From contig CAXXLZ010000001.1 of assembly GCA_963675595.2 (NCBI GenBank), forward strand, positions 1,344,001-1,408,000: a stretch of DNA of 64,000 bases, in the 5' to 3' direction. The DNA comes from Thermodesulfobacteriota bacterium. GTDB lineage: Bacteria; Desulfobacterota; Desulfarculia; JACQYL01. Numbering within the stretch: the first letter of the stretch is position 1; every line of letters begins with the position of its first letter. Below, one piece after another: positions 1-64,000 of this stretch. A program made the translations under genes and the position numbers. The notes beneath the pieces were generated by a model. It did not search any database. It saw only the letters and a list, made by a program, of their open reading frames with translations, and was not told the DNA's origin.

Positions 1-40
1 CATTGCGGTGCTTCGGCGCGGCAAACGAAAGGAAGAAAAA

Positions 41-184
41 ATGACTTACTCGACATTGAAGGAAGCCGGGATTTCGACCCTTCGGGCCTTGGAAAAGAAG
101 CGGATTACCATCGACGCGCGGCTTTGGTGGTTCATGTTGGGCGGTAGCGTGGTGGGCTTGTTGATGTTGTGGGTAGGGAAATGA
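41..184 (+). CDS. Small phage protein with a C-terminal transmembrane segment (47 aa)
   Basis: Read by hand: MTYSTLKEAG...LWWFMLGGSVVGLLMLWVGK*. Upstream AAGGA; stop overlaps the MTase ATG (ATGA at 181-184). Confidence 0.6.
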   Translation: MTYSTLKEAGISTLRALEKKRITIDARLWWFMLGGSVVGLLMLWVGK

Positions 185-1317
185 TCCGAACCGCCCACTT
201 GTTCGCCGGTGCCGGGGGTGGAATTTACGCCGATTTAATCCTCGGGCACAAGCCCGTGCTGGCCGTCGAAAATAATCCGGAATGCTGCAAGATGCTTGAG
301 GAGCGAAAACGTGAAGGATGGTGGCCCGAGCTCGACATTCAATGCTGCGACATCCGAGAATTTGACTTCAGCCCCTGGGCCGGACGAGTGGATCAAATCG
401 CAGCGGGCTTCCCTTGCCAGGATATTTCGTATGCTGGAAGCGGTGATGGAATACGAGGATCACGAAGCGGCCTCGTCTGGGAGGTCTTCCGCGCAATCGA
501 CGCTATTCGACCTCGATGGGTTTTCCTCGAAAACAGCCCCGCAATACGGACCAAGGGACGGCGGGAAATCATTGCCGCCTTGGTGGAGAAAGGATATTCC
601 TGGCGAGACGGAACGCTTGCCGCGGCTCATGTCGGAGCGGGCCATCTCCGCAATCGCTGGTGGCTGCTTGCTGCCGACGCTCTGCGCCAGAGATCACAAA
701 AACAGCGGCGGCATGGTTTTAACGCCAAGAGGGCAGACGCGCCTGCCCACCGCATTAAAACATATGCTGCCCACGATCACGGCAAGCATGGAAACATGGG
801 CGGACTTTGTTCAGGCGCAATACCACAGCTCGAAGAGGCCGGATTATCAGATAGCGAAGCTACTCCCGACGCTGTTAGCATCAAGCGGGGGAAGAACTCT
901 TCCGCTAGGCACAACGATAACCGGTATGGCCCCGGATGGCAAAAAGCGGACGGTGGGATTGGACCAAGCCATCAAGATGTTGCCGACGCTGACCGCATCG
1001 GACGCCACGGGAGGATCCGGGACTTCGCCGAACCGGAAAGGCGGCCCGAATCTGCGGACGATGCTGCCGACTCTTTGCGCGACCGACTACAAATTGCCAT
1101 TCAACGAGGAGGGCTATCAGAGAGCGAGTCAAGAACGGTCGAGGCCGTTGCGCGATACACTGCCACATACTACTGGTCACCGCCTGACGCCGGGGTTCTG
1201 CGAGTGGTGGATGGGGTTCCCGCTCGGAGGCACCGCATACAGGCGTTAGGCAACGCCCAGGTGCCTCTACAAGCGGCCATGGCGTGGATATTGTTGATGA
1301 GGGGAGGAATCCATTGA
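181..1317 (+). CDS. DNA (cytosine-5) methyltransferase, catalytic 'alpha' polypeptide (motifs I-VIII and X; motif IX absent from this frame)
   Basis: Motif I HLFAGAGG, motif IV GFPCQDIS, motif VI LENSP, motif VIII HLRNRWW, motif X QALGNAQVP. Start placed at ATG 181 by coupling to the upstream stop. Confidence 0.92.
   Translation: MIRTAHLFAGAGGGIYADLILGHKPVLAVENNPECCKMLEERKREGWWPELDIQCCDIREFDFSPWAGRVDQIAAGFPCQDISYAGSGDGIRGSRSGLVWEVFRAIDAIRPRWVFLENSPAIRTKGRREIIAALVEKGYSWRDGTLAAAHVGAGHLRNRWWLLAADALRQRSQKQRRHGFNAKRADAPAHRIKTYAAHDHGKHGNMGGLCSGAIPQLEEAGLSDSEATPDAVSIKRGKNSSARHNDNRYGPGWQKADGGIGPSHQDVADADRIGRHGRIRDFAEPERRPESADDAADSLRDRLQIAIQRGGLSESESRTVEAVARYTATYYWSPPDAGVLRVVDGVPARRHRIQALGNAQVPLQAAMAWILLMRGGIH
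296..1249 (+). CDS. Nested alternative-frame 'beta' polypeptide of the C5-MTase (TRD-like repeats plus motif IX); true start uncertain
   Basis: 317-codon open +1 frame wholly inside the MTase gene. Ends in RLTPGFCEWWMGFP (motif IX-like) and has five (M/L)LPT(L/I)xA repeats. Same layout as the M.EcoHK31I alpha/beta pair. Confidence 0.8.
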   Translation: MRSENVKDGGPSSTFNAATSENLTSAPGPDEWIKSQRASLARIFRMLEAVMEYEDHEAASSGRSSAQSTLFDLDGFSSKTAPQYGPRDGGKSLPPWWRKDIPGETERLPRLMSERAISAIAGGCLLPTLCARDHKNSGGMVLTPRGQTRLPTALKHMLPTITASMETWADFVQAQYHSSKRPDYQIAKLLPTLLASSGGRTLPLGTTITGMAPDGKKRTVGLDQAIKMLPTLTASDATGGSGTSPNRKGGPNLRTMLPTLCATDYKLPFNEEGYQRASQERSRPLRDTLPHTTGHRLTPGFCEWWMGFPLGGTAYRR

Positions 1318-1358
1318 TTACCAGAACCGACGGAAGATTAAACAATAAAGGAGGCACC

Positions 1359-1706
1359 ATGAAAATGAACAGGCGCGAGTTTTTGGAGCTACTGGAAGAA
1401 ATCCACTTGGAACTGGTCAACCTGAACACCACAAAAGGCCACGACTACAGCGGCGATGAAAATGTTTTCTCGAACTTCATCCGCGCTGGAGAGCGTCGGG
1501 GCTTGGCCCCGGAAACCGTTCTCGGCGTCTATATGGACAAACATGAGGACGCCATCAACACCTACATCCGAGACGGCCAGGTGAAGTCCGAACCCATCGA
1601 GGGCAGAATCCTGGATTCCATCCTGTATCGGTGTTTGTTGTTGGGTATGGTTCGGGCCCTGCACAATTCGGCCGGCGTTGGCTTATCGGAAAAACCCATG
1701 CCATAG
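1359..1706 (+). CDS. Phage protein resembling nucleotide modification-associated domain 1 (DUF1599/MazG-like alpha-helical fold)
   Basis: Pattern KGHDYS...FSNF...DKH...EPIEGRILDSILY; GGAGG RBS before ATG 1359. Family assigned by recalled motif, not by search. Confidence 0.6.
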   Translation: MKMNRREFLELLEEIHLELVNLNTTKGHDYSGDENVFSNFIRAGERRGLAPETVLGVYMDKHEDAINTYIRDGQVKSEPIEGRILDSILYRCLLLGMVRALHNSAGVGLSEKPMP

Positions 1707-1838
1707 GGGTTGGAATCGGTCTTCCTGTTTGGTGGATGCCTCGCTATGAAAGAAAGAAAATGCCACACTCCACAATATGGATGTGTGGATGGTTGCTTGT
1801 AATGATCATGTTCGGGAAACAAAGGAAGGATACATCCG

Positions 1839-2024
1839 ATGCATCCTCAACTTGAAAAGTGGCATTACCGCAAGGCTGAGGCAGGCGGTCCTTCGTGCGC
1901 GACATGCATGAACCGGTGGACGAATAATGGGGGAGAGGTCTGGAGATGTCTACTGATTGATGTTCCGCCGGATCGAGTATCGAACGGTAAAGTTTGCGAT
2001 CAACATAAGCCATGGAGGTTATAA
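1839..2024 (+). CDS. Small Cys-rich phage protein, possibly Zn-binding
   Basis: CATC...C...VCDQH pattern; AAGGA RBS. Confidence 0.6.
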   Translation: MHPQLEKWHYRKAEAGGPSCATCMNRWTNNGGEVWRCLLIDVPPDRVSNGKVCDQHKPWRL

Positions 2025-2026
2025 AA

Positions 2027-2206
2027 ATGAAAGATTCCACCGTATTGGTCTACCTTATCATCGTGCCGTTCTTCGCCGGTATGATTGGAGCGTATGTCTT
2101 CGACATCATAGATAAACTGCTGCTTAAACGGCACGGCGAGAACATGCACGTAGACGCACATTTTTACATGAAAAAGCCGGAACCGCCGAAAGAGGATAAA
2201 CCATGA
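2027..2206 (+). CDS. Small phage membrane protein
   Basis: GGAGG RBS; hydrophobic stretch VLVYLIIVPFFAGMIGAYVF. Confidence 0.65.
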   Translation: MKDSTVLVYLIIVPFFAGMIGAYVFDIIDKLLLKRHGENMHVDAHFYMKKPEPPKEDKP

Positions 2207-2386
2207 GCAACCCCAAAAAGTACGCGCGGAAGAAGGTCGAATAGTTCGAGGCGTTCGAATTCGTCGGGTCAACGAAAGAGGATGCCGTCGCTTTCTGCTA
2301 AGGCATTCCTGGGCGCCACGGAATACATACAGTTCGACTCAGGATTTGGCAGCTTTAATGGAATAACGGGAGCAACAACGAAATGA
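2203..2386 (+). pseudogene. Decayed phage gene
   Basis: RBS and ATG coupled to the previous stop; MSNPKKYARKKVE*FEAFEFVG...FC* with in-frame TAG (2242) and TAA (2299). A shifted frame continues to the xis ATGA overlap. Confidence 0.45.
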
Positions 2387-2766
2387 CGGCCCAAACAAAC
2401 GACGAAACTCTCGACTCCCTGGGTAAAAATCTGACCGCCGAACAGGTTGCGGCGCATTTCGGCTTGAAACCGAGATTTGTTCGTGAGCATTATGAGGCAT
2501 TCGGCGGTACGAGGATCTCGAAGCGTGTGCTCATTTTCCCCGAAAAGGAGGTTTATCGTGCCCTATCAATACACCACACCCAAGGGAGAGAAGAAATGGA
2601 AGGGACAGGTCGTCAAGGACGGTCGCCGCGTCGTTCAGACTTTCAAGACGAAGGCGAAGGCCGTGGAATGGGAGGTGCTGACGAAGAAGCTGATGGACGA
2701 CGGAGAAGAGCCGTTTACCGAAAACCGAGAGCGACAAAGGATCCGCACGGGATATTCTCTCGGTGA
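2383..2766 (+). CDS. Excisionase-like helix-turn-helix protein
   Basis: LTAEQVAAHFGLKPRFVRE wHTH-like motif directly upstream of, and overlapping, the integrase; similar to 59436-59759. Confidence 0.75.
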   Translation: MTAQTNDETLDSLGKNLTAEQVAAHFGLKPRFVREHYEAFGGTRISKRVLIFPEKEVYRALSIHHTQGREEMEGTGRQGRSPRRSDFQDEGEGRGMGGADEEADGRRRRAVYRKPRATKDPHGIFSR

Positions 2767-3676
2767 ATGGGCAACGGACTATCTGGACTACTTCCGAGAA
2801 CACGGCCGTGAAGCTACATACAAGGAGAAGCAGGCGGTGTTTCGGCACTTCTTCAAAACGTTCGACAAGGACATGCCTGTTCGGTCGCTGACCAAGAAAG
2901 ACGTGCTTCGCTACATGACGGTGCAACACAAAATCAGGACCGGTAACGCGGTGAACAAGGACGTGAGGAAGAACCTGAAGGCGGCTTTCAATTGGGCGAT
3001 TCGGTATGGAGTAATCGACCCTATGCCAAACCCGTTCGAAGTGGATCGCCTCCCCGAAGAGCGTCACGACCGGTATGTTCCCCCGGAGGCCGACTTCTGG
3101 AAGGTCTACCAGGTGGTTACCGGCCCGGCAGACCGGCTCTTACTGTTGGCCTACATCTACACCGGCGCCCGAAGGACGGAGCTCTTCACCCTTCGGTGGG
3201 TTGATGTGGATTTCGCCGGGAGCCGAATCAGGCTGTGGACCAACAAGCGAAAGGGTGCCCGAGAGTACGACTGGATTGAGATGCGCGAAACCCTGTTTAA
3301 CTCGCTGCTTGCGCACAAACAGGAAAGTCGTTCCGAATGGGTGTTTCCGAATCCGAAGACCGGGCTTCCATACACCGATCGTAAAAAGTGGTTGGCGGAA
3401 AGGTGCGCGGAAGCCAAGGTCCGCCCCTTCGGCTTCCACGCGATCAGGCATCTTACGGCGTCCATTCTGGCGTCGAATGGGGTGCCCGTGATCGCCATTC
3501 AAGAGATTCTTCGGCACCGGAATTCTCGGACGACCGAACGATACCTTCACAACCGGTTCGACATGCGATCCGCGTTGAAAGTCCTTGAGGGCGGAAAACC
3601 CCAGGAAGAACCCTCGAAAAACCCTCCAACCCAAACCGTAGGTACATACCCTCTAAGGGTATTGTCAAAAACTTGA
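2558..3676 (+). CDS. Tyrosine recombinase/phage integrase
   Basis: Catalytic motifs TGARRTE, FHAIRH, ILRH, TERY. AAGGAGG RBS before GTG 2558. Confidence 0.95.
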   Translation: MPYQYTTPKGEKKWKGQVVKDGRRVVQTFKTKAKAVEWEVLTKKLMDDGEEPFTENRERQRIRTGYSLGEWATDYLDYFREHGREATYKEKQAVFRHFFKTFDKDMPVRSLTKKDVLRYMTVQHKIRTGNAVNKDVRKNLKAAFNWAIRYGVIDPMPNPFEVDRLPEERHDRYVPPEADFWKVYQVVTGPADRLLLLAYIYTGARRTELFTLRWVDVDFAGSRIRLWTNKRKGAREYDWIEMRETLFNSLLAHKQESRSEWVFPNPKTGLPYTDRKKWLAERCAEAKVRPFGFHAIRHLTASILASNGVPVIAIQEILRHRNSRTTERYLHNRFDMRSALKVLEGGKPQEEPSKNPPTQTVGTYPLRVLSKT

Positions 3677-3693
3677 ACAATTTCAGTCTGTTA

Positions 3694-3771
3694 TGGCGGG
3701 AGCGACGAGACTCGAACTCGCGACTTCCGGCGTGACAGGCCGGCGTTCTGACCAAACTGAACTACGCCCCC
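3694..3771 (-). tRNA. tRNA-Asp (GTC)
   Basis: Cloverleaf: acceptor GGGGGCG/CGCTCCC, anticodon loop CTGTCAC, GTTCGAG T-loop, encoded CCA. Confidence 0.97.
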
Positions 3772-3879
3772 GCAATCTTCAAGAAGCACCTTTCTATCCG
3801 CGTTGAAGAAATTTGTCAACAGAATTTGTTGGAAAAAAAAGAGCGCCCTCCCCCGGCATTAGGCGGGGCTTCTCCCCGG

Positions 3880-5148
3880 TCAGTCCCCGAGTAGCCCCAT
3901 GAGCGCGGAAACGAACCAACGCTTGGCAAGCACCCCGCCGGCGGCCCATTCATCCGCGCCCACGTCCATGGCGGCCCCACGAGGTCGGGATTCCCCGTCG
4001 AAATCATCCGTCAGCCCGGAGATGGAAATCCCCTGATCCACGACCGATTCCACCGCGGTTTGAAGATGCAGGTCTCCCTCCGCGGGGTTCACGAACCAGG
4101 CGCCTTCCGCTTCAGTGACGTTGTTGTGGAGTTCGGCGGAGGCTTCGTTCCGCTCGCGAATCAACCGATTGGTCAGATTGTTGGCGATGAAAACCCCCGT
4201 GGTGGCCGTAAAACGATACTCCACGGCATTGGCATAATCGTGTTCCATGAAGATGGTATTGTTGTAGACCTGGGTTTCCGGTGAGGATTCCAGTCCGATC
4301 CCCACGTCGCCGAATCCGTCGGAGTCGTCATGATAGATCATGTTGTTCCGGATGACGCCTCTTAGATGCCCACGGTCCCCCAGTCCGAAACCAATGCCTC
4401 GATCACAGTTCACGATCAAGTTGCGTTCCACCAGCGTGTCTTGGGAGTCGGACCAGAAATGAACCGCGTGCTCCGCCACGGCGCCGCCGGGGCTTCGAAT
4501 TCGACGAAACACGTTGTCTCGGATGATCCAGCCTTTCGCCTGATGGGCGTCCACGCCGCCGATATACCATTGGGGCCCGTAATCGTTCGTATACTCAAAG
4601 AGACATCCCTCCACCAGCCCATTGTCGGAGCCCACCGAGGGGTTGTCCGCATCGTAGGATACCTTGAGCATTTGCTCGAAAGTGTCCTGAATACGCACGT
4701 TCCGGATCACCGGACCATCGGCGTCAAGTTCCCCGTGGACCTGTATTCCGTGGTTGGCGACCCTACGAACGGTGACGTTCTCCAGAGTGAATCCCGATGC
4801 GGCGACTTCAAAACCATGCGGTACCGAACCGTACATGCCTCCCCCCTCAATGATCACCGCATCGCGGTTTCCGGATGAACCCCGCACCGTGATCCCGTCC
4901 GCGCCGATCCACAGGGCCTGACTCAATGTATAGACGCCGTCCGCCACTTCGATGTCGTTATCTCCCCCGGCATTGGCGAGCGCCACGGCCCGGACCAATT
5001 CGGCGGTAGTGGTCACCGAAACCGCGCGGGCTTGGGAAGCACCACAAATCATCAGTAGGCCGACCATCCACCATAATACCGAAGGCCGACATGCCCCTCG
5101 AGGGCACCTGAAGACACGGAAGGCTTCACGTGTATTACAATTGGCCAT
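3880..5148 (-). CDS. Secreted right-handed parallel beta-helix (pectin lyase-like) repeat protein; start may be slightly downstream
   Basis: Signal-peptide-like segment; repeated IxNNxI turns; C-terminal DFDGESRP...DVGADE motif. Confidence 0.8.
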   Translation of the reverse strand: MANCNTREAFRVFRCPRGACRPSVLWWMVGLLMICGASQARAVSVTTTAELVRAVALANAGGDNDIEVADGVYTLSQALWIGADGITVRGSSGNRDAVIIEGGGMYGSVPHGFEVAASGFTLENVTVRRVANHGIQVHGELDADGPVIRNVRIQDTFEQMLKVSYDADNPSVGSDNGLVEGCLFEYTNDYGPQWYIGGVDAHQAKGWIIRDNVFRRIRSPGGAVAEHAVHFWSDSQDTLVERNLIVNCDRGIGFGLGDRGHLRGVIRNNMIYHDDSDGFGDVGIGLESSPETQVYNNTIFMEHDYANAVEYRFTATTGVFIANNLTNRLIRERNEASAELHNNVTEAEGAWFVNPAEGDLHLQTAVESVVDQGISISGLTDDFDGESRPRGAAMDVGADEWAAGGVLAKRWFVSALMGLLGD

Positions 5149-5192
5149 ATGACCAGCCTAACCCATGGATTTAATGTTTCAAATCAATGTAA

Positions 5193-5756
5193 TCAGCCTA
5201 CCTCCCCATAGCGGAAACAGTCAAGCACGTGATCATTGACAAGGCCCGCCGCCTGCATAAACGCGTAACAGATGGTCGGGCCCACGAATCGGAATCCCCG
5301 ACTCTTCAAATCTTTGCTCATGGCCTCCGATTCGGGTGTGGAGGCCGGGATTTCCTCTTCGGTGCGCCACGCGTTTCGAATCGTTTCACCTCCCACAAAC
5401 CTCCACAGATACGCATCAAAAGACCCGAACTCTTCCCGCACCGATAGATACGCTCTCGCGTTCCGGACAGCGCTTTCGATCTTGAGTCGATTGCGCACGA
5501 TGCCGGAATTCGATAGTAATTCAAGTATCTTGGCATCATCGTACGAAGCAATGCGCTCGGCATCAAATTCGTCGAAGGCGCGCCGGTAATTCTCACGCTT
5601 TTTCAGAATGGTAATCCAACTCAGCCCGGCCTGCGCACCGTCCAACACCAGGGATTCGAACAATTTTCGGTCGTCGTGGAGAGGAACCCCCCATTCGGTG
5701 TCGTGATAGGACACATACAAAGGGTCCGTCCCCGCCCAGGCACATCTCTTTTTCAT
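5193..5756 (-). CDS. tag: DNA-3-methyladenine glycosylase I
   Basis: RCAWA...YHDTEWGVP, QAGLSWITIL, GLVNDH...C. Confidence 0.95.
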   Translation of the reverse strand: MKKRCAWAGTDPLYVSYHDTEWGVPLHDDRKLFESLVLDGAQAGLSWITILKKRENYRRAFDEFDAERIASYDDAKILELLSNSGIVRNRLKIESAVRNARAYLSVREEFGSFDAYLWRFVGGETIRNAWRTEEEIPASTPESEAMSKDLKSRGFRFVGPTICYAFMQAAGLVNDHVLDCFRYGEVG

Positions 5757-5987
5757 TGATTCCTCGCTTCCTCCATATCAACAACCATCGATCCGAAATC
5801 AGATTTCTTATGCAATCCCCCATCACTCAAGAGGAATTTTATCATGCATCGAATCACAAAGGAATCGTGCCGCACTTCCACACTCAACAAACCCGGCATC
5901 ACGGCGATCTCCGGTTGATTCGTCGTCATTCATTTCAAACGAAAACCGGTAATGATCTCCATCCGGAAATGGGGGCGCTGAAACGAT

Positions 5988-6019
5988 GAAAGCCCTGGAC
6001 AATAGTCCGGGGCTTTTCT
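5988..6019. terminator. Intrinsic terminator-like hairpin
   Basis: AAAGCCCTGGAC-AATA-GTCCGGGGCTTTT stem with flanking A/T tracts. Confidence 0.6.
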
Positions 6020-6076
6020 ATTGAATGCGGATAACGCGGAATTTTTCGAGGCTTGGCGACACCGGCGAGCCATCAA

Positions 6077-6190
6077 CAGGCTGATGAAAGACGCGATCTG
6101 CGGAACTGCGCTTCATTCCCGGGATTCGCGCGCCTTCCGTGTCATCGTTTTTCACCGGCCTGCGGCAACCGGGCTTTTTCAAGCGGCTGC
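6077..6190. repeat. MITE-like interspersed repeat, copy 1
   Basis: Imperfect terminal inverted repeats CAGGCTGATGAAAGACG / CGTTTTTCACCGGCCTG; related to 26587-26735. Confidence 0.55.
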
Positions 6191-6219
6191 CCAAGGGAGC
6201 CGGCCCGTGCCGCATTTTG

Positions 6220-6280
6220 AAATCATTGGTGCCTGGGGCGGGGATCGACTCAAATCATTGGTGCCTGGGGCGGGGATCGA
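6220..6280. repeat. 29-bp tandem direct repeat of the tRNA-Leu 3' end (att-like)
   Basis: AAATCATTGGTGCCTGGGGCGGGGATCGA at 6220-6248 and 6252-6280. Confidence 0.9.
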
Positions 6281-6346
6281 ACCCGCACGGGACGAGGTCC
6301 CAAGGGATTTTAAGTCCCTTGCGTCTACCGGTTCCGCCACCCAGGC
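6259..6346 (-). tRNA. tRNA-Leu (TAA)
   Basis: GCCTGGG...CCCAGGC-A-CCA, anticodon loop CTTAAAA, long variable arm. Confidence 0.96.
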
Positions 6347-6476
6347 CCTCGCCCTCCCTATAGGGACTTTGCGGGAATTCTGTCAAGGGATTTCACTCAT
6401 TCCCGAGGACGTCCCGCACACCACGGACCTCCTCTTTGGAACGGCGTAACGGGAGTCCGGGCTTTCTGAAGGAGCT

Positions 6477-6950
6477 ATGATGAAACTGAGACTACTCTGG
6501 GTGGGTAAGACCCGAGAACCCTATCTGGCGGAGGGAATTCGACTGTTTCGACAACGAATTCAGCGCTATATGGCGGTTGAAACCGTGGCTGTTCGGGGAG
6601 AAAAGATTCGACAAACCGCCAACGAGACAATTCTAAGGGACAAAGAATGTGAGCGTCTGCTCCAAGCGGTCGTTCAGGACGACCGGGTCCTCGCTTTGGA
6701 CCCTTCCGGAAAGATGCCGGACTCGGAAGCTTTCAGCCGATTGTTGGGGGATTACAGGGATCGAGGCGTCCGCTCCATGGCGTTTGTTCTGGGGAGTCCT
6801 TTAGGACTCAACGAGGAAATCCTTCAGCGGGCGGACTTTCGTTTCAGTCTGTCTCCGCTGACGTTCACCCATGAAATGGCCCGTCTCATTTTGATGGAGC
6901 AAATCTATCGGGCGCTGACCATCCTGGCCGGTGAGAAGTACCACAAATGA
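6477..6950 (+). CDS. rlmH: 23S rRNA (pseudouridine1915-N3)-methyltransferase
   Basis: LWVGK N-terminus; SLSPLTFTHEMARLILMEQIYRA...YHK. Confidence 0.95.
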   Translation: MMKLRLLWVGKTREPYLAEGIRLFRQRIQRYMAVETVAVRGEKIRQTANETILRDKECERLLQAVVQDDRVLALDPSGKMPDSEAFSRLLGDYRDRGVRSMAFVLGSPLGLNEEILQRADFRFSLSPLTFTHEMARLILMEQIYRALTILAGEKYHK

Positions 6951-7071
6951 AGCATTTACAGTGCCGGCAGTCCGTCCGTCGATTCAGCCGGCCGGAGGGA
7001 TATCTCGGAAGGTTCCGACGTCCGCCGCCCCGAACCGAGTTCGAGGCGAACGTACCCATCGGAAAGACGCG

Positions 7072-7293
7072 TTACACGGCTTCCACTCTTTCGACGGAAG
7101 GGATTTCCTGCTTCAATATCCTTTCGATGCCCATTTTCAGCGTCATTTGGGACATGGGGCATCCTCCGCAGGCCCCGGTAAGTTTTACCTTGACCACGTT
7201 TCCTTCCACGTCCACCAACTCCACATTCCCCCCGTCGGCCTGCAGAGCCGGACGGATTTTGTTTAAGGCGGTTTCCACCTGTTCCTTGTTCAT
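7072..7293 (-). CDS. NifU C-terminal domain (NfuA-like) Fe-S scaffold protein
   Basis: IRPALQADGGNVELV...GACGGCPMSQMTLK. Confidence 0.93.
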   Translation of the reverse strand: MNKEQVETALNKIRPALQADGGNVELVDVEGNVVKVKLTGACGGCPMSQMTLKMGIERILKQEIPSVERVEAV

Positions 7294-7487
7294 TCATCTT
7301 CCTCCCGCCGCCTTAAGACGCGCTCTCACTCGTCAGAAACACCGAGTACGGACGCACGATGCGGCGACTGTTTGTTGAAAAGTATTGCTCACCCCCGGCA
7401 GGCGCCCTCTGACGCTTGCTTATTTCTCCTCATAATAATACCATTTCGGCTTCGACGCAATTCCAATGACTTTTCCGGGAAAAGACA

Positions 7488-8501
7488 ATGACAAACAACG
7501 GTTTCTTTCATCATCGCCTTACAAGGCTCTTCGGCATCTTAGGCATCATCATCCTCTTTTCCACGGGCTGCGGTACGGGCGCGGAAAAGACCAAGAGCCG
7601 TGACATATCGGATATAGGGCTGGTGCAACTCGTTGATACTCCTCTCATGGCACAGGCAAGGCAGGGTCTGGAAGACGAATTGGCGGACAGGCTCGGAACG
7701 AGGGTGCACCGGGTTCGGCTCGATTGGGCCGACGCAGGCGGGCAACCCCTGGCGCTCAAGCCCATCATCCAAACCTTCGAAAAAGAGAACAAACAGGTCA
7801 TTGTGACCCTGGGGAGCCCTCCCCTGGAACACGCCATTGAGGTCGTTGCGACGGTTCCCGTGGTATTCGGAGTGACCATCAATCCCGGAGTTATGGGGCT
7901 CAACCTCAAATACCGTCCCGCCATGCCCAATTTCACGGGCACGTATGCGGAACCACCCATTGCAGCCTTGGGCGAATTCGTCAAGATTCTCATGCCCGAC
8001 TTGCGAGAAGTGGGCGTTGTTTGGAATCCCTCGAGAGTCAACTCGAGATATGAGATGCACGCTTTGAGAACATGGTGTGCGAGCGAAGGATACGTGCTGG
8101 AGGAATCGCGTATTCGGCGCTCGGCCGATTTGGAATACGCGACCCGCCTCCTTCTGGACAAAGAACCGCAGGCCATATTCATCCTGGCCGACGATTTGGT
8201 CATTGACGGATTTCGCGATCTGATGGCCCCTATCATCAGGGAAAGGGGCATCCCCATGTTCACGGACATGCCCGACCTGGTTGGAGAAGAAGGCGCAGAC
8301 CTGGGTTGGGGGTTCGACTTCTACCTTTGGGGCCGCGCCACCGGGCGAAAGGTGGTCGAAGTGCTTGAGGGAACAGCTCCCTACCTGGTTTCCATAGATC
8401 GCTTCGAGCAATGCCGACTGGTCGTTCACCGGGCGGGATTGGAAAAGGCGGGACTTCAGGTCCCGGAAACCCTGCTGGAAAAAGCGGATACCGTATACTA
8501 A
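7488..8501 (+). CDS. ABC transporter substrate-binding lipoprotein (ABC_sub_bind-like), orphan
   Basis: Lipobox STGC; VPVVF, GVVWNPSRVNS, WGRATG patterns. No permease or ATPase adjacent. Confidence 0.8.
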   Translation: MTNNGFFHHRLTRLFGILGIIILFSTGCGTGAEKTKSRDISDIGLVQLVDTPLMAQARQGLEDELADRLGTRVHRVRLDWADAGGQPLALKPIIQTFEKENKQVIVTLGSPPLEHAIEVVATVPVVFGVTINPGVMGLNLKYRPAMPNFTGTYAEPPIAALGEFVKILMPDLREVGVVWNPSRVNSRYEMHALRTWCASEGYVLEESRIRRSADLEYATRLLLDKEPQAIFILADDLVIDGFRDLMAPIIRERGIPMFTDMPDLVGEEGADLGWGFDFYLWGRATGRKVVEVLEGTAPYLVSIDRFEQCRLVVHRAGLEKAGLQVPETLLEKADTVY

Positions 8502-8608
8502 CGCGAGGCTGGATCGAGGACCCGTCTGCAAGGCGGAGGGTCGGCGATCTCCCGGGACGGGTGAGAGTCCGTATCACTCGGCGGAGACCGCTAAAGGGCG
8601 GGCAAAGT

Positions 8609-8848
8609 TCAGTACTTCTCGATGCAACGACTCAAGGCCTGCCGAAGGGAACTTCTCACTTCTTCCGGCACGGGTTCCTGAGGTAGGATTTCAGAGAGCG
8701 CAATGGTTCGCCGAATGGATTCAAGGCAATCACCGCATTGCCTGCATTCCTCCAGGTGCGCTTCGACCTTTTCCCGAGTCGCCTGATCACATTCGAGATC
8801 AAGGTATTCGCTCATCTTTCGGTACATCTCAAGGCACTTAGCTTTCAT
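8609..8848 (-). CDS. Zinc-binding anti-sigma factor (ZAS, zf-HC2)
   Basis: SEYLD...AHLEECRQC (HxxxCxxC), directly downstream of the ECF sigma gene. Confidence 0.9.
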   Translation of the reverse strand: MKAKCLEMYRKMSEYLDLECDQATREKVEAHLEECRQCGDCLESIRRTIALSEILPQEPVPEEVRSSLRQALSRCIEKY

Positions 8849-9440
8849 ATCCCAACCCTTCGTAATGATCCCGGATTTGATTTCTGAGGAACAGACGGGC
8901 ACGATGCAGGCGCACCTTGACGGTAGCCTGGGAGAGAGAAAGCATTTCAGCCGTTTCCTGCGTGTTGAACTGCTCCTTGTCTCTCAATACCCAAACGATC
9001 CGGTACTTGGGGGGAAGTTCTCCGATGGCGGATTCGATCACCTGTGCCAACTCACGATTCAGGAGCTGGTCGATGGGGGTGGTGAGCCATTGGGGCGTGT
9101 TGTCCGGATGCACATGGTCTTCAGGAAGCAGTTCTTCCCACGACAGCTCGCGATCGGGTTGATGCTTGGTCTTACGGCGCTTCTTAATGCACACGGAAGA
9201 TGCGATCTTGTATAGCCAGTTCTTGAACGCGGACTCGCCGCGGAACCGGTCCAGGTAGCGGAGAACATTCAAAAAAGTCTCCTGCAAAAGGTCTTCCGCA
9301 TCCTGTTGGTGTCTGCACATCCTGAGCCCGAAATTGAATATCTTCTGCTCATAGCGCTTCAGGATTTGTTCAAAGGCCTCCGAATCTCCGCCCAAATAGC
9401 GTTCAACCAACTCCATATCTGTGGGGATGTTCGAGTTCAT
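8838..9440 (-). CDS. ECF RNA polymerase sigma factor
   Basis: AEDLLQETF...FKNWLYKIA (region 2); ETAEMLSLSQATVKVRLHRAR (region 4). Start uncertain. Confidence 0.93.
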   Translation of the reverse strand: MNSNIPTDMELVERYLGGDSEAFEQILKRYEQKIFNFGLRMCRHQQDAEDLLQETFLNVLRYLDRFRGESAFKNWLYKIASSVCIKKRRKTKHQPDRELSWEELLPEDHVHPDNTPQWLTTPIDQLLNRELAQVIESAIGELPPKYRIVWVLRDKEQFNTQETAEMLSLSQATVKVRLHRARLFLRNQIRDHYEGLGYES

Positions 9441-9541
9441 GGTGTGCATCTTAAGAAGAGGCGCGTTGCTTGTCAACGGAGGCACATCAAGAGGCAGAGA
9501 GCTCGAGAAACTTCGAGGAGCAGCCGCCCGCGGGGATTGCT

Positions 9542-10027
9542 TCAAGCATTCCCCTGGACCTTCAAAGTCTTCAGCAGGGCCGCGACCTGTTCGGGGCCCA
9601 GATTCCGCTCCCCCACATAGATGGAGAACATCTGGATCATGCAGGTGATTTTCGAGATGACCAAGTCTCTCACCAGAAAAGTGATCGCGAAGCGTTGACT
9701 TTCGGTGAGGTTCTCGCTGCCGAAAGCTTTGAGCACCTCGCGGACCATGGGCTCGACCCGAAGATGAATCTCACGTTGGGTGTCGGTTAGAGGACCGCCG
9801 GATCCGACCCCCCAAACCGCCGGAACGATATAGTCGTTGGGGCACTGGACGAGTTCGGCCCAATGGGCGGAAAATATTTCCAGGGCGGTTTGGTTCAGTT
9901 TGGGTTCCACCGCCCTTGAAATCGAAAGGAGCTCCTCCGTCCCCTGATCTTTCTTCTTCTGAAATCGTGAAATAATGTTGGGAAGTTTCATGAAATCCAT
10001 CTCCAAAATCGGCTGTTCAGTCGGCAT
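9542..10027 (-). CDS. Hypothetical protein
   Basis: Protein-like 161-aa ORF co-directional between pyrH and the sigma gene; no recognised motif. Confidence 0.7.
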   Translation of the reverse strand: MPTEQPILEMDFMKLPNIISRFQKKKDQGTEELLSISRAVEPKLNQTALEIFSAHWAELVQCPNDYIVPAVWGVGSGGPLTDTQREIHLRVEPMVREVLKAFGSENLTESQRFAITFLVRDLVISKITCMIQMFSIYVGERNLGPEQVAALLKTLKVQGNA

Positions 10028-10052
10028 GCCCGCCCGGCCGGATTCGCGGCAA

Positions 10053-10772
10053 CTACACGCCGACCCGAGTGCCTACGGGCTCCCCATGCACAAGCCGTTC
10101 CAAATTGCCGCTTTTTCTTATGTTCAAGACGACCAGAGGGAGTCGGTGTTCTTTAAGCAAAGTCATGGCGGTCAGGTCCATGACTCTCAGCTCTTTATTC
10201 AAGACTTCGCCGTGTGTCAGGGTTTCGTACAGAACGGCTTTCGGGTTCACCGAGGGATTGTCGCTATAGACCCCATCCACATTGGTGGCCTTGACGAGAA
10301 GGCCGCATTCCATTTCCAATGCGGCGAGAGCCGCCGTGGTATCGGTGGTGAAAAACGGTCGCCCCAATCCGCCCACGAAAATAACCGTTGAATTCCGATC
10401 CAGATCCTCTCGAGCTTCCGTCCTCGAAAAGGGCCGTGCGACGCCGGCTATGGGCAAGCTCGAATAGACCATCGCCCTGCCCCCTCGATACTCGAAAAAG
10501 TCTCGAAGCGCCAGGCCGTTCATTACGGTGGCGAGCATTCCCATGGTATCGCCCGTGGGCCGTTTCAATTCCTCGGGACGCATGTTTCCGCGAAAAAGAT
10601 TTCCGCCCCCGATGACGATCCCTACCTGAAAACCTTGCTTCTGCACACGGAGAATCTCATCCACCACGGACAGGATCGAGGGTCCGTGGAATCCCCGGTT
10701 CTCTTCTCCTCCCAAGGCCTCACCACTCAGTTTGACCATAATGCGCGAATTAGGCAGTTTCATCGTTGCCAT
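10053..10772 (-). CDS. pyrH: Uridylate kinase (divergent)
   Basis: KLSGEAL, GGGNLFRG, MGMLATVMN, PFFTTDT, VDGVY, LRVMDLTA. Confidence 0.88.
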   Translation of the reverse strand: MATMKLPNSRIMVKLSGEALGGEENRGFHGPSILSVVDEILRVQKQGFQVGIVIGGGNLFRGNMRPEELKRPTGDTMGMLATVMNGLALRDFFEYRGGRAMVYSSLPIAGVARPFSRTEAREDLDRNSTVIFVGGLGRPFFTTDTTAALAALEMECGLLVKATNVDGVYSDNPSVNPKAVLYETLTHGEVLNKELRVMDLTAMTLLKEHRLPLVVLNIRKSGNLERLVHGEPVGTRVGV

Positions 10773-10785
10773 CCTTTGATTCCAA

Positions 10786-11781
10786 TCAATGGTTTTCAGC
10801 TTGATCAAAATGCGGGACCGCCTCCGTGCCGGTCCCACCAAATACCCGATCCAGGAGCATCACCGCGGCGAATCCGACAACCATCAGCAGGAGCGCCACG
10901 ACAAGGTCTCGATCGACTTGATGAGGCAGAAAATTGGCTTCCTGCAATACCAGAACCTTTCCCTCGACGAGCTTGGTCTTAACGGCCTCTTTCCAGGGCC
11001 AGACCTTTCTCAGCGCTCCCACCATGAATCCCGTCAATATGGCCAGGGTTTCCTGACGCCGGTGTGAAAGGAAATAGTGGAGGACCCGGGAGAAGGCCGC
11101 GAGACCGACGCCGCATCCACACACAAACGTGACGATGACAAATATATTGGAGAGCAGAAAGGGATTTTTGAGCGTCCCGGTAATGAATTCGTATTTTCCC
11201 AGGATCAAGAGGATAAAGGCGCCGCTGATGCCTGGAAGGATCATCGCGCAGACCGCCACGGCCCCGCTGAGGAATATGAACCACGAAGATTCCGGCGTTG
11301 TCACCGGGATGGTCCCCACGATCCAGTAGCTCGCGACACAGCCCGCCACAAGGCAAACCGGCAAACGCAGGCTTTTGAGGTCCAATCCCCTACCGATGAC
11401 CAGAATGGAGGCCAGGATCAGCCCGAAAAACAGGGACCAGACGGAGACGGGGTACCGATCCATCAGATAATGCATCAAACGAGACGCGGAAACCAAGGCG
11501 GTCCCGATTCCCAACATAAGCGGCACCAGAAAACGCACGTGAGCGGTTGAAAGCACTCCCGAAATATCCAGATGGAACAGTCTCGAAAAAAAACGGGCGT
11601 CAAACGATCGAACCGCGGAGATCAGGTCTTCGTAGATTCCCGTGATAAAGGCTATGGTGCCGCCCGAGACGCCGGGAATGATATCCGCCAATCCCATGCA
11701 GAATCCCTTAAGCCCCAATACGAGCGCTTCTTTGCCGGTCTTCGGACCGGGAGACGCCAGAAATGCTTGTTTCAACCTCAT
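10786..11781 (-). CDS. DUF368 family membrane protein (putative undecaprenyl-phosphate translocase)
   Basis: Duplicated PGVSGGT / PGISGA motifs and multiple TM helices; adjacent to uppP. Confidence 0.9.
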   Translation of the reverse strand: MRLKQAFLASPGPKTGKEALVLGLKGFCMGLADIIPGVSGGTIAFITGIYEDLISAVRSFDARFFSRLFHLDISGVLSTAHVRFLVPLMLGIGTALVSASRLMHYLMDRYPVSVWSLFFGLILASILVIGRGLDLKSLRLPVCLVAGCVASYWIVGTIPVTTPESSWFIFLSGAVAVCAMILPGISGAFILLILGKYEFITGTLKNPFLLSNIFVIVTFVCGCGVGLAAFSRVLHYFLSHRRQETLAILTGFMVGALRKVWPWKEAVKTKLVEGKVLVLQEANFLPHQVDRDLVVALLLMVVGFAAVMLLDRVFGGTGTEAVPHFDQAENH

Positions 11782-11913
11782 GAATGCTCCCTGGGAAGCG
11801 CAGGATTCCGTCTTGTGGGTCCACCAAACCGTTTTGAAAGTCTCGGCGGCAGAGGTGGGTTGTGCCGGAATACATCCGTCCATCCGATGGAGAAACCGTG
11901 ATGGGAAAGGAAA

Positions 11914-12729
11914 TCAACCCCGGTAATAAAAAACCGTTACGAGCCCCAAAATGAAGCAGTATGGTGCGAATATCCAGAACTTTCCTACTCGTACCAGCTT
12001 GAGAAGGAGGTTCAGTGCCAAGTACCCGCTCAATGCGGCGGATAAAGTTCCCACCGCCAATGACACGGGCTCGCCCATTACCCGACCTGAATCAAATTGA
12101 AGTACGGCCGCCCCCAAAATGGCCGGAATAAACAACAAGAAGGAAAAACGGGCGGCCAACTCTCGATCCAAATGCAATAACAAGCCCAGCGTGATAGTCG
12201 TGCCTGACCTGGAAATGCCCGGAATGACCGCGAGTCCCTGTCCCAGGCCGATCAACGCGGAATCCCGGAAACGAATCTCCGAAATCCGGTCTATTGAAGG
12301 CTTGGCCCATTTGCTCAAGGTCAAAATCACGCCCGTTCCCATCAAGGCGATCCCCACGTAGAAAGGAGATGCAAAGAGGCCTTCCAGTTCGTCTTTGAAC
12401 GTGAGAGCGAAGACACCCGTTACCAACGTGCCGATACAAACCAGGACGAAAAGCCGAATGTTGGGGTCCGGTTGCCGGGCGGCCGGGGAAGTCGCTCTGA
12501 TTCTTCCCCGGACTGCAACCAGGGAAAGGAGGATTTGCAGCAGCTCTTTCCGAACAAAGATACAAACGGCGAACAAAGTGCCGAGATGAAGACAAACATC
12601 GAAGAAGAGTTCGGGTTCGTTCAAACCGAAGAGGTGTTGAAAAATCACCAAATGGCCGGAACTGCTTACGGGTAGAAATTCGGTCAGGCCTTGAACGACA
12701 CCGAGTATGGCGGCTTTGAGGGGATCCAT
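11914..12729 (-). CDS. uppP: Undecaprenyl-diphosphate phosphatase
   Basis: GVVQGLTEFLPVSSSGHL and PGISRSG motifs. Confidence 0.95.
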   Translation of the reverse strand: MDPLKAAILGVVQGLTEFLPVSSSGHLVIFQHLFGLNEPELFFDVCLHLGTLFAVCIFVRKELLQILLSLVAVRGRIRATSPAARQPDPNIRLFVLVCIGTLVTGVFALTFKDELEGLFASPFYVGIALMGTGVILTLSKWAKPSIDRISEIRFRDSALIGLGQGLAVIPGISRSGTTITLGLLLHLDRELAARFSFLLFIPAILGAAVLQFDSGRVMGEPVSLAVGTLSAALSGYLALNLLLKLVRVGKFWIFAPYCFILGLVTVFYYRG

Positions 12730-12879
12730 GCGCCTTCCGAAGGCGAAAATAGTCGAGAAACGAGAGTCGGACCTTCCGATCCCTGGTGAGAAGCAGGCAG
12801 GGTAGAACGGCGGTCGTCCATAGGGCACCGTTGCATACGATCCCACTCAAAGGGCAAGACGTTGCACGAGCAGAACGCC

Positions 12880-13641
12880 TTATACCAGATTAAGATACCA
12901 CGCCACAAGGGATTCTCCGAAGAAGAGGTAACCCACTGCCGCAATTGATAAAAATGGACCAAATGGAATGGCGAGTCTCAGATTGGATCTCATAATCACC
13001 ATGATAAGGGTGCCTATGATCGCTCCGATCACGGAAGCGGCCAAGAGCACGAAAAGCACTCCCTCCCAGCCCAGAAAGGCTCCGATCATGGCCAGGAGTT
13101 TCACGTCGCCGAGCCCCATCCCTTCTCTACGAGTGAACAGGAAATAACCCCAGGAAACCGCCAGCAGGAGTCCCGCGCCAAGAATCAACCCCAAACCGGA
13201 GTCCAGCGGGCTTAGGTCCTCCCGGAAAAATGAAAAGACGAACCCGAGCGGAATTCCCGGCAAGGAGATGACATCGGGTATAATCCGGTGGGCAAGGTCG
13301 ATGAAGGAGATCACTATCAGAGAGGCCACGAAAATGAACCAGGCCAAGAACAGCCACGAGAGTCCGAATCGCATGCACAGGAAGACGGCCAGGAGAGCGG
13401 TAATCAGCTCCACGGTCGGGTATACGGGAGAAATTCGTTCACCGCAGCGACGGCACCTTCCCAGCAGCACGAGGTAGCTCAACAAGGGAATGTTCAAATA
13501 CCATGGAATGGGACATCGACAGTGGGGGCAGCGGGAACCGGGCGAAACCACGGACTCGTCCAGTGGGAGGCGAAGGATGCAGACGTTCAAGAAACTGCCT
13601 ACCACCGCCCCGAAACAGAAAATGATGAGTTGTATCGTCAT
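12880..13641 (-). CDS. pilD: Type IV prepilin peptidase/N-methyltransferase
   Basis: GSFLNVCI, SRCPHC...GRCRRC, GMGLGDVKL, IPFGPFL. Confidence 0.95.
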   Translation of the reverse strand: MTIQLIIFCFGAVVGSFLNVCILRLPLDESVVSPGSRCPHCRCPIPWYLNIPLLSYLVLLGRCRRCGERISPVYPTVELITALLAVFLCMRFGLSWLFLAWFIFVASLIVISFIDLAHRIIPDVISLPGIPLGFVFSFFREDLSPLDSGLGLILGAGLLLAVSWGYFLFTRREGMGLGDVKLLAMIGAFLGWEGVLFVLLAASVIGAIIGTLIMVIMRSNLRLAIPFGPFLSIAAVGYLFFGESLVAWYLNLV

Positions 13642-13839
13642 GAGCAGTGCCTTTGAGGGTAGGAATCCATATTCGGAATAGCCTTGGCGTTTGGAGGGGC
13701 TCGGTCCTCTGAGCGAACCATCCTATTCAAAGGACGGAGGAGGTGCAAACCGAATCACGCCTCCCCTCCTCCGTGTGGGCAAGCTCGGAGAGGAGGTGCC
13801 GCAGTTGATTTTCCCAATAAGCTGGTTTATACAAGTCGC

Positions 13840-14781
13840 ATGGCGAAGAATCCTTTTGAAGTGTTGGGCATCACCAAGGAAATGGCGAACCGTCTGACGG
13901 ACGAACAGCTCTTCGGCTTGGTGCGATCAAATTACCGCTTCCTGCTCAAAATGCTCCATCCCGACACCAACCGGCAAACATCCCGTGGCTCGTCCCGGAA
14001 GTCTCATCGGGAAGCGGTTGAACTCAACACGGCTTTTGAGGAAATCAACCTGGAAAAGAACCCTGAAGCCTTCGAACGGCATCGCCTCAACTATACCGCC
14101 CGATCAAGGAAACGGACACGCAAGCTGCTTGATGCCGCCATGGAACGCATGGAGAGGATCGACCATATAAATCGGGAGCTCTCGCAACGGTTTATCGATT
14201 ATCTTTTTTCCTTTCCCGAATTCCATCCCGACAAGCGAGACTACTCCGAACACCTGGAACCGTTTCACATTTTCTCATTACGTTCACTGCGAGTCGGTCT
14301 ATACGACGTAGCCGTCGGATACAATCTCAGACACAGTTCATGGAATCTGGGGCGAAACTACAAGGAAATTCGATTCGACGAAACGGGACGCATGGAGTAT
14401 CGACCACTGGCGAGAGGCCGTTTCAGCGAAGTGAACTACATACGGTTGGTGGGAAGCGTGGAGGCGGACAATGTGGACGTAATCCACCTTCTCGATAAGA
14501 ATATCGATAAGCACCATCATTTGAGGAGTGTGACCAGTATTCCCGCTCACGACGAACACTATGATGGCTGTGAAGTCCTGAACACCATGAATCCGGAAGT
14601 CTTCCGGGAGCACTGCCTGCCCCGGCTCAGTCCCGTACTTAGAGAAAACTCTTACCTCTTCTCCGTGCATTTTCGGGATTCTTTTTCGCACGGCATGCCC
14701 AAGGAAGTGCATCTGGAAGGAAAAATCATCAAACTGGATAGAGAAGTCCAGACCAACGGCCGACGCCGGCACTGGATATGA
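13840..14781 (+). CDS. J-domain-like (HPD) protein with an unknown C-terminal domain
   Basis: NPFEVLGI...YRFLLKMLHPD...ELNTAFEEI. Confidence 0.7.
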   Translation: MAKNPFEVLGITKEMANRLTDEQLFGLVRSNYRFLLKMLHPDTNRQTSRGSSRKSHREAVELNTAFEEINLEKNPEAFERHRLNYTARSRKRTRKLLDAAMERMERIDHINRELSQRFIDYLFSFPEFHPDKRDYSEHLEPFHIFSLRSLRVGLYDVAVGYNLRHSSWNLGRNYKEIRFDETGRMEYRPLARGRFSEVNYIRLVGSVEADNVDVIHLLDKNIDKHHHLRSVTSIPAHDEHYDGCEVLNTMNPEVFREHCLPRLSPVLRENSYLFSVHFRDSFSHGMPKEVHLEGKIIKLDREVQTNGRRRHWI

Positions 14782-14790
14782 GGAGAGGTC

Positions 14791-15906
14791 ATGATCATCG
14801 GCGTTCCCAAAGAAGTGAAGGAAGACGAGTATCGAGTGGGGATGGTTCCGGCGGGAGTGCGCATGCTCAAAGCGCATGGCGGACGAGTGATCTTGGAGCG
14901 GGGAGCGGGTGCGGGGTGCCGCATACCGGACGATGAATATGTCTCAGCGGGGGCCGAACTTGTCGATACTCCCGAAGAAATTTATGAGCGGGCTGAAATG
15001 GTGATCAAGGTGAAAGAGCCTCAGCCCACCGAGTATCCTTTGATGCGCGAGGGATTGATCCTCTACGCCTACCTCCATCTTGCGCCTGCTCCGGGCCTTG
15101 CGGACATGCTTCTGGAAAAAGGCGTAACCTGCATTGCCTACGAGACCATTCAGCTTGACAACGGTTCCCTGCCCTTACTGATTCCCATGAGTGAAGTGGC
15201 CGGGAGAATGTCCATTCAGGTTGGAGCACATTTTCTCGAAAAGACCCAAGGCGGGAGAGGAGTTCTTTTAGGGGGCGTTCCCGGTGTCCATCGAGGAAAG
15301 GTCACCATTCTCGGAGCCGGAACGGTGGGGCGCGAGGCAGCCAAGATCGCCATGGGCATGGGCGCGGAAGTGTACGTGCTGGACGTGGACCAGTGCAAGC
15401 TGATTTATCTGGACGACGTCTTCGGAAGTCGGATCACCACCATCTATTCTCATGCCGACAATGTTCGGGAAGCGGTCGCCCGGTCTCATCTGGTCGTGGG
15501 AGCGGTTTTGATACCCGGGGCGAAAGCTCCGCATCTGGTCACCAGGGAAATGGTTTCCGGCATGAAGCCCGGCAGCGTCATTGTTGATGTGGCCATTGAC
15601 CAGGGAGGATGTGTCGAAACGTCGCACGTCACTTCTCACAGGAATCCGACCTACACCGTGGACGAGGTGATCCATTACGGAGTACCCAACATGCCCGGCG
15701 TCGTCGCCAGGACCTCGACTTTCGCGCTTACGAACACCACCCTTCCATACGCGGTCAAACTCCAGGACCAGGGCTTCAACACCGCGATCCTTTCGGATCC
15801 CTGCCTGGCCAAAGGCGTGAACATCTACAAAGGACACGTCACACATCCGCAAGTTGCGGAGGCCTTGGGAAGGGAGTTCATTCCTCTGGAGACCCTGCTG
15901 GCCTGA
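14791..15906 (+). CDS. ald: Alanine dehydrogenase
   Basis: MIIGVPKE, KVKEP, YLHLA, PMSEVAGR, VDVAIDQGGC, VPNMPG. Confidence 0.96.
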   Translation: MIIGVPKEVKEDEYRVGMVPAGVRMLKAHGGRVILERGAGAGCRIPDDEYVSAGAELVDTPEEIYERAEMVIKVKEPQPTEYPLMREGLILYAYLHLAPAPGLADMLLEKGVTCIAYETIQLDNGSLPLLIPMSEVAGRMSIQVGAHFLEKTQGGRGVLLGGVPGVHRGKVTILGAGTVGREAAKIAMGMGAEVYVLDVDQCKLIYLDDVFGSRITTIYSHADNVREAVARSHLVVGAVLIPGAKAPHLVTREMVSGMKPGSVIVDVAIDQGGCVETSHVTSHRNPTYTVDEVIHYGVPNMPGVVARTSTFALTNTTLPYAVKLQDQGFNTAILSDPCLAKGVNIYKGHVTHPQVAEALGREFIPLETLLA

Positions 15907-16210
15907 GCAACGCCCCGTTTCCTTCAACGTCGTTAGGGCCTAAGAGCCCGGACCGCTTTCAACAGATATTCCTCCGCCTTCGGAAATCGACCTCCGCACG
16001 GTTCCGATTTCCGCTTCCGGCGTGCCGCAATCGAAGAAACCGTCGAGTCTGCCGCTACTCGGAAAGTCGCGGCGGTTTCACATGAGAAGAAGCGGAAGCG
16101 ACGTTATCGTCGGGGCCGAAGGAAAATTGAAGAGTTCATTCGAACCCTGCTGAACGAGAACTGCGGCTCTCTTACGCACTGCCATCCTTCTAACGTGGAG
16201 TGGAATCTTA

Positions 16211-17560
16211 ATGAAAATCTGTGTCATCGGCCCCGGATATGTCGGTCTGGTAACTGGAGCATGCTTCGCGGAAATGGGTAACGAAGTCCTATGCGTGGGC
16301 AAGAAAGGGGTGGACGACGAACGAATCGCCAGGTTGGCTCAAGGCGAATCTCCGATCTTCGAGACGGGACTCGAAGAATTGCTCAAGCGAAATCTGGAAG
16401 CCGGGCGACTCCGCTTCGGCCTCGACCTTGCCGAGGGAGTGGACTCCTGCCTGTTCCAGATGATCGCCGTGCCCACACCGTCTGAAGAAGACGGCTCCGC
16501 GGACCTTCAACACGTGCTGGAAGTGGCCAAGGATATCGGAAGCACGATGGAGGAATACCGCATTGTGGTGACCAAGTCCACGGTGCCCGTGGGAACGGCC
16601 GATGCGGTCAAATCCGTGGTCCGGCAGGAATTACAGAATCGCGGCAAAGCGGTCGAGTTCGACGTGGTGTCCAATCCCGAATTTCTGAAAGAAGGCGACG
16701 CGGTGCAGGACTTCATGAAGCCCGATCGAGTGGTGGTGGGTTGTGAAAACCCGAGAACCGCGGAACTGATGAAAGCGCTCTACGCGCCGTTCGCCCGTAC
16801 GCGAGAAAAGTTGATCATCATGGACGTGCGCTCCGCCGAAATGACAAAGTATGCGGCCAATTCACTGCTGGCGACCAAAATCTCCTTTATGAACGAGGTC
16901 TCCAAAATATGCGAAGCGGTGGACGCGGACATCTCCATGGTGCGGAAAGGCATCGGCGCCGATCCCAGGATCGGGTATCAGTTCATCTACCCCGGTGTCG
17001 GATTCGGAGGTTCCTGTTTTCCGAAGGACCTCCGAGCGTTGGTTCGCACGGCGGTGAATTACGGACTCCAACCCAGAATCATGCAGTCCGTCATCGATGT
17101 GAACGAGGCGCAGAAGCGACTATTGGCAGGCAAGGTGATCGACTATTTCAGAGACCGTGGCGGTTTGGAGGGAAAACGGCTCGCGGTCTGGGGACTTGCG
17201 TTCAAACCCAACACCAACGACATGAGGGAGGCTCCCTCGATCACCATCATCGATCAACTTCTGAACTGCGGGGCCGATATTCGGGCTTTTGATCCTCAAG
17301 CGATCGAGGAGGCGAAGGCGGTCTTTTCCGGACGACAAGGAATCCGGTTTCACAAAGACAGCTACGAAGCACTCGACGGCGCCGAGGCGCTTATCCTGAT
17401 TACAGAGTGGAACATGTTTCGAACGCCCGACTTTCAGAGAATGAAAAGCCTGATGAAAACCCCGCTCATTTTCGACGGTCGGAATCAATATGATCCGGAT
17501 GAGATGAATCGGCTTGGTTTTTCCTACGTGAGTATCGGAAGGAAGCCGGCATACGTTTAG
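16211..17560 (+). CDS. ugd: UDP-glucose/GDP-mannose dehydrogenase family protein
   Basis: GPGYVGL, KSTVPVGT, SNPEFLKEG, GFGGSCFPKD. Confidence 0.93.
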   Translation: MKICVIGPGYVGLVTGACFAEMGNEVLCVGKKGVDDERIARLAQGESPIFETGLEELLKRNLEAGRLRFGLDLAEGVDSCLFQMIAVPTPSEEDGSADLQHVLEVAKDIGSTMEEYRIVVTKSTVPVGTADAVKSVVRQELQNRGKAVEFDVVSNPEFLKEGDAVQDFMKPDRVVVGCENPRTAELMKALYAPFARTREKLIIMDVRSAEMTKYAANSLLATKISFMNEVSKICEAVDADISMVRKGIGADPRIGYQFIYPGVGFGGSCFPKDLRALVRTAVNYGLQPRIMQSVIDVNEAQKRLLAGKVIDYFRDRGGLEGKRLAVWGLAFKPNTNDMREAPSITIIDQLLNCGADIRAFDPQAIEEAKAVFSGRQGIRFHKDSYEALDGAEALILITEWNMFRTPDFQRMKSLMKTPLIFDGRNQYDPDEMNRLGFSYVSIGRKPAYV

Positions 17561-17704
17561 CGGACGCCGCCGATGCGACGCCGCCCCCTCTCGGCGGCGA
17601 GCCCGCGGTTTTGAGCACCGGCGGGTGAATCAAACAGGCGGCTTCACGGACGGCAAACCGTAACCGTCCTCTCCCGCGTGCGGTTCGGGTGGTTCACCGA
17701 TCCG

Positions 17705-18139
17705 TCACGGATTGCCCCACACAAGATCCTTATGTATCCAACCGACGCCGAACTCCGGTCGGCTGATCTTGAGCCATTCCCCTTCCCTGTCCAGATAGTT
17801 CAACACTAGTCCTTTGGCGGCTCTTGAAATGACGTTGGAATCGGTACCGGGCTTATCGCGGATGTTGACCACCTCCCCGGTCACGATCACCACAGGGCTC
17901 TTTCGAACGTGGGATTCATGGACCCATCCGCCGTCGCCGTCGATGTCCTTGACCTGAATCCACTTTCCCTTTTCGCCGGTTTTTTCGTAAACATACCCCT
18001 TATTCACCTGCCAGGCGGCGGGAAACTCACGCCCCGGGCCGTGCCGGACGTCGGTCTTGTCGAACCGGACGATGTAAGTCTCCGCCCACGCACTGCTCCA
18101 GAAGGAGAAGATCAAACAGAATATGATTGCAGTTCGCAA
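17705..18139 (-). CDS. Secreted tandem bacterial SH3-domain protein; start approximate
   Basis: Signal peptide; two VRxGPG/IRDKPG...W...GWVH/GWIH repeats. Confidence 0.88.
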   Translation of the reverse strand: MRTAIIFCLIFSFWSSAWAETYIVRFDKTDVRHGPGREFPAAWQVNKGYVYEKTGEKGKWIQVKDIDGDGGWVHESHVRKSPVVIVTGEVVNIRDKPGTDSNVISRAAKGLVLNYLDREGEWLKISRPEFGVGWIHKDLVWGNP

Positions 18140-18475
18140 AATGGCATTCACCTCCGTTTTGTGGTCCCGGCAACATGTCTTGGAGACGGACCGTTTGTTT
18201 ACGCTGCGGTTCACGGATACCGACGGCGCACCCATTCTTTACTTATCGGGCCGTCCTCTCCCTGTCAATCCGGAGATTCTTCGTCTTCAGGTTCTTCCCC
18301 GGATGATTGAAGCTGAGAAAGCGTTCAGCCGGCGCGGCAGCGGAAGGCCGGCGCCGAATCCATCGAATTGAAAGCCGGCCGGCACGATGCATTGGGAGCC
18401 CCGATACAAATAGCGCATTACCGTCGGATTTCTCAAAGACATGCCGGCTGCCGGCGATTCGTTTCAAAATTTAAC

Positions 18476-18528
18476 TTGACTTCGTGACATAAGATTCATA
18501 ATGTGACGCATCATTCACTTTTGTGAAT
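18476..18528 (+). promoter_or_regulatory. Sigma70-type promoter with a downstream palindrome (candidate TetR operator)
   Basis: TTGACT-N17-TAATGT, then ATTCAC-TTTT-GTGAAT (18513-18528), upstream of the tetR-RND operon. Confidence 0.55.
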
Positions 18529-18558
18529 CAGCGATTATCGGATGGGAGAGGTCACGCA

Positions 18559-19182
18559 ATGTCGCCCCCAAAGCTCTCCAGGCGGGAACGGGAAAAACTG
18601 CGGCAACGTGGAGAGATTCTGGAGGCCGCCTTTGAGCTTTTCGCCGAAAAAGGCTATCATAACGTCTGCATGCACGAAATCGCCGAGAAGTCCGAGTTCG
18701 CCATCGGAACACTCTACAAGTTCTTCCAGAATAAGGAGGACCTCTACAAGGCTCTTATTCTGGAGAAACGAGACATTTTTGATGGAGCACTCCGGCAGGC
18801 GCTGAAGGCGTCGCATGACGAGATTAAACAACTCCGAAATTACGTTCGGAAGAAGACCGAGCTGTTTCGGGAGCATATCGCATTCATTCGCCTCTACCTC
18901 GCGGAAAGCAGGGGCGCGAGTTTCAACCTCAAATCGGACTTGCACGACGAGATACGCAGAGGATATCGCGATCTATTGGCTTCGTTGGCCGGCGTCTTCG
19001 CGAGCGGAATCAGTCAGGGACGTTTCAACCCCATCGCCACTCCCCATCGACTAGCGCTGGCCTTGGACAGCACGATCAACGCCTTTTTCCTTTTCTGGAT
19101 CGAGGACCCGGAGAATTATCCGTGTCCGGACGAACCGGATGCCGTTTTGGACATCTTTTTCACGGGACTGCTCGCCCCCTAA
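18559..19182 (+). CDS. TetR/AcrR family transcriptional regulator
   Basis: ILEAAFELFAEKGY...EIAEKSEFAIGTLYKFF HTH. Confidence 0.93.
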   Translation: MSPPKLSRREREKLRQRGEILEAAFELFAEKGYHNVCMHEIAEKSEFAIGTLYKFFQNKEDLYKALILEKRDIFDGALRQALKASHDEIKQLRNYVRKKTELFREHIAFIRLYLAESRGASFNLKSDLHDEIRRGYRDLLASLAGVFASGISQGRFNPIATPHRLALALDSTINAFFLFWIEDPENYPCPDEPDAVLDIFFTGLLAP

Positions 19183-19242
19183 TCTCATCGTCATCGGCTC
19201 GCAAAACCACTCTTACCGTCGTCGACATTTTGGAGGACTTCG

Positions 19243-20457
19243 ATGCATCTGAGCAAAAGCGTTTCCCTATCACGCGGATTGGCCTTAATTCTGGCGGTGG
19301 CGGCGGGCTTCCTCGCGTTGTCGGCTTGCGAGAACGGGCACGGCAAGCAGGTTGCCGCCCCCCCGCTCCCGGAAGTGGCCATCGTCACCGTCAAGCCCCA
19401 ACGTATCGAATTGAGCACCGATCTGCCGGGACGAACTTCCGCCTATCTCATCTCGGAGATCCGGCCACAGGTCAACGGGATCATTAAAGAACGCTTGTTC
19501 CGGGAGGGCTCGGATGTCGCAGCGGGTGATCTGCTCTATCAAATCGATCCCGCGCCCTTTAAGGTGGCCTACGATTCCGCGAAGGCATCTCTCGGCAAAG
19601 CCTTGGCCAACCTGCCGTCGATCCGCTCGAGGGCGGATCGATATGAAGAATTACTGGTGGACCAAGCCGTCAGCAGGCAGGACTACGACGATGCGGTAGC
19701 CGCCGTCGAACAGGCGCGTGCCGAGATTGAATATTGGAGAGCCGCCGTGGAAGCGGCCCGCATCAACTTGGAGTATACCCGAGTCACTGCTCCGATTTCC
19801 GGACGCATCGGCATGTCCAACGTCACGAACGGCGCACTGGTCACCGCGTATCAGCCCACGCCCCTTGCCACCGTTCAACAGCTTGACCCCATTTACGTGG
19901 ACGTAACCCAATCCTCCACCGAATTGTTGCGACTGAAACGAAACCTCGAATCCGGCCGGCTCACCGCAAACGGCAAAAACGGGAAGAAAGTACGGATACT
20001 TCTGGAAGACGGAACCCCCTATCCTCTGGAGGGTGCATTGCAGTTCCGTGACGTCACGGTGGACCCGACAACAGGGTCTTTTGCGCTGCGCATCGTGGTC
20101 CCCAATCCGGAGGACCTGCTCCTGCCGGGCATGTTCGTACGAGCTGTCATAGAAGAGGGCGTCGCTGAACAGGCCATCCTCATTCCTCAGGAGGGGGTGG
20201 GCCGCAACCCGAAGGGCGAGCCTCTCGCACTTGTGGTGGATGACAAAGACACCGTGCAACAACGCATGCTGAGCCTCAACCGAGCCATCGGCAGCCGGTG
20301 GCTGGTCACTTCCGGGCTCTCGGAGGGAGACCGGGTCATCGTGGAAGGGGCGATCAACGTCAGGCCGGGTGCCGTGGTCAAGGCGGTTGCCCTGAATGAT
20401 TCCACCAACGGCGCCGAGGCCTCGAATACGGACCGTCAGCCGGTCAAGTCGAACTGA
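19243..20457 (+). CDS. RND efflux periplasmic adaptor (AcrA/MexA-like lipoprotein)
   Basis: Lipobox LSAC; EIRPQVNGII, APISGRIG, LLPGMFVR. Confidence 0.95.
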   Translation: MHLSKSVSLSRGLALILAVAAGFLALSACENGHGKQVAAPPLPEVAIVTVKPQRIELSTDLPGRTSAYLISEIRPQVNGIIKERLFREGSDVAAGDLLYQIDPAPFKVAYDSAKASLGKALANLPSIRSRADRYEELLVDQAVSRQDYDDAVAAVEQARAEIEYWRAAVEAARINLEYTRVTAPISGRIGMSNVTNGALVTAYQPTPLATVQQLDPIYVDVTQSSTELLRLKRNLESGRLTANGKNGKKVRILLEDGTPYPLEGALQFRDVTVDPTTGSFALRIVVPNPEDLLLPGMFVRAVIEEGVAEQAILIPQEGVGRNPKGEPLALVVDDKDTVQQRMLSLNRAIGSRWLVTSGLSEGDRVIVEGAINVRPGAVVKAVALNDSTNGAEASNTDRQPVKSN

Positions 20458-20469
20458 CGGAGGACACGA

Positions 20470-23400
20470 ATGTTATCCAACTTTTTTCTCGAACGCCCGG
20501 TGTTCGCCTGGGTCATCGCCATCGTCATGATGCTGGCCGGCGGGTTGGCCATTTACAACTTACCCATCTCGCAGTATCCGCCCATCGCGCCTCCCTCCAT
20601 CGCCATTGACGCGTTCTACCCCGGTGCTTCCGCGGAGACCGTCGAGAACAGCGTAGTACAGATCATTGAACAGAAAATGACCGGCTTCGACAAACTGCTG
20701 TACATGTCCGCCTCCAGTGATGCGTCCGGCGCGGGAAGAGTGGAACTCACCTTCGCTCCGGGCACGGATCCGGATCTCGCTTGGGCTCAGGTTCAGAACA
20801 AGCTGCAACTCGCCATGGCGAGTTTGCCCGACGTGGTGCAACGTCAGGGAGTCAAGGTCAGCAAGTCCACCAGAAACTGGCTGATCATCGTGGGATTGAC
20901 GTCGGTGGACGGGAGTATGGACGACTACGATCTCGCGGACTACGCGCAAGCCAATGTGGAACAAGTGCTGGCACGGGTTCCCGGAGTCGGTGAGGTGAAT
21001 GTTTTCGGCTCACAGTATGCCATGCGGGTATGGCTGAATCCGGACAAACTGAACGGGTACGGATTGACCGTCGAAGACGTCATCCAAAGCATTTCCGCCT
21101 ATAATGTGGAGATATCGGCCGGACAGTTCGGCGGAGCGCCCGCTGTCAAGGGACAGAGGCTGAATGCCTCCATCATCGTCCAGAACCTGCTCAAGACCCC
21201 GGAAGAATTCGGCGCCATACCGCTCCGTATCAACACGGACGGTTCCATTCTGCGTGTACGCGACGTCGGCCGCACCGAGTTGGGTGCCGAGCGTTATGAA
21301 TCCCATGCGAGATACAATGGTCGCCCCGCTTCGGCGTTGGCCGTCCGCTTGGCGCCCGGCTCCAACGCCCTGGATACCGCCGACGCCGTAAAGGCGAAAA
21401 TGGGAGAGTTGTCCAGGTATTTTCCTCCGGGTATGGAGGTGGTCTACCCTTACGACACGACCCCTTTTGTGAAAGTGGCCATTGAAGAGGTGGTCAAGAC
21501 ACTGATAGAGGCCATCGTACTGGTGTTCCTCGTCATGTACCTTTTCTTGGGAAACATGCGTGCGACTTTGATTCCGACCCTGGCGGTTCCCGTGGTGATT
21601 TTGGGGACTTTCGCCGTATTGGGATTGTTCGGATTCTCCATCAACATGTTGACCATGTTCGCTATGGTGTTGGCCATAGGCCTTCTGGTGGACGACGCCA
21701 TCGTCGTGGTGGAGAACGTGGAAAGGGTCATGGCCGAAGAGGGGCTGCCGCCCAAAGAAGCCACTCGCAAATCCATGAAGGAAATTACGAGCGCATTAGT
21801 GGGAATCGGGTTGGTGCTTTCCGCCGTCTTCGGTCCCATGGCCTTTTTCGGAGGTTCCACCGGGGTCATTTATCGACAGTTCTCGGTGACCGTGATCGCC
21901 GCCATGCTGCTCTCGGTCGTTGTGGCCCTGATTCTGACCCCGGTTCTCTGCGCATCCTTGCTCAAACCGTCGATGGAAGGGCATCAAAGCCCCAAGGCGG
22001 GCTTTTCTTTTCTCGGAAGTTTCTTCCGCTGGTTTGATCGAACATTCTTCTGGGTGCGCGACAGGTATCAAAACATGGTCGGTCGGGTTCTCAAGGGCAC
22101 GATCAGATACATGGTCGCCTATGTTCTTATCGTTGCGGCTTTGGCTTACCTATTCCAGAAGATGCCCACCGCCTATCTTCCCGACGAAGACCAGGGGATC
22201 GTATTCGTCCAGGCGACCCTGGCTTCAGGGTCGACTCTGGAACAAACCGACAAGGTCATGACCCAGGTGCGGAACCATTTTCTGCAGGATGAAAAGGAAG
22301 CCGTGGCTTCCTGCTTCACTCTAGCGGGCCGAGGTTTTTCGGGTACCGGTCAGAACGTGGGGATCGCCTTCGTCCACCTGAGCGATTGGGACTTGCGTAA
22401 CCGGCCGGACCTGAAAATCAATGCGGTGTTGGCGCGCGCCATGGGGAAATTCTCGAAAATTCGCACCGCACGAGTATTTGCCTTCCCTCCGCCCGCCGTT
22501 CTCGAACTGGGACAAGCAGGGGGATTCGACTTTGAGCTGCAGGACCGCGGCGGCATAGGGCATGAAGCGCTCATGTCGGCCCGCAACCAATTGCTCGGCA
22601 TGGCCGCGCAGGATGCAAGACTCACGCGTGTCCGTCCCAACGGCCTGAGCGACGTGGCTCAATATCGAATCGACGTGGATTGGGAAAAGGCCGGCTCCCT
22701 CGGAGTTCCCATCGATTCCATCCACACTACCATCGCTGCGTCCTTCGGGAGCGCTTACGTGAACGACTTCATCCAGGGCGGGCGCGTGAAAAGAGTGTAC
22801 GTTCAGGCTGACGCACCCTACCGTATGCTCCCGGGCGACCTGGAACGGCTCTATGTCCGCAATCATGCAGGGACCATGACGCCTTTCGATTCCTTCGCCT
22901 CGGGTCGTTGGTTCTACGGTTCCCCAAGGCTGGAACGCTTCAACAGCTTTCCGGCCATCAACATTTGGGGGGAACCCGCACCGGGGAGAAGCTCGGGTGA
23001 AGCCATGCAGGCCATGGAAGATATCACCGCCAAGCTGCCCAAAGGGATCGGCTATGACTGGACCAGCCTTTCCTACCAGGAAAGAATGGCCAAGTCCCAG
23101 GCACCTCTGCTTTACGCCTTTTCCGTGATCGTGATCTTCCTTTGCCTGGCCGCTCTTTACGAAAGCTGGACCGTTCCCATTTCCATCTTGCTGGCGTTGC
23201 CCTTGGGGGTCATCGGCGGTGTAGTCGCCTCCTCTCTCCGCGGTTTGCCCAACGACGTGTACTTCCAAATCGGTCTTCTTACGGTTTTGGGCCTCACGAC
23301 CAAGAACGCCATCCTCATCGTTCAATTCTCCATGGCCAAAACGAAGGAAGGAATGGGGTTGATCGAAGCCACGCTGGAAGGGGCAAAATTGAGATTGCGT

Positions 23401-23655
23401 CCCATCGTCATGACCTCCATGGCCTTCGGTTTCGGTGTATTGCCGTTGGCGACCGCAGGAGGTGCCGGCGCCGGGGCGCAGGTCGCCATAGGCACCGGGG
23501 TTTTGGGCGGCATGATCACCGCCACCTTTCTGGCAATCTTTTTCATCCCGTTGTTCTATGTCGGAGTCGTTCGGCTGTTCCGAGGGAAGTCGAACGCATC
23601 GCCGAAAGACCACGCCTCGGACCCTGTGAGCCCTTCGGGAAGGAGGCGGAAATGA
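20470..23655 (+). CDS. RND efflux permease (AcrB/MexB family)
   Basis: FFLERPVFAWVIAI, GLLVDDAIVVVEN, KNAILIV, RLRPIVMTS. Confidence 0.97.
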   Translation: MLSNFFLERPVFAWVIAIVMMLAGGLAIYNLPISQYPPIAPPSIAIDAFYPGASAETVENSVVQIIEQKMTGFDKLLYMSASSDASGAGRVELTFAPGTDPDLAWAQVQNKLQLAMASLPDVVQRQGVKVSKSTRNWLIIVGLTSVDGSMDDYDLADYAQANVEQVLARVPGVGEVNVFGSQYAMRVWLNPDKLNGYGLTVEDVIQSISAYNVEISAGQFGGAPAVKGQRLNASIIVQNLLKTPEEFGAIPLRINTDGSILRVRDVGRTELGAERYESHARYNGRPASALAVRLAPGSNALDTADAVKAKMGELSRYFPPGMEVVYPYDTTPFVKVAIEEVVKTLIEAIVLVFLVMYLFLGNMRATLIPTLAVPVVILGTFAVLGLFGFSINMLTMFAMVLAIGLLVDDAIVVVENVERVMAEEGLPPKEATRKSMKEITSALVGIGLVLSAVFGPMAFFGGSTGVIYRQFSVTVIAAMLLSVVVALILTPVLCASLLKPSMEGHQSPKAGFSFLGSFFRWFDRTFFWVRDRYQNMVGRVLKGTIRYMVAYVLIVAALAYLFQKMPTAYLPDEDQGIVFVQATLASGSTLEQTDKVMTQVRNHFLQDEKEAVASCFTLAGRGFSGTGQNVGIAFVHLSDWDLRNRPDLKINAVLARAMGKFSKIRTARVFAFPPPAVLELGQAGGFDFELQDRGGIGHEALMSARNQLLGMAAQDARLTRVRPNGLSDVAQYRIDVDWEKAGSLGVPIDSIHTTIAASFGSAYVNDFIQGGRVKRVYVQADAPYRMLPGDLERLYVRNHAGTMTPFDSFASGRWFYGSPRLERFNSFPAINIWGEPAPGRSSGEAMQAMEDITAKLPKGIGYDWTSLSYQERMAKSQAPLLYAFSVIVIFLCLAALYESWTVPISILLALPLGVIGGVVASSLRGLPNDVYFQIGLLTVLGLTTKNAILIVQFSMAKTKEGMGLIEATLEGAKLRLRPIVMTSMAFGFGVLPLATAGGAGAGAQVAIGTGVLGGMITATFLAIFFIPLFYVGVVRLFRGKSNASPKDHASDPVSPSGRRRK

Positions 23656-25112
23656 AGCCAATGCTGTTGGCCCTCTCGGCAATCATAGGCCTTCTGTTTT
23701 CCGGATGTACGTTCATGCCTAGCTATACGCGTCCCGAAGCGCCGATCCCGGACTCGTGGCCGGACGGACCCGCTTACTATGAGACGGCCGCGCTGCAGCA
23801 AGCCCCGGCGGCCGTCGACCTGGATCGACGGGAATTTCTCACCGACGAGCGATTACGAGAGGTCGTTGCGATCGCGTTGGAAAACAATCGCGACCTTCGG
23901 GTGACCGTTCTGAACCTCGAGAGAGCAAGAGCATTGTATGGGATTCAACGGGTCGAGATCCTCCCCACAATCGGTGCCGTCGCCGTCGGTTCAAAGCAAC
24001 GAGTGCCTAAAACCATTTCCGACACAGGTCGAGCGAAGACCGTCGAAGAGTACAGCGTGGACCTCGGAATCGCTTCCTGGGAAATCGACTTCTTCGGCCG
24101 TATTCGAAGCCTGAAACAAAAGGCGCTCGAAGAATACTTGGCTACGGAGCAAGCGGTGCGCAGCGCGCGGATTCTGCTGGTATCCGCGGTGGCCGATGCC
24201 TATCTGACACTGGCGGCGGATCGGGAGAACCTGCAACTCGCTCGATTCACGCTCGAGGCCCAGCGAACGTCATATGACCTGATTCACCGGCGCTTTGAAG
24301 TGGGACTGACGCCCGAACTCGACGTCCGCCAGGTTCAAACGAGAGTGGACACGGCTCGAGTGGACGTCGCTCGATATACCGAAAGGGTCGCCCGTGATGA
24401 AAACGCGCTGAATCTGCTTGTCGGCTCACCCGTGCCGGCCGACCTTCTGCCCGAAACCTTAAGCTCCGTGAAGCCGTTGCGGGATGTATCGCCCGGCATG
24501 ACTTCCACGGTGCTGTTGCGTCGCCCGGACATCATCCGGGCCGAGAATCTGCTGAAAGCCGCCAACGCCAACATCGGCGCCGCACGCGCGGCCCTCTTCC
24601 CCAGGATTTCCCTCACCACCGCTGTTGGTACGGCAAGCAGCGAATTGTCCGATCTCTTCCAATCGGGGACCCTGCAATGGAACTTCACGCCCAGCATCAG
24701 CATTCCGATCTTTTACCCGGGAACGTGGTGGGCGCTGAAACTAAGCAAGGTGGACCGGGAAATCGCATTGGCTCAGTACGAACAAGCAATTCAATCGGCC
24801 TTCCGGGAGGTCGCCGATGCCCTGGCCGGAAGGGGGACGATAGCGGATCAGATCGAAGCGCAACGGTCCCTCGTGGAAGCCACTGCTGAAGCGTACCGCC
24901 TTTCCGACGCCCGGTACCGGAAAGGCACCGATATCTACCTGAACGTCCTTGACGCGCAGCGTTCTCTCTACACGGCGCAACAAGGGCTTATCAGCACCCG
25001 CTTGGCCGAACTCGCCAACCAGGTTCGCCTTTACACAGTGCTGGGCGGAGGAGGCGATTTGTTCGATACCGCAGGGTCCGACGAGAATCGCGACGAACTT
25101 CCGACCCAATGA
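23652..25112 (+). CDS. Efflux outer-membrane lipoprotein (OprM/NodT family)
   Basis: AGGAGG RBS; lipobox FSGC; RRPDIIRAE...ANANIGAARAALFP. Confidence 0.95.
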   Translation: MKPMLLALSAIIGLLFSGCTFMPSYTRPEAPIPDSWPDGPAYYETAALQQAPAAVDLDRREFLTDERLREVVAIALENNRDLRVTVLNLERARALYGIQRVEILPTIGAVAVGSKQRVPKTISDTGRAKTVEEYSVDLGIASWEIDFFGRIRSLKQKALEEYLATEQAVRSARILLVSAVADAYLTLAADRENLQLARFTLEAQRTSYDLIHRRFEVGLTPELDVRQVQTRVDTARVDVARYTERVARDENALNLLVGSPVPADLLPETLSSVKPLRDVSPGMTSTVLLRRPDIIRAENLLKAANANIGAARAALFPRISLTTAVGTASSELSDLFQSGTLQWNFTPSISIPIFYPGTWWALKLSKVDREIALAQYEQAIQSAFREVADALAGRGTIADQIEAQRSLVEATAEAYRLSDARYRKGTDIYLNVLDAQRSLYTAQQGLISTRLAELANQVRLYTVLGGGGDLFDTAGSDENRDELPTQ

Positions 25113-25152
25113 GAGATTTTGAGGTTGCTCTAAAGAAGAGGCTGGGAGTAAG

Positions 25153-26340
25153 GTGAGTGATCCAACTTGGGAGGTGATCACCATCCGTACCCTATCGGGC
25201 ATTCTCATGCTGGCTCTTTTGCTGTCGGGGTGTTCCGTCACCGGACCCGAAGCCCCCGTTACGCCTCGTCCCGGCGAAATCTTCGAGACTTCCACCGGTA
25301 ATCCGGTTTCCTTTGAAGAGCTGCGGGAAGCCCTTATGGGGGTTTCCGTGATTTTCGTGGGAGAGACGCATGATCAGGCGTCGCACCACGAAGTCCAACT
25401 CCGCATACTCAGAAGCATCCTCGAGTACCAAGGTAATCTGGTCATCGGCATGGAGATGTTCGGATACGAACAGCAGGAGGTTCTGGACGCCTGGATTCGG
25501 GGTGAGATGTCCGAGGATGCATTTCTGAGGAGGGTCGGCTGGGAGGAGAACTGGGGTCACCCGTACATTTTGTACCGAGATATCCTGGAGGAGGCTAGAA
25601 ACTGGTCGCTTCCCGTTCTGGGACTCAATGCGCCTGGAGAGGTGGTCGGCAAGACCGCAAGATTCGGATTGTCGGGCCTTACACCGTCGGAACGGTCTCG
25701 CATTGCCAAGGATATCTTTCTGGACCTTCCCGAGTACCGAAAAATCATTCGTCGGCAATTCGAAACGCACGAGCAAACCGAGTTGTCGAATTTCGAGTTT
25801 TTTTTCCAGGCACAACGAGTGTGGGATGAAACCATGGCGGAAACACTCGCAGCTCATGTGCCGGAGTTCGAATCGAACACGAAGATTCTCGTCTTCACCG
25901 GATCGGGTCATCTCTACAAACGGCAAGGAGTGGTTGAGGCTTTTGAACGACGCACCGGCCTGCCTTTGCTCACCGTGATCCCCGTTTCCCCGGAGCGTGC
26001 ACGGGAAGCCCTCGCCCTCAAACTCGGCGATTACATCTGGGTGGCGGCGCCCAGTAAATTCACACCTCCCCGTCTGGGCGTGACCGTGGACAACGCAGCC
26101 CTCTCGGAAGGACGGCTCGAAGTGTCTTCCGTGCTGGAGGGAACCATCGCCGCGAAAATGGGTCTACAGCCGGGGGATGTGCTGGAGAGTCTTAACGACG
26201 TGGAGTTACATTCCGTACACTCCGTGCACAAAGCAATTATGGATGCGGGCCGCGGCCGATCCGTGCATCAATTGCGTATCCGCCGGAATGGTGTTTCCAT
26301 GGGACTGACCTTTTCCATGGATCCAAATCCCAACCTTTGA
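25153..26340 (+). CDS. ChaN-family lipoprotein with C-terminal PDZ domain
   Basis: LSGC lipobox; VGETHD, GMEMF, AQRVWDETMA, GSGH; PDZ AAKMGLQPGDVL. Confidence 0.85.
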   Translation: MSDPTWEVITIRTLSGILMLALLLSGCSVTGPEAPVTPRPGEIFETSTGNPVSFEELREALMGVSVIFVGETHDQASHHEVQLRILRSILEYQGNLVIGMEMFGYEQQEVLDAWIRGEMSEDAFLRRVGWEENWGHPYILYRDILEEARNWSLPVLGLNAPGEVVGKTARFGLSGLTPSERSRIAKDIFLDLPEYRKIIRRQFETHEQTELSNFEFFFQAQRVWDETMAETLAAHVPEFESNTKILVFTGSGHLYKRQGVVEAFERRTGLPLLTVIPVSPERAREALALKLGDYIWVAAPSKFTPPRLGVTVDNAALSEGRLEVSSVLEGTIAAKMGLQPGDVLESLNDVELHSVHSVHKAIMDAGRGRSVHQLRIRRNGVSMGLTFSMDPNPNL

Positions 26341-26376
26341 ATTGCAGGCCCGAATCTCGTCCGGCGGGGTTACTTC

Positions 26377-26475
26377 TTAATCGTCATTCTTTTTTCGCTT
26401 CTGAATAACGGCGAACACTTCGGTAAGAATGATGATTCCCACGGCCAAAGCCATTACCAGATAGAAATCAAGCAC
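26377..26475 (-). CDS. Small single-TM membrane protein (32 aa), absent from the ORF track
   Basis: GTG start after a G-rich RBS; MLDFYLVMALAVGIIILTEVFAVIQKRKKNDD*. Confidence 0.55.
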   Translation of the reverse strand: MLDFYLVMALAVGIIILTEVFAVIQKRKKNDD

Positions 26476-26586
26476 TCGTTCACCCCCCCCTCTTTCACCG
26501 GCCGTACCCTTCGTTCCGCCCGCCTTTGGGATACACCGTATCTTCCTGCCTTATTACGTGACCGACTCTCCAAAGGCAAGGTCTTG

Positions 26587-26735
26587 CAGACGGTTGAAAA
26601 ACGCGACGCGCGGCGTTGCGCTCCGTCCCTCGTCACTGCGACGTACTCTATTTGCTTATCGCTGTTTAAGATGTTCGCGCCCATCATCTCATCGTCTTTC
26701 GGCGGCCTACAGCAACCGGCCTCCTTCCACGGGCC
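26587..26735. repeat. MITE-like interspersed repeat, copy 2
   Basis: CAGACGGTTGAAAAACGCGA...CATCGTCTTTCGGCGGCCT-ACAGCAACCGG aligns by eye with 6077-6190. Confidence 0.5.
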
Positions 26736-26806
26736 GGCGACGACGGGCGAAGCAGACCGGTTGACAAGAAGATTTTCATGAGCTATTTCGCCTCCGGAAA
26801 TCGCCA

Positions 26807-29800
26807 ATGTTCCGAGAACGGATAGAGCCACATTTCGATGAGATCATCCGAGCGATCAGGGAGAACAAACAGGCTCCCATCGTCACAGGTCTTTCTTTGT
26901 CCGCTCGGGCGCACCTATTGGCAAGAACGGTCCGAACTCTCCGGAAGTCCCTTCTCGTCGTGGCATCCACGAGAGAGCAGGCGGATCGGCTGGCTTCCGA
27001 CATCCGTTTTTTTCTCACCTCGTCTCCCGGCCACTCAACAATGGGCCGAGGGATTCTCTCTTTTCCGGCATACGAAGTTTATCCTTTTCACGATATATCA
27101 CCCCCGGTGGAAGTCTCGGCTAGAAGGATCGAGGCTCTCTACAGCCTGTTGGCAGGCGACGCACCCGCCGTCGTAGTGGCGACCCCCGCCGGCATCATGC
27201 AGAGGACCCTGCCCCGGGAAGTCCTGAATAGGCACGTGGAATATCTTGTGTCGGGAGAGGAAGTGGACCGGGACGTCCTCATCAAACGTCTCGTGGAGGG
27301 AGGATATTACAGGTCCCAACTCGTAGAGCAACGTGGCGACTTCTCCGTGCGTGGAGGGATACTGGACATTTATCCCCCCTTGGCCGAAAATCCCATTCGA
27401 ATCGAGTTCTTCGGCGATTTCATTGATTCCATCCGTTTTTTCAATGTGCTGAATCAAAGATCCTTCGAGTCCATCGACGAATGGATTGTGTTGCCCGTCA
27501 GCGAGATAGTCTTGCAGACCGAGCACCTGCAGCGTGCCGCCAAGCGGCTCACTCCCCATGTGTCGCCTGAAAAGGCCATTCATTTCAGGGAGCTGATGAG
27601 CACCGGCGTCCTTTTCCCCGGTGCCGAAGCCGTGCTTCCCATCTTCTACGACGAGACCGAGAACCTGCTCGACTACCTCCCCGACGGGTGCCCCGTATTT
27701 CTGTTGGAGCCCGAGAAGGTGAGAGACGAAGGCCGACACACCTTTGAGGAGTTCACGGAAGCGTGCGGCGACCTGGAAGACATTTTCCCTTTGGTCCAGT
27801 GGGAAGAGCTCGCCCCCCGAATCGAAGAACGGCCTCATGCCCTGCTGTCCGATCTAGTGTTCGGTCACGCCGACGAAAATGCACCCGTTATCCGTCCCCG
27901 GCATGAGGAGAACCTGGATATCCGCTCCATCGCCAAATCGGGCTCGCAGCAGTGGGAACAACGCCGAGAACTCGTCGCCCGAGTTGAAGAATGGCTCGAA
28001 ATGGGGATGGACATCGTCTGGGCATGCTCTTCGTCCCGAAGAGCCGCCCAGCTCCAAGAGTTTTTCGCAAACTCCGAAATCCCGGTGCAAAGGGAGAAAC
28101 CGCCCTTCGAGCCCGCGGCCTCCCCCGGAACGGTTCGCATTTACGAAGGGACTCTTTCCGGCGGCTTCAAATTGTGGTCGGAACATCTCATCATCATCAC
28201 CGACGAAGAATTTCTCGGTACCCGGCAGACGGTAAAACCCAGCAGACGCAAGTCCAAAATCGAAGCATACGTCAGCTCTTTCGAAGACCTGAATCCCGGC
28301 GATTTGGTGGTGCACACGGACCACGGTATCGGCCGCTATCGCGGCCTCGTCCAGATGGATGTGGGACCTTCGCTGGGCGAATTCCTATTTATCGAGTACG
28401 AAGGGAACGACCGACTTTACATACCGATCTATCGACTTAAGGCCATTCAGAAATACGCGGGCGTCGACGGAAAGGATCCCAAGCTCGACCGGCTTGGAGG
28501 AAAGAGCTGGGCGAGGATCAAAACACGGGTCAAGCAGTCCGTGGAGAAGATCGCTGCGGAACTGGTCCAAGTTTACGCCGCGAGAAGTGTGCGGAAAGGC
28601 CATCGGTTCTCAAGAGAAAGCCTCGAAATGGCCGATTTCGAAGAGACTTTCGAATTCGAGGAAACACCGGACCAAGCCAAGGCCATACGAGAGGTGTTCG
28701 CGGATATGGAAGGTGAGGGTCCCATGGATCGCCTGGTCTGCGGCGACGTGGGGTACGGTAAAACCGAAGTGGCGTTACGAGCCTCCTACAAGGCCATTCT
28801 GGATGGGAAGCAGGTCTGCTATCTGGTTCCAACGACGGTACTTGCCGAACAGCACCTCAAGAGCTTTAAGGAACGATTCGCACCGTATCCGGTGCGGGTG
28901 GAGTCTCTAAGCAGGTTCAAGTCATCGGGTGAGCAGCGGAAGGTCATCGAAGGCCTTGCAAGAGGAACCGTGGACATTGTCATAGGAACTCACCGACTTC
29001 TGCAGAAGGACGTACTCTTCCGGGACCTGGGACTCCTGATTATCGACGAAGAACATCGTTTTGGAGTCACCCACAAGGAGAAGATCAAGCAGCTCAAGAA
29101 ATTGGTCGATGTTTTGACCCTGACCGCCACGCCGATTCCGAGAACTCTCCAGATGTCCTTGATGGGCATCCGAGACCTGACCACCATCGAGACTCCCCCG
29201 AAAGAGCGCCTTTCGATCAAGACTTATCTGGCCAAATACGACGACGAAGTCGTCAAGGACGCGATCAGCCGTGAGTTGCGTCGCGGAGGACAAGTCTTCT
29301 TCGTGCACAATCAGGTGAAAACCATCGAGAACATGGCCGACCACATCAGGAGCCTCACACCCCAGGCCCGAGTTGGGGTCGGACACGGACAACTGAAGGA
29401 AGCGGAATTAGAGAAAGCGATGATGGCCTTCATCAATCGTGAGATCGACGTACTGGTCTGCAGCACGATAATCGAATCCGGGTTGGATATCCCGGCGGCC
29501 AACACGATCATCATCAATCGAGCCGACCGCTTCGGCCTCGCCCAAATCTACCAGCTCCGCGGCCGAACCGGACGAAGCAAAGAGCAGGCCTATGCTTATT
29601 TGTTGGTTCCAAGCGAAACCGCCATGAGCAAAGAAGCGCAGAAGAGGCTGAAAGTACTGATGGATTTCACGGAACTCGGCTCCGGTTTCAAAATCGCTTT
29701 TCACGATCTTCAAATCCGAGGTGGAGGCGAAATATTGGGTGCCTCTCAGTCCGGACACATAGCGGCCGTCGGATACGAGATGTATCTCGAGTTGATGGAA

Positions 29801-30274
29801 AAAGCCGTTTCAGAGCTGAAGGGGAGCTCCACTCCGGATGATATCGACCCGGAGATCAACATCCCCTTCCCCTCATTCTTTCCGGAAAGCTATGTGGAAG
29901 CCGTCAGCGAGCGTTTGTCACTTTACAAACGGCTTTCGTCCATTGTGAGTTCCGAGGAACTGGAGGACTTGTGTGCCGAACTCAAGGATCGATTCGGCCC
30001 TATCCCTGCTGAGGCTGAAAACCTGATCCGGACCATCGAAGCCCGGAACCTGATGAAGAAGGGCCGCATACGGAGGCTGGACTTCAGCGGAGGCGAACTC
30101 GCCTACTCGTTTGATCCCGAGGATGGGGTTAATGTGGACAAGCTCCTGGAATTTGCGCGTAGGCATCCTAAACGCACAAGAATTCTGCCGGAAGGAAGAG
30201 TATTTTACAAAGTATTCGGGGAGCGGGAAAGCGTGTTTGAAGAAATTAGAAAGACCTTGCAAGAGATGACGTGA
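26807..30274 (+). CDS. mfd: Transcription-repair coupling factor
   Basis: VVHTDHGIGRY, DRLVCGDVGYGKTE, IDEEHRFG, QLRGRTGR. Confidence 0.97.
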   Translation: MFRERIEPHFDEIIRAIRENKQAPIVTGLSLSARAHLLARTVRTLRKSLLVVASTREQADRLASDIRFFLTSSPGHSTMGRGILSFPAYEVYPFHDISPPVEVSARRIEALYSLLAGDAPAVVVATPAGIMQRTLPREVLNRHVEYLVSGEEVDRDVLIKRLVEGGYYRSQLVEQRGDFSVRGGILDIYPPLAENPIRIEFFGDFIDSIRFFNVLNQRSFESIDEWIVLPVSEIVLQTEHLQRAAKRLTPHVSPEKAIHFRELMSTGVLFPGAEAVLPIFYDETENLLDYLPDGCPVFLLEPEKVRDEGRHTFEEFTEACGDLEDIFPLVQWEELAPRIEERPHALLSDLVFGHADENAPVIRPRHEENLDIRSIAKSGSQQWEQRRELVARVEEWLEMGMDIVWACSSSRRAAQLQEFFANSEIPVQREKPPFEPAASPGTVRIYEGTLSGGFKLWSEHLIIITDEEFLGTRQTVKPSRRKSKIEAYVSSFEDLNPGDLVVHTDHGIGRYRGLVQMDVGPSLGEFLFIEYEGNDRLYIPIYRLKAIQKYAGVDGKDPKLDRLGGKSWARIKTRVKQSVEKIAAELVQVYAARSVRKGHRFSRESLEMADFEETFEFEETPDQAKAIREVFADMEGEGPMDRLVCGDVGYGKTEVALRASYKAILDGKQVCYLVPTTVLAEQHLKSFKERFAPYPVRVESLSRFKSSGEQRKVIEGLARGTVDIVIGTHRLLQKDVLFRDLGLLIIDEEHRFGVTHKEKIKQLKKLVDVLTLTATPIPRTLQMSLMGIRDLTTIETPPKERLSIKTYLAKYDDEVVKDAISRELRRGGQVFFVHNQVKTIENMADHIRSLTPQARVGVGHGQLKEAELEKAMMAFINREIDVLVCSTIIESGLDIPAANTIIINRADRFGLAQIYQLRGRTGRSKEQAYAYLLVPSETAMSKEAQKRLKVLMDFTELGSGFKIAFHDLQIRGGGEILGASQSGHIAAVGYEMYLELMEKAVSELKGSSTPDDIDPEINIPFPSFFPESYVEAVSERLSLYKRLSSIVSSEELEDLCAELKDRFGPIPAEAENLIRTIEARNLMKKGRIRRLDFSGGELAYSFDPEDGVNVDKLLEFARRHPKRTRILPEGRVFYKVFGERESVFEEIRKTLQEMT

Positions 30275-30328
30275 AGTGTTAGTTTTCGTTTGATAAATAG
30301 TGAAAAAAAGCAAGAATAAGGTAGGCTT

Positions 30329-31309
30329 ATGAAGAATCTGATCGTCTTTTTGTGCTTGTTGCTCGCAACCGCCGCATCCGTTTCCAGCACCTCCGCGGCG
30401 GAGCTGGTCAATCGTATCGTCGCCGTCGTGGGCACCGATGTGATCACGCTTGCGGAGCTCGAAGAAGCCACACGAGCTGAGAAACAGAAGATCATGCAGA
30501 ACTATCAGGGGAGAGCCCAAAGGGAAGAGCTGTTCAAGATGCAGAAAGAGTACTTGGACAGAATGATTACGGATCGACTGATTCAGAAGGAAATCGATCG
30601 ACAAGGCCTCTCCGTGTCGGATGAGCAGATCGACCAACGCATCGAAGAGTGGAGCAAACAGAACGGCTTGGGGCCGGAGGACATGAAGGCATATTTGGAT
30701 CGACAGGGCTTCACCCTCGAGAAGTATCGGGAAATGCTCAAATCGTCCCTGACGGTCCAGTTACTGTTGGCCCGAATGGAAAAGCAAATCGTGGTTCCGG
30801 AGGAAAAAGTCAGAGCGTATTTTGATGAGCACAAGGATGAATTTGAGCGCAAAGATCGTGTCCACCTAAAAACCATTCTGCTGCGAGCCGATCCCGGGGT
30901 GGAGACGGAAACCCCGGACGAACGGAGAAGCAAAGCGGAGAATATACGAGCCAAGATCGAACACGGAGCCTCATTCGAGACCATGGCCGTTCAATTCTCG
31001 GAAGGTCCCAACGCCATGGCCGGGGGTGATGCGTCATGGATAGATTGGAGCGCCCTGGACAAGGAACTGCAACAAGTACTCGATAAGATGGAACCCGGCG
31101 ATGTGAGCTCCGTGATGCAATTCGAGCGCGGCGGTGAAAAATGGTACCAGATCGTGAAGCTGGTCGAGAGAGAAACTCCAGGCGAGTCCTCGTTTGAGGA
31201 TGCCAAACCGAAAATCGTCGAGATCCTGAGCCTGCAAAGACGCGAAACAAGAAAGGAAGAGTGGCTGAAGGAGCTCAGGGAATCGTATTTCGTCAAGGTC
31301 AAGCTGTGA
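30329..31309 (+). CDS. SurA-like periplasmic chaperone/parvulin PPIase
   Basis: Signal peptide; NRIVAVV...IT; FETMAVQFSEGP...GGD rotamase motif; follows mfd. Confidence 0.88.
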   Translation: MKNLIVFLCLLLATAASVSSTSAAELVNRIVAVVGTDVITLAELEEATRAEKQKIMQNYQGRAQREELFKMQKEYLDRMITDRLIQKEIDRQGLSVSDEQIDQRIEEWSKQNGLGPEDMKAYLDRQGFTLEKYREMLKSSLTVQLLLARMEKQIVVPEEKVRAYFDEHKDEFERKDRVHLKTILLRADPGVETETPDERRSKAENIRAKIEHGASFETMAVQFSEGPNAMAGGDASWIDWSALDKELQQVLDKMEPGDVSSVMQFERGGEKWYQIVKLVERETPGESSFEDAKPKIVEILSLQRRETRKEEWLKELRESYFVKVKL

Positions 31310-31555
31310 ACGCTCTCCTTCCGAACCAGCCGGTCGACGGCCGCATTTTCTGACCTTGCCGCCGACCGGCGAACGCAGACATCCCCTGCTTCTTTTTCAG
31401 ACAAGAGACTCCCTATCCCCACTTACGCTCTCTGGAAGACAAGGAAGAACCTCCCGTTCCTCGATTATTTTCTGGAAATGGGATGCCTTTTCGAAGTAGA
31501 CAGGATGGCCTGAACCGAATCGTTCGGAGGACTCCGGACGGCAAGATGGAGAACA

Positions 31556-32317
31556 ATGCTGCCGAGAGAATCCGTCGGGATCATTCTCCAACGAAGAATA
31601 TTTCGCGAAACGGACCTGATCGTAACGTTTTACGGCGAGCTCGAAGGAAGACTCAGCGGTTTGGCTTTCGGCGCCTTGAGAAGCAGAGTCCGATTTCAGA
31701 ATTGTCTTGACCTGTTCAGCAAATCTCTGGTGCGTTATACCGTTCGTCCGGGACGAGAATTGGTTCGTCTTGAGAGCTGCGACCTGATTGACGCACACTT
31801 GGGGCTTCGAAACGAGGAACGGACCCTCGCATACGCCGCCTATTTGGGAGACTTGGTTTTGCACCTCTCGGCAACGGAAGATGCGTCGCCCGGGGTATTT
31901 GAACTGCTGGACAAGGCCCTCGGCTGGCTTGAAGGAGGAATGCGGGGGGACCAGGTAGCCCGAATTTTTGAAATAAGGCTTCTGACCCTCCTCGGTTACC
32001 GATTGGAGCTGAAAAATTGTGTTCGCTGCGGCAGGGCTCCTGCTCCTTCGGATCCCATGTTCTTCACAGTTTCCGGAGGCGGCGTTGTGTGCCCCGATTG
32101 TGTCGTGAGAGATCGACGGACATTGTCGCGGGGCACCCTGAGAGTCCTGATCCATGCTCAGGAACATCCCCTTCAATCCATGGGACAACTGCGGTTTTCT
32201 TCGCGTAATCGAGGGGAAAGCAAGGGGCTTTTGAGGGCTTTTCTGGTGCGGCTGCTGGAAAGGCAGCTCCGAACCATGACTTATCTCGATCGACTGGAAA
32301 AAGAGAGGACCCCATGA
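31556..32317 (+). CDS. recO: DNA repair protein RecO
   Basis: [27 protein letters not shown]...CPDC zinc finger. Confidence 0.93.
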
Positions 32318-33198
32318 ACTTTCAAGATGTAATCCTTTCCCTTGAGAAGTATTGGGCGAATTACGGATGCCTGATCGTTCAACCTTATGACCTTGAAGTG
32401 GGCGCAGGCACCTTCAACCCCGCCACGACTCTGCGGGTTCTCGGTCCGGAACCTTGGAACGTCGCATACGTTGAGCCTTCACGCCGCCCGACCGATGGGC
32501 GTTACGGGGAAAACCCCAACCGACTTCAACACTACTACCAGTATCAGGTTATTTTAAAACCTTCGCCGCTCGATGTTCAGGAGCTCTATTTGGACAGCCT
32601 GCGTGCCTTGGGCATCGATCCTTTGGACCATGACATCCGTTTCGTGGAAGACGACTGGGAATCACCCACGGTGGGAGCCTGGGGCCTCGGCTGGGAGGTC
32701 TGGCTCGATGGTATGGAGATCACCCAATTCACCTATTTTCAACAGGTCGGCGGTGTGGAACTGCACCCCATTCCTGTGGAACTCACCTACGGCATCGAAC
32801 GCATTTCCATGTACCTGCAACAGGTGGACAACGTTTACGACCTGAAGTGGAACGACCAGGTGACGTACGGCCAAGTGCATCATCAAGGAGAGGTCGAGCA
32901 TTCGACTTACAATTTCGAGAAAGCCAACGTGGAGATGCTTTTCACTCTCTTCGATCTTTATGAGGCCGAGAGTCGAAGCATGCTCGACAAGAACCTGATC
33001 CTACCCGCCTACGACTATTGCCTGAAATGTTCACATACCTTTAATCTGTTGGAGGCCCGAGGCGCCATCAGCGTTACGGAACGCACCGGCTATATCGCCC
33101 GGGTGCGCGAGTTGGCGAAAGGTTGCTGTACCGCCTTTGTGGCGCAGCGCGAGGAGATGGGACATCCTTTGCTGAAGAAAGGAGGGAGCGACTCGTGA
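32314..33198 (+). CDS. glyQ: Glycine-tRNA ligase alpha subunit
   Basis: [37 protein letters not shown]. Confidence 0.98.
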
Positions 33199-35264
33199 CC
33201 GGAGAATTCCTGCTGGAGATCGGCACCGAAGAAATTCCCGCACGCTTTCTACCCCCGACCATGGAACAGATGAAAGCTTCCATGGCCAAAAAACTGGGTG
33301 ACGAGCGCCTCACGTTCGACCGAATAGACGCTATGTCCACCCCACGGCGTCTTACCCTGATCGTCTCGGGAATGTCCTTGAAGCAGGAGGATCAGGACCA
33401 ACAAGTCGTGGGACCTCCTGAGAAGTCGGCTTACGACGCCCAAGGAAATCCGACGAAAGCCGCGGAAGGCTTCGCACGCGCCCACGGCGTCAACGTGAGC
33501 GAGCTTGCGGTGGTGGAGACGGGCAAAGGAAAATTCGTGGGAATCCGACGTCATATTCCGGGTCGCCCCACATCGGAACTACTGGCCGACTTGCTTCCCT
33601 CGTGGGTTGCAGGGCTCGCTTTTCCCAAGTCCATGCGGTGGGGCTCGAACCCCACTCCCTTCGCCCGCCCGGTGCACTGGTTGCTTTGCCTTCTTGACGG
33701 ACGAGTCGTTCCTTTCGCCCTGAACGGGATCGGGTCCGGGGACCTGACCTACGGTCATCGTTTCATGGCTCCGCAGGCCATCCAGGTGCGGGATGCCTCC
33801 GACTACGTCGCGAAACTCGAAGAAGCCCACGTGGTCATCGATCCGGAAGTCCGCAGGGAACGAATGCTTCGATCCGTTGATGAGGCCATCAGAGAATCCG
33901 GAGGACAACTGATCGACGACCCCGATCTGGTCACTGAGAATTGTTTCCTTGTGGAGTCGACCAATGCGGTTTGCGGGACTTTCGCGGACTCTTTTTTGGA
34001 ACTCCCCGATGAAGTCCTCATCACCGCCATGCGTGAGCATCAGAGGTACTTTGCAGTGACCGACGGCAACGGCAAACTGCTGCCCAAATTCGTGGCGATC
34101 AACAACACCTTGGCAAGAGACCCCGCCGTGGTCACTCAGGGACACCAACGGGTTTTGAAGGCCAGACTTGAAGACGCCAAATTTTTCTTCCGGGAAGACC
34201 TGAAGAAGCCTTTGGCCGATCATGCGGAAGCGTTGAAGAGTGTTCTGTTTCAGCAAAAGCTGGGCACCTCCTATCAGAAGATGGAAAGGTTCCGGGAGTT
34301 GGCTTTGTTCATGGCGGACGCAGCGGCTCCTGAAGCCCGAGAGGCGGTCGAACGGACCGCCACGCTGTGCAAGGCGGACTTGGTCACGGAAATGGTTGGA
34401 GAATTTCCCGCACTCCAGGGTGTCATGGGTCGGGCCTACGCAAGACATGCCGGTGAATCCGAAGCGGTGGCGCAGGCGGTCTATGAACACTATCTCCCTC
34501 GATTCGCAGGAGACGCCTTGCCTGAATCCACCGCGGGAGCCCTGGTCGGAATGGCGGACCGGTTGGATACCATCTGCGGATGTTTCGGAATCGGACTCAT
34601 CCCCACCGGAGCAGCCGACCCATACGCACTTCGAAGACACACGCTGGCCATTATCCACATCCTTCTTGAGAAGCGGTACTTGCTGGATTTCGAGTCACTT
34701 GCCGTGAAGAGCCTTCAGATTCTGGGAGATCGTGTGGAGCGTGATCCCGAAGAGGTCCTTAAACAGGTAACGGAGTTCTTCCGGGCGCGATTCCACAATC
34801 TACTCACCGGGAAGGGCCTCCCCTTCGACGTGGTGGATGCGGTGCTCAGCTTGCACCACAATGTTCCCGGGGAAGCCATGGACCGTGTTCAAGCACTGAA
34901 CGCCTGGAAAGAGCGGCCGGAGTTCCAGCTCTTAGCCATTTCCTTTAAGAGAGTGGTCAATATTCTGAAAGATCAGGAAGCCGGCACCGAAGTGGATGAG
35001 TCTCTACTACAGGACCAATCCGAACGGGAGCTTTGGGACGAATACCTACGTGCGGATCGGACCGCGAACCAGCTCATGGCGGAAAAGCGGTACGCGGACA
35101 CGCTGGAAATCATTTTCGGTCTCAGGCGGGCTATTGACGGCTTTTTCGACGCGGTCATGGTCATGGACAAAGACGAGAAGTTGAAGCACAATCGCTTGGC
35201 TTTGCTCAACCGCCTGAGCGGTCTTTTCAAGAACATAGGGGATTTCAGCAAGTTCAGCGTTTAG
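33195..35264 (+). CDS. glyS: Glycine-tRNA ligase beta subunit
   Basis: [29 protein letters not shown]; GTG start overlaps the glyQ stop. Confidence 0.97.
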
Positions 35265-35361
35265 ACCGCTGCGGCCCAATATCCTTGGGTAAAAGGTGAA
35301 TGCGCTGGATATACCGTGTTGAAAGCCGATTCCCCCCAGTGTGTACGATTGATCATAAAAA

Positions 35362-35392
35362 TGAGGCCCGCCCCTAAAAGGGACGGGCCTCA
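35362..35392. terminator. Hairpin terminator between convergent glyS and flagellin genes
   Basis: TGAGGCCCGCCCCT-AAA-AGGGACGGGCCTCA, with T-rich runs on both strands. Confidence 0.75.
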
Positions 35393-35416
35393 CGTTGTTT
35401 TGCCGGTTGGTCGAGG

Positions 35417-38278
35417 TTATTTCAACAAGGACAGCAAGGCCTGAGGCAGGTTGTTGGCCTGGGCCAGCATGGCGGTTCCGACCTGTTGCAGAATCTGGTA
35501 CTGGGTCATCTCCGAGATGGCCTTGGCCATATCCAGGTCCCGGATGGTGGATTCCGCGGCCACTTGGTTCTCCTCCTGAACGGCCAGACTGTTCAACGTG
35601 TGGTCCAGCCGATTCATGTAGGCGCCCAGTCTGGCCCGCTCCGCAGAAACCAAGTCGATCGCCTGATCGATCCGATCCATGGCAAGAAAGGCTTGTTCCT
35701 GATCTACAACCAGGGCCTTGTCCACTCCGAGGGCCACCGTATCCATTTGCGCGATATAGGCGTTCATGGTTTGGCCCGGATTGGCGCCGATTTGGAAATC
35801 CGTGGTATTGCTGACCACGTGGAGAAACTCGGTATAATTCCCCTCGGTGCTGTAAAAGTCGATCTCTCTCGTGGCGGGATTCCACGAGGACCCGATGTCC
35901 ACGTTGGGATCCACTTTCAGGTCCACGCCCTGAATCACTCCATGGAGAATGTTGTCACTCACCGTATCCACGCCGATGAGTTCTCCCGTATGGGCGTTGA
36001 AGACCTCGACGGTGAGCGGGTCCACTTCTTCGCTGGGATCCTGTATGGTCGCCAGGCTGAGTGCGTTAAGCACGCCCTCCTCGGCGCTGAAGCTCAGCAC
36101 GCCTCCCGGCCCCTGCTTGGGAGATCGAATCACGATGGTCCCGGGCACGGACTCATCACCGTCGGTTGCGGCGTTGACCACGAGATCGGTCACATGGTTG
36201 ATACCGCTGCTGTCCCGCACCGTCCCCAGCCCAAGCCCCTCATATCCTTGAACCGTCGTGTCCAGACTGATGATTTGTTCGATTTTATCCGCGAGTTCCT
36301 GCAACGTGTCTCCACCGTCCACGTAGAAGGAAGCCTGGTCCCCGCTGAGCGTATACACGTTGATCCATTTGCCGTTTTCGCCTAGGACAAAATTGCCGTT
36401 TGCGTCGTAGAAACGGTCGATCTGCGAGAGATACGTGCCCGGCCCCGCCGCCTCTCCGGAACCCAGGACGGAGATGTTGGTGCTCTTGGTCTCGAAAACT
36501 TCTCCAAGGGTCACATCGATGGAACCGAATTCCACACGTCCTTCCTCGTCCATTCTGGCGAGTGTCAGCGAAGTGGTACTCCCCGCGGGTTGTGTTCCCA
36601 CGTCCACCCACAGACCGTGATTGAAGGTCGCGTAGTCGGCTCCCGCCAGTCCCTCCCTCGAATCCCAGTCGGGATCGGAGTGCTGTAGACGGGACCATTC
36701 GCCGGCCGGTCCTGTAAGACGTACAAGGTTGGCGGAAGAAGAAACCTGGTCCTGCAAACCGATGAGGAATTTATCTCCGACTTCAAAAGTACCGGTGAAG
36801 TCGATTGCGAAACGGTTGGAGGTGGAGCCTTGATCGCGAAGTATGGTGCTTCCGGCGTCATAGTCCACATAGCTGGTCCAGGTGGAGCCCTGATCCCAAG
36901 ACACGCGAAGGTCGACCTCCCCGCTTGTCCCACGCCCCAGCACCTCGACCATCACGTAGGTATTCTCCTCGACGGTCACATTGGAAAGGCCCGTCACTTC
37001 GGCGGTGGAATCGTCGTTCCGGTACGCACCCATGAGAAAACCCTGGTCCGCCGTGGTCAATGCATTCAGGCCGCTGCTCAGATCGCTGTTGGCTACGGAG
37101 ACAATGTCATAATCCCCGGCGGCAAGGCGGGCGGCGTTGGAAACCGACTCTATCACGGTGTTGTCCACCGGGTTCGCATTGTCGCTTCCGAAAGTGGCGC
37201 CCACCCCGGATGCCCCCGTTCCCTGAACGGTCAGCAAATCGAAATCGGTGAACTTCACGGTGCTGTTGAATATGTCGGACGAAGCGCCTCCGGCCGTGCT
37301 CAGGTTCCCTCCGGCCCAGTTGCTGATTTCTCCTCCCCATGCCGCGACCGTGGCCCCCGACGTGTTACCCGCACCGTCCGTGGTCACGATTTGCAGGGTG
37401 TAGTCGTCGCTGGAGTCCGTCGCCTCCTTGGAGCGAAGCACGATATCGCCGCTGGAAAGGAGTTCGGCTTCCACGAATTGGCTGACTGTGGCGTGCGAAT
37501 TGATCGTCCGAACCAGGATCTCCGCGTCCGTGAATCCCCCGGCGTTTTCCCCTGAAAGAGATGTAATGGAAACATCCATATTTTCAGTCGGATCTCCGGT
37601 AAAGTTAAACCGAAAAGTCAGGGTTCCAACCGCGTTGACGTCTCCGTCGACCCCTCCCAGATTGAATCGAAACTGATTGGGAGCCCCATCCTCTCGTTGG
37701 GAGATGGCACCTTCTTTGATCTTGAAAATATCGGTTTTCAGTACATGATTCGCAAGTGGCGAGGCGTCCATGACCAGTTTGTAGTTGCCTTCCGCAACCC
37801 GACCCCTGATGATGGCTTCCGTCGAATTGCCGTCCGTGCTCCACAAGGCCGAAGACGATCCGTCGAGCAGCTTCTTCGTATTGAACTCGGTGGAATACGC
37901 GATTCGGTCGACCTCCTCCTTGAGTTGATCAACCTCCCTTTGCAGTTCCAGTCGATCGCTGCTCGTGAGGACACCGTTGGAGGCCTGAACGGCAAGTTCC
38001 CTCATCCGCTGAAGCACGGCTTGGGTTTCTCCCAGAGATCCTTCAGCCACCTGTAACATGGATTGCGCATCCATGGCATTTTTGCTGGCCCGAGCCAGTC
38101 CCGCGATCTGAGTTCGGAATCGCTCGGAAATGGCCAAACCGGATGGATCATCCCTAGCGGAGTTAATGCGCAGACCGGTGGAAAGCTGTGCCAGCGATCT
38201 TTGAAGATGCTCAGTGCTGGCGTTCAAGGACATTTGCGCTTTATATGCCGCAATGTTGTTAAGTAGGGATAGTCCCAT
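35417..38278 (-). CDS. fliC: Flagellin with a very large variable region (953 aa)
   Basis: LSTGLRINSARDDPSGLAI, LQRMRELAVQA, RARLGAYMNRL, IRDLDMAK...QANNLPQ. Confidence 0.93.
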   Translation of the reverse strand: MGLSLLNNIAAYKAQMSLNASTEHLQRSLAQLSTGLRINSARDDPSGLAISERFRTQIAGLARASKNAMDAQSMLQVAEGSLGETQAVLQRMRELAVQASNGVLTSSDRLELQREVDQLKEEVDRIAYSTEFNTKKLLDGSSSALWSTDGNSTEAIIRGRVAEGNYKLVMDASPLANHVLKTDIFKIKEGAISQREDGAPNQFRFNLGGVDGDVNAVGTLTFRFNFTGDPTENMDVSITSLSGENAGGFTDAEILVRTINSHATVSQFVEAELLSSGDIVLRSKEATDSSDDYTLQIVTTDGAGNTSGATVAAWGGEISNWAGGNLSTAGGASSDIFNSTVKFTDFDLLTVQGTGASGVGATFGSDNANPVDNTVIESVSNAARLAAGDYDIVSVANSDLSSGLNALTTADQGFLMGAYRNDDSTAEVTGLSNVTVEENTYVMVEVLGRGTSGEVDLRVSWDQGSTWTSYVDYDAGSTILRDQGSTSNRFAIDFTGTFEVGDKFLIGLQDQVSSSANLVRLTGPAGEWSRLQHSDPDWDSREGLAGADYATFNHGLWVDVGTQPAGSTTSLTLARMDEEGRVEFGSIDVTLGEVFETKSTNISVLGSGEAAGPGTYLSQIDRFYDANGNFVLGENGKWINVYTLSGDQASFYVDGGDTLQELADKIEQIISLDTTVQGYEGLGLGTVRDSSGINHVTDLVVNAATDGDESVPGTIVIRSPKQGPGGVLSFSAEEGVLNALSLATIQDPSEEVDPLTVEVFNAHTGELIGVDTVSDNILHGVIQGVDLKVDPNVDIGSSWNPATREIDFYSTEGNYTEFLHVVSNTTDFQIGANPGQTMNAYIAQMDTVALGVDKALVVDQEQAFLAMDRIDQAIDLVSAERARLGAYMNRLDHTLNSLAVQEENQVAAESTIRDLDMAKAISEMTQYQILQQVGTAMLAQANNLPQALLSLLK

Positions 38279-38414
38279 GCTTCACCCCTCCCTGATGACC
38301 TCTACTCTCCCTGAGATAACCGGACTCATCGAATCGAGGTTCGATACCGTCTGTTTGGGCTCCGGTAGACAGCACACTGCTTGCCTCGGTGCTCCAATTC
38401 GTGCTTGTCTCAAA

Positions 38415-38431
38415 GGCAAAAAGAATGCCGG
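38415..38431 (-). promoter_or_regulatory. Sigma54 (-24/-12) promoter of the flagellin gene
   Basis: Minus strand CCGGCATTCTTTTTGCC = GG-N10-GC with TTGC. Confidence 0.7.
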
Positions 38432-38481
38432 CCTCTATGGAGTTCCTCGCAGATCGACAAATTAACGCTTCAGGCTATGCA

Positions 38482-38494
38482 TAACTCATTGATA
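38482..38494 (-). promoter_or_regulatory. IHF binding site
   Basis: TATCAATGAGTTA matches WATCAANNNNTTR, about 50 bp upstream of the sigma54 motif in an AT-rich patch. Confidence 0.65.
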
Positions 38495-38819
38495 TTATAA
38501 TATAAGTATCATCACGCGGCTGCCGATGGGACGCAAGGCCCCAAGGGGATTCACTAGGCCGAGCCGGAATATGGACGCAGCATATTTTTCCTAGGCGCTT
38601 GCACTTTTTTCCCGTACCCATCCATGCGTGCCGCCACGGCGGATGGGTTCTGCCGGAAAACGAGACCCTCCCCTCCTCACCCCCATATCTTGTAGTCTTT
38701 CCTGATCACCCATACCGTATCTTGGATTTTTCTTTACACCCTCCCCCCTTTTTGTTATGTTTCAGAGTGATTTTGTCCTGATTACTCGCCCATGGGCTCT
38801 TTAACGAGGAAGCCGACTC

Positions 38820-41800
38820 GTGAAAATCAAGAGACTCGAAATACGAGGCTTTAAATCCTTCCTGGACAAGACGGTCATCGAGTTCCCGGAAGGTATCAGC
38901 GCCGTCGTCGGCCCCAACGGATGCGGTAAGAGCAACATCGTGGACGCCATCCGCTGGGCTCTGGGCGAACAGAGCCCAAGTCGCCTCCGAGGAAAGCAGA
39001 TGGAGGACGTCATCTTCGCGGGCTCCAATGCACAGAAGCCCTTCGGTATGGCAGAGGTGTCTTTGGTGATGTCCAACGACAACGGTTACATGCCGTCCGC
39101 TTACCGACAATTCAGCGAGGTCATGGTCACGAGAAGGCTTTTCCGTTCGGGAGAAAGCGAGTATCTGATCAACAAGACTCCATGTCGCCTGAAAGATATC
39201 CAAGAAGTCTTCTGGGATACCGGATTGGGCAGCCGCAGCTATTCCGTCATCGAGCAAGGCAAGGTGAGCGCCATCGTCGACATGAGACCGGAAGAGCGAA
39301 GATCGTTGATTGAGGAAGCGGCCGGAATAAGCAAGTACAAGAACCGGAAGAAAGAAGCCCTGCACAAGATGGAGCAGGCGCAGCAGAATCTTGTTCGGGT
39401 CAGCGACATCGTCAACGAAGTGGGCCGTCAACTGGCGGCGCTGAAAAGACAAGCGGCAAAAGCGAAGAGATACGGTGAGCTCAAGGAACGCTTGCGTCTT
39501 CTGGACCTTTCCAGGACTTTTTCCGATTACCGTGCGTTGGACCTCACCCAACGGTCCCTTGAAGAACGTTATGAAAGTGCCGCAAAAGAGGAAGACGATC
39601 GCCAAACCCTGCAGAACACGTTACAGGCCAAACTCGACGCACTCAAAATCGAATTCGACGAACGTGAAGAGACAATCAAAGAACGGGACAAACGGCTCTA
39701 CGCATTGAAATACCGGATTCAGGAGCTGGAAAACGAATCCCAACGCCGAAAGCAGCGACTTGCGGAGCTGAAGAAACGAGAGGAGGAGGACCGAAACGAC
39801 CTCGCTACCATCAAATCTCATCGGTTTCAGTTAGAGGATGGAATACGAAAGCGCGAAGCGGAGTTCAGCGAGCTTTCCGAAAACCTTGAACTCCAATGCG
39901 AAGAGGTCCGCCGGCTCAACAAAGAGCTCGAAGACAAAGCGGGCGACGCAGCTCGTTTCATCGAAAAACTTGAAGATGAGAAGAAGGAACTCCTCCGGCT
40001 GGCAGGGCGACGCTCCGATCTTCAGAACAAGATCGTGCGTATAGAAGATTTACGCAAGGAACTGGAACGTCGAAGAAGCATTGCGGAAGAAGACAGGGAA
40101 ACGCTCACCTACGAGAAAGAAGAAATCGAAACCGAATTGTCTCGAACGCTGGAGCGGTTGACGGACTTGGAGGATGAGCGAATACGAATCGAAGGCGAGC
40201 TTGCGGACGAAAGAACCAGACTCTCGAACCTCAAGCAGGAACTGGCCGAAAAGGAAAAGGAACTGCAGCAAGGTGAGCGTGAGCAGCACGGCCTGAAAAG
40301 TCGCCTCCAGACACTCAAGGAGCTCTGGGAAAAGCTGGAATATTTCGATACGGGAACTAAGGCTTTCGTGGAACACTCCCGAAGACCGGATACCGATCTG
40401 AAAGGAATCGCCGGACTCCTGGCGGACCGGATCGAAGTGCCGATGGAATACGAAACAGCCTTGGAGACGGCGTTGGGGCCGACATTGCAGGCCGTCTTGG
40501 TGGAATCTTTCGACCTGGGGGTAGAGAACGTCCTCACGGCCCGGAACCGCTTCAAAGGCTCCATACGCTTGCTCCCCGTACGCAGCCGGGAAGGAATGAA
40601 CGAGTGCGACGCCGACAACAAGGAAGGCGCATCCCTTCCTCTGTTGCACCGTATGGTTCGGTTGCCGGATTCTTTCAACGGGCTGAGTCGCAGGCTGCTC
40701 GAAGACATTTGTGTCACGCCGGATTTGGAAACGGCCGGGGATCTGCACCGCAGGACCGGTCTACCCGTGGTCACCCTTACGGGGGAAATGATCGGCCGTG
40801 AAGGCATGATTGTCGCGGGAAACGATAAGCGAGGCGGATCGGGGATATTGTCCAAGAAAAGAGAGATGGAGAAGATCGAAGCTCTCGTGTCCGATCAGGC
40901 CGACAAACTCTCTTCCTTATCCGAAACCGTAAATGTTCTGAGAGGCGAAGTCCTGGAATCCAAGCAGCGCCACGAGGGGATTCGAGAGGACCTGGACGCT
41001 CTGAAGAGCCGCTGTCTGGAAATGGAACAGAAAGTTTTCCGTTATCAGGAGAAGAAGAAGACCCTCTCCCGCCAGATCGAAACGGCGGAAGAAGAGTTCC
41101 TGCGTATCGACGACGAACTGGTGGAGCTGGAATCGAAACTCTCGGAGACAATGGCTGAAAAAGAAGAGGTGACAACGGAAAAATCCGTCCAGGAAACCCG
41201 GGTCGCCGATCTCACGGAAAAGTTTGAAACCGTGCGGGCCGATACGGAGGCCTTGAAGGAGCGGTTGTACAAAAACAGATTGGAGGCTCAATCCACCGAG
41301 GCGAAGAGAACACACCTTGAGACTGAAATCGGCAGGACACGGCAGCTTATCGAAGACACGGACAACCGCGTGGAGAAGCTCCAAAACCGACTCGAAGAGT
41401 ATCGAGACGAAAGAGAACGCTTGTTCACGCTGGACAAACAGGCGGAAAAAGAGGTATCCAGCGTCTTCGGGCAGATCGGGGAAATCGAACGGTCTCTGAA
41501 CGAGCTTCACGAGGTTCAGGACGAGTCGCAATCGCTGCTGAGCCGGTTGAAAAAGGAAATCCTCGAGATCGGGGAACGGGGACACTCCGCGAGAGAAGCG
41601 CTCAGCGCTTTGAAGGTCACTCTTGCTGAAAACCGTGTGACTATTGAGCATCTCTTGGAAGACGCTTACAGACGCCATGGCGTGAGGCTGGACGAGGGAT
41701 ACAATTTCGAATTGGAGGAAGTGGACCCCGAAGAAGCCGCAGCCGAGATCGATCGCCTCACCGCACGGATATCGGCCATGGGGGAGATCAACCCCGCAGC

Positions 41801-42386
41801 CATTTCCGAGTATCAAGCATTGCTCGAACGCTCCGAGTTCCTGAATCAGCAGAGAGACGATCTGGTGACGTCCATCGAAGACCTGCACCGAACCATCCGT
41901 AGAATGAATCAGGTTTGCAGGCAGAAATTTACGGAAACTCTAGATAAGATCAACGACAACCTAAAACAGGTATTTCCCGCCTTGTTCGGGGGCGGCAGAG
42001 CTGAACTCAGCCTGACCGACCCTTCCGAGGTTCTTGAGTCGGGTATTGAAATCCATGTGCAGCCTCCCGGGAAAAAACTCACGTTGATGGGGTTGATGTC
42101 CGGAGGTGAAAAAGCGCTCACGGCGTTGGCCCTGCTGTTCGCCATGTATTTGATCAAGCCCTCGCCCTTTTACCTCATGGACGAGATCGACGCTCCCCTT
42201 GACGAGGCGAACGTGGACCGGTTCAACCGACTTCTTAAGAAGATGGCTGTGGACTCGCAAGTTATTCTGATTACTCACAGTCGTCGAACCATGGAATTGG
42301 TGGATCAGCTTTTTGGAGTGACCATGGAACGTCCCGGCGTAAGCAGGCTCGTTTCCGTGAATCTCAGAGAGGTGGAAGCAGCATGA
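38820..42386 (+). CDS. smc: Chromosome segregation protein SMC
   Basis: GFKSF, GPNGCGKSN, coiled coils and hinge, MSGGEK, MDEIDAPLD. Confidence 0.97.
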   Translation: MKIKRLEIRGFKSFLDKTVIEFPEGISAVVGPNGCGKSNIVDAIRWALGEQSPSRLRGKQMEDVIFAGSNAQKPFGMAEVSLVMSNDNGYMPSAYRQFSEVMVTRRLFRSGESEYLINKTPCRLKDIQEVFWDTGLGSRSYSVIEQGKVSAIVDMRPEERRSLIEEAAGISKYKNRKKEALHKMEQAQQNLVRVSDIVNEVGRQLAALKRQAAKAKRYGELKERLRLLDLSRTFSDYRALDLTQRSLEERYESAAKEEDDRQTLQNTLQAKLDALKIEFDEREETIKERDKRLYALKYRIQELENESQRRKQRLAELKKREEEDRNDLATIKSHRFQLEDGIRKREAEFSELSENLELQCEEVRRLNKELEDKAGDAARFIEKLEDEKKELLRLAGRRSDLQNKIVRIEDLRKELERRRSIAEEDRETLTYEKEEIETELSRTLERLTDLEDERIRIEGELADERTRLSNLKQELAEKEKELQQGEREQHGLKSRLQTLKELWEKLEYFDTGTKAFVEHSRRPDTDLKGIAGLLADRIEVPMEYETALETALGPTLQAVLVESFDLGVENVLTARNRFKGSIRLLPVRSREGMNECDADNKEGASLPLLHRMVRLPDSFNGLSRRLLEDICVTPDLETAGDLHRRTGLPVVTLTGEMIGREGMIVAGNDKRGGSGILSKKREMEKIEALVSDQADKLSSLSETVNVLRGEVLESKQRHEGIREDLDALKSRCLEMEQKVFRYQEKKKTLSRQIETAEEEFLRIDDELVELESKLSETMAEKEEVTTEKSVQETRVADLTEKFETVRADTEALKERLYKNRLEAQSTEAKRTHLETEIGRTRQLIEDTDNRVEKLQNRLEEYRDERERLFTLDKQAEKEVSSVFGQIGEIERSLNELHEVQDESQSLLSRLKKEILEIGERGHSAREALSALKVTLAENRVTIEHLLEDAYRRHGVRLDEGYNFELEEVDPEEAAAEIDRLTARISAMGEINPAAISEYQALLERSEFLNQQRDDLVTSIEDLHRTIRRMNQVCRQKFTETLDKINDNLKQVFPALFGGGRAELSLTDPSEVLESGIEIHVQPPGKKLTLMGLMSGGEKALTALALLFAMYLIKPSPFYLMDEIDAPLDEANVDRFNRLLKKMAVDSQVILITHSRRTMELVDQLFGVTMERPGVSRLVSVNLREVEAA

Positions 42387-43813
42387 AAAACAGCCGTCTG
42401 AAGAGATGGTTCGGGAAAAAGAAACCGGAGGAAGCACCGGAACCGGAGGACCGGGAGATTGAGGAACCGGAAGAGGAGCCCGGCGTCTCTGAAGGCATCG
42501 AGGTAACTGAAGAGGAGCCGGACCCATTGGAGGTTGTGCCTGAGGACGAGGAGAAGCCCTCTTCGAGAGGCCTTTTCGGCTTCATCGGCAGAAAGAGAAG
42601 CCCCAAACCGGAAGAGACCGAATCGGAGGAGCCGTCTTTCGAGGAGCTGTCGGAACCCGAGTTTGAGGAAGAAATCGATTCTTTCATGGAATCCGACGAG
42701 GAGACCGAAGCAGAGGGTACAGACGAGGAGGCATGGGAAGAACCCGACCACAAGGAAAAGTCGTCGCGATTTTTGGGTTTTTTTGGAAGGAACAAGGCCA
42801 CCGAATCGGAAACGGATACCGAGACCCCGGGTGAAGAACCAACGGACTCCGACACGGACGAAGTCGAATCGGCCGAGGTCGACGACGCCCCGAAATCCAA
42901 GATGGGCTTCCTCTCCCGCCTGAAGAGCAGACTCTCCAAGACCAGGTCATCCTTCAAGAGCGGCATGGACCGCTTGCTTCATGGAAAGAAGGAGATCGAC
43001 GACGAACTGCTCGAAGAGCTCGAAGAACTCCTCATTACATCGGACCTCGGTGTAAAGACCACCATGGAGCTCATTCAGTCCATCGAGAAGAAAGTGGGCC
43101 GAAAAGAGCTCGTCGACCCTTCGGCTTTGCGAAGCTTCATGCAGGAGGAGATCGGCGGCTTGGTGGATATCGAATCTCCACCCATGAACCTTTCACACAA
43201 ACCTTCGGTCATCATGGTCGTGGGCGTCAACGGGACCGGGAAAACCACCACCATCGGCAAGCTGGCTCACAAGTTTCGTTCCCAGGGCAAAAGCGTGATC
43301 CTGGCCGCCGGAGACACCTTCCGTGCCGCGGCCATTGAGCAATTGGAGGTTTGGGCGCAACGCGGGAATTGTACCCTGATCAAGCACCAGTCCGGCTCCG
43401 ACCCCAGCGCGGTGGCTTACGACGCCGTGGAAGCGGCCACAGCCCGGCAGAGCGATATAGTCATAGTCGACACCGCCGGCAGGCTCCACACCCAGAAGAA
43501 CCTGATGGAACAACTGAAAAAGATGAAGCGGGTCATCGAGAACCGACTCGAAGGAGCTCCCCACGAAGTATGGCTCGTCCTCGACGCCACTACGGGCCAA
43601 AACGCCCTGGTTCAGGCGAGACTCTTCCATGAAGCTCTCGGCATCACCGGCTTCATCCTGACCAAACTGGACGGCACCGCCAAAGGTGGAATCGCCGTGG
43701 CGATACTACGGGAAATGCAGATTCCAATCCGTTACATCGGCATCGGCGAAGCCATTGAGGACCTAAGGCCTTTCGATTCACTTCAGTTCGTTGAGGCCAT
43801 TTTCAAGGATTGA
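42383..43813 (+). CDS. ftsY: Signal recognition particle receptor
   Basis: Acidic N-domain; GVNGTGKTT, DTFRAAA, DTAGR, TKLDGTAKGG. Confidence 0.97.
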   Translation: MKNSRLKRWFGKKKPEEAPEPEDREIEEPEEEPGVSEGIEVTEEEPDPLEVVPEDEEKPSSRGLFGFIGRKRSPKPEETESEEPSFEELSEPEFEEEIDSFMESDEETEAEGTDEEAWEEPDHKEKSSRFLGFFGRNKATESETDTETPGEEPTDSDTDEVESAEVDDAPKSKMGFLSRLKSRLSKTRSSFKSGMDRLLHGKKEIDDELLEELEELLITSDLGVKTTMELIQSIEKKVGRKELVDPSALRSFMQEEIGGLVDIESPPMNLSHKPSVIMVVGVNGTGKTTTIGKLAHKFRSQGKSVILAAGDTFRAAAIEQLEVWAQRGNCTLIKHQSGSDPSAVAYDAVEAATARQSDIVIVDTAGRLHTQKNLMEQLKKMKRVIENRLEGAPHEVWLVLDATTGQNALVQARLFHEALGITGFILTKLDGTAKGGIAVAILREMQIPIRYIGIGEAIEDLRPFDSLQFVEAIFKD

Positions 43814-43879
43814 CCTCAAGCCCCGTTCAAAACCGGATATTGAATTGTCCGCGTTTGGACTTGTACTGCGGAGATATCT

Positions 43880-44677
43880 ATGTTGAGCCCCGAATCCTTT
43901 TTCGATGTGTCTCGCACCCGGGAAGCATCTCTTTTTTCCGGATTGGAATTTGTCTGGGAAGCCTTGCCGAGGCTGAAAGCGTACCTCGAAGAAAACCTCG
44001 ATCCCAACGCCGCCGAAATCAGACGCCACGGAGACGTTCTTCAGTCCCCTTTCGCCTTCTGGGAGGGAAAAGTTTTCCGGGATGGAATTACTTTTCGACA
44101 CGGCGACCCGGCCAAGGGAGAATTCAAAGTCTTTCTGGACGGCGAAGAGCTGCCCGACGCTGCGGCGCTGTACCCGGGGGCCGCGTTGCTGTCGGACGAC
44201 ATCGAACTGGCCCCCGGCGTGGTTGTCGAACCCGGCGCCCTCATCATGGGTCCCACGCGCATTGGTGAATGCTCCATCGTTCGCCAGGGAGCCTATGTTC
44301 GGGGTCGGTGCTTGGTGGGTAAGCGATGCGTCGTGGGACACGCCACCGAAATGAAAAGCTCGGTCATGCTGGATGATGCGAAGGCGGGGCACTTCGCCTA
44401 TATCGGCGATAGTATCCTTGGAATGAACACCAATCTGGGCGCGGGAACCAAACTCGCCAACCTGAAACTCCTCCCAACGCCCATTTCGATTCGCATCCCC
44501 GACCGAGCCCCGGTCACCATTCCTCTGCGCAAGCTGGGGGCCATTCTCGGAGACCGATGTCAGACCGGATGCAACAGCGTCACCAACCCGGGCACCCTCC
44601 TCGGCAAGGAAAGCCTGGTGACGCCCAATACAACAACTCGGGCGCATTACTACCCACCCAGGTCCGTGGTCAGGTGA
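43880..44677 (+). CDS. Hexapeptide-repeat (left-handed beta-helix) acyltransferase, GlmU C-terminal-like
   Basis: GPTRIGE...GAYVRG, AGHFAYIGDSILG, NLGAGT, RKLGAILGD. No nucleotidyltransferase domain. Confidence 0.85.
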   Translation: MLSPESFFDVSRTREASLFSGLEFVWEALPRLKAYLEENLDPNAAEIRRHGDVLQSPFAFWEGKVFRDGITFRHGDPAKGEFKVFLDGEELPDAAALYPGAALLSDDIELAPGVVVEPGALIMGPTRIGECSIVRQGAYVRGRCLVGKRCVVGHATEMKSSVMLDDAKAGHFAYIGDSILGMNTNLGAGTKLANLKLLPTPISIRIPDRAPVTIPLRKLGAILGDRCQTGCNSVTNPGTLLGKESLVTPNTTTRAHYYPPRSVVR

Positions 44678-44815
44678 TCTCTTGGCCGACCACATTGAGA
44701 TACCGTTTCGTGTCTCCGGCCCCATATGGACCGGTCGCCGGCCGTCTTTACATGGCGGCCGCAGCAAACCAAGGGGCCGCGGGCTTTCGGGATATGACGG
44801 CTGTTCCGAATTCCT

Positions 44816-45277
44816 ATGAGATCGAGGTCACTTAATCCATTGGCTTCCTCTTGGGACAAAATACGCGGCCCGCTCAGCACCCGAGAGACCTCGGCTCTTC
44901 GGGACGTTGCGGTAGCCAAAGGACTCGTGGACCCGGCCAATGCCCGACTCTACACGGTGATCCTCGCCTTTGCCACGCACCATTCTTTTCAGCTGAACGA
45001 GGTTTGCGCACTGAGAATCGAGGACCTGAATCTCTCGAAGAAACGATCCTCCGTGCGTGTTCACGGCCGCAAAGAAGGGAGAGAGGTAACTCTGGCCCGC
45101 GAATTGCGCGACCTTCTGTCCGAACATATCGCCCTTCTAAAAGAGGAGCGAAAAAGGAGGTCGGAACGCCCGCCGGAGAGAATCCTGGAATCCGCCTCGG
45201 GTGCTCCCCTGAGTCCACGCGACATTGAAAGGATTCTCGGGGAACTCCTCCGCATCGCCGGAATTCCTAATATCTAG
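44816..45277 (+). CDS. Truncated/degenerate tyrosine recombinase-like protein
   Basis: FQLNEVCALRIEDLNL...VRVHGRKEGREVTL...LSPRDIERI resembles box I, but catalytic residues are missing. Confidence 0.6.
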   Translation: MRSRSLNPLASSWDKIRGPLSTRETSALRDVAVAKGLVDPANARLYTVILAFATHHSFQLNEVCALRIEDLNLSKKRSSVRVHGRKEGREVTLARELRDLLSEHIALLKEERKRRSERPPERILESASGAPLSPRDIERILGELLRIAGIPNI

Positions 45278-46071
45278 AGGGACTTCAGGAAGCGGATCAC
45301 AGGCTCGTTGAAGGAGGAAGGCTCTTCCATAAAGAAGAGATGACCGAGGTTGGGAACCATTTCGACCTTGGCGGCGGGGATCTGCGCGGCGAGATATCCC
45401 GCCGTCTCGGGCTCTATGAGACGGTCCCGCTCCCCGTGGAGGATCAGAACGGGTTTGTCGATCTCCTTTAAGCGCGAACACACGTCGAACTTCAATATGG
45501 CGTCCATCTGAAGAGCGAAGGTGGAATACGGAGGGCGATTCTCCAGGCTCACGCGCAGATACCGTTCCACCACCTCGGGCCGATCTTTGATTGTGCCTTG
45601 CGAAAAAAGTGCCGGAACAGACCTTCTTGCATTTTCCTCATCCGAAGCTTCCGGAAGGGTCTTGAAAAGCTCGTGCACGTCAGGATCGCGGGTGAAACCT
45701 TTCCGGCCCGCACAAGTCGAACACCCCAACACCAGGCTCTTCACCACTTGCGGAGTATCCAAGGCCGCCTGAAGAGCGATCATGCCCCCCATGGAAATAC
45801 CGACCAGATGGGCGGATTCGAACCCTTCCCTCCGTATGATCCCTGCGATGTCCGAGGCCATGTCTCCAATGGTATAGCCGGCGGACGGCTTGTCACTCTT
45901 TCCCGTGCCTCGATTGTCGGGAACGATGACTTTGAATTCTTCCGACAGGGCGGGAATTTGATCGTACCAAAGGGCGCCTGAGTTGGCGTATCCTCGGATC
46001 AGCACCAAGGGGTCGCCTGTGCCCTCCACCTCATAGGCAATGCGCACTCCGTTGTTAAGAATCGACGGCAT
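45274..46071 (-). CDS. Alpha/beta-fold hydrolase
   Basis: DNRGTGKS, GISMGG nucleophile elbow, HGERD, GH triad. Confidence 0.93.
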   Translation of the reverse strand: MPSILNNGVRIAYEVEGTGDPLVLIRGYANSGALWYDQIPALSEEFKVIVPDNRGTGKSDKPSAGYTIGDMASDIAGIIRREGFESAHLVGISMGGMIALQAALDTPQVVKSLVLGCSTCAGRKGFTRDPDVHELFKTLPEASDEENARRSVPALFSQGTIKDRPEVVERYLRVSLENRPPYSTFALQMDAILKFDVCSRLKEIDKPVLILHGERDRLIEPETAGYLAAQIPAAKVEMVPNLGHLFFMEEPSSFNEPVIRFLKSL

Positions 46072-46083
46072 AATCCACCCTTT

Positions 46084-46656
46084 TCAGCGCCGGTTGTCCA
46101 ACCAAGGGTTCCGACGATTCCAGAACGTCTCCATGGCTGCGTCGTTGGCCACTCCCCAGTGGATCACACAGCAGCCGCCCGGATCGTCCGCCTTGAACTC
46201 CAATGTGTGGTCTCCGGCCTTGAGGTTTTCCATTCTGAGTACCGAGGGGTTCTCAGGCATGATTTCAATTCGTTCCACCGGATCCCTGGGGCCTCCGACG
46301 GAATAGGCCTCCAGCACCTGGCCGTCCACAATGACCAGCACCCGATTACCGATGCGGCTTTCGGTTGCGAATAGGGCCAGAGAGAACAAGAGATAGTGGG
46401 CTCCGTCGTTGGGAGTTCGAAACCGGTACGGATAGGGCCCGGGATTCACCAGCTCCGGAGGTACGTCACAAGACAGACTTCGGTTCCTTTCTTGATCGAA
46501 GTAGGAGGAGGCCCTGCCCTGATACTCCATTGCCAGGGGTTCGGGCTTCGCACGGCCCGGGGTCACACAGGAGCAAACCAGCATTAACTGGAGTACGACC
46601 GCGCACCAAGCCGCGGCACGGCCGAATCGAGAGCGCGAAAAGTCCGCCGGTCTCAT
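46084..46656 (-). CDS. Hypothetical lipoprotein/secreted protein
   Basis: Hydrophobic leader with CSC lipobox-like site; co-directional with its neighbours. Confidence 0.6.
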   Translation of the reverse strand: MRPADFSRSRFGRAAAWCAVVLQLMLVCSCVTPGRAKPEPLAMEYQGRASSYFDQERNRSLSCDVPPELVNPGPYPYRFRTPNDGAHYLLFSLALFATESRIGNRVLVIVDGQVLEAYSVGGPRDPVERIEIMPENPSVLRMENLKAGDHTLEFKADDPGGCCVIHWGVANDAAMETFWNRRNPWLDNRR

Positions 46657-46678
46657 GGAGATGGTAGCTCCCGCTGTT

Positions 46679-47137
46679 TTAATATCCACGGACGCCGATC
46701 TCGTTTGTCGATCCGAAATCCGCAAAGGGATGATCGTCCTCCGCGTCGTAGGTGCCCGAGTAATACTCGATCAGGTCCGAAGGTTCGTCAACGGCCTGGA
46801 AGCGGTGAGCCAACCGTGGATGTATGCGAATAATGTCCCCGGTTCGTATGATGTGGGCTCTTTCTTGGGATGTATCCAGATCCACTGTGTCCACGCGGAC
46901 CATGCCCCGGATGACATAGAAGCATTCCACTTTATGCAAATGATAGTGCCCTCCCCGAAAGTGTCCGGGGCCGGGCAGAATGGAAACGTAGGCCAGATGC
47001 CCGATGGGCATTCCGTCTTCGATGAGGGCCAGTTCTCCTCTGTCCTGAACCAACCTCTTCCTTGGAATGAACGCCTCGGTCAGAGGCAGAGACTCGATCT
47101 CCACCTTGTCGACCGGGTGAGCGTGTTGCGTCGTCAT
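46679..47137 (-). CDS. Cupin-fold protein (sugar epimerase/isomerase-like)
   Basis: DRGEL, RGGHYH..KVECFY, AHRF cupin motifs. Confidence 0.8.
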   Translation of the reverse strand: MTTQHAHPVDKVEIESLPLTEAFIPRKRLVQDRGELALIEDGMPIGHLAYVSILPGPGHFRGGHYHLHKVECFYVIRGMVRVDTVDLDTSQERAHIIRTGDIIRIHPRLAHRFQAVDEPSDLIEYYSGTYDAEDDHPFADFGSTNEIGVRGY

Positions 47138-47176
47138 GTCACGATTCCCGCCGGTGCCGGCGGTCTAAGGAGCCCA

Positions 47177-47764
47177 TTAAAAATCAAAGGGCTTGCAGAT
47201 GATCTCGCGGATTTTCATGTCGAAGAAGTGTGCGGAGTTGGCCGGCCTGATTACTGCGGCGGTGTCCGCTCCTTTGGCCGTGCCGCCCACCGCGATGACA
47301 TCTTCGTCGGTACGCACCAAACCGGCATCGGCGGCCATCATAGTGATCTCCGCCGACACTTTGACTCCTTGGCCCAAGGTGCGCAAAGTGTAGGCCATGA
47401 TCTCGTCCACCTGAAACGTACCCGTCTTGTTTCTAAATGCCCGTCCAACGCCGCCGAAGGCGTGCCCGGCGGTGACTATGTGGACCCCTCTCCCCTCCAA
47501 AGAGCGCGCCGCGTCTTCGGAAATCTCCTGTGAGTTGGGCTCCTTAAAACCCGTCACGTGACTTACCGCGATCACCCTGACATCCTCGGGAAGCATGTCC
47601 CTCGCCTTGAGAGCGGTATCGCCGGAACAAGTGGCAACAAGTACTTTCTTTATTCCCAGTTCCATGGCTCGCTTTGCCACCGACTTGATGACGGCTCCGG
47701 TGTTTTTCGGTCCCGGTTTCCTGAAACAGAGACATTCAACAATATCGTAATCCGCCCGTTCCAT
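47177..47764 (-). CDS. Stand-alone pyruvate kinase C-terminal (alpha/beta) domain protein
   Basis: KPGPKNT, VATCSGDTA, GQGVKVSAEITMMAADAG, GGTAKGADTA. Confidence 0.8.
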   Translation of the reverse strand: MERADYDIVECLCFRKPGPKNTGAVIKSVAKRAMELGIKKVLVATCSGDTALKARDMLPEDVRVIAVSHVTGFKEPNSQEISEDAARSLEGRGVHIVTAGHAFGGVGRAFRNKTGTFQVDEIMAYTLRTLGQGVKVSAEITMMAADAGLVRTDEDVIAVGGTAKGADTAAVIRPANSAHFFDMKIREIICKPFDF

Positions 47765-47877
47765 CACCCTCTCCTTTGTCCCCGGAAAATGTGATGCATT
47801 AAAGCACAAAGCCTTTGAAAAAAAAAGGGCATTCCAAATGCGATGACAGGGAGGGACGCGTTGGAAAAGGCGTCGCC

Positions 47878-47906
47878 TTGACTCGGATGTAGTGTGCCGT
47901 TAATAT
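47878..47906 (+). promoter_or_regulatory. Sigma70-type promoter upstream of the rhodanese gene
   Basis: TTGACT-N17-TAATAT. Confidence 0.5.
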
Positions 47907-48102
47907 AGGTATGGTTCGATCATGACCCGGTGGCGAGAAGTACGGGTGATCCGGACCTCGCCGATGTGGCGTGAAACAATAGTGGGAATCGACGTTTGGA
48001 AGTATGCGCGAAGGCGAGCGGAAACCTTCCGATCCCGAAAGGACCGGAATACAACCCAAAATACCGCCGGTCAGGCGGAAAAAAAGTGATGGAGGTACCG
48101 TT

Positions 48103-48657
48103 ATGAAGAAGTGGTGGGTTATTGGTCTTGCAGTGATGTTCGCCCTAGGAAGCTTTACCGCATCGTACGCGGCCGACAATCCTTTGAAGGCGAAGGAAAA
48201 GGAAGTCTGGCAAGGCTTCCGTGACCTGATTCCCGCAGACCGAATTCTCGATGTGAATGCCTTTCACAAACTTTATACCGACGTCATGGCGGGCAAAGAA
48301 AAAGCGTATCTCATCGACGTAAGAACCCATCCCGAGTTCTACGCCGGTCACATTCCCGGTACGGATCACATTCATGCGGGCCACGTCTATACGATTCCCA
48401 AGTACGTCGACGACCCCGACGCCAAGATCGTGGTATGGTGCCGCACCAGACACCGCGCGACCTATGTCACGGGTATGCTGATCAAATACGGCTACAAGAA
48501 TGTCTATATCTTCGACGAAGGCGTGGTGGGCTGGATGAAGGCCGGATATCCTCTGTGCAACCAGTTCATGGGCAAGTTCCAGGTGGTGGAGTACCATAAG
48601 GACTTCTCCGGCCAGGACAAAGACCCCTTCAACTTCAGGGAATTCCATCCCTATTGA
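48103..48657 (+). CDS. Periplasmic rhodanese-like domain protein
   Basis: Signal peptide; LIDVRT..EF..GHIPGT, VVWCRT, EGVVGW...GYP; GGAGG RBS. Confidence 0.9.
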   Translation: MKKWWVIGLAVMFALGSFTASYAADNPLKAKEKEVWQGFRDLIPADRILDVNAFHKLYTDVMAGKEKAYLIDVRTHPEFYAGHIPGTDHIHAGHVYTIPKYVDDPDAKIVVWCRTRHRATYVTGMLIKYGYKNVYIFDEGVVGWMKAGYPLCNQFMGKFQVVEYHKDFSGQDKDPFNFREFHPY

Positions 48658-48690
48658 TTACAGCGGCCCTTTGAGCCGAGTGTCTGAATA

Positions 48691-48729
48691 AGAGAAAGGG
48701 AGCGGTGCGGCCGCTCCCCTTTCTCTTTT
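48691..48729. terminator. Intrinsic terminator between convergent rhodanese and folE2
   Basis: AGAGAAAGGGAGCGG-TGCGG-CCGCTCCCCTTTCTCTTTT. Confidence 0.75.
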
Positions 48730-48776
48730 GTACAGACGTTCGGTTTCTCGATGCCGACGGGCTACCGGCATGAACC

Positions 48777-49544
48777 TCACTTGACTCGTTCTATGTACGC
48801 GTAGGCGCTGTGGTTGTGAATGCTTTCGAAGTTTTCCGTTTCCACGGTGAACCAAGTGATATTGTCGTCCATATCCAGCTTCAACGCCACCTCCCTGACC
48901 ACGTCTTCCACGAACCTCGGATTCCGATACGCCCGCTCCGTGACGTATTTCTCATCGGAACGTTTCAGAATCGAATAGACCTCACAGGAAGCGCAGGACT
49001 CGACCATCTGAATGATGTCCTCGATCCAGATGAAGCGTTTGAACCGCAGCGTTACCGCAACCTGACCGCGTTGGTTATGAGCGCCGAACTCGCTGATCTC
49101 CTTCGAGCATGGGCATAGGGTGGAAATAGGAACCGTGAGGCCCACCACCAGGTCCATGCCGTGATTCAGACTCCCTTTGAATGAGCAAATATACTCCATC
49201 AAACCGCACGTACCGCTTACCGGAGCCTGTTTTTCGATGAAATAGGGAAAGGTGATCTCCATGTGGGCCGACTCTGCGTTGAGCCGCACTTTCATTTCTT
49301 CGAGGACCTGCGGAATACTCTCGATACTGATCTGATGTCTGTATTCGCTCAGAATTTCCACGAAGCGGCTCATGTGGGTTCCCTTGTAGTCCTTGGGAAG
49401 GTCCACATACATGTTGATGGAAGCCACCGTCCTCTGCTTGCCCATGTATTTGTCTTTAACCGTGATGGGATACCGGATATCCTTCACACCGACTTTGTCG
49501 ATCCTCAAATTCCGGTTATCCTTTTGGTTCTGCACGTCTATCAT
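48777..49544 (-). CDS. folE2: GTP cyclohydrolase IB
   Basis: KGTHMSRF, TLCPCSKEIS..GAHNQR, FVEDVVR, ESIHNH. Confidence 0.95.
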   Translation of the reverse strand: MIDVQNQKDNRNLRIDKVGVKDIRYPITVKDKYMGKQRTVASINMYVDLPKDYKGTHMSRFVEILSEYRHQISIESIPQVLEEMKVRLNAESAHMEITFPYFIEKQAPVSGTCGLMEYICSFKGSLNHGMDLVVGLTVPISTLCPCSKEISEFGAHNQRGQVAVTLRFKRFIWIEDIIQMVESCASCEVYSILKRSDEKYVTERAYRNPRFVEDVVREVALKLDMDDNITWFTVETENFESIHNHSAYAYIERVK

Positions 49545-49824
49545 TTCGGTTATCTGCCCATAGCTGTTGATTCGGTTTGGTTCGACCGCCTGAGCGGCCG
49601 TTTGAAGGATCGAAGCGGGCAATTGGAGGTGAAACCCGGCGACGGTACCCTATTATTGTCTCGATCGGGTGCGGCAGAGTGCCGCTCGGAAGGTTGAGGC
49701 AGGATCGAAAAACGTTTAAGAATAACATGCTGAATCAAGAAAAGCCAAGCCCGTTTTCCGCTTAACCGCGCATCTTGTTACCGCAACGCGTGACCGCGTT
49801 GTGGTACGGTCCATGGGAATCCGA

Positions 49825-51769
49825 CAGGAGTTTCAGAGTTGGCGAAGAAGACAGTACTCAATTAGCTGAAATCAAGACATAAATCAGCTTTGAAGTTGTA
49901 GAACCGAACCGTCGTTTATTGTGTATCCAAGGGCGTTCAGCACCTTGGTTTGGATGTCGTTGGGCTCCTCGATTTGGACGGACGGTTGTGTGGCGCCCTT
50001 CTGCCAGCTCAAGATGGAGTTGAGACTTGCCATTTCTTCGATGAGCGTTTTTGCGGTTTCGGACCCACCGACCTTGAGTTCGAGGAGTCTCAGACATGAG
50101 AGGGCGATGATACACGTCAAAAGATGACAGCGGATTTTGCTGTCGGTCCAATGAAACATCGGGTTGATCCTGACGTGGCATGGAGCCTTGCTCACCCGAA
50201 ACTGCTGCTCGATGCGGTATCTGTCAAGGGAAGCCTGGACGATGGCCTCGGTATCCCAATCATGATGGTCGGTGACGATGAGATTCTTCCCCATGACGGC
50301 CTTCGCCGCCTCGATCTCCGCATAGTCCCTTCGGAAGCTCATGATCTCTTCCGTGAAAGCCAAGCGATAGAATTTGTGACTGATATGAAGCTGTTCACAG
50401 ACCTTGTGATAACGGGTGGTGATGGCTTTAGGGTTTCGCCATTGAGGTTCCCGGTCGCGGAACTTTTGCCGGAATTGGACGAGTTCCGTTTTCAGTTGAT
50501 CCAGTTTCCGGCTCATATCGTGAAGTTTTTTGCGTTTGGTAACCGGGTTGAAGGTGACCACCACGGTGCGCTCCCGACCCCATAGGGTCAGCTTGGTCCG
50601 GTAGGCGGTGAGTCTGTCCTCGGGGCGTTCTTCGGCTTCGAGCCGATGGTTTTTGGGGATATCGAGAACCAGGAAGTGCTCGGGATTCAGGGCGGCCAGA
50701 TGGTCGGCGAAATAGGTGGAATAGGTCGTAATGAAATAGATTCGGCTTTGGGCATCGATGCGGGCCATGTTTTCTTTTGAATTCATGCCCTTGTCAAAGA
50801 CGACGGTAAGGGTTTTGTTTCCGTCCGCAAAGCCGAGGATCACGCCGAACAGCTCGTCGAGAATCCGCTCGAACAGCTTGGAATCATGGAGGTTGCCGGG
50901 ATAGACCTTGTAATGGATCGGCAATGAGGTAGTGCGATCCGTCAATAATCCGAGGCCGACTTGCCGCAGGTGGTGTTTTCCGCTCTTGTTGTAACCCCTT
51001 GCCGCCAAATCGGAACCGGTCTTGGTGGCCATGTAGGTGAAATAGTTGGTGGTGTCGAACAGCACGGTGTCGGGGTTCTGCCGGCGACCCGTCCAGAGCC
51101 TTTGGAGGAAAAGCCGACCGGCCTTCTCAACCTGTTCCCTGGAAACGCGATCCCACTTCTCCCAGTAGCGCTCGGAGGTCAGTTGAGTCAAATCCACTGG
51201 ACGAATCTGTTGGACGGCGGTCTTTCGGTACCATTCCTCAAGGGAGCGCTTGCTCTTGGGAGCGATCATTCGGTTGGCCCAGGCGTAGTAGAAATACTCG
51301 CCCACCGTGGGGCCGGTTTCGTTACGCCCTCTTGGGACAACACTGTCGATGATGCCGATCGTATCCAGTTCTTGTTCCAGGGCATGAGCCACGAAGAGGG
51401 CCCCAAAGGACTCTGTTTTAAGTCTGGACGGCTTGCCCGAAGTCTCGGCTTCTTGGAGTTTGGCGAGGATGGTTTCCGGGGTTCCGAGATACTTTTGCCA
51501 CTTCACTTGGACCTTCCCGCCGACGCGGTGGACCTCACGAAGATACCAGTAGGTTCTACCCTTGAAGGTCTTCTTATACAAATGCGGCATAATCGAATTA
51601 TGCCTAATAGGTTCTACATGTCAAGAGGAAAATCGATTGTCGTTGAAAAATAAGGCGCTTAGATCAGGATATCCGGGGCGGGAAGGTAGGTTCTACGTAT
51701 CATCGAGAGGTAACTACCCGAAACTATTATTGAATTTGCCGTTACAAAAGATTATCCCTGAAACTCCTG
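49825..51769 (-). mobile_element. Complete IS1634-family insertion sequence (1945 bp)
   Basis: 12-bp perfect TIRs CAGGAGTTTCAG / CTGAAACTCCTG; 5-bp TSD TCCGA at 49820-49824 and 51770-51774. Confidence 0.9.
49884..51590 (-). CDS. IS1634-family DDE transposase
   Basis: YWYLRE..RVGGKV..KWQKYLG N-terminus; FDTT, VFDKG, IEQQFR catalytic motifs. Confidence 0.9.
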   Translation of the reverse strand: MPHLYKKTFKGRTYWYLREVHRVGGKVQVKWQKYLGTPETILAKLQEAETSGKPSRLKTESFGALFVAHALEQELDTIGIIDSVVPRGRNETGPTVGEYFYYAWANRMIAPKSKRSLEEWYRKTAVQQIRPVDLTQLTSERYWEKWDRVSREQVEKAGRLFLQRLWTGRRQNPDTVLFDTTNYFTYMATKTGSDLAARGYNKSGKHHLRQVGLGLLTDRTTSLPIHYKVYPGNLHDSKLFERILDELFGVILGFADGNKTLTVVFDKGMNSKENMARIDAQSRIYFITTYSTYFADHLAALNPEHFLVLDIPKNHRLEAEERPEDRLTAYRTKLTLWGRERTVVVTFNPVTKRKKLHDMSRKLDQLKTELVQFRQKFRDREPQWRNPKAITTRYHKVCEQLHISHKFYRLAFTEEIMSFRRDYAEIEAAKAVMGKNLIVTDHHDWDTEAIVQASLDRYRIEQQFRVSKAPCHVRINPMFHWTDSKIRCHLLTCIIALSCLRLLELKVGGSETAKTLIEEMASLNSILSWQKGATQPSVQIEEPNDIQTKVLNALGYTINDGSVLQLQS

Positions 51770-51870
51770 TCCGAGTCCGGGAAGAATAGGTCGCGGCGAA
51801 AAAACATTCAATAGCCACCTGTAACGGCCTCCCCTTCCGCGCAACAAAAGGAGCGGAACGACGTTCCGGC

Positions 51871-52257
51871 CTATCTCGGCGGAACGGGCGAATGAGGTAC
51901 ATAGGGCTTTTTAGGGTCCGGGATTCGTGGAGCATGGACTTCCGGGGCGAAGGGACCGAATTTTTCCGGCGTGGGCGGAAAACCTCCCATGGCGGGTTCG
52001 TCGCGGAACAAGTGCGGCTTCGCCGGCACCGGTTCCGGGGAGCGCGGAGGCCGCACGCCGAGTTCCACCGCGTCGGGACGGAGTTCACTGTCTACGGGAA
52101 CCTTGGCCACGGGAATGTGCGCTCGATTTTCGGCTCCAGCCTGCGAGGCGAAAAATACGAGCAACACCGTCAAGAGCACTGCGGACCGCCGGCGTAGGTA
52201 GTCGCGTGTTCGAGCCATCACTTCCCCGCCCTTCTTCCGAGCCATTGTCCCCCTCAC
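51871..52257 (-). CDS. Small secreted proline-rich protein
   Basis: Signal-peptide-like VLLTVLLVFFASQAGA; Pro-rich tail; start overlaps the kinase stop. Confidence 0.55.
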   Translation of the reverse strand: MRGTMARKKGGEVMARTRDYLRRRSAVLLTVLLVFFASQAGAENRAHIPVAKVPVDSELRPDAVELGVRPPRSPEPVPAKPHLFRDEPAMGGFPPTPEKFGPFAPEVHAPRIPDPKKPYVPHSPVPPR

Positions 52258-53978
52258 ACGGCCGACTCGTGAGCCCCCTCTTTGGAGTGCTCGCTCGAAT
52301 TCTCGGGGGGCCTGACGGGAAGCACGATTTCCGCCTTGTTCCCCAAGTCCGTCAGCCGTGAATAAAGAAGATCGCCCCCATGGATGGCCAGAATCTTCCT
52401 GGCCATGGGAATGCCCAACCCGCTTCCGAAACTTCGCGTGGTCAGGATGGGATTCATGAGTTCCGCCATGGCCTCGGGGGGGAGCGGTTTGCCCGTATCC
52501 AGGATCATCAGTTTGACCTTACGCTCCCCGCCTTCGTACTCGCAAACCACCTTTACGGTACCGCCCTGGTCCATGCTTCGAGTGGAATTGGCGATAAACC
52601 GGAGGATTACTTGAGCGATGCCTTTGGCGTCCAACACCACCGAAGGAATCTCTGGATCCATTTCCACCTGCACAACGATCTTCTTCTCCTCGAATCGTTG
52701 TTTCAGCCGATCGAGTACCGCTCCGACGAGCTTGCGCAGGTCGTGCTCACGGAATTCGGGCACATAGGCACGACTGAACTGGTTCAGGTCTTCGAGCACC
52801 CTTTCCAGCCGCGCCGATTCACTGACGATGATGTCCAAGTACTTGCCGCTCTTTTCGTCTTGAGGGAGAGTCTTCGACAGTCGTCGCGCAAATCCGCTCA
52901 AAGCGGTGAGCGGGTTGCGAATCTCGTGGGCAACGGCCTGCAAGGCGGCCTCCACGGCCCGATCCCTCTCCTGCTGGACTGCTTCTTGCCCGGTAACCGG
53001 GGATTCTTCCTCGGGAACGTGATGTTCCAGGAACCATTGCACCTTTTCTTCAAGATAGCCGTTGAGCCGGGAAAGAGCCTGATTGGCCCTTTCCATGACC
53101 TCCAACAGGTCCAGAGCGGAACGCGCCTCGAGCTCCAGCGCGTGAGACAACTCGTCCACCTCGGACATTACCCCACAGAAAAGCTCTTCCACCGCGTGAG
53201 GTCCGAGGCCGAAATCCGACTGCACCGTTTGCTGGAAACGAAATAGTTCCTCGCTGCGTCCAAAGAGTATCTCCGCTCCGCTACGCGCGGTTTCGATGAC
53301 ACGGCAGAGAGCGGGGTCCTGCTCTTCGAAGGGAGCGTTGCAGTCCGGTCTTTGGGTTTCCACCAGGGCCTTGGGAAATCGCCATTTCCTCAGAATCAGA
53401 CGTCCGACCTCCCTGTGGTTGATCTTCAGATTGTCCTGCTCCCATTTCAGAAGCTCGGACTCCGGAACGGATTCGGAGGGATAACGGCTCTTCCACTCTT
53501 CCGGAAGGGTTCGAAAAAGCATCAGACGCCCGATCTCCAGTATGAGACCCGCCACAAAGGCCTCCTCCGGGTCGGGCTGTTTCCAGCCGGCGGCCTGCAC
53601 AAGTCTTCTGGCGAGCATACCCCGATACAGACTCATGCGCCAAAATCGTTCGTAGTCAAAAACGTGTTCGTTGGAAAACGGGAAAGTATGTCTCAAGGAA
53701 ATGGAGAGGGCGAGTATGCGTACTCGCTTCAGCCCCATGATGACCACGGCCTGGGAGAGAGTGGAAATGGGTTTGGCCGGGGCGAAATAGGGGCTGTTGA
53801 CCACCTTCAGGAAACGAGTGGTCAGAGAGGGGTCCTGCTGAATAACCCGGGCGATCTGATCCGCGGAAACCGTATCTTCGGATGCGGTTTCGATGAGCCT
53901 CACCGCCACAGGGGCCAGCGGCGGCAAAGCCTCCTCTTTCTGAATCCTTTCCAGAATTTCAATGCGCGGACCGGGCAT
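52254..53978 (-). CDS. HDOD-domain sensor histidine kinase
   Basis: HDOD (DPSLTTRFLKVVNSPYF, HREVG...WRFP); H-box AHEIRNPL; DTG and GSGLG boxes. Confidence 0.9.
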   Translation of the reverse strand: MPGPRIEILERIQKEEALPPLAPVAVRLIETASEDTVSADQIARVIQQDPSLTTRFLKVVNSPYFAPAKPISTLSQAVVIMGLKRVRILALSISLRHTFPFSNEHVFDYERFWRMSLYRGMLARRLVQAAGWKQPDPEEAFVAGLILEIGRLMLFRTLPEEWKSRYPSESVPESELLKWEQDNLKINHREVGRLILRKWRFPKALVETQRPDCNAPFEEQDPALCRVIETARSGAEILFGRSEELFRFQQTVQSDFGLGPHAVEELFCGVMSEVDELSHALELEARSALDLLEVMERANQALSRLNGYLEEKVQWFLEHHVPEEESPVTGQEAVQQERDRAVEAALQAVAHEIRNPLTALSGFARRLSKTLPQDEKSGKYLDIIVSESARLERVLEDLNQFSRAYVPEFREHDLRKLVGAVLDRLKQRFEEKKIVVQVEMDPEIPSVVLDAKGIAQVILRFIANSTRSMDQGGTVKVVCEYEGGERKVKLMILDTGKPLPPEAMAELMNPILTTRSFGSGLGIPMARKILAIHGGDLLYSRLTDLGNKAEIVLPVRPPENSSEHSKEGAHESAV

Positions 53979-54151
53979 ATCCTCCTCGCTGGAGGAAGAA
54001 TTCCAACACGCGGGAAATCCGCGTAAGGGTGCTGCTGGTCTGTTGTGCAGAGATTCGGGAGTGCTCGCAGCGAAAAGCCCCTGGGAGCTTTTCCGGCATC
54101 ACCCGCTCAAAAGGTCGGAGTGATCCTTCTTGCCGTTCTTCTACCCCGACG

Positions 54152-54230
54152 CTCCGCCGAAGGCGGTGCGGCTCTGCTGAAAAGTTTTGGAGGGGGGCCG
54201 GGGGGGCTTTTTCAAAAGAACCCCCCGGTG
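54152..54230 (-). repeat. Palindromic intergenic repeat, copy A
   Basis: Reverse complement aligns with 58013-58094 (CGGGGG...AAAG..CCCCCGG.CCC...CAAA...CACCGCCTTYGGCGGAG). Confidence 0.6.
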
Positions 54231-54252
54231 TCGATTCAGAAAAAACGTCCCG

Positions 54253-56889
54253 TCAAAGACTCTCTTCCACGGCAGTATACACCCCGTCGAGGGCTTCGGC
54301 CAAGCGTTCCCCTTGGGGCCCGCCGGCCTGGGCCATGTCGGGTCGTCCGCCGCCTTTACCGCCCACCTTGGCGACGACCTTGCCGATGATCTTGCCCGCA
54401 TGCAGGCGGTCGGTGAGGTCTTTGGTCACCAGCGCCAGGAGAATCGCCTTGCCGTCGCTTACGGCGCCCAAAACCGCCACGCCGCTCTTCAGGCGATCCC
54501 GAACCCGGTCGCCCAGGTCCCTGAGTTCCTTGGGGTCGGACAATTCCACCTGTGCGCCCACCACGGGGATGCCGTTCACCTTCTTGACCTGCTGAAGAAC
54601 TTCACCCAGAACGTCCACCGCCCCGCCCATGCGTGCCGCGTGGAGGTCCTTTTCCAGTTTCTTCTGGTTGGCCAAAAGCTTTTCGATTCTCGATTTCAGC
54701 TCTTCCGGCCGTGCTTTGACCAGGGAAGCGGCCTCACGTAGATCGTGTTCCATGCGCCGCACCACCAGCAGTGCGTCGCTGCCGGTAACCGCTTCGATCC
54801 TGCGGACTCCGGCGGCCACGCTGCTTTCGGACAGAATCTTGAAGAAGCCGATCTCTCCCGTACGCCGCACATGGGTACCCCCACACAGCTCCACACTGGC
54901 CTCACCCACGGTCACCATGCGAACCCGATCACCGTAACGTTCTTCGAACAGCGCCATGGCGCCGCTTTCGACCGCCTGCTCCATGTCCGTTTCCACGGTG
55001 GTCACGGGATCGTCCTTGCGTATCCCCTCGTTCACCAAGTCTTCCACCGCTTCCAGCACTTTGTTGTCCAAAGCTTCAAAATGGGCGAAGTCGAACCGCA
55101 GCCGTTCCGGGGATACCAGGGAGCCGGCCTGCTTCACGTGGTCCCCCACCAGGGAACGCAACGCCGAGTGAAGCAAATGGGTGGCCGTATGATTTCGTGC
55201 GGTGCGCATACGCCGTTCGGAATCGGTCACCGCTTCCACCGAGTCTCCCTTATGGATTTCGCCCTTGTCCACCCGGCCCCTGTGAACGATGAGCTGTCCG
55301 GCGTGCTTGGAGGAATCCAGAATCTCGATCTCCACTTGGGAGGATCGAATCATGCCCCGGTCTCCCACCTGGCCTCCGGCCTCGCCGTAAAGCGGGGTAC
55401 GATCCAGCAGGATTTCCACCTCATCCCCGGCGGACGCCCGCTCCACCGCTTTGCCGTCCATGACCAGGGCCTCCACTCGGGCCGAGCAGGCTCCGTGATC
55501 GTATCCCACGAACTCCGTGGCGACGCCTTGTCCGAGCAGGGCCCGATACACTTCGGGAATTTCCAGCTCCCCGCTCCCCTTCCAGGACTTTCTGGACATT
55601 TCCCGCTGTTTTTCCATGGCGGCGTGAAAGGCGTCCATATCCACGGAAAAGCCCTCTTCCCGCCCCACGTCGTTGAGTACGTCCAGAGGAAAACCAAAAG
55701 TATCGTACAAACGGAAGGCCACGTCTCCGGCCAGCACTTTGGCCTCTCCCTGAAGTTTGGCGATTTCGCCGTAGAGCAGGCTCAGGCCGTTTTCCAGGGT
55801 CTGAAAGAAGCGTTTCTCCTCCCCCTGGACTATTTTGGACACGAACTCCTTGGACGGAAGCAGCTCGGGATAGGCCCCGGACATGGAATCCATCACGGCC
55901 ATGGCGATGTCGGACAGGAAAGGATCGTGCATGCCCAGCTTGCTGCCGAAACGAATGGCGCGGCGCATGATCCTGCGGAGTACGTAGCCTCGCCCCTCAT
56001 TGGACGGCAGGATCCCGTCGGAAATGAGAAAGGCCGTGGCCCGGGCGTGATCCGCGATCACGCGGAAACAAATGTCTTCCTTGTGGTCGGCCCCGTAGGT
56101 TCTGCCCGAACGCTCCCCAATGGCCTGCATGATGTGGGAAAACAGGTCCGAATCGAAATTCGTGCGTTTGCCTTGAAGCACCGCGGTAAGGCGTTCGAGA
56201 CCCAGGCCCGTGTCGATGCTCGGCTTGGGCAGAGGGGTCAGTTTCCCGGTTTCATCCCGGTTGAACTGCATAAAGACCAGGTTCCACAGCTCGAGGTAGC
56301 GGTCGCAGTCGCATCCCGGCGCGCAATCCGGGCGGTCGCATCCCATCTCCGGTCCCTGGTCGATGAGCACTTCCGAGCAAGGTCCGCAGGGGCCGGTGTC
56401 CCCCATGGCCCAGAAGTTGTCCTCATCCCCCAGACGGCTTACTCGTTCTTCAGGAAGTCCCACCACCGTGCGCCACAGGTCGAAAGCCTCGTCGTCGTCG
56501 CGATACACCGTGGCGTAAAGCTTGTCCGCAGGCAGGCCGTAGCCTTCGGTGAGCAGCTCCCAGGCCATCTGAATGGCGTCCCGCTTGAAATAGTCGCCAA
56601 AGCTGAAATTGCCCAGCATCTCGAAAAACGTGTGGTGACGCGCGGTAAATCCCACGTTGTCCAGATCGTTGTGTTTACCCCCGGCTCGAACGCACTTCTG
56701 AGAAGAAGCGGCGCGGGGATAGTCGCGCTGTTCATCCCCGGTGAATACCCTTTTGAACTGGACCATGCCGGCATTGGTGAACAGCAGGGACGGGTCGTCC
56801 TTGGGAAGCAGCGGGGAGCTTTTCACCACGCGATGGCCGTGCTCTTCAAAGTACTTCAGGAATCGGGATCGGATTTCACTTCCGGTCAT
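54253..56889 (-). CDS. alaS: Alanine-tRNA ligase
   Basis: [57 protein letters not shown]. Confidence 0.98.
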
Positions 56890-57935
56890 AGAGCTTCCTC
56901 GTCGGCAAATTCGGATGATTCGGGAGCCGGGCCCAACTGCTCGACCCCGGCTTGGGTCAATATCTTGGATTCAATGTCCTTCATCATGTCGGGATTCTGT
57001 TCCAGTACGGCCTTGGCCGTTTCGCGCCCCTGACCCAGGCGCTCTCCCGCGTAAGAATACCACGATCCGCTCTTTTCGATAATGTTTAATCCCACGCCCA
57101 AGTCCAAAACGTCTCCGCTTCTGGAAATGCCCTTGCCGTACATGATGTCGAATTCCGCTTCCTTGAAGGGCGGAGCGATCTTATTCTTCACCACCTTCAC
57201 CCGGGTACGGTTGCCCACCACGTCCTGACCGTCCTTGATGGGGCCTCGAGACCGAATGTCCAACCGCACGGAGGAGTAGAACTTCAACGCATTGCCCCCG
57301 GTGGTGGTTTCCGGATTGCCGAACATGATGCCGATCTTGTGCCGAATCTGGTTGATGAAGATCACCGCGGTCTGGGACTTGGAGATGATGGCGGTGAGCT
57401 TTCGCAGGGCCTGGCTCATCAAACGGGCCTGCAGGCCCATGTGGGAGTCGCCCATCTCACCGTCGATTTCGGCCTTGGGCACCAGAGCGGCCACGGAGTC
57501 CACCACGATAATGCCCAACGCGCCGCTGCGCACCAGAATTTCCGTGATCTCCAAAGCCTGCTCCCCGTAATCCGGCTGGGACACCAGCAGGTCGTCGGTC
57601 TTGACCCCGAGCTTGCGCGCATAAGACACGTCCAGCGCGTGTTCCGCATCCACAAAAGCGGCCACGCCGCCCAACTTCTGGGCTTCGGCGATGACGTGCA
57701 GCGCCAGGGTGGTCTTGCCCGAGGACTCCGGACCGTAGATTTCGGTCACCCGGCCCCTGGGAATGCCTCCCACCCCCGTGGCGATGTCCAACGCCAGGGA
57801 CCCCGTGGAAATGGCCTGAACATCCTGGACCACGCCGTCGGCACCCAATTTCATGATGGAGCCCTTGCCGAACTGCCGTTCGATCTGGCTCACGGCGACG
57901 TCGATGACCCGCTCCCGATCCTGTGTGGCGGCCAT
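56886..57935 (-). CDS. recA: Recombinase A
   Basis: [28 protein letters not shown]. Confidence 0.99.
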
Positions 57936-58012
57936 GTGTCCTCCTTGCCCGCGAAAATATCTCTTGAGGATGATTGTCGGGGAAATTTTTGTACAATGAA
58001 CGGATTATCTTC

Positions 58013-58094
58013 CACGGGGGAAAACTTTCGAGAAAGTCTTCCCCCGGACCCCTTTTCAAAGCTCGTTGAGCGGCCCTCACCGCCTTTGGCGGAG
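58013..58094 (+). repeat. Palindromic intergenic repeat, copy B
   Basis: GGGGGAAAACTTTCGAGAAAGTCTTCCCCC hairpin plus CCGCC-TTT-GGCGG hairpin; related to 54152-54230. Confidence 0.6.
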
Positions 58095-58411
58095 AGGGTC
58101 ACCCAGTCCGAACGTCCGATATTCGAAAGCCGTCACCATCCACGAGGTAGTGGCCGTTTATTCCTCTAATTGCGGCGCCGTCTCCACCTCGGAATCCGGA
58201 TCGAGCCGGGAAAAACGGCTCCCGCAATCTCTTTCGATTGCCTGTGAATACACGTTTCCTACAGATTCAATTACCACGAGGAGCACGGAAAAACAAGTAC
58301 GGGAAACAACAGGTTGGACAAGGCGGGGAATGTGCGGAATGCAGTTGACGGGCGCTTCCCAAGGGTGGTATGTGAGCGACTTGAGGGGTCGCCCCCTCGC
58401 CCTTCCTCAGC

Positions 58412-58488
58412 GCGCCCGTAGCTCAGTTGGATAGAGCGTCGGACTTCGAATCCGCAGGTCGCACGTTCGAGTCGTGCCGGGCGCGCCA
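58412..58488 (+). tRNA. tRNA-Arg (TCG)
   Basis: GCGCCCG/CGGGCGC acceptor, anticodon loop CTTCGAA, GTTCGAG T-loop, encoded CCA. Confidence 0.97.
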
Positions 58489-58501
58489 AAAAAGATCAGT
58501 A

Positions 58502-59614
58502 TTAATGAAGGGTTAGATCGCTGCGATCTGATCCTTTGCTTTTTGTGGCGCTGACTGTGTGAGAGTCCGTGTGAGACTTTTCTCTCGCTCTTTCAAAAAC
58601 CACCATGGCCAAACGTTCGGCTTCTCCCAAGGTGTGCAGATATATCTCCGTGGTGCTTCTGTTCTCATGGCCCAGGATCTTCTGAATCGCTGTAATGGGC
58701 ACGTTGTTGTTTTCCAACAAGGATGCTCCTGCGTGCCGGATCGCATGAAAACGGAAATACTTCACTCCCGCTTTTCTGCAGAGCGTCCGCATAATTCGTT
58801 TTCTTTCTATGAAGGGGCCTTCCTTCCACTCTCCGGTCTTGCTGGAACAGTACCTGTGCCAGAATATCCAGGGCTTCGTCGGATCCCGTTCGTCAAATCT
58901 TCTCTTCAAGGTTTCTCGAAGTAGGGACGTCATAGAGACATGTCTAGGAGTGAGATGCCCGCCTTTCTTCTTCCTTGTGTAAAGAACGATTTGATTGCTT
59001 CTGAAATCAACGTCATCCCAGGTCAGCCGATTGATTTCACTGGTTCTGCCAAGGGTTTCCTGGAGCACGGTCAAATAATCCTTCGTATCCCGGTCTGCGA
59101 TTGAGATCACTTTCCAAATGTCCTCAAGAGGTGGGACATACTTGATTCTTTTCTCCACAGGAAAGAAATCGATCCCGTCCAAGGGATTCGAGTTCACGAG
59201 CCCCATCTTCAGACCGTAATTGAAAGTGGCCCGAAGATACCGTATCTCCTTGTTTGCCGTGTAACTAGAGACTTTTCTTCGTTTTCTCACAAATTCAAGG
59301 ATCATAGGACGATTGACGATTCTGCACGGAAGGTTTTGCCACTCTTTGACCCATCGCCTGGCCATGTACCAGTATTCTTTATAGTGACGTTCGGATCGTC
59401 CGAGTCTGATGTGATCCAAATGCTCGTTAAGCAGGTCAAAGAAGGTTATGTCTGTCGTTTGAGCGGTCTCTTCGGGATTGAGTATCTCCTCCCTTCTTCT
59501 TGCCTCCGCCTGGGCTGCTTCTCTTTTCGTTTTGAACCAGGCTTCCGTATGCCGTTGTCGGTTCAGAGTGAAGTCGTACCTCCACCCTTTCCCCTTTTTG
59601 AAATAAACGCTCAT
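58502..59614 (-). CDS. Tyrosine recombinase/integrase
   Basis: TLGRTSE, FHAIRH, ILGH, TEIY catalytic motifs; AAGGAGG RBS. Confidence 0.95.
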
Positions 59615-59759
59615 AGAGGTCCTCCTTACTTGGAAACAGGAGCGATCCCCCGAGCTTCACACCGCCGAGTTCCTTGAAGTGAAGATAGACCCAACTCCGG
59701 CTCTTCTTCAGAAACCTGGCGACTTCCTCAGGGGTTTGGATTAGAGGACTCTCGGACAT
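59436..59759 (-). CDS. Excisionase-like helix-turn-helix protein
   Basis: TPEEVARFLKKSRSWVY wHTH; GAGGT RBS; overlaps the integrase start. Confidence 0.78.
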   Translation of the reverse strand: MSESPLIQTPEEVARFLKKSRSWVYLHFKELGGVKLGGSLLFPSKEDLYERLFQKGERVEVRLHSEPTTAYGSLVQNEKRSSPGGGKKKGGDTQSRRDRSNDRHNLL

Positions 59760-59836
59760 AAGTCAACACCTCGAACAGGATTGCATTCAAAAGCCGGCTT
59801 CATCCCACGAAAACCACATAACTTGTTGGGATCAGT

Positions 59837-60070
59837 TTACTTCCTCAAGAGCTTCATCACGCCGACAACAATAATCCCGATGACCGCAAGCTTTACCACC
59901 GAAGTGACCGGATCACCGGAATGATGAGCTCCCCGACTTCCAACATCCCAGGCAGTCTTCATCGCATCACCGAACTCGGACACCGTACCGGCAACAGTCG
60001 AGAGAATCGACGGCAGGTACACGGCAAGAAGAACGATCACGATCGCAAGGAATACGTTCCGCCATTCCAT
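59837..60070 (-). CDS. Small two-TM membrane protein
   Basis: GAGGT RBS; hydrophobic N- and C-terminal helices. Confidence 0.7.
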   Translation of the reverse strand: MEWRNVFLAIVIVLLAVYLPSILSTVAGTVSEFGDAMKTAWDVGSRGAHHSGDPVTSVVKLAVIGIIVVGVMKLLRK

Positions 60071-60098
60071 ATGGGATCACCTCTCTTGAAAGGGTTTC

Positions 60099-60437
60099 AT
60101 GAAGAAAGTGTCCGCTGAACCTGAAATGTGTTCCTTTTTCTCCCTGCCGGAGAACTGCACTTCCTTTTCCACCGGCGCTTCGAACCTCTCCATCGATTGG
60201 CATGCGATCTCCTACCAAAGCCGCTACGCAGACAGCTTCGGCGAAGTGAAATCGAAATCCTACGCTGTCCAAATCCCGGCCTGGTACCGGGAACTGATCG
60301 ATGACAACGTGATGAGGACCGACAAAATAGGCCCCATCGCTGGAACGCTTGCAGGCCTGACCCTCGTTTCCGCCATCCTCACCATCGCGGGCCTTGCCTG
60401 GAGAAATGCCAGAAGAGAAACACGGTTTCCTCGTTAG
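60099..60437 (+). CDS. Possible hypothetical protein with C-terminal TM; only the 3' part may be real
   Basis: ORF ends in IAGTLAGLTLVSAILTIAGLAW followed by a basic tail. Confidence 0.35.
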   Translation: MKKVSAEPEMCSFFSLPENCTSFSTGASNLSIDWHAISYQSRYADSFGEVKSKSYAVQIPAWYRELIDDNVMRTDKIGPIAGTLAGLTLVSAILTIAGLAWRNARRETRFPR

Positions 60438-60535
60438 CAGGCCTTGATCATAGGAAGACCCTATCTCCCTTTCCCGGCGGTCATCTCCACCGACATCCGA
60501 AAACTATTTATACCCGCGCTTCCCGATCATCCAAT

Positions 60536-61708
60536 ATGGCCGGCGGCGCATTCGATGAAGTCTGGGAACTCCTTTCAGTATTCGATATCCCGTACATCTA
60601 TGACCGCTACGCTGTGGGAGTCGATTTCGTCCTCGCTTTTCTCTTCTTCCTGGGAGTCAGCCAGGTCACTCTCGGCAAGCGTTTCACAGGCAAAGGCGGG
60701 AGCCTTCTCACTGTCGCTGTATCGCTTCTCTTGTCTGTAGGATTATCTGTCGCTGAATCACGGCTCAGGTTCAGCCTCGCTTCCTTCGGCCCGATCGCAA
60801 TCTTCTTCCTTCTTTTCATCGTTGGCTTAGTGCTGTATCAACTCGCCCGGCACCTGGGATTCCATGCATCGACTGCTTTGTCCCTCGTGTTCGTTATGAC
60901 CTATTTCTCGATCCAGGCAGTGTCGCCGTCCATCATGGACTTCGTTCACCAAAGAGCGCCCTGGCTCAGGACCACGCTGTTCTGTGTCTTCGTGTTCGCT
61001 GCTGGAAAGCTCCTCTATTCGATCTTTCATACGATCTTTTCGAAAAGCTCAATCACGTCCCTCGCATCCAAGATTGAAGCAAACCCTGAATTCACCCGAC
61101 AGATTGAGCGGGATGTCGAATTCGAGGAACATGAGAACAAATCCTCGAAGAAACAGGAAAAACTCTCCAAGAAAAGCCGGGGAGATTCGGAAGATATTCT
61201 CCAACGCATAGTATCGGTCCTCAGGATTCTTGAAACAGAAGGAGTAACGCCTTTCGCGGGAAAGAAGATCGCGGACAAATTGGTCTCCATCGCGGATTCA
61301 GAACACCAAATCGAAAAGCGAATGAAACAGCTCGAGTCCGCCAACGCCGATCTCAAGCGAGTCGATGCCGACCATCTCACCCAACTCAGAGACCGGATGA
61401 GCAGAGCCCAGGGCAAGGAAAAGGAAAGGCTTCAAAGGGAAATCGAACTGGAGAGCGAAAAACTCCGACTTCACCAAGCGGTCGAAACCCTCGGCCAACG
61501 GATTGACGCTTTGATGGAGGAGTTCAAGGCCTCTCTCCGATCAGCAGCCGAACTTATCGCGCGGTCAGCCTATCCTCTGGATGCCCGGCCATACTTGCAG
61601 CGGGCAATCCAGATCGATGAGGAGGTTCGGCGGGAGCTTGACGTGATTCAAGATTTTGAGGATAAGATAGGCAAATTCGCGCGCGAGGCGAAGAAAAGCG
61701 CCAAGTAA
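60536..61708 (+). CDS. Multi-TM membrane protein with a long C-terminal coiled coil
   Basis: About five hydrophobic helices in the first 165 aa, then an E/K/R-rich helical region. Confidence 0.8.
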   Translation: MAGGAFDEVWELLSVFDIPYIYDRYAVGVDFVLAFLFFLGVSQVTLGKRFTGKGGSLLTVAVSLLLSVGLSVAESRLRFSLASFGPIAIFFLLFIVGLVLYQLARHLGFHASTALSLVFVMTYFSIQAVSPSIMDFVHQRAPWLRTTLFCVFVFAAGKLLYSIFHTIFSKSSITSLASKIEANPEFTRQIERDVEFEEHENKSSKKQEKLSKKSRGDSEDILQRIVSVLRILETEGVTPFAGKKIADKLVSIADSEHQIEKRMKQLESANADLKRVDADHLTQLRDRMSRAQGKEKERLQREIELESEKLRLHQAVETLGQRIDALMEEFKASLRSAAELIARSAYPLDARPYLQRAIQIDEEVRRELDVIQDFEDKIGKFAREAKKSAK

Positions 61709-62516
61709 GGGATGATTTGACCTTTAGGCAATCAGGATATCGAAAGGCATTCAACGTGTTCTTAAGCCATCATTGGAAGCATATACCCATGAATAGACGG
61801 GATGTGTCTCTTTCGTGTTCAACCTAACCAATCTAAGCAAAATCATGCAAAAGAGTCATTTGCCTTCAAACTGCACCGTGTTAAAATAATTTTCCGATTC
61901 AAGTATTCTCATGCCTTAGCCTTCGTTATCCCGAAAACCGTGCGATTCCGTGGAAATCGTGCTCATGAAGGTAGATTCTCAGCCAAATCGGATACAAGAA
62001 ATAGGCTTCTCGACGAGAGCGGATTTGCGATTGGTCCCGAATTTTAGGAAGGCAAAAGACTTTACATTTCAAGGCGGCTTGAGATCGTTGTCTCGGCACC
62101 CATTTGTCGACGAGAAACAACAGATCTGAGCATTTTGTCTTGGGAGAAGAAGATGCAGTACGGTCTGCAATGGTGACGAATAGCAGACTATTTTGCTCGA
62201 TTATAGGCAAGGCCGCCGATCGATGGCGCGCTTTCTGTGCAATATCGGGCCCTCCCCGCCCCTCGTAATTACCACATTTCCCGTGAAATAAATCTGTTCT
62301 TGAATCTGGCCCGCAAGCTGTACATAATTTGCAGTGCAGAGATTTTTACGACTGCCACACCTGATGAGCTCAAATGTAACATTCCTGAAAATGTCGAGAT
62401 CAAATCGCTTTAGGGCAAGAGGGAAAAAGCCTAACTCGGGAAGATTCCGTTTCATAGTGTCCGCATTGCGCACCGAATGGGTTAATTCCAACTTTGACCA
62501 TTAAGGGAGAAGGATA

Positions 62517-63980
62517 TTGACAACATCCATGACAAAAATTGCGGGAAACAAAGGCTCCGGCCCCCCTGGAATCGTCAAAATCCCGGCCGGCATCCGGGGA
62601 CTGGATGAGGTCCTCAACGGGGGTGTTCCCAAAGGCGCAACGACGCTTCTCAGTGGCGGGCCGGGAACGGGCAAAACCATGTTAGGGCTTGAATTCCTTG
62701 TCCGGGGGGCTATGGCCGGGCATCCCGGAATCCTGTTGACCTTCGAGGAAACTGAGCTTGCTTTGAAAAACTATGCCGCCGGGTTTGGGTGGGATCTCGC
62801 CGAATTCGAATCCAAAGGGTTTCTGTCCATTGTATCGGCCCGCATCCAACCGGACGCCGTGCTTTCCGGCAATTTCGACCTGCGCGGCGTCATCGGTATC
62901 CTGCGGCAAAAGGCCGATTCCATAAAGGCCGAACGGGTGGTTGTCGATGCCCCGGACGTGTTCCTTCGCCTTCTGGGTGACATCTCCAAAGAGCGGGCAG
63001 AATTGCACCTCCTGCACGAATGGCTGCGGGAGGCAGGGATGACGGCCCTGATGACGGTCAAAAGCCGAACGGACCAAGCCTCGTCCTCGCAATACGATTT
63101 CCTCGATTACATGGCCGATTGCGTGATTCACTTGGACCAGCGGGTTTTGGAACAGGTCACCACACGACGTCTGAGGGTGACCAAGTACCGCGGCTCCGCG
63201 TACGGTCGGAATGAGTATCCGTTCGGCATCACGGACAAAGGAATCTGGATCATTCCCGTAACCCAGGCCAGCCTGAGGCACGCCGGCCTCGGCGAATGCC
63301 TCTCCAGCGGCGTGGATCAACTGGACCACCTTCTGGGCGGAGGTTACCGGCGAAACTCCTGCACTCTGCTGACGGGAAATTCCGGTACCGGCAAGACCAC
63401 CTTTGCCTGCGCGTTCGCCCTTTCCATGGTTTCTTTGGACGAACGCATCCTCTACCTGGACTTCGAGGAAAGCTGGGATGCTCTGGTCTCCTGCATGCTG
63501 AGTCCCGGCCTCGACCTGCAACCGGCCAGGGATTCCGGCAAACTGAAGTTCCTTTCCAACATGCCCGAATCCCAGGGTATCGAGGAACACCTGATCCAGG
63601 CATTCCGCGCCATCGAAGCGTTTGAACCGCATCATCTGATCATCGACGCCATTTCCGCCTGCCGCCGCATGGGTTCAGACCACGCGGCCTTCGACTACCT
63701 CCTGCGCATCATTGATTATTGCAAGCAACGCGGCATCACCACGCTGCTCACCAACCTGATTTCAGCCATGGACCCGAGCCGTGAAATTACGGGCATCGAC
63801 CTCTCCTCGGTCATCGATACGGTCATCCTTTTGCGAAATATGGAAAAACAGGGCCGCTTCGTGCGGGACCTGGGAGTTCTCAAATCACGGGGCCGCAGCC
63901 ATTCGAGCCGTATTCACGAATTCAGAATCACGAACAACGGCATCGAGATCGGCGGAAATGAGGGGGACCATGTCGAATAA
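62517..63980 (+). CDS. kaiC: Circadian clock protein KaiC homolog (double RecA-like ATPase)
   Basis: Two Walker A motifs (GGPGTGKT, GNSGTGKT), TFEE/DFEE catalytic glutamates, KYRG/KSRG, and DLSSVIDT at the phosphosite position. Confidence 0.9.
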   Translation: MTTSMTKIAGNKGSGPPGIVKIPAGIRGLDEVLNGGVPKGATTLLSGGPGTGKTMLGLEFLVRGAMAGHPGILLTFEETELALKNYAAGFGWDLAEFESKGFLSIVSARIQPDAVLSGNFDLRGVIGILRQKADSIKAERVVVDAPDVFLRLLGDISKERAELHLLHEWLREAGMTALMTVKSRTDQASSSQYDFLDYMADCVIHLDQRVLEQVTTRRLRVTKYRGSAYGRNEYPFGITDKGIWIIPVTQASLRHAGLGECLSSGVDQLDHLLGGGYRRNSCTLLTGNSGTGKTTFACAFALSMVSLDERILYLDFEESWDALVSCMLSPGLDLQPARDSGKLKFLSNMPESQGIEEHLIQAFRAIEAFEPHHLIIDAISACRRMGSDHAAFDYLLRIIDYCKQRGITTLLTNLISAMDPSREITGIDLSSVIDTVILLRNMEKQGRFVRDLGVLKSRGRSHSSRIHEFRITNNGIEIGGNEGDHVE

Positions 63981-64000
63981 AACTCCGACCCGAACCTCCG
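63970..64000 (+). CDS. 5' fragment of the next gene (truncated by the window edge; KaiB plausible but unsupported)
   Basis: GAGGGG RBS and ATG overlapping the kaiC 3' end. Confidence 0.45.
   Translation, partial: MSNKTPTRTS

Follow-up and report, generated by a model that had tools for sequence, protein, structure and literature searches.

The locus at nt 181–1317 (+ strand) of the 64,000-nt stretch of DNA analyzed here (the window) probably gives rise to a C5 cytosine DNA methyltransferase (MTase) of two chains, judging from its sequence, from structure prediction, and from analogy with known enzymes. In this enzyme, an alpha chain would supply the catalytic large domain together with motif X, and a beta chain, encoded by the +1 frame of the same nucleotides, would supply the small domain responsible for DNA recognition. 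Both frames are kept open, and each contains the motifs expected of it; from this arrangement we infer that the two chains are made, bind one another, and are both needed.

The alpha chain

The alpha frame encodes 378 aa from an ATG at nt 181, with an alternative GTG start at nt 169 (382 aa; nt 169–1317 in the list of open reading frames). Its catalytic domain (motifs I–VIII; nt 181–690, + strand) was assigned from the sequence and from the columns that are invariant in an alignment of alpha homologs. These comprise motif I (FAGAGGG, aa 8–14, nt 202–222; F8, G10, G12, and G13 invariant), motif IV with the catalytic PCQ cysteine (GFPCQDIS, aa 76–83, nt 406–429; P78 and C79 invariant), motif VI (ENSP, aa 117–120, nt 529–540; E117 and N118 invariant), and motif VIII (RNRWWLLA, aa 157–164, nt 649–672; R157 and R159 invariant), all on the + strand. 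Motif X (GNAQVPLQAAMAW, aa 357–369, nt 1249–1287, + strand; G357, Q360, and V361 invariant) lies in the same frame, spaced from motif VIII by about 190 residues, and includes the C-terminal GNxxxP signature as GNAQVP (aa 357–362). Full-length homologs of alpha were found at 96–100% coverage and 44–54% identity. The nearest solved chain to the catalytic domain was M.HhaI (E 1.4e-5), and aa 1–182 were predicted with a pLDDT of about 70–97.

In the Pfam scan, PF00145 covered only aa 3–170 of alpha (E 6.2e-28; 98.6 bits, cut-off 22), corresponding to positions 2–166 of the 324 in the profile; alpha missed the cut-off of the NCBIfam dcm model TIGR00675 (72.6 vs 100.65 bits) and phrog_363 matched aa 2–370 (E 3e-51). 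Neither Pfam nor a comparison of aa 176–300 with the single-chain MTase gp66 of the Mycobacterium phage DillTech15 returned a match to a target-recognition domain (TRD) or motif IX in alpha. The first-pass annotation had described a main frame with motifs I, IV, VI, VIII, and X but no motif IX, and the sequence, Pfam, and the gp66 comparison all bear this out.

The stretch between the two conserved parts of alpha (nt 691–1080, + strand) is variable, gap-rich, and predicted to be disordered, and probably represents an out-of-frame reading of the beta TRD. Alpha identity falls to 0.09–0.16, with many gaps, in most windows of residues 166–330, and the pLDDT of 30–45 over residues 183–289 points to disorder.

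The putative beta chain and its candidate starts

The +1 frame is open from stop to stop over nt 239–1249 (+ strand), ending in a TAG (nt 1247–1249) that shares one base with the first codon of motif X. It had initially been described as an open reading frame at nt 296–1249, as in the program-made list (317 codons from TTG 296); the frame is indeed open, and over a longer span than stated, but TTG 296 is merely its first start codon, and GTG 311 is a better one. Further candidates are ATG 431, GTG 443, ATG 446, and ATG 629. From the sequence context, the most likely start is GTG 311, which sits 7 nt behind a GAGGAG at nt 298–303 (nt 298–313 in all, + strand) and would give a chain of 312 aa. 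The entry for the source genome in the protein collection (P0121) starts at this codon, and the equivalent position of the beta profile (position 43) is also the start of six other beta representatives. ATG 629, at whose equivalent methionine four homologs (P0186–P0189) were called, was set aside as the favored start, having no Shine–Dalgarno motif, and is kept as a candidate. The start scan also noted an ATG at +130/+133 in five relatives (L006, L007, L013, L014, and L169). Upstream, a small hydrophobic open reading frame (nt 8–184, + strand) occupies the beta frame; its TGA overlaps the alpha ATG (ATGA), so that the frame is closed where alpha begins.

The beta TRD (nt 668–1180, + strand) consists of five LPTL/LPTI repeats with inserts between them, and was assigned from the alignment with gp66, tblastn, and phrog_1008. 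It is followed in the beta frame by motif IX (RLTPGFCEWWMGFP, nt 1181–1222, + strand), confirming the earlier placement of this motif in the +1 frame just upstream of motif X, which begins in alpha at nt 1249. In the window, beta reads GFPLGGT where relatives usually have GW..GWT, and the tail seen in relatives is absent. DillTech15 gp66 aligned with both chains, through its aa 1–193 to alpha 2–175 (E 3e-21) and through its aa 222–404 to beta 120–306 (31% identity, E 6e-10), such that alpha and beta together are colinear with this single chain and motif X then follows in alpha.

The phrog_1008 family, annotated as "DNA methyltransferase", matched beta (E 2.9e-9), and tblastn led to two annotated methylases, gp53 of the Gordonia phage Upyo and DillTech15 gp66; tblastn of beta against plasmids gave no match. 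PF00145, matched by alpha as described above, was not matched by the +1 product, for which Pfam returned no family at E ≤ 1 in either the 317-aa or the 206-aa version, and no match was found in NCBIfam (including TIGR00675) or PADLOC. Matches in the ESM Atlas were exclusively viral "hypothetical protein" clusters. Likewise, the beta homologs called as proteins (n = 106) carried no Pfam families save in two frame chimeras. The beta profile matched 8574 cluster representatives at E ≤ 1e-3. TALE proteins appeared in a PDB profile search and were rejected as homologs, given that the matches were weak (per-domain E of at least 22) and reflected a resemblance of repeats only.

Predicted alone, beta had a mean pLDDT of 57.5, and this poor solo fold might fit a chain that requires a partner. 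The sole confident helix (aa 24–55) lies in a region without visible selection on beta and may mirror conservation imposed by alpha motif IV; it was therefore not used as evidence.

Conservation of the two-frame layout

The same layout, in which alpha runs uninterrupted to motif X and the +1 frame holds motif IX, was found in 194 of 237 classifiable loci, made up of 154 of 245 sequences recognized by motif regular expressions and 40 more recognized by a motif-IX HMM. Because the loci were collected by alpha-type peptide patterns, these fractions hold for this clade and not for C5 MTases generally. The dual-frame conservation anticipated by the first-pass annotation is thus seen in homologs, with a +1 frame free of stops across the TRD-to-motif-IX region. 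Homologs with one continuous frame were also looked for, and motif IX fell in the alpha frame at 2 of the 237 loci, one of them a clean, true single chain and the other a contig with internal phase shifts. When every locus whose +1 frame carries motif IX was counted, alpha was continuous to motif X in 194 of 217; the 154-locus set was itself defined partly by an open alpha.

Loci bearing the layout span many phyla and include complete genomes and cultured phages. Carriers comprise cultured phages of Salmonella, Klebsiella, Acinetobacter, Ralstonia, Vibrio, and Stenotrophomonas, as well as E. coli prophages. In many relatives, beta overlaps the entire alpha gene, the two starts lying 4–8 nt apart behind one Shine–Dalgarno site. 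In E. coli PT62, for example, a GGAGG is followed after 5 nt by the alpha GTG, with the beta ATG 4 nt further on, and the beta TGA overlaps the ATG of the next gene; in three other loci (L007, L009, and L012), a beta-frame GTG lies 5–8 nt ahead of the alpha start, behind GGAGG or AGGAG. The overlap measures 939 nt in the window and 734 nt in E. coli PT62.

We lean towards the view that C5 MTases of phages and prophages include a large clade, spanning phyla, that is built in this way, from two same-strand genes that overlap almost completely over 250 to more than 300 codons, with motifs I–VIII plus X and the TRD plus motif IX on separate polypeptides whose starts often lie 4–8 nt apart and are served by a single ribosome-binding site. 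On this view, the sole characterized member would be M.EcoHK31I, its "TRD in alpha" assignment would be wrong, and current annotation and methylome assignment would be treating thousands of these enzymes as short, TRD-less MTases, missing the specificity chain.

Selection on the two frames

Synonymous shuffling was used to gauge how readily two such frames stay open. In the window, the +1 frame at nt 311–1246 was open in 8 of 5000 shuffles of alpha (mean of 4.9 stops), and the alpha frame at nt 673–1248 in 69 of 5000 shuffles of beta (mean of 3.5 stops). Since shuffles seldom leave either frame open, the dual open frames of the window are unlikely to have arisen by chance. Across the 154 loci, alpha shuffles introduced a mean of 3.9 stops into the +1 frame (median P(open) of 0), and beta shuffles a mean of 3.4 alpha stops between motifs VIII and X (P(open) with a median of 0.017 and a mean of 0.064).

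Along the gene, the frame under selection changes from alpha to beta and then back. The third positions of alpha codons are the most variable at residues 1–165 and again at residues 361–375. At residues 331–345, it is the first alpha position (the third of beta) that varies most (0.37 vs 0.24 and 0.26), and identity there is 0.74 in the beta frame vs 0.52 in the alpha frame. No amino-acid-level selection on beta was seen over alpha residues 1–105, where the ratio of observed to null identity was 0.96–1.23, the same as in the +2 control, and in close enterobacterial pairs, most changes over residues 1–165 were silent for alpha and non-synonymous for beta. The N-terminal part of the +1 frame was without stops in only 96 of 154 loci, compared with 42 expected; like the lack of selection over residues 1–105 and the pattern in close pairs, we counted this against the two-chain reading. 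Over alpha residues 106–150, synonymous variability was lowered (0.50–0.55 vs about 0.65) and beta identity reached 1.45–1.73 times the null, yet the +2 control also reached 1.37–1.39 times, and no beta constraint was seen in this region in close pairs.

Genomic setting and annotation

The gene is flanked by a primase, a RecD2-like helicase, a Bro-N protein, and a tyrosine integrase (nt 2477–3676, + strand; PF00589, E 1.3e-20), the latter at the end of the integrated element. No partner endonuclease was found among the 12 larger neighboring open reading frames scanned with Pfam over ~18 kb upstream and 2.4 kb downstream; these were replication or integration genes or had no match, and seven unnamed neighbors gave no match in PADLOC. 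This fits the initial description of the MTase as an orphan borne on a prophage.

It had also been anticipated that gene callers would report only one chain, and the annotations agree, with alpha alone annotated by PGAP in E. coli PT62, alpha alone called by Prodigal in the Stenotrophomonas phage S72, and beta alone (P0121) present in the protein collection for the source genome. Consistently, no protein 100% identical to alpha was among the matches of the alpha protein search. Because gene callers output one chain, the presumed specificity-determining subunit is absent from most annotations or is listed as "hypothetical".

Proposed assembly and alternative explanations

In the proposed enzyme, alpha (nt 181–1317) would contribute the large domain, with the AdoMet-binding and catalytic motifs I–VIII and the C-terminal motif X, its two parts being joined by a disordered tether that would be no more than the wrong-frame reading of the beta coding sequence. 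Beta (probably from GTG 311 to nt 1249) would contribute the small domain, with the target-recognition repeats and motif IX, while its N-terminal part, lying over the alpha catalytic domain, may be a loosely constrained leader that seemingly serves to reach a start codon. The chains would associate non-covalently into the usual bilobed enzyme, as the subunits of M.EcoHK31I do. The assembled enzyme would modify phage DNA, or that of the integrated element, by methylation, with a likely role in protection against host restriction, without a partner endonuclease.

A single polypeptide with the order I–VIII, TRD, IX, and X could instead be produced by two programmed frameshifts, a +1 shift after motif VIII (~668–672) and a −1 shift after motif IX (~1223–1248). 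DillTech15 gp66, a single chain, is exactly colinear with such a composite, motifs IX and X are separated by a short and constant gap (18–26 nt in 151 of 154 loci, a spacing also counted for the two-chain reading), and bypass of frameshifts is reported for laboratory variants of M.HaeIII (PMC3812077). However, this mechanism needs neither an alpha frame open through the TRD nor an open upstream beta frame, both of which far exceed the shuffle expectation. Moreover, a canonical X_XXY_YYZ heptamer occurs between motifs IX and X in just 3 of 154 loci, with no common sequence, no zero-frame stop lies past the putative +1 site, and two shifts in succession would give a very low yield. Beta-frame starts with Shine–Dalgarno motifs were also found beside the alpha start in 62 of 153 loci, and we regard the double frameshift as very unlikely.

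Highly improbable, too, is a split of the M.AquI type, in which a single −1 shift where beta ends would yield an active pair of the alpha N-terminal domain and a fusion of beta to motif X, leaving the long alpha tail irrelevant. The TRD, motif IX, and motif X do occupy one separate chain in the gp54/gp53 pair of Upyo and the gp79/gp78 pair of the Mycobacterium phage Twister, and alpha ends after motif VIII in 16 of 245 sequences. This scheme, however, offers no reason for an alpha frame that stays open over a median of 112 codons up to motif X (154 loci), a conserved slippery site was not found in these loci, and beta in the window ends at a TAG abutting motif X.

Equally hard to credit is the proposal that alpha alone is a minimal MTase and beta a separate, non-obligate accessory, such as a modulator of activity or specificity. 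Pipelines do annotate alpha as a complete "DNA cytosine methyltransferase", and its residues 292–327 were predicted as two helices with moderate confidence. Nonetheless, nothing in alpha matches a TRD or motif IX, the homologs of these lie in beta, where conservation within the locus is strongest, and both chains are required in the characterized precedent, M.EcoHK31I, as available accounts describe it. Finally, an assembly artefact or decay of a single-chain gene through two compensating frameshift errors or mutations has a negligible probability, for although two database proteins (P0131 and P0193) pass from alpha's frame into beta's and some metagenome contigs (L188, L026, and L197) show extra phase shifts or stops, two identically placed phase changes recur across 194 of 237 independent loci, some of them in complete genomes and cultured phages, which contradicts an error in a single copy.

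Significance

Long same-strand overlaps with recognizable conserved domains in each of the two frames are rare in bacteria and phages. Were the two-chain reading correct, this arrangement would be a common design in phages and prophages, a natural system for the evolution of two proteins on shared nucleotides, and a model for one ribosome-binding site serving two frames. Efforts to assign methylation motifs to their genes, and to predict phage restriction evasion, would also be affected, the beta subunit having neither a Pfam nor an NCBIfam family. A widespread family of overprinted C5 MTases was not described in the literature searched, whose scope excluded subscription journals and REBASE; this literature yielded one characterized MTase of such a two-frame kind.

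Comparison with known systems

DillTech15 gp66 (447 aa) resembles the present system in its catalytic domain, repeat-type TRD, and motif IX, arranged in the same order, and differs in being encoded in a single frame without the beta leader or the disordered tether. The M.AquI-type splits of Upyo and Twister share the use of two chains, with motifs I–VIII separate from the recognition part, and their beta homologs (Upyo gp53 and the Twister counterpart) carry LPTP/LPTL repeats and motif IX. In these phages, however, the genes are adjacent or overlap by ~50 nt, alpha stops past motif VIII, and motif X goes with beta, whereas here alpha continues for ~190 codons to its own motif X, ahead of which beta ends.

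The methylase M.EcoHK31I is named as one half of a restriction-modification enzyme pair, whereas no endonuclease was found near the present gene. In the available passages of later papers, it is a heterodimeric C5-MTase recognizing YGGCCR (Lee, Kam and Shaw 1995, via PMC2836561 and PMC3404938), whose activity requires alpha and a nested beta from an alternative frame; that beta can do without its first 42 residues and can be initiated at internal Met codons (PMC2836561, PMC3404938). As far as these descriptions go, the likeness is close: beta lies wholly within the alpha gene in another frame (here nt 311 or 296–1249 within 181–1317), alpha has motifs I–VIII together with X, beta has motif IX, and the dispensable beta N-terminus parallels the unconstrained leader seen here. 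The first-pass annotation had invoked this precedent for a beta subunit carrying both the TRD and motif IX. The alternative-frame beta inside alpha stands, but the same passages place the TRD, called "predicted", in alpha and leave beta with motif IX only (PMC2836561, PMC3404938), in contrast with the TRD homolog found here in beta (aa 120–290). Many relatives of the present locus further differ in overlapping over the whole gene and sharing one ribosome-binding site.

Among nested phage genes, lambda Rz/Rz1 (bioRxiv 10.1101/2022.06.14.493971), insofar as the accessible part of that source describes them, likewise form a same-strand gene within a gene whose products cooperate. The overlap described here is far longer, and both frames encode recognizable parts of one enzyme fold.

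Two probable chains in overlapping frames

The alpha chain, the frame 1 product of the C5 cytosine methyltransferase (C5-MTase) gene (nt. 169–1317, forward strand; 378 a.a counted from the ATG at nt. 181), carries motifs I (FAGAGGG, a.a 8–14), IV (GFPCQDIS, a.a 76–83), VI (ENSP, a.a 117–120), VIII (RNRWWLLA, a.a 157–164), and X (GNAQVPLQAAMAW, a.a 357–369), confirming the motif set that the first-pass annotation had placed in the main frame. When both frames were searched with the PF00145 profile, a match was returned only for a.a 3–170 of alpha (profile positions 2–166 of 324, E 6.2e-28), and the nearest solved chain to alpha was M.HhaI (E 1.4e-5). The ~190 residues between motifs VIII and X, previously described as low-information sequence, indeed matched nothing, and alignment of alpha 176–300 to gp66, the single-chain C5-MTase of the Mycobacterium phage DillTech15, gave no significant match. 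Structure prediction of alpha alone yielded a confident alpha/beta domain over a.a 1–182, a pLDDT of 30–45 over a.a 183–289, and two helices at 292–327 plus a motif X helix at moderate to low confidence.

The overlapping beta frame (frame +1, forward strand) is open over nt. 239–1249, ending in a TAG (nt. 1247–1249) whose last base is also the first base of motif X. It contains five LPTL/LPTI repeats from nt. ~668 and, upstream of the alpha-frame motif X, a motif IX (RLTPGFCEWWMGFP, nt. 1181–1222), the element that had been suspected in this frame. No family was found for beta in Pfam, NCBIfam, or PADLOC; it did match phrog_1008 ("DNA methyltransferase", E 2.9e-9) and, by tblastn, four records of annotated phage methylases (E 1e-5 to 4e-4). 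Folded alone, beta reached a mean pLDDT of 57.5, a low value compatible with a subunit that would need its partner and DNA, though it proves nothing. One segment, beta a.a 24–55 (nt. 380–475), was predicted by AlphaFold as a helix of very high confidence (pLDDT 88–95) where codon statistics give no sign of selection on beta; constraint from alpha motif IV, which shares these nucleotides, may make the segment look conserved in the alignment, a warning for the folding of overlapped frames.

The beta profile also showed a weak resemblance to TALE repeat proteins (whole-sequence E 4e-5 to 1e-2, per-domain E-values of 22 or more) through "..ALxxxxxLLPxLC.." in the repeats (nt. 668–1180, forward strand). 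The number of LPTL/LPTP modules differs between relatives, from ~1–2 in the Kluyvera/E. coli type to five in the window beta, and these may form a modular recognition repeat of the helix-loop type or simply resemble other repeats.

Genomic neighborhood and distribution

A single copy of the gene is present in the genome, downstream of genes for a Bro-N protein, a primase (Toprim/DUF5906), a PolB-exonuclease-like protein, an AAA protein, and a RecD2-like helicase, and upstream of a tyrosine integrase (nt. 2477–3676, forward strand). Seven unnamed neighboring ORFs had no match in PADLOC. The methyltransferase belongs to an integrated element and is an orphan among the neighboring ORFs scanned, as the first-pass annotation had proposed in calling it prophage-borne and without a nearby endonuclease. 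A 127-a.a ORF (nt. 2383–2766, forward strand) without a Pfam family overlaps the integrase start as listed; the true integrase start is probably downstream of the TTG at nt. 2477, and the ORF might be an excisionase-type gene.

The same layout was found in genomes titled Betaproteobacteria, Gammaproteobacteria, Verrucomicrobiota, Planctomycetota, Fibrobacterota, Lentisphaeria, Patescibacteria, and Sulfuricurvum, among others, and in cultured phages of Salmonella, Klebsiella, Acinetobacter, Pseudomonas, Ralstonia, Vibrio, Stenotrophomonas, and Microcystis. The beta profile matched 8574 cluster representatives at E<=1e-3, 2577 at 1e-10, and 201 at 1e-30, matches that partly include target-recognition parts (TRDs) from split or single-chain enzymes. 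In the Salmonella phage S9-5 (locus L251, nt. 1–300), the first 4 nt of the dual-coded cytosine methyltransferase gene overlap the end of a gene annotated as an adenine methylase, an arrangement suggestive of a methylase pair within one operon.

Conservation of the layout

In 5000 synonymous shuffles of the window's alpha codons, the beta frame (nt. 311–1246) stayed open 8 times (mean 4.9 stops), and in 5000 shuffles of the beta TRD-to-motif IX region, the alpha frame (nt. 673–1248) stayed open 69 times (mean 3.5 stops). We gathered 80 species-genome, 80 viral-contig, and 80 metagenome-contig loci and four phage records, and classified these 244 loci plus the window by motif regex. Alpha was continuous to motif X, with motif IX confined to the +1 frame, in 154/245 sequences; in a further 46, motif X lay in the alpha frame and the regex missed motif IX, which an HMM placed in the +1 frame for 40. 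The remainder comprised alpha ending after motif VIII (16), contig ends (8), a single chain (1, DillTech15), and "other" (20), among which L011, L043, and L204 have the same layout, overlooked by the motif X pattern, and L026, L197, and L177 look degraded. By regex and HMM together, the window's layout, and with it the dual-frame conservation that the first-pass annotation had proposed to test, is present in 194 of 237 classifiable loci, a fraction that applies to this clade only, because alpha-type peptide patterns were used to retrieve the loci. This repetition in homologous DNA excludes compensating errors confined to the window assembly. Homologs with motif IX in the alpha frame numbered only two, DillTech15 and L188, a metagenome contig with additional internal phase shifts.

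Several records call for separate mention. The database proteins P0131 and P0193 follow the alpha frame first and the beta frame from the motif VI region or just past it; both probably come from frameshifted contigs or represent decayed copies, and their PF00145 labels could mislead. In E. coli PCP07014 (L248, nt. 1196–1957), the alpha homolog is a PGAP pseudogene with an internal stop. A 175-codon open frame opposite the dual-coding region of the window (nt. 905–1432, reverse strand) is probably a by-product of two plus frames avoiding stops and of 59% G+C.

Selection along the two frames

Across the 154 loci, a set chosen partly for alpha openness, shuffling alpha gave a mean of 3.9 beta-frame stops (P(open) median 0, mean 0.024), and shuffling beta gave 3.4 stops in the alpha VIII–X stretch (median 0.017, mean 0.064). 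A fairer count, taken over all loci with motif IX in the +1 frame, finds alpha continuous to motif X in 194/217. Codon-position variability (4000 pairs) was highest at alpha position 3 over residues 1–105 (0.61–0.69), over residues 106–150, at a lower level (0.50–0.55), and again over residues 361–375 (0.68); over residues 331–345, the peak shifted to alpha position 1, equivalent to beta position 3 (0.37 vs. 0.24 and 0.26). Amino-acid identity by frame (2500 pairs at 30–60% alpha identity, with synonymous resampling as the null) was 0.74 for beta and 0.52 for alpha over residues 331–345, against a beta null of 0.32, while over residues 1–105 beta conservation did not exceed the null (ratios 0.96–1.23), as in the +2 control. 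Variability and identity together give a selection order of alpha, beta, alpha along the gene, which fits a split into large domain, small domain, and motif X. Between closely related enterobacterial sequences, alpha codons 1–165 changed mostly in ways synonymous for alpha and non-synonymous for beta. We read the N-terminal part of beta as a loosely constrained leader.

Where beta starts

In the 154 loci, the upstream stop that bounds the beta frame is found at a median distance of 7 nt past the inferred alpha start (within 0–59 nt in 79). Over the first ~96 alpha codons, 96 loci have no stop in the +1 frame, vs. 42 expected, and one has none in the +2 frame. A beta-frame start codon occurs at −29 to +39 nt from the alpha start in 104/153 loci, and in 62 of these a Shine-Dalgarno motif accompanies it. 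In E. coli PT62, GGAGG is followed after 5 nt by the GTG of alpha (245 a.a) and 4 nt later by the ATG of beta (251 a.a), whose TGA overlaps the next gene's ATG; PGAP annotates alpha as the sole chain, as foreseen for standard gene callers. A GTG in the beta frame, after GGAGG or AGGAG, precedes the alpha start by 5–8 nt in three further loci (L007, L009, and L012).

In the window, a small hydrophobic ORF (nt. 8–184, forward strand, 58–60 a.a, C-terminal end ...GGSVVGLLMLWVGK) shares the frame of beta, and its TGA and the alpha ATG form an ATGA overlap, so its stop closes the beta frame at the start of alpha. With this TGA (nt. 182–184) and a TAA (nt. 236–238) closing the frame, the window beta must start internally. 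The best candidate from sequence is the GTG at nt. 311, with GAGGAG 7 nt before it; P0121 (312 a.a), the protein-collection call for the source genome, begins there, as do six further cluster representatives at the same profile position, and five relatives have an ATG at +130/+133. The ATGs at nt. 431, 446, and 629 are other possible starts.

Alternative readings

Double programmed frameshifting could rebuild a single chain; however, it does not explain why alpha is kept open across the TRD, and beta upstream of it, and canonical slippery heptamers between motifs IX and X occur in only 3/154 loci. That alpha is an enzyme by itself is unlikely, given that beta carries motif IX with its flanks, which is conserved more strongly than anything else in the locus. 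A single −1 shift producing a beta–motif X fusion fails by the same openness argument. We favor alpha and beta as two polypeptides that would make up one enzyme.

Comparison with known systems

The gp66 protein (447 a.a, one frame) is colinear with the two frames of the window gene, with a.a 1–193 similar to alpha 2–175 (33% identity, E 3e-21) and a.a 222–404 to beta 120–306 (31%, E 6e-10), although its motif X follows motif IX in the same frame, whereas that of the window gene lies in the alpha frame. Phage Upyo splits the enzyme over adjacent genes (gp54/gp53) and phage Twister over genes overlapping by 50 nt (gp79/gp78), in both cases with motif X on the TRD chain. In nine Streptomyces loci (L037, L058, L062, L064, L068, L076, L080, L083, and L084), alpha ends a few codons past motif VIII, and the TRD and motif IX occupy a subsequent +1-frame ORF; judged by their ORFs, these relatives are a split form like the actinophage pairs.

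The closest known case, likened by its published description, is M.EcoHK31I, a heterodimeric C5-MTase that requires both of its chains and whose beta is encoded inside the alpha gene in an alternative frame (PMC2836561, PMC3404938). The precedent invoked by the first-pass annotation holds for the nested alternative-frame beta but not for a TRD in beta: these papers place the predicted TRD in alpha and motif IX alone in beta, whereas the window gene has its TRD in beta. There, M.EcoHK31I beta is also described as functional without its first 42 residues, with internal Met codons able to start (PMC2836561), in agreement with a loosely constrained beta leader. Unlike M.EcoHK31I, the window gene has no endonuclease partner among the neighboring ORFs scanned, and many of its relatives show whole-gene overlap with paired starts. 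The literature searched, with subscription journals and REBASE beyond its scope, gave no account of a widespread family of such overlapping C5-MTases. There is a real chance that genes of the window type redefine the M.EcoHK31I case.

Follow-up and report, generated by a model that had tools for sequence, protein, structure and literature searches.

Tandem LPTLxA modules in the nested frame of a prophage gene for a C5-cytosine methyltransferase

C5-cytosine methyltransferases (C5-MTases) of the M.AquI type are two-subunit enzymes split within the variable region, with genes that overlap slightly and motif X on the beta chain. The target-recognition domains (TRDs) of Bacillus-phage enzymes are reportedly roughly 40-50 aa long, a figure attributed to Trautner et al. 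1996. In the MTases of temperate Bacillus phages, tandem TRDs give multiple recognition sequences, according to PMC8936443. In M.EcoHK31I of E. coli HK31, which recognizes YGGCCR, the beta gene lies within alpha in a different reading frame and the enzyme requires both chains, as PMC2836561 describes it. The gene analysed here lies in a 64,000-nucleotide stretch of DNA (the window) and is a prophage C5-cytosine methyltransferase gene that carries an array of five modules and motif IX on a beta frame, and motifs I-VIII and X on an alpha frame. We take this pairing of nested coding, as in M.EcoHK31I, with a tandem array of shuffled modules to be new. The features of the gene, with the evidence used to place them, are:

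181..1317, + strand: alpha ORF, 378 aa, running from C5-MTase motifs I-VIII through a linker to a conserved C-terminus with motif X (ORF list, Pfam, phrog_363, phmmer, Foldseek).
673..1050, + strand: alpha-frame linker, the alpha reading of modules 1-4; unconserved, stop-free and predicted to be disordered (stop counts, aa identity, pLDDT).
1051..1314, + strand: conserved alpha C-terminus (RLQIA..GGLS..WSPPDAG..VVDG..RIQALGNAQVP..), with motif X at 1249-1266; overlaps beta module 5 and motif IX (alignment A3, aa identity, phrogs).
239..1249, + strand: beta open frame, +1 relative to alpha, with its stop TAG at 1247-1249 (ORF list, 19-locus comparison).
668..763, + strand: module 1 (LLPTLCARDHKNSGG...LPTALKH), 32 codons, its core overlapping the alpha post-motif-VIII peptide LLAADA (translation, repeats, module comparison).
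764..859, + strand: module 2 (MLPTITASMETWADFVQAQYHSSKRPDYQIAK), 32 codons, type E (translation, repeats, module comparison).
860..976, + strand: module 3 (LLPTLLASSGGRTLPLGTTITGMAPDGKKRTVGLDQAIK), 39 codons, type F (translation, repeats, module comparison).
977..1060, + strand: module 4 (MLPTLTASDATGGSGTSPNRKGGPNLRT), 28 codons, type C (translation, repeats, module comparison).
1061..1195, + strand: module 5, the terminal module (MLPTLCATDYKLPFNEEGYQ..RSRPLRDT..GHRLTPG), near-invariant and dual-coded with alpha (alignment A4, codon positions).
1196..1231, + strand: motif-IX-like FCEWWMGFPLGG in the beta frame (conservation, alignment to DillTech15 gp66).

The original prediction described five LPTLxA peptides with a recurring DNA core, at spacings divisible by 3 that leave two frames open, and we reproduced its positions, peptides, spacings and open frames exactly. 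The beta-frame (frame 2) peptides, in window coordinates, are LLPTLCARD (668), MLPTITASM (764), LLPTLLASS (860), MLPTLTASD (977) and MLPTLCATD (1061). A repeat search found one repeat family, consisting of five copies of a 14-nt core that start at 669, 765, 861, 978 and 1062 and are, in that order, 100, 86, 79, 86 and 86% identical to the first copy. These cores are spaced 96, 96, 117 and 84 bp apart, each a multiple of 3; frame 1 (alpha) is open over 169..1317 and frame 2 (beta) over 296..1249 (stop-to-stop, 239..1246). The longest exact run common to two cores is ~10 nt (TGCCGACGCT, copies 1 and 4). Allowing <=2 mismatches, the core CTGCCGACGCT is not enriched in the 64-kb window (27 matches versus 21.5 expected, with at least 27 in 13 of 100 shuffles), and seven of the 27 matches cluster within 671-1074; at <=1 mismatch there are only four matches in 64 kb, all of them module cores (671, 863, 980 and 1064). 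Tandem Repeats Finder returned no rows, so DNA-level sharing is limited to the short core and the units are not recent DNA duplicates.

Alpha carries the large-domain motifs of a C5-MTase, namely I (FxGxGG), IV (PCQ), VI (ENV/ENS) and VIII (RxR). Residues 3-170 match Pfam PF00145 (E 6.2e-28) and residues 2-370 match phrog_363 (E 3e-51), and the match to TIGR00675 (E 4.4e-20) falls under that model's curated cut-off. By phmmer, residues 70-163 align to M.HhaI (GFPCQ...ENS...RNRWW), and an AF2 model of the chain matches M.HhaI, M.HaeIII and DNMT1 in Foldseek with E values of about 1e-10. In all 19 loci with full genes, which served for the stop and frame tests, motifs I, IV, VI, VIII and X occupy one frame, and the LPTL modules and AEWWMGWP occupy the +1 frame.

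Codon positions in these loci reveal where each frame is selected. Across the interior modules, beta position 3 is only 0.33-0.42 identical, and alpha position 3, which is beta position 2, is 0.76-0.80 identical. Identities of beta residues, beta position 3 and alpha residues are, respectively, 0.68, 0.35 and 0.25 for the module 1 type, 0.67, 0.42 and 0.31 for type F over five loci, and 0.70, 0.35 and 0.28 for type C. Hence the units are, as originally proposed, true coding modules of the nested +1 frame, with a beta amino-acid identity of 0.67-0.70 across loci at low wobble identity. Purifying selection on the interior modules acts through the beta frame alone, and alpha is there simply kept stop-free. 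Its amino-acid identity over the interior modules is 0.25-0.31, the linker varies in length among homologues (alignment A3), and predicted-structure pLDDT falls to 31-35 at alpha residues 179-287. Alpha-frame stops across the module region number zero in 19 of 19 loci, observations that are not independent because the loci share descent; synonymous shuffles yield on average 1.5-4.2 such stops and reach zero in 0.7-16% of shuffles per locus, and the third frame contains 3-10 stops. The proposal that alpha tolerates the array as a disordered linker thus agrees with the lack of conservation, the absence of stops and the low pLDDT.

The last 190 nt, by contrast, are selected in both frames. Module 5 has a mean column identity of 80% with 20 invariant columns in alignment A4 (16 loci); beta residues there are 0.69, alpha residues 0.61 and beta position 3 0.67 identical. 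Beta residues E192, W193 and G196 are invariant among 124 sequences. The alpha C-terminus is 0.58-0.61 identical versus a background of 0.25-0.31, and it matches the C-terminus of phrog_363 (E 3.1e-5, ALGNAQVP included) and phrog_32758 (E 1.6e-5). One gene therefore contains two kinds of overlap, an interior selected in one frame with stop avoidance in the other, and a terminal segment selected in both.

Beta residues 111-200 match profile positions 192-277 of the 329 in phrog_1008 ('DNA methyltransferase') with E 1.2e-8, and the homologues P0040 and P0009 match the same profile at E of about 1e-23. Residues 14-200 align to residues 222-404 of gp66 from Mycobacterium phage DillTech15 (31% identity over 193 aa, E 1e-10), a region of gp66 flanked by HRRERVF (motif VIII) and GNGVCP (motif X). 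This alignment places the array at the TRD position, between motifs VIII and IX, which supports the original reading of the units as TRD-like. The beta peptide FCEWWMGFPLG aligns to gp66 FPEWMMGWPAG, which is there followed in frame by IIGNGVCP; designating FCEWWMGFPLG as motif IX and ALGNAQVP as motif X is a motif-level reading, and the Pfam profile PF00145 stops short of the module/IX/X region both here and in the in-frame gp66. The homologous array of gp66 has four LLPTP(x)A(x)D units and its own motif IX, but belongs to one in-frame chain and is not nested. Gordonia phage Upyo likewise lacks nesting, as its gene is split into two adjacent non-overlapping genes, gp54 and gp53, the latter with four units. 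Our literature search found no paper describing the LPTP repeats of the DillTech15 and Upyo DNA methylases.

Modelled by itself with AF2, beta gave a poor structure (pLDDT 64, pTM 0.33), with pLDDT values of 89-93 confined to module 3 (residues 91-110) and a short predicted helix closing each module. Foldseek of this model against the PDB gave no match, and searches of PDB sequences, with beta by phmmer and with a profile built from module 5 and motif IX, gave nothing meaningful. The weak folding of the model, together with the lack of any Pfam or NCBIfam match to the frame-2 ORF, would fit the view that the units have no function and are either an out-of-frame reading of a repetitive alpha linker or decaying remnants. 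We regard this explanation as extremely improbable, and it is already contradicted by the codon-position data and the gp66 alignment: the pattern of a free beta position 3 and a 0.76-0.80 identical alpha position 3 is that of beta coding, beta has matches at E<=1e-3 in 505 cluster representatives, and annotated phage methylases contain homologous modules read in frame.

Beta has two candidate starts, ATG 629 and GTG 311, the latter behind a GAGGAG at 298-303; the gene caller's product (P0001, 312 aa) begins at 311. An ATG equivalent to 629 is kept in 16 of 19 loci, and Met occurs in 38 of 59 anchored homologues, although a good Shine-Dalgarno sequence (SD) does not precede ATG 629. Across 18 loci, no consistently placed SD and start for beta was found. 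A conserved N-terminal beta domain upstream of the modules was considered and ruled out, as amino-acid identity is 0.27 and alpha wobble is free (0.48) in this region. Stops are nevertheless scarce in this upstream part of the beta frame: of the 19 loci, 12 have none, six have one and one has two.

The conserved ATG without a convincing SD could be accommodated if two programmed frameshifts, one of +1 behind motif VIII and one of -1 ahead of motif X, yielded one continuous chain with the canonical order I-VIII, modules, IX and X, the overlap of the frames being incidental. Reading alpha to ~672, beta to ~1235 and then alpha again would indeed recreate the motif order of gp66. A shifting ribosome, however, has no need of the stop-free alpha frame seen in 19 of 19 loci where 1.5-4.2 stops are expected, and in the last 190 nt conservation extends to the alpha as well as the beta reading. 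Moreover, direct reading at 660-675 and 1225-1245 revealed no evident slippery heptamer or shift-prone stop, the beta-frame ATG is retained in 16 of 19 loci, and the experimentally studied M.EcoHK31I makes two chains according to PMC2836561. Double frameshifting is highly unlikely in our estimation.

Among two-chain enzymes, the M.AquI type differs from the gene described here, in which beta lies wholly inside alpha and motif X is back on alpha; a literature search on AquI-type overlaps retrieved nothing relevant. The closer parallel is M.EcoHK31I, as defined in PMC2836561: the beta ORF is wholly within the alpha ORF, motifs I-VIII and X are on alpha and IX is on beta, and this same distribution over two frames is found in the window and in 19 of 19 loci. 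Two differences stand out. First, PMC2836561 assigns the TRD of M.EcoHK31I to alpha, whereas here the variable region is selected on beta and its alpha reading is unconserved and predicted to be disordered, so the putative TRD is not carried by alpha in this gene. Second, M.EcoHK31I is described with one specificity and without a module array, a comparison that draws on its published description. A blastn search with our methylase gene found no DNA match in 5,426 complete E. coli genomes.

The number and order of modules vary extensively. In a survey of 124 homologues, there are one module in five proteins, two in 40, three in 25, four in 33, five in 13, six in four and seven in four, and at least 22 recurring module types and 78 distinct architectures occur. 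The original prediction that number and order would differ among homologues is thereby upheld, and the invariant module number named beforehand as the adverse outcome did not occur. The window has the architecture A-E-F-C-A, for example, versus B-F-E-A-A in P0002, and seven type pairs occur in both orders. The module 1 type is found at interior positions in six loci (L003, L004, L010, L014, L015 and L018), and type E has 14 members, including those in P0002 and P0009. Module length has a median of 31 aa (interquartile range 29-34), and types are individually conserved at 67-70% amino-acid identity across hosts of different phyla. Enzymes with catalytic N-domains that are 75-91% identical bear different module sets, and mixed architectures occur inside one supported clade; the catalytic domain changes more slowly than the set of modules. 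On viral contigs, a single-sequence scan confirmed none of six candidate stretches, and an alignment query found 28 loci. A tblastn search of plasmids with beta returned nothing, and the Z-IX profile, built from module 5 with motif IX (A4), had no match in any of the 40 related genomes searched.

These comparisons do not support the originally envisaged recombination at the conserved cores: the cores share only ~10 nt of exact sequence and the one clear deletion between close relatives, a 48-nt in-frame loss distinguishing L030 from L029, used the 6-nt microhomology GGGGAT instead of the core. Where the window counts 462 nt, a relative co-occurring in the source samples counts only 339 nt. The sequencing runs, three from one study and none listed as RNA, are all Logan contigs; the source contig is identical to the window and has no variant in module number, with the caveat that contigs cannot reveal rare variants and so give no evidence on heterogeneity in the population. 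The description of the units as cassettes applies to the interior modules, which vary, but does not extend to the first and last, which are not free cassettes, the terminal module being near-invariant and dual-coded with the conserved alpha C-terminus.

How do these units compare with the TRDs of the Bacillus-phage enzymes? M.SPRI, M.Phi3TI, M.Rho11sI, M.H2I and M.SPBetaI are, like the gene described here, phage-borne orphans with tandem units between motifs VIII and IX, the last of which abuts motif IX. The five units of the window resemble this SPbeta group by architecture only. SPbeta mtbP contains 'SPTLTTMGGG', which resembles LPTLTASDATGG, and then another T-V unit ahead of motif IX. When beta was compared with M.SPBetaI (mtbP) by BLASTP, no significant similarity emerged (best E 2.4), and the proposed likeness to Bacillus-phage TRDs therefore holds for motif and architecture but not for sequence. 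Furthermore, the Bacillus-phage enzymes are single one-frame polypeptides, whereas two frames are used here, and our modules (median 31 aa) are shorter than Bacillus-phage TRDs and have no fixed order (seven pairs in both orders).

We tentatively favor, as a plausible explanation, that the five units constitute the variable region, located at the target-recognition position, of a C5-cytosine methyltransferase with two chains from a phage or prophage, a multispecific array encoded in overlapping frames. By analogy with M.EcoHK31I, both chains would be translated and assemble with one another. Beta would supply the small domain in trans, and the unconserved stretch of alpha would flexibly tether motif VIII to motif X. 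Each module, consisting of 'PTL(T/C)A + Gly-rich loop + short helix', may be the counterpart of the Thr-Leu recognition loop found in the TRDs of C5-MTases; given no significant similarity to a proven multispecific enzyme or a solved structure, and no Pfam model, this equivalence rests on motif resemblance and position. If modules do offer such TRD-loop equivalents, then the enzyme would gain several alternative recognition units, as in the Bacillus-phage multispecific methylases, and incoming or induced phage DNA could thereby be protected against several restriction systems. Since each unit spans a whole number of codons, unit-to-unit or microhomology indels would keep both frames open and could make this region freely evolvable.

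Alternatively, the units could be structural or DNA-clamping repeats that form one composite recognition domain with the terminal unit and motif IX, recognizing one (or a very short) motif, with repeat number tuning affinity, reach or processivity. The family-wide near-invariance of the terminal module and motif IX fits such a domain, and the terminal module could be the sole unit that docks at the active site. So do the presence of a type-B first module in 63 of 124 homologues, the prevalence of the two-module B-A architecture (the commonest, in 24 of 124), the short length of the modules (median 31 aa), each ending like a repeat protein in a short predicted helix, and the lack of similarity to proven multispecific TRDs. 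Against this, the module types form discrete classes, each conserved at 67-70% amino-acid identity across host phyla, and a cooperatively folded single domain would be expected to tolerate poorly the seven type pairs found in both orders and the 78 architectures among 124 proteins; the window, moreover, lacks the common type-B first module. We consider the composite domain somewhat unlikely.

More broadly, if each module of a multispecific array sets its own target, then these genes would represent a natural plug-and-play DNA-recognition system for cytosine methylases, with relevance to phage escape from restriction, the reading of phage methylomes and targeted methyltransferase engineering. 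It is possible, although on balance doubtful, that they form a large unannotated family of phage methylases in which combinatorial ~30-residue mini recognition modules within a dual-coded gene are reshuffled by short-homology recombination, with both proteins left intact, to re-program specificity rapidly against host restriction systems; on the same reading, enzymes of the M.EcoHK31I type could likewise carry their TRD on beta instead of alpha. This widespread class of phage methylases is half-annotated because pipelines call one frame only: 117 of 120 homologues among the matches listed lack any Pfam domain, and the nearest ESM Atlas clusters are labelled 'hypothetical protein'.

The setting of the methylase gene within the window includes two further features:

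2477-3676, + strand: tyrosine integrase (phrog_1 integrase, E 2.4e-56).
3694-3771, - strand: tRNA-Asp (ARAGORN).

Together, the integrase and tRNA-Asp (2477..3771) mark the end of an integrated phage-like element. Genes for an Ant anti-repressor, a primase and an exonuclease V/Dda-like helicase lie upstream of them and, with the integrase, tRNA-Asp and these phage replication genes around it, the methylase has the context of a mobile orphan enzyme.

The methyltransferase gene of this prophage is a dual-frame gene in which a nested +1 frame encodes a selected, combinatorially variable array of modules at the position of the target-recognition domain (TRD). Its parts are as follows.

181-1317, frame 1: alpha, matching PF00145 (C5-cytosine methyltransferase) over residues 3-170 (E 6.2e-28)
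668, 764, 860, 977 and 1061, frame 2: modules 1 to 5 of beta, the nested +1 reading

The alignment of M.HhaI to alpha spans GFPCQ, ENS and RNRWW, the AF2 model of alpha superposes on M.HhaI, M.HaeIII and DNMT1, and the terminal ALGNAQVP is motif-X-like and matches the C-terminus of phrog_363. The N-domain is modeled confidently. Residues 179-287, the alpha reading of modules 1-4, have pLDDT values of 31-35, which supports the proposal that alpha tolerates the array as a predicted disordered linker; residues 292-327 are modeled as two helices (pLDDT 64-80). Beta has no match in Pfam or NCBIfam, matches phrog_1008 (‘DNA methyltransferase’) and closes with a motif-IX-like segment, FCEWWMGFPLG. 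There are two candidate starts: GTG 311, preceded at the right distance by GAGGAG, and ATG 629, which lacks a Shine-Dalgarno sequence but is kept by 16 of 19 loci and 38 of 59 anchored homologues. Initiation at internal Met codons is also reported for M.EcoHK31I (PMC2836561). Upstream of the modules, over alpha's catalytic domain (239-667), each listed locus has a beta frame that runs without a stop for 335 nt or more; this stretch is stop-poor, yet its translation is unconserved (amino-acid identity 0.27).

Re-translation of the window returned all five LPT[LI]xA peptides of the original prediction, and a repeat search recovered a 14-nt family with copies at 669, 765, 861, 978 and 1062 (79-100% identical to the first; spacings 96, 96, 117 and 84). 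At up to two mismatches the core is not enriched across the 64 kb (27 matches versus 21.5 expected, 7 of them within 671-1074); at up to one mismatch there are only four matches, all of them module cores. Tandem Repeats Finder, run on the window, did not detect the array. In DNA the units share only the core, with exact identity of ~10 nt at best, and none is a recent duplicate of another.

A word-indexed search with beta returned 124 proteins, with PF00145 in only 3 of 120 among the matches listed, and an exhaustive search returned 505 cluster representatives at E<=1e-3. Many homologues open with D.IAAGFPCQDIS as read in +1, for example WIASQRDSLARIF. We retrieved five loci from named genomes (Oryzomonas, Sterolibacterium, Azoarcus, Zoogloea and a Puniceicoccaceae MAG) and a further 28 from viral contigs, and compared layouts across 19 distinct loci with complete genes. 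In all 19, motifs I, IV, VI, VIII and X share one uninterrupted frame, and the +1 frame carries the LPTL units and AEWWMGWP. In two homologous proteins, each a single ORF, the alpha reading gives way to beta ahead of motif VI (P0002) or ahead of motif VIII (P0028), with loss of the motifs concerned; frameshifted copies or misassembly probably explain them. Three non-nested layouts also occur: the array is in frame without an in-frame motif X in protein P0107, fully in frame in DillTech15 gp66 (L035:838-2181), and split into adjacent genes in Upyo gp54/gp53 (L036:924-2193).

Selection differs by region, and we assigned the selected frame from amino-acid identities and free codon positions.

Conservation of the two readings by region
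Catalytic domain (15 loci): amino-acid identity alpha 0.68, beta 0.27; alpha position 3 free, 0.48 (positions 1 and 2, 0.73 and 0.80)
Interior modules, four types (3-7 loci per type): alpha 0.25-0.31, beta 0.67-0.70; beta position 3 free, 0.33-0.42
Terminal module and motif IX (15-16 loci): alpha 0.58-0.61, beta 0.68-0.69; no free position (beta position 3, 0.66-0.67)

Thus, selection acts only on alpha over the catalytic domain and only on beta over the interior modules, whereas the terminal module and motif IX are truly dual coding, with both readings conserved. Strict dual coding covers ~190 nt, where alpha 1051-1314 overlaps beta 1061-1249; this conserved alpha C-terminus reads RLQIA..GGLS..WSPPDAG..VVDG..RIQALGNAQVP (identity 0.58-0.61 against a background of 0.25-0.31). 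That the array has no function is, in our judgment, extremely improbable. Across the module region, alpha has no stops in 19 of 19 loci, which differ in module sets but share ancestry and are therefore not 19 independent trials. Synonymous shuffles of the beta codons gave means of 1.5-4.2 alpha stops, and only 0.7-16% of them, depending on the locus, were free of stops; the third frame has 3-10 stops. A double ribosomal frameshift, in which one ribosome would enter and leave the module frame, is disfavored and very unlikely, because a shifting ribosome does not need alpha to be open there.

The original prediction of a cassette-like array is partly supported by comparison of homologues, in which module number and order vary widely. 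Counting P-T-[LIVMPF] before motif IX in the 124 homologues with a recognizable motif IX (of 231 proteins), we found one unit in 5, two in 40, three in 25, four in 33, five in 13, six in 4 and seven in 4 proteins, most often 29-33 residues apart. Clustering of 409 modules gave 22 recurring types and 97 singletons, and the 124 proteins show 78 different architectures, for example A-E-F-C-A in the window and B-F-E-A-A in P0002. Both orders are seen for seven type pairs, and neighboring units belong to the same cluster in four proteins. Module sets differ between loci despite catalytic domains that are 75-91% identical, and one clade of the catalytic-domain maximum-likelihood tree (89/90 support) contains six architectures. 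Between two viral contigs with 91% identical catalytic domains (L029:670-870 and L030:720-870), L030 has lost 48 nt, in frame, between paired GGGGAT microhomologies, and this deletion joins a type-B module to the next. In three sequencing runs containing the window's DNA (window 401-1193), a second contig, ~85% alike, carries a relative of the gene with a module region of 339 nt versus 462 nt, 123 nt or 41 codons fewer; in run X2 it is 46 kb long, at depth 49 versus 11 for the window's own contig. The source contig has no module-number variant, and contigs cannot show rare variants, so it is uninformative on within-population heterogeneity. Type B comes first in 63 of 124 homologues, and a unit containing RSKPLRDT comes last in 68 of 124. 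A single composite recognition domain, with docking confined to the invariant terminal unit, is an alternative that we consider rather unlikely.

By position, as judged from alignment, the modules correspond to TRDs. Beta residues 14-200 align with residues 222-404 of Mycobacterium phage DillTech15 gp66 (31% identity, E 1e-10), an in-frame, single-chain methylase in which this region lies between motifs VIII and X and has four LLPTPxAxD units; in Gordonia phage Upyo, which has two methylase genes side by side, the second carries the array. Each unit is predicted to consist of PTL(T/C)A, a Gly-rich or polar loop and a short terminal helix. The modules resemble the proven multispecific SPbeta enzyme, in which ‘SPTLTTMGGG’ is followed by a second T-V unit and then motif IX. 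Thr-Leu is conserved in C5-methyltransferase TRDs, the SPbeta sequence being our one support for this here. BLASTP of beta against M.SPBetaI showed no homology (E 2.4), a PDB search with beta gave no match, and the module region falls outside Pfam models, in gp66 as well. In the SPbeta group, tandem TRDs are reported to confer several specificities (PMC8936443).

The window's gene distributes its motifs over two frames as M.EcoHK31I does, in which beta is described as encoded within alpha in another frame, with motifs I-VIII, X and the TRD (as assigned there) on alpha and IX on beta (PMC2836561). By analogy, both chains would be made, and beta (modules and IX) could provide the small domain in trans, complementing alpha (I-VIII and X). 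If each module forms an alternative recognition loop, the enzyme would be multispecific and might shield phage DNA from several restriction systems. We favor this multispecific reading tentatively, as a serious possibility. A shuffled module array in a nested frame, combined with a second frame on which selection acts only to keep it open, is a new combination of known kinds, and its role in recognition is predicted. We know of nested methylase coding published for one enzyme only, and a search of open-access PMC and bioRxiv yielded no paper describing LPT(L/P) repeats in methylases.

The gene sits in an integrated phage-like element, with no restriction endonuclease gene evident adjoining the methylase. 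None of the 40 related genomes searched matched a profile built from module 5 and motif IX. The neighboring features are listed here.

Upstream of the methylase: Ant anti-repressor, primase and exonuclease V/Dda-like helicase
Downstream of the methylase: tyrosine integrase and tRNA-Asp
3694-3771, minus strand: tRNA-Asp (GTC), directly after the integrase gene and probably the element's attachment site
1359-1706: small ORF just downstream of the methylase, matching phrog_6802 (unknown function; E 7.4e-12)
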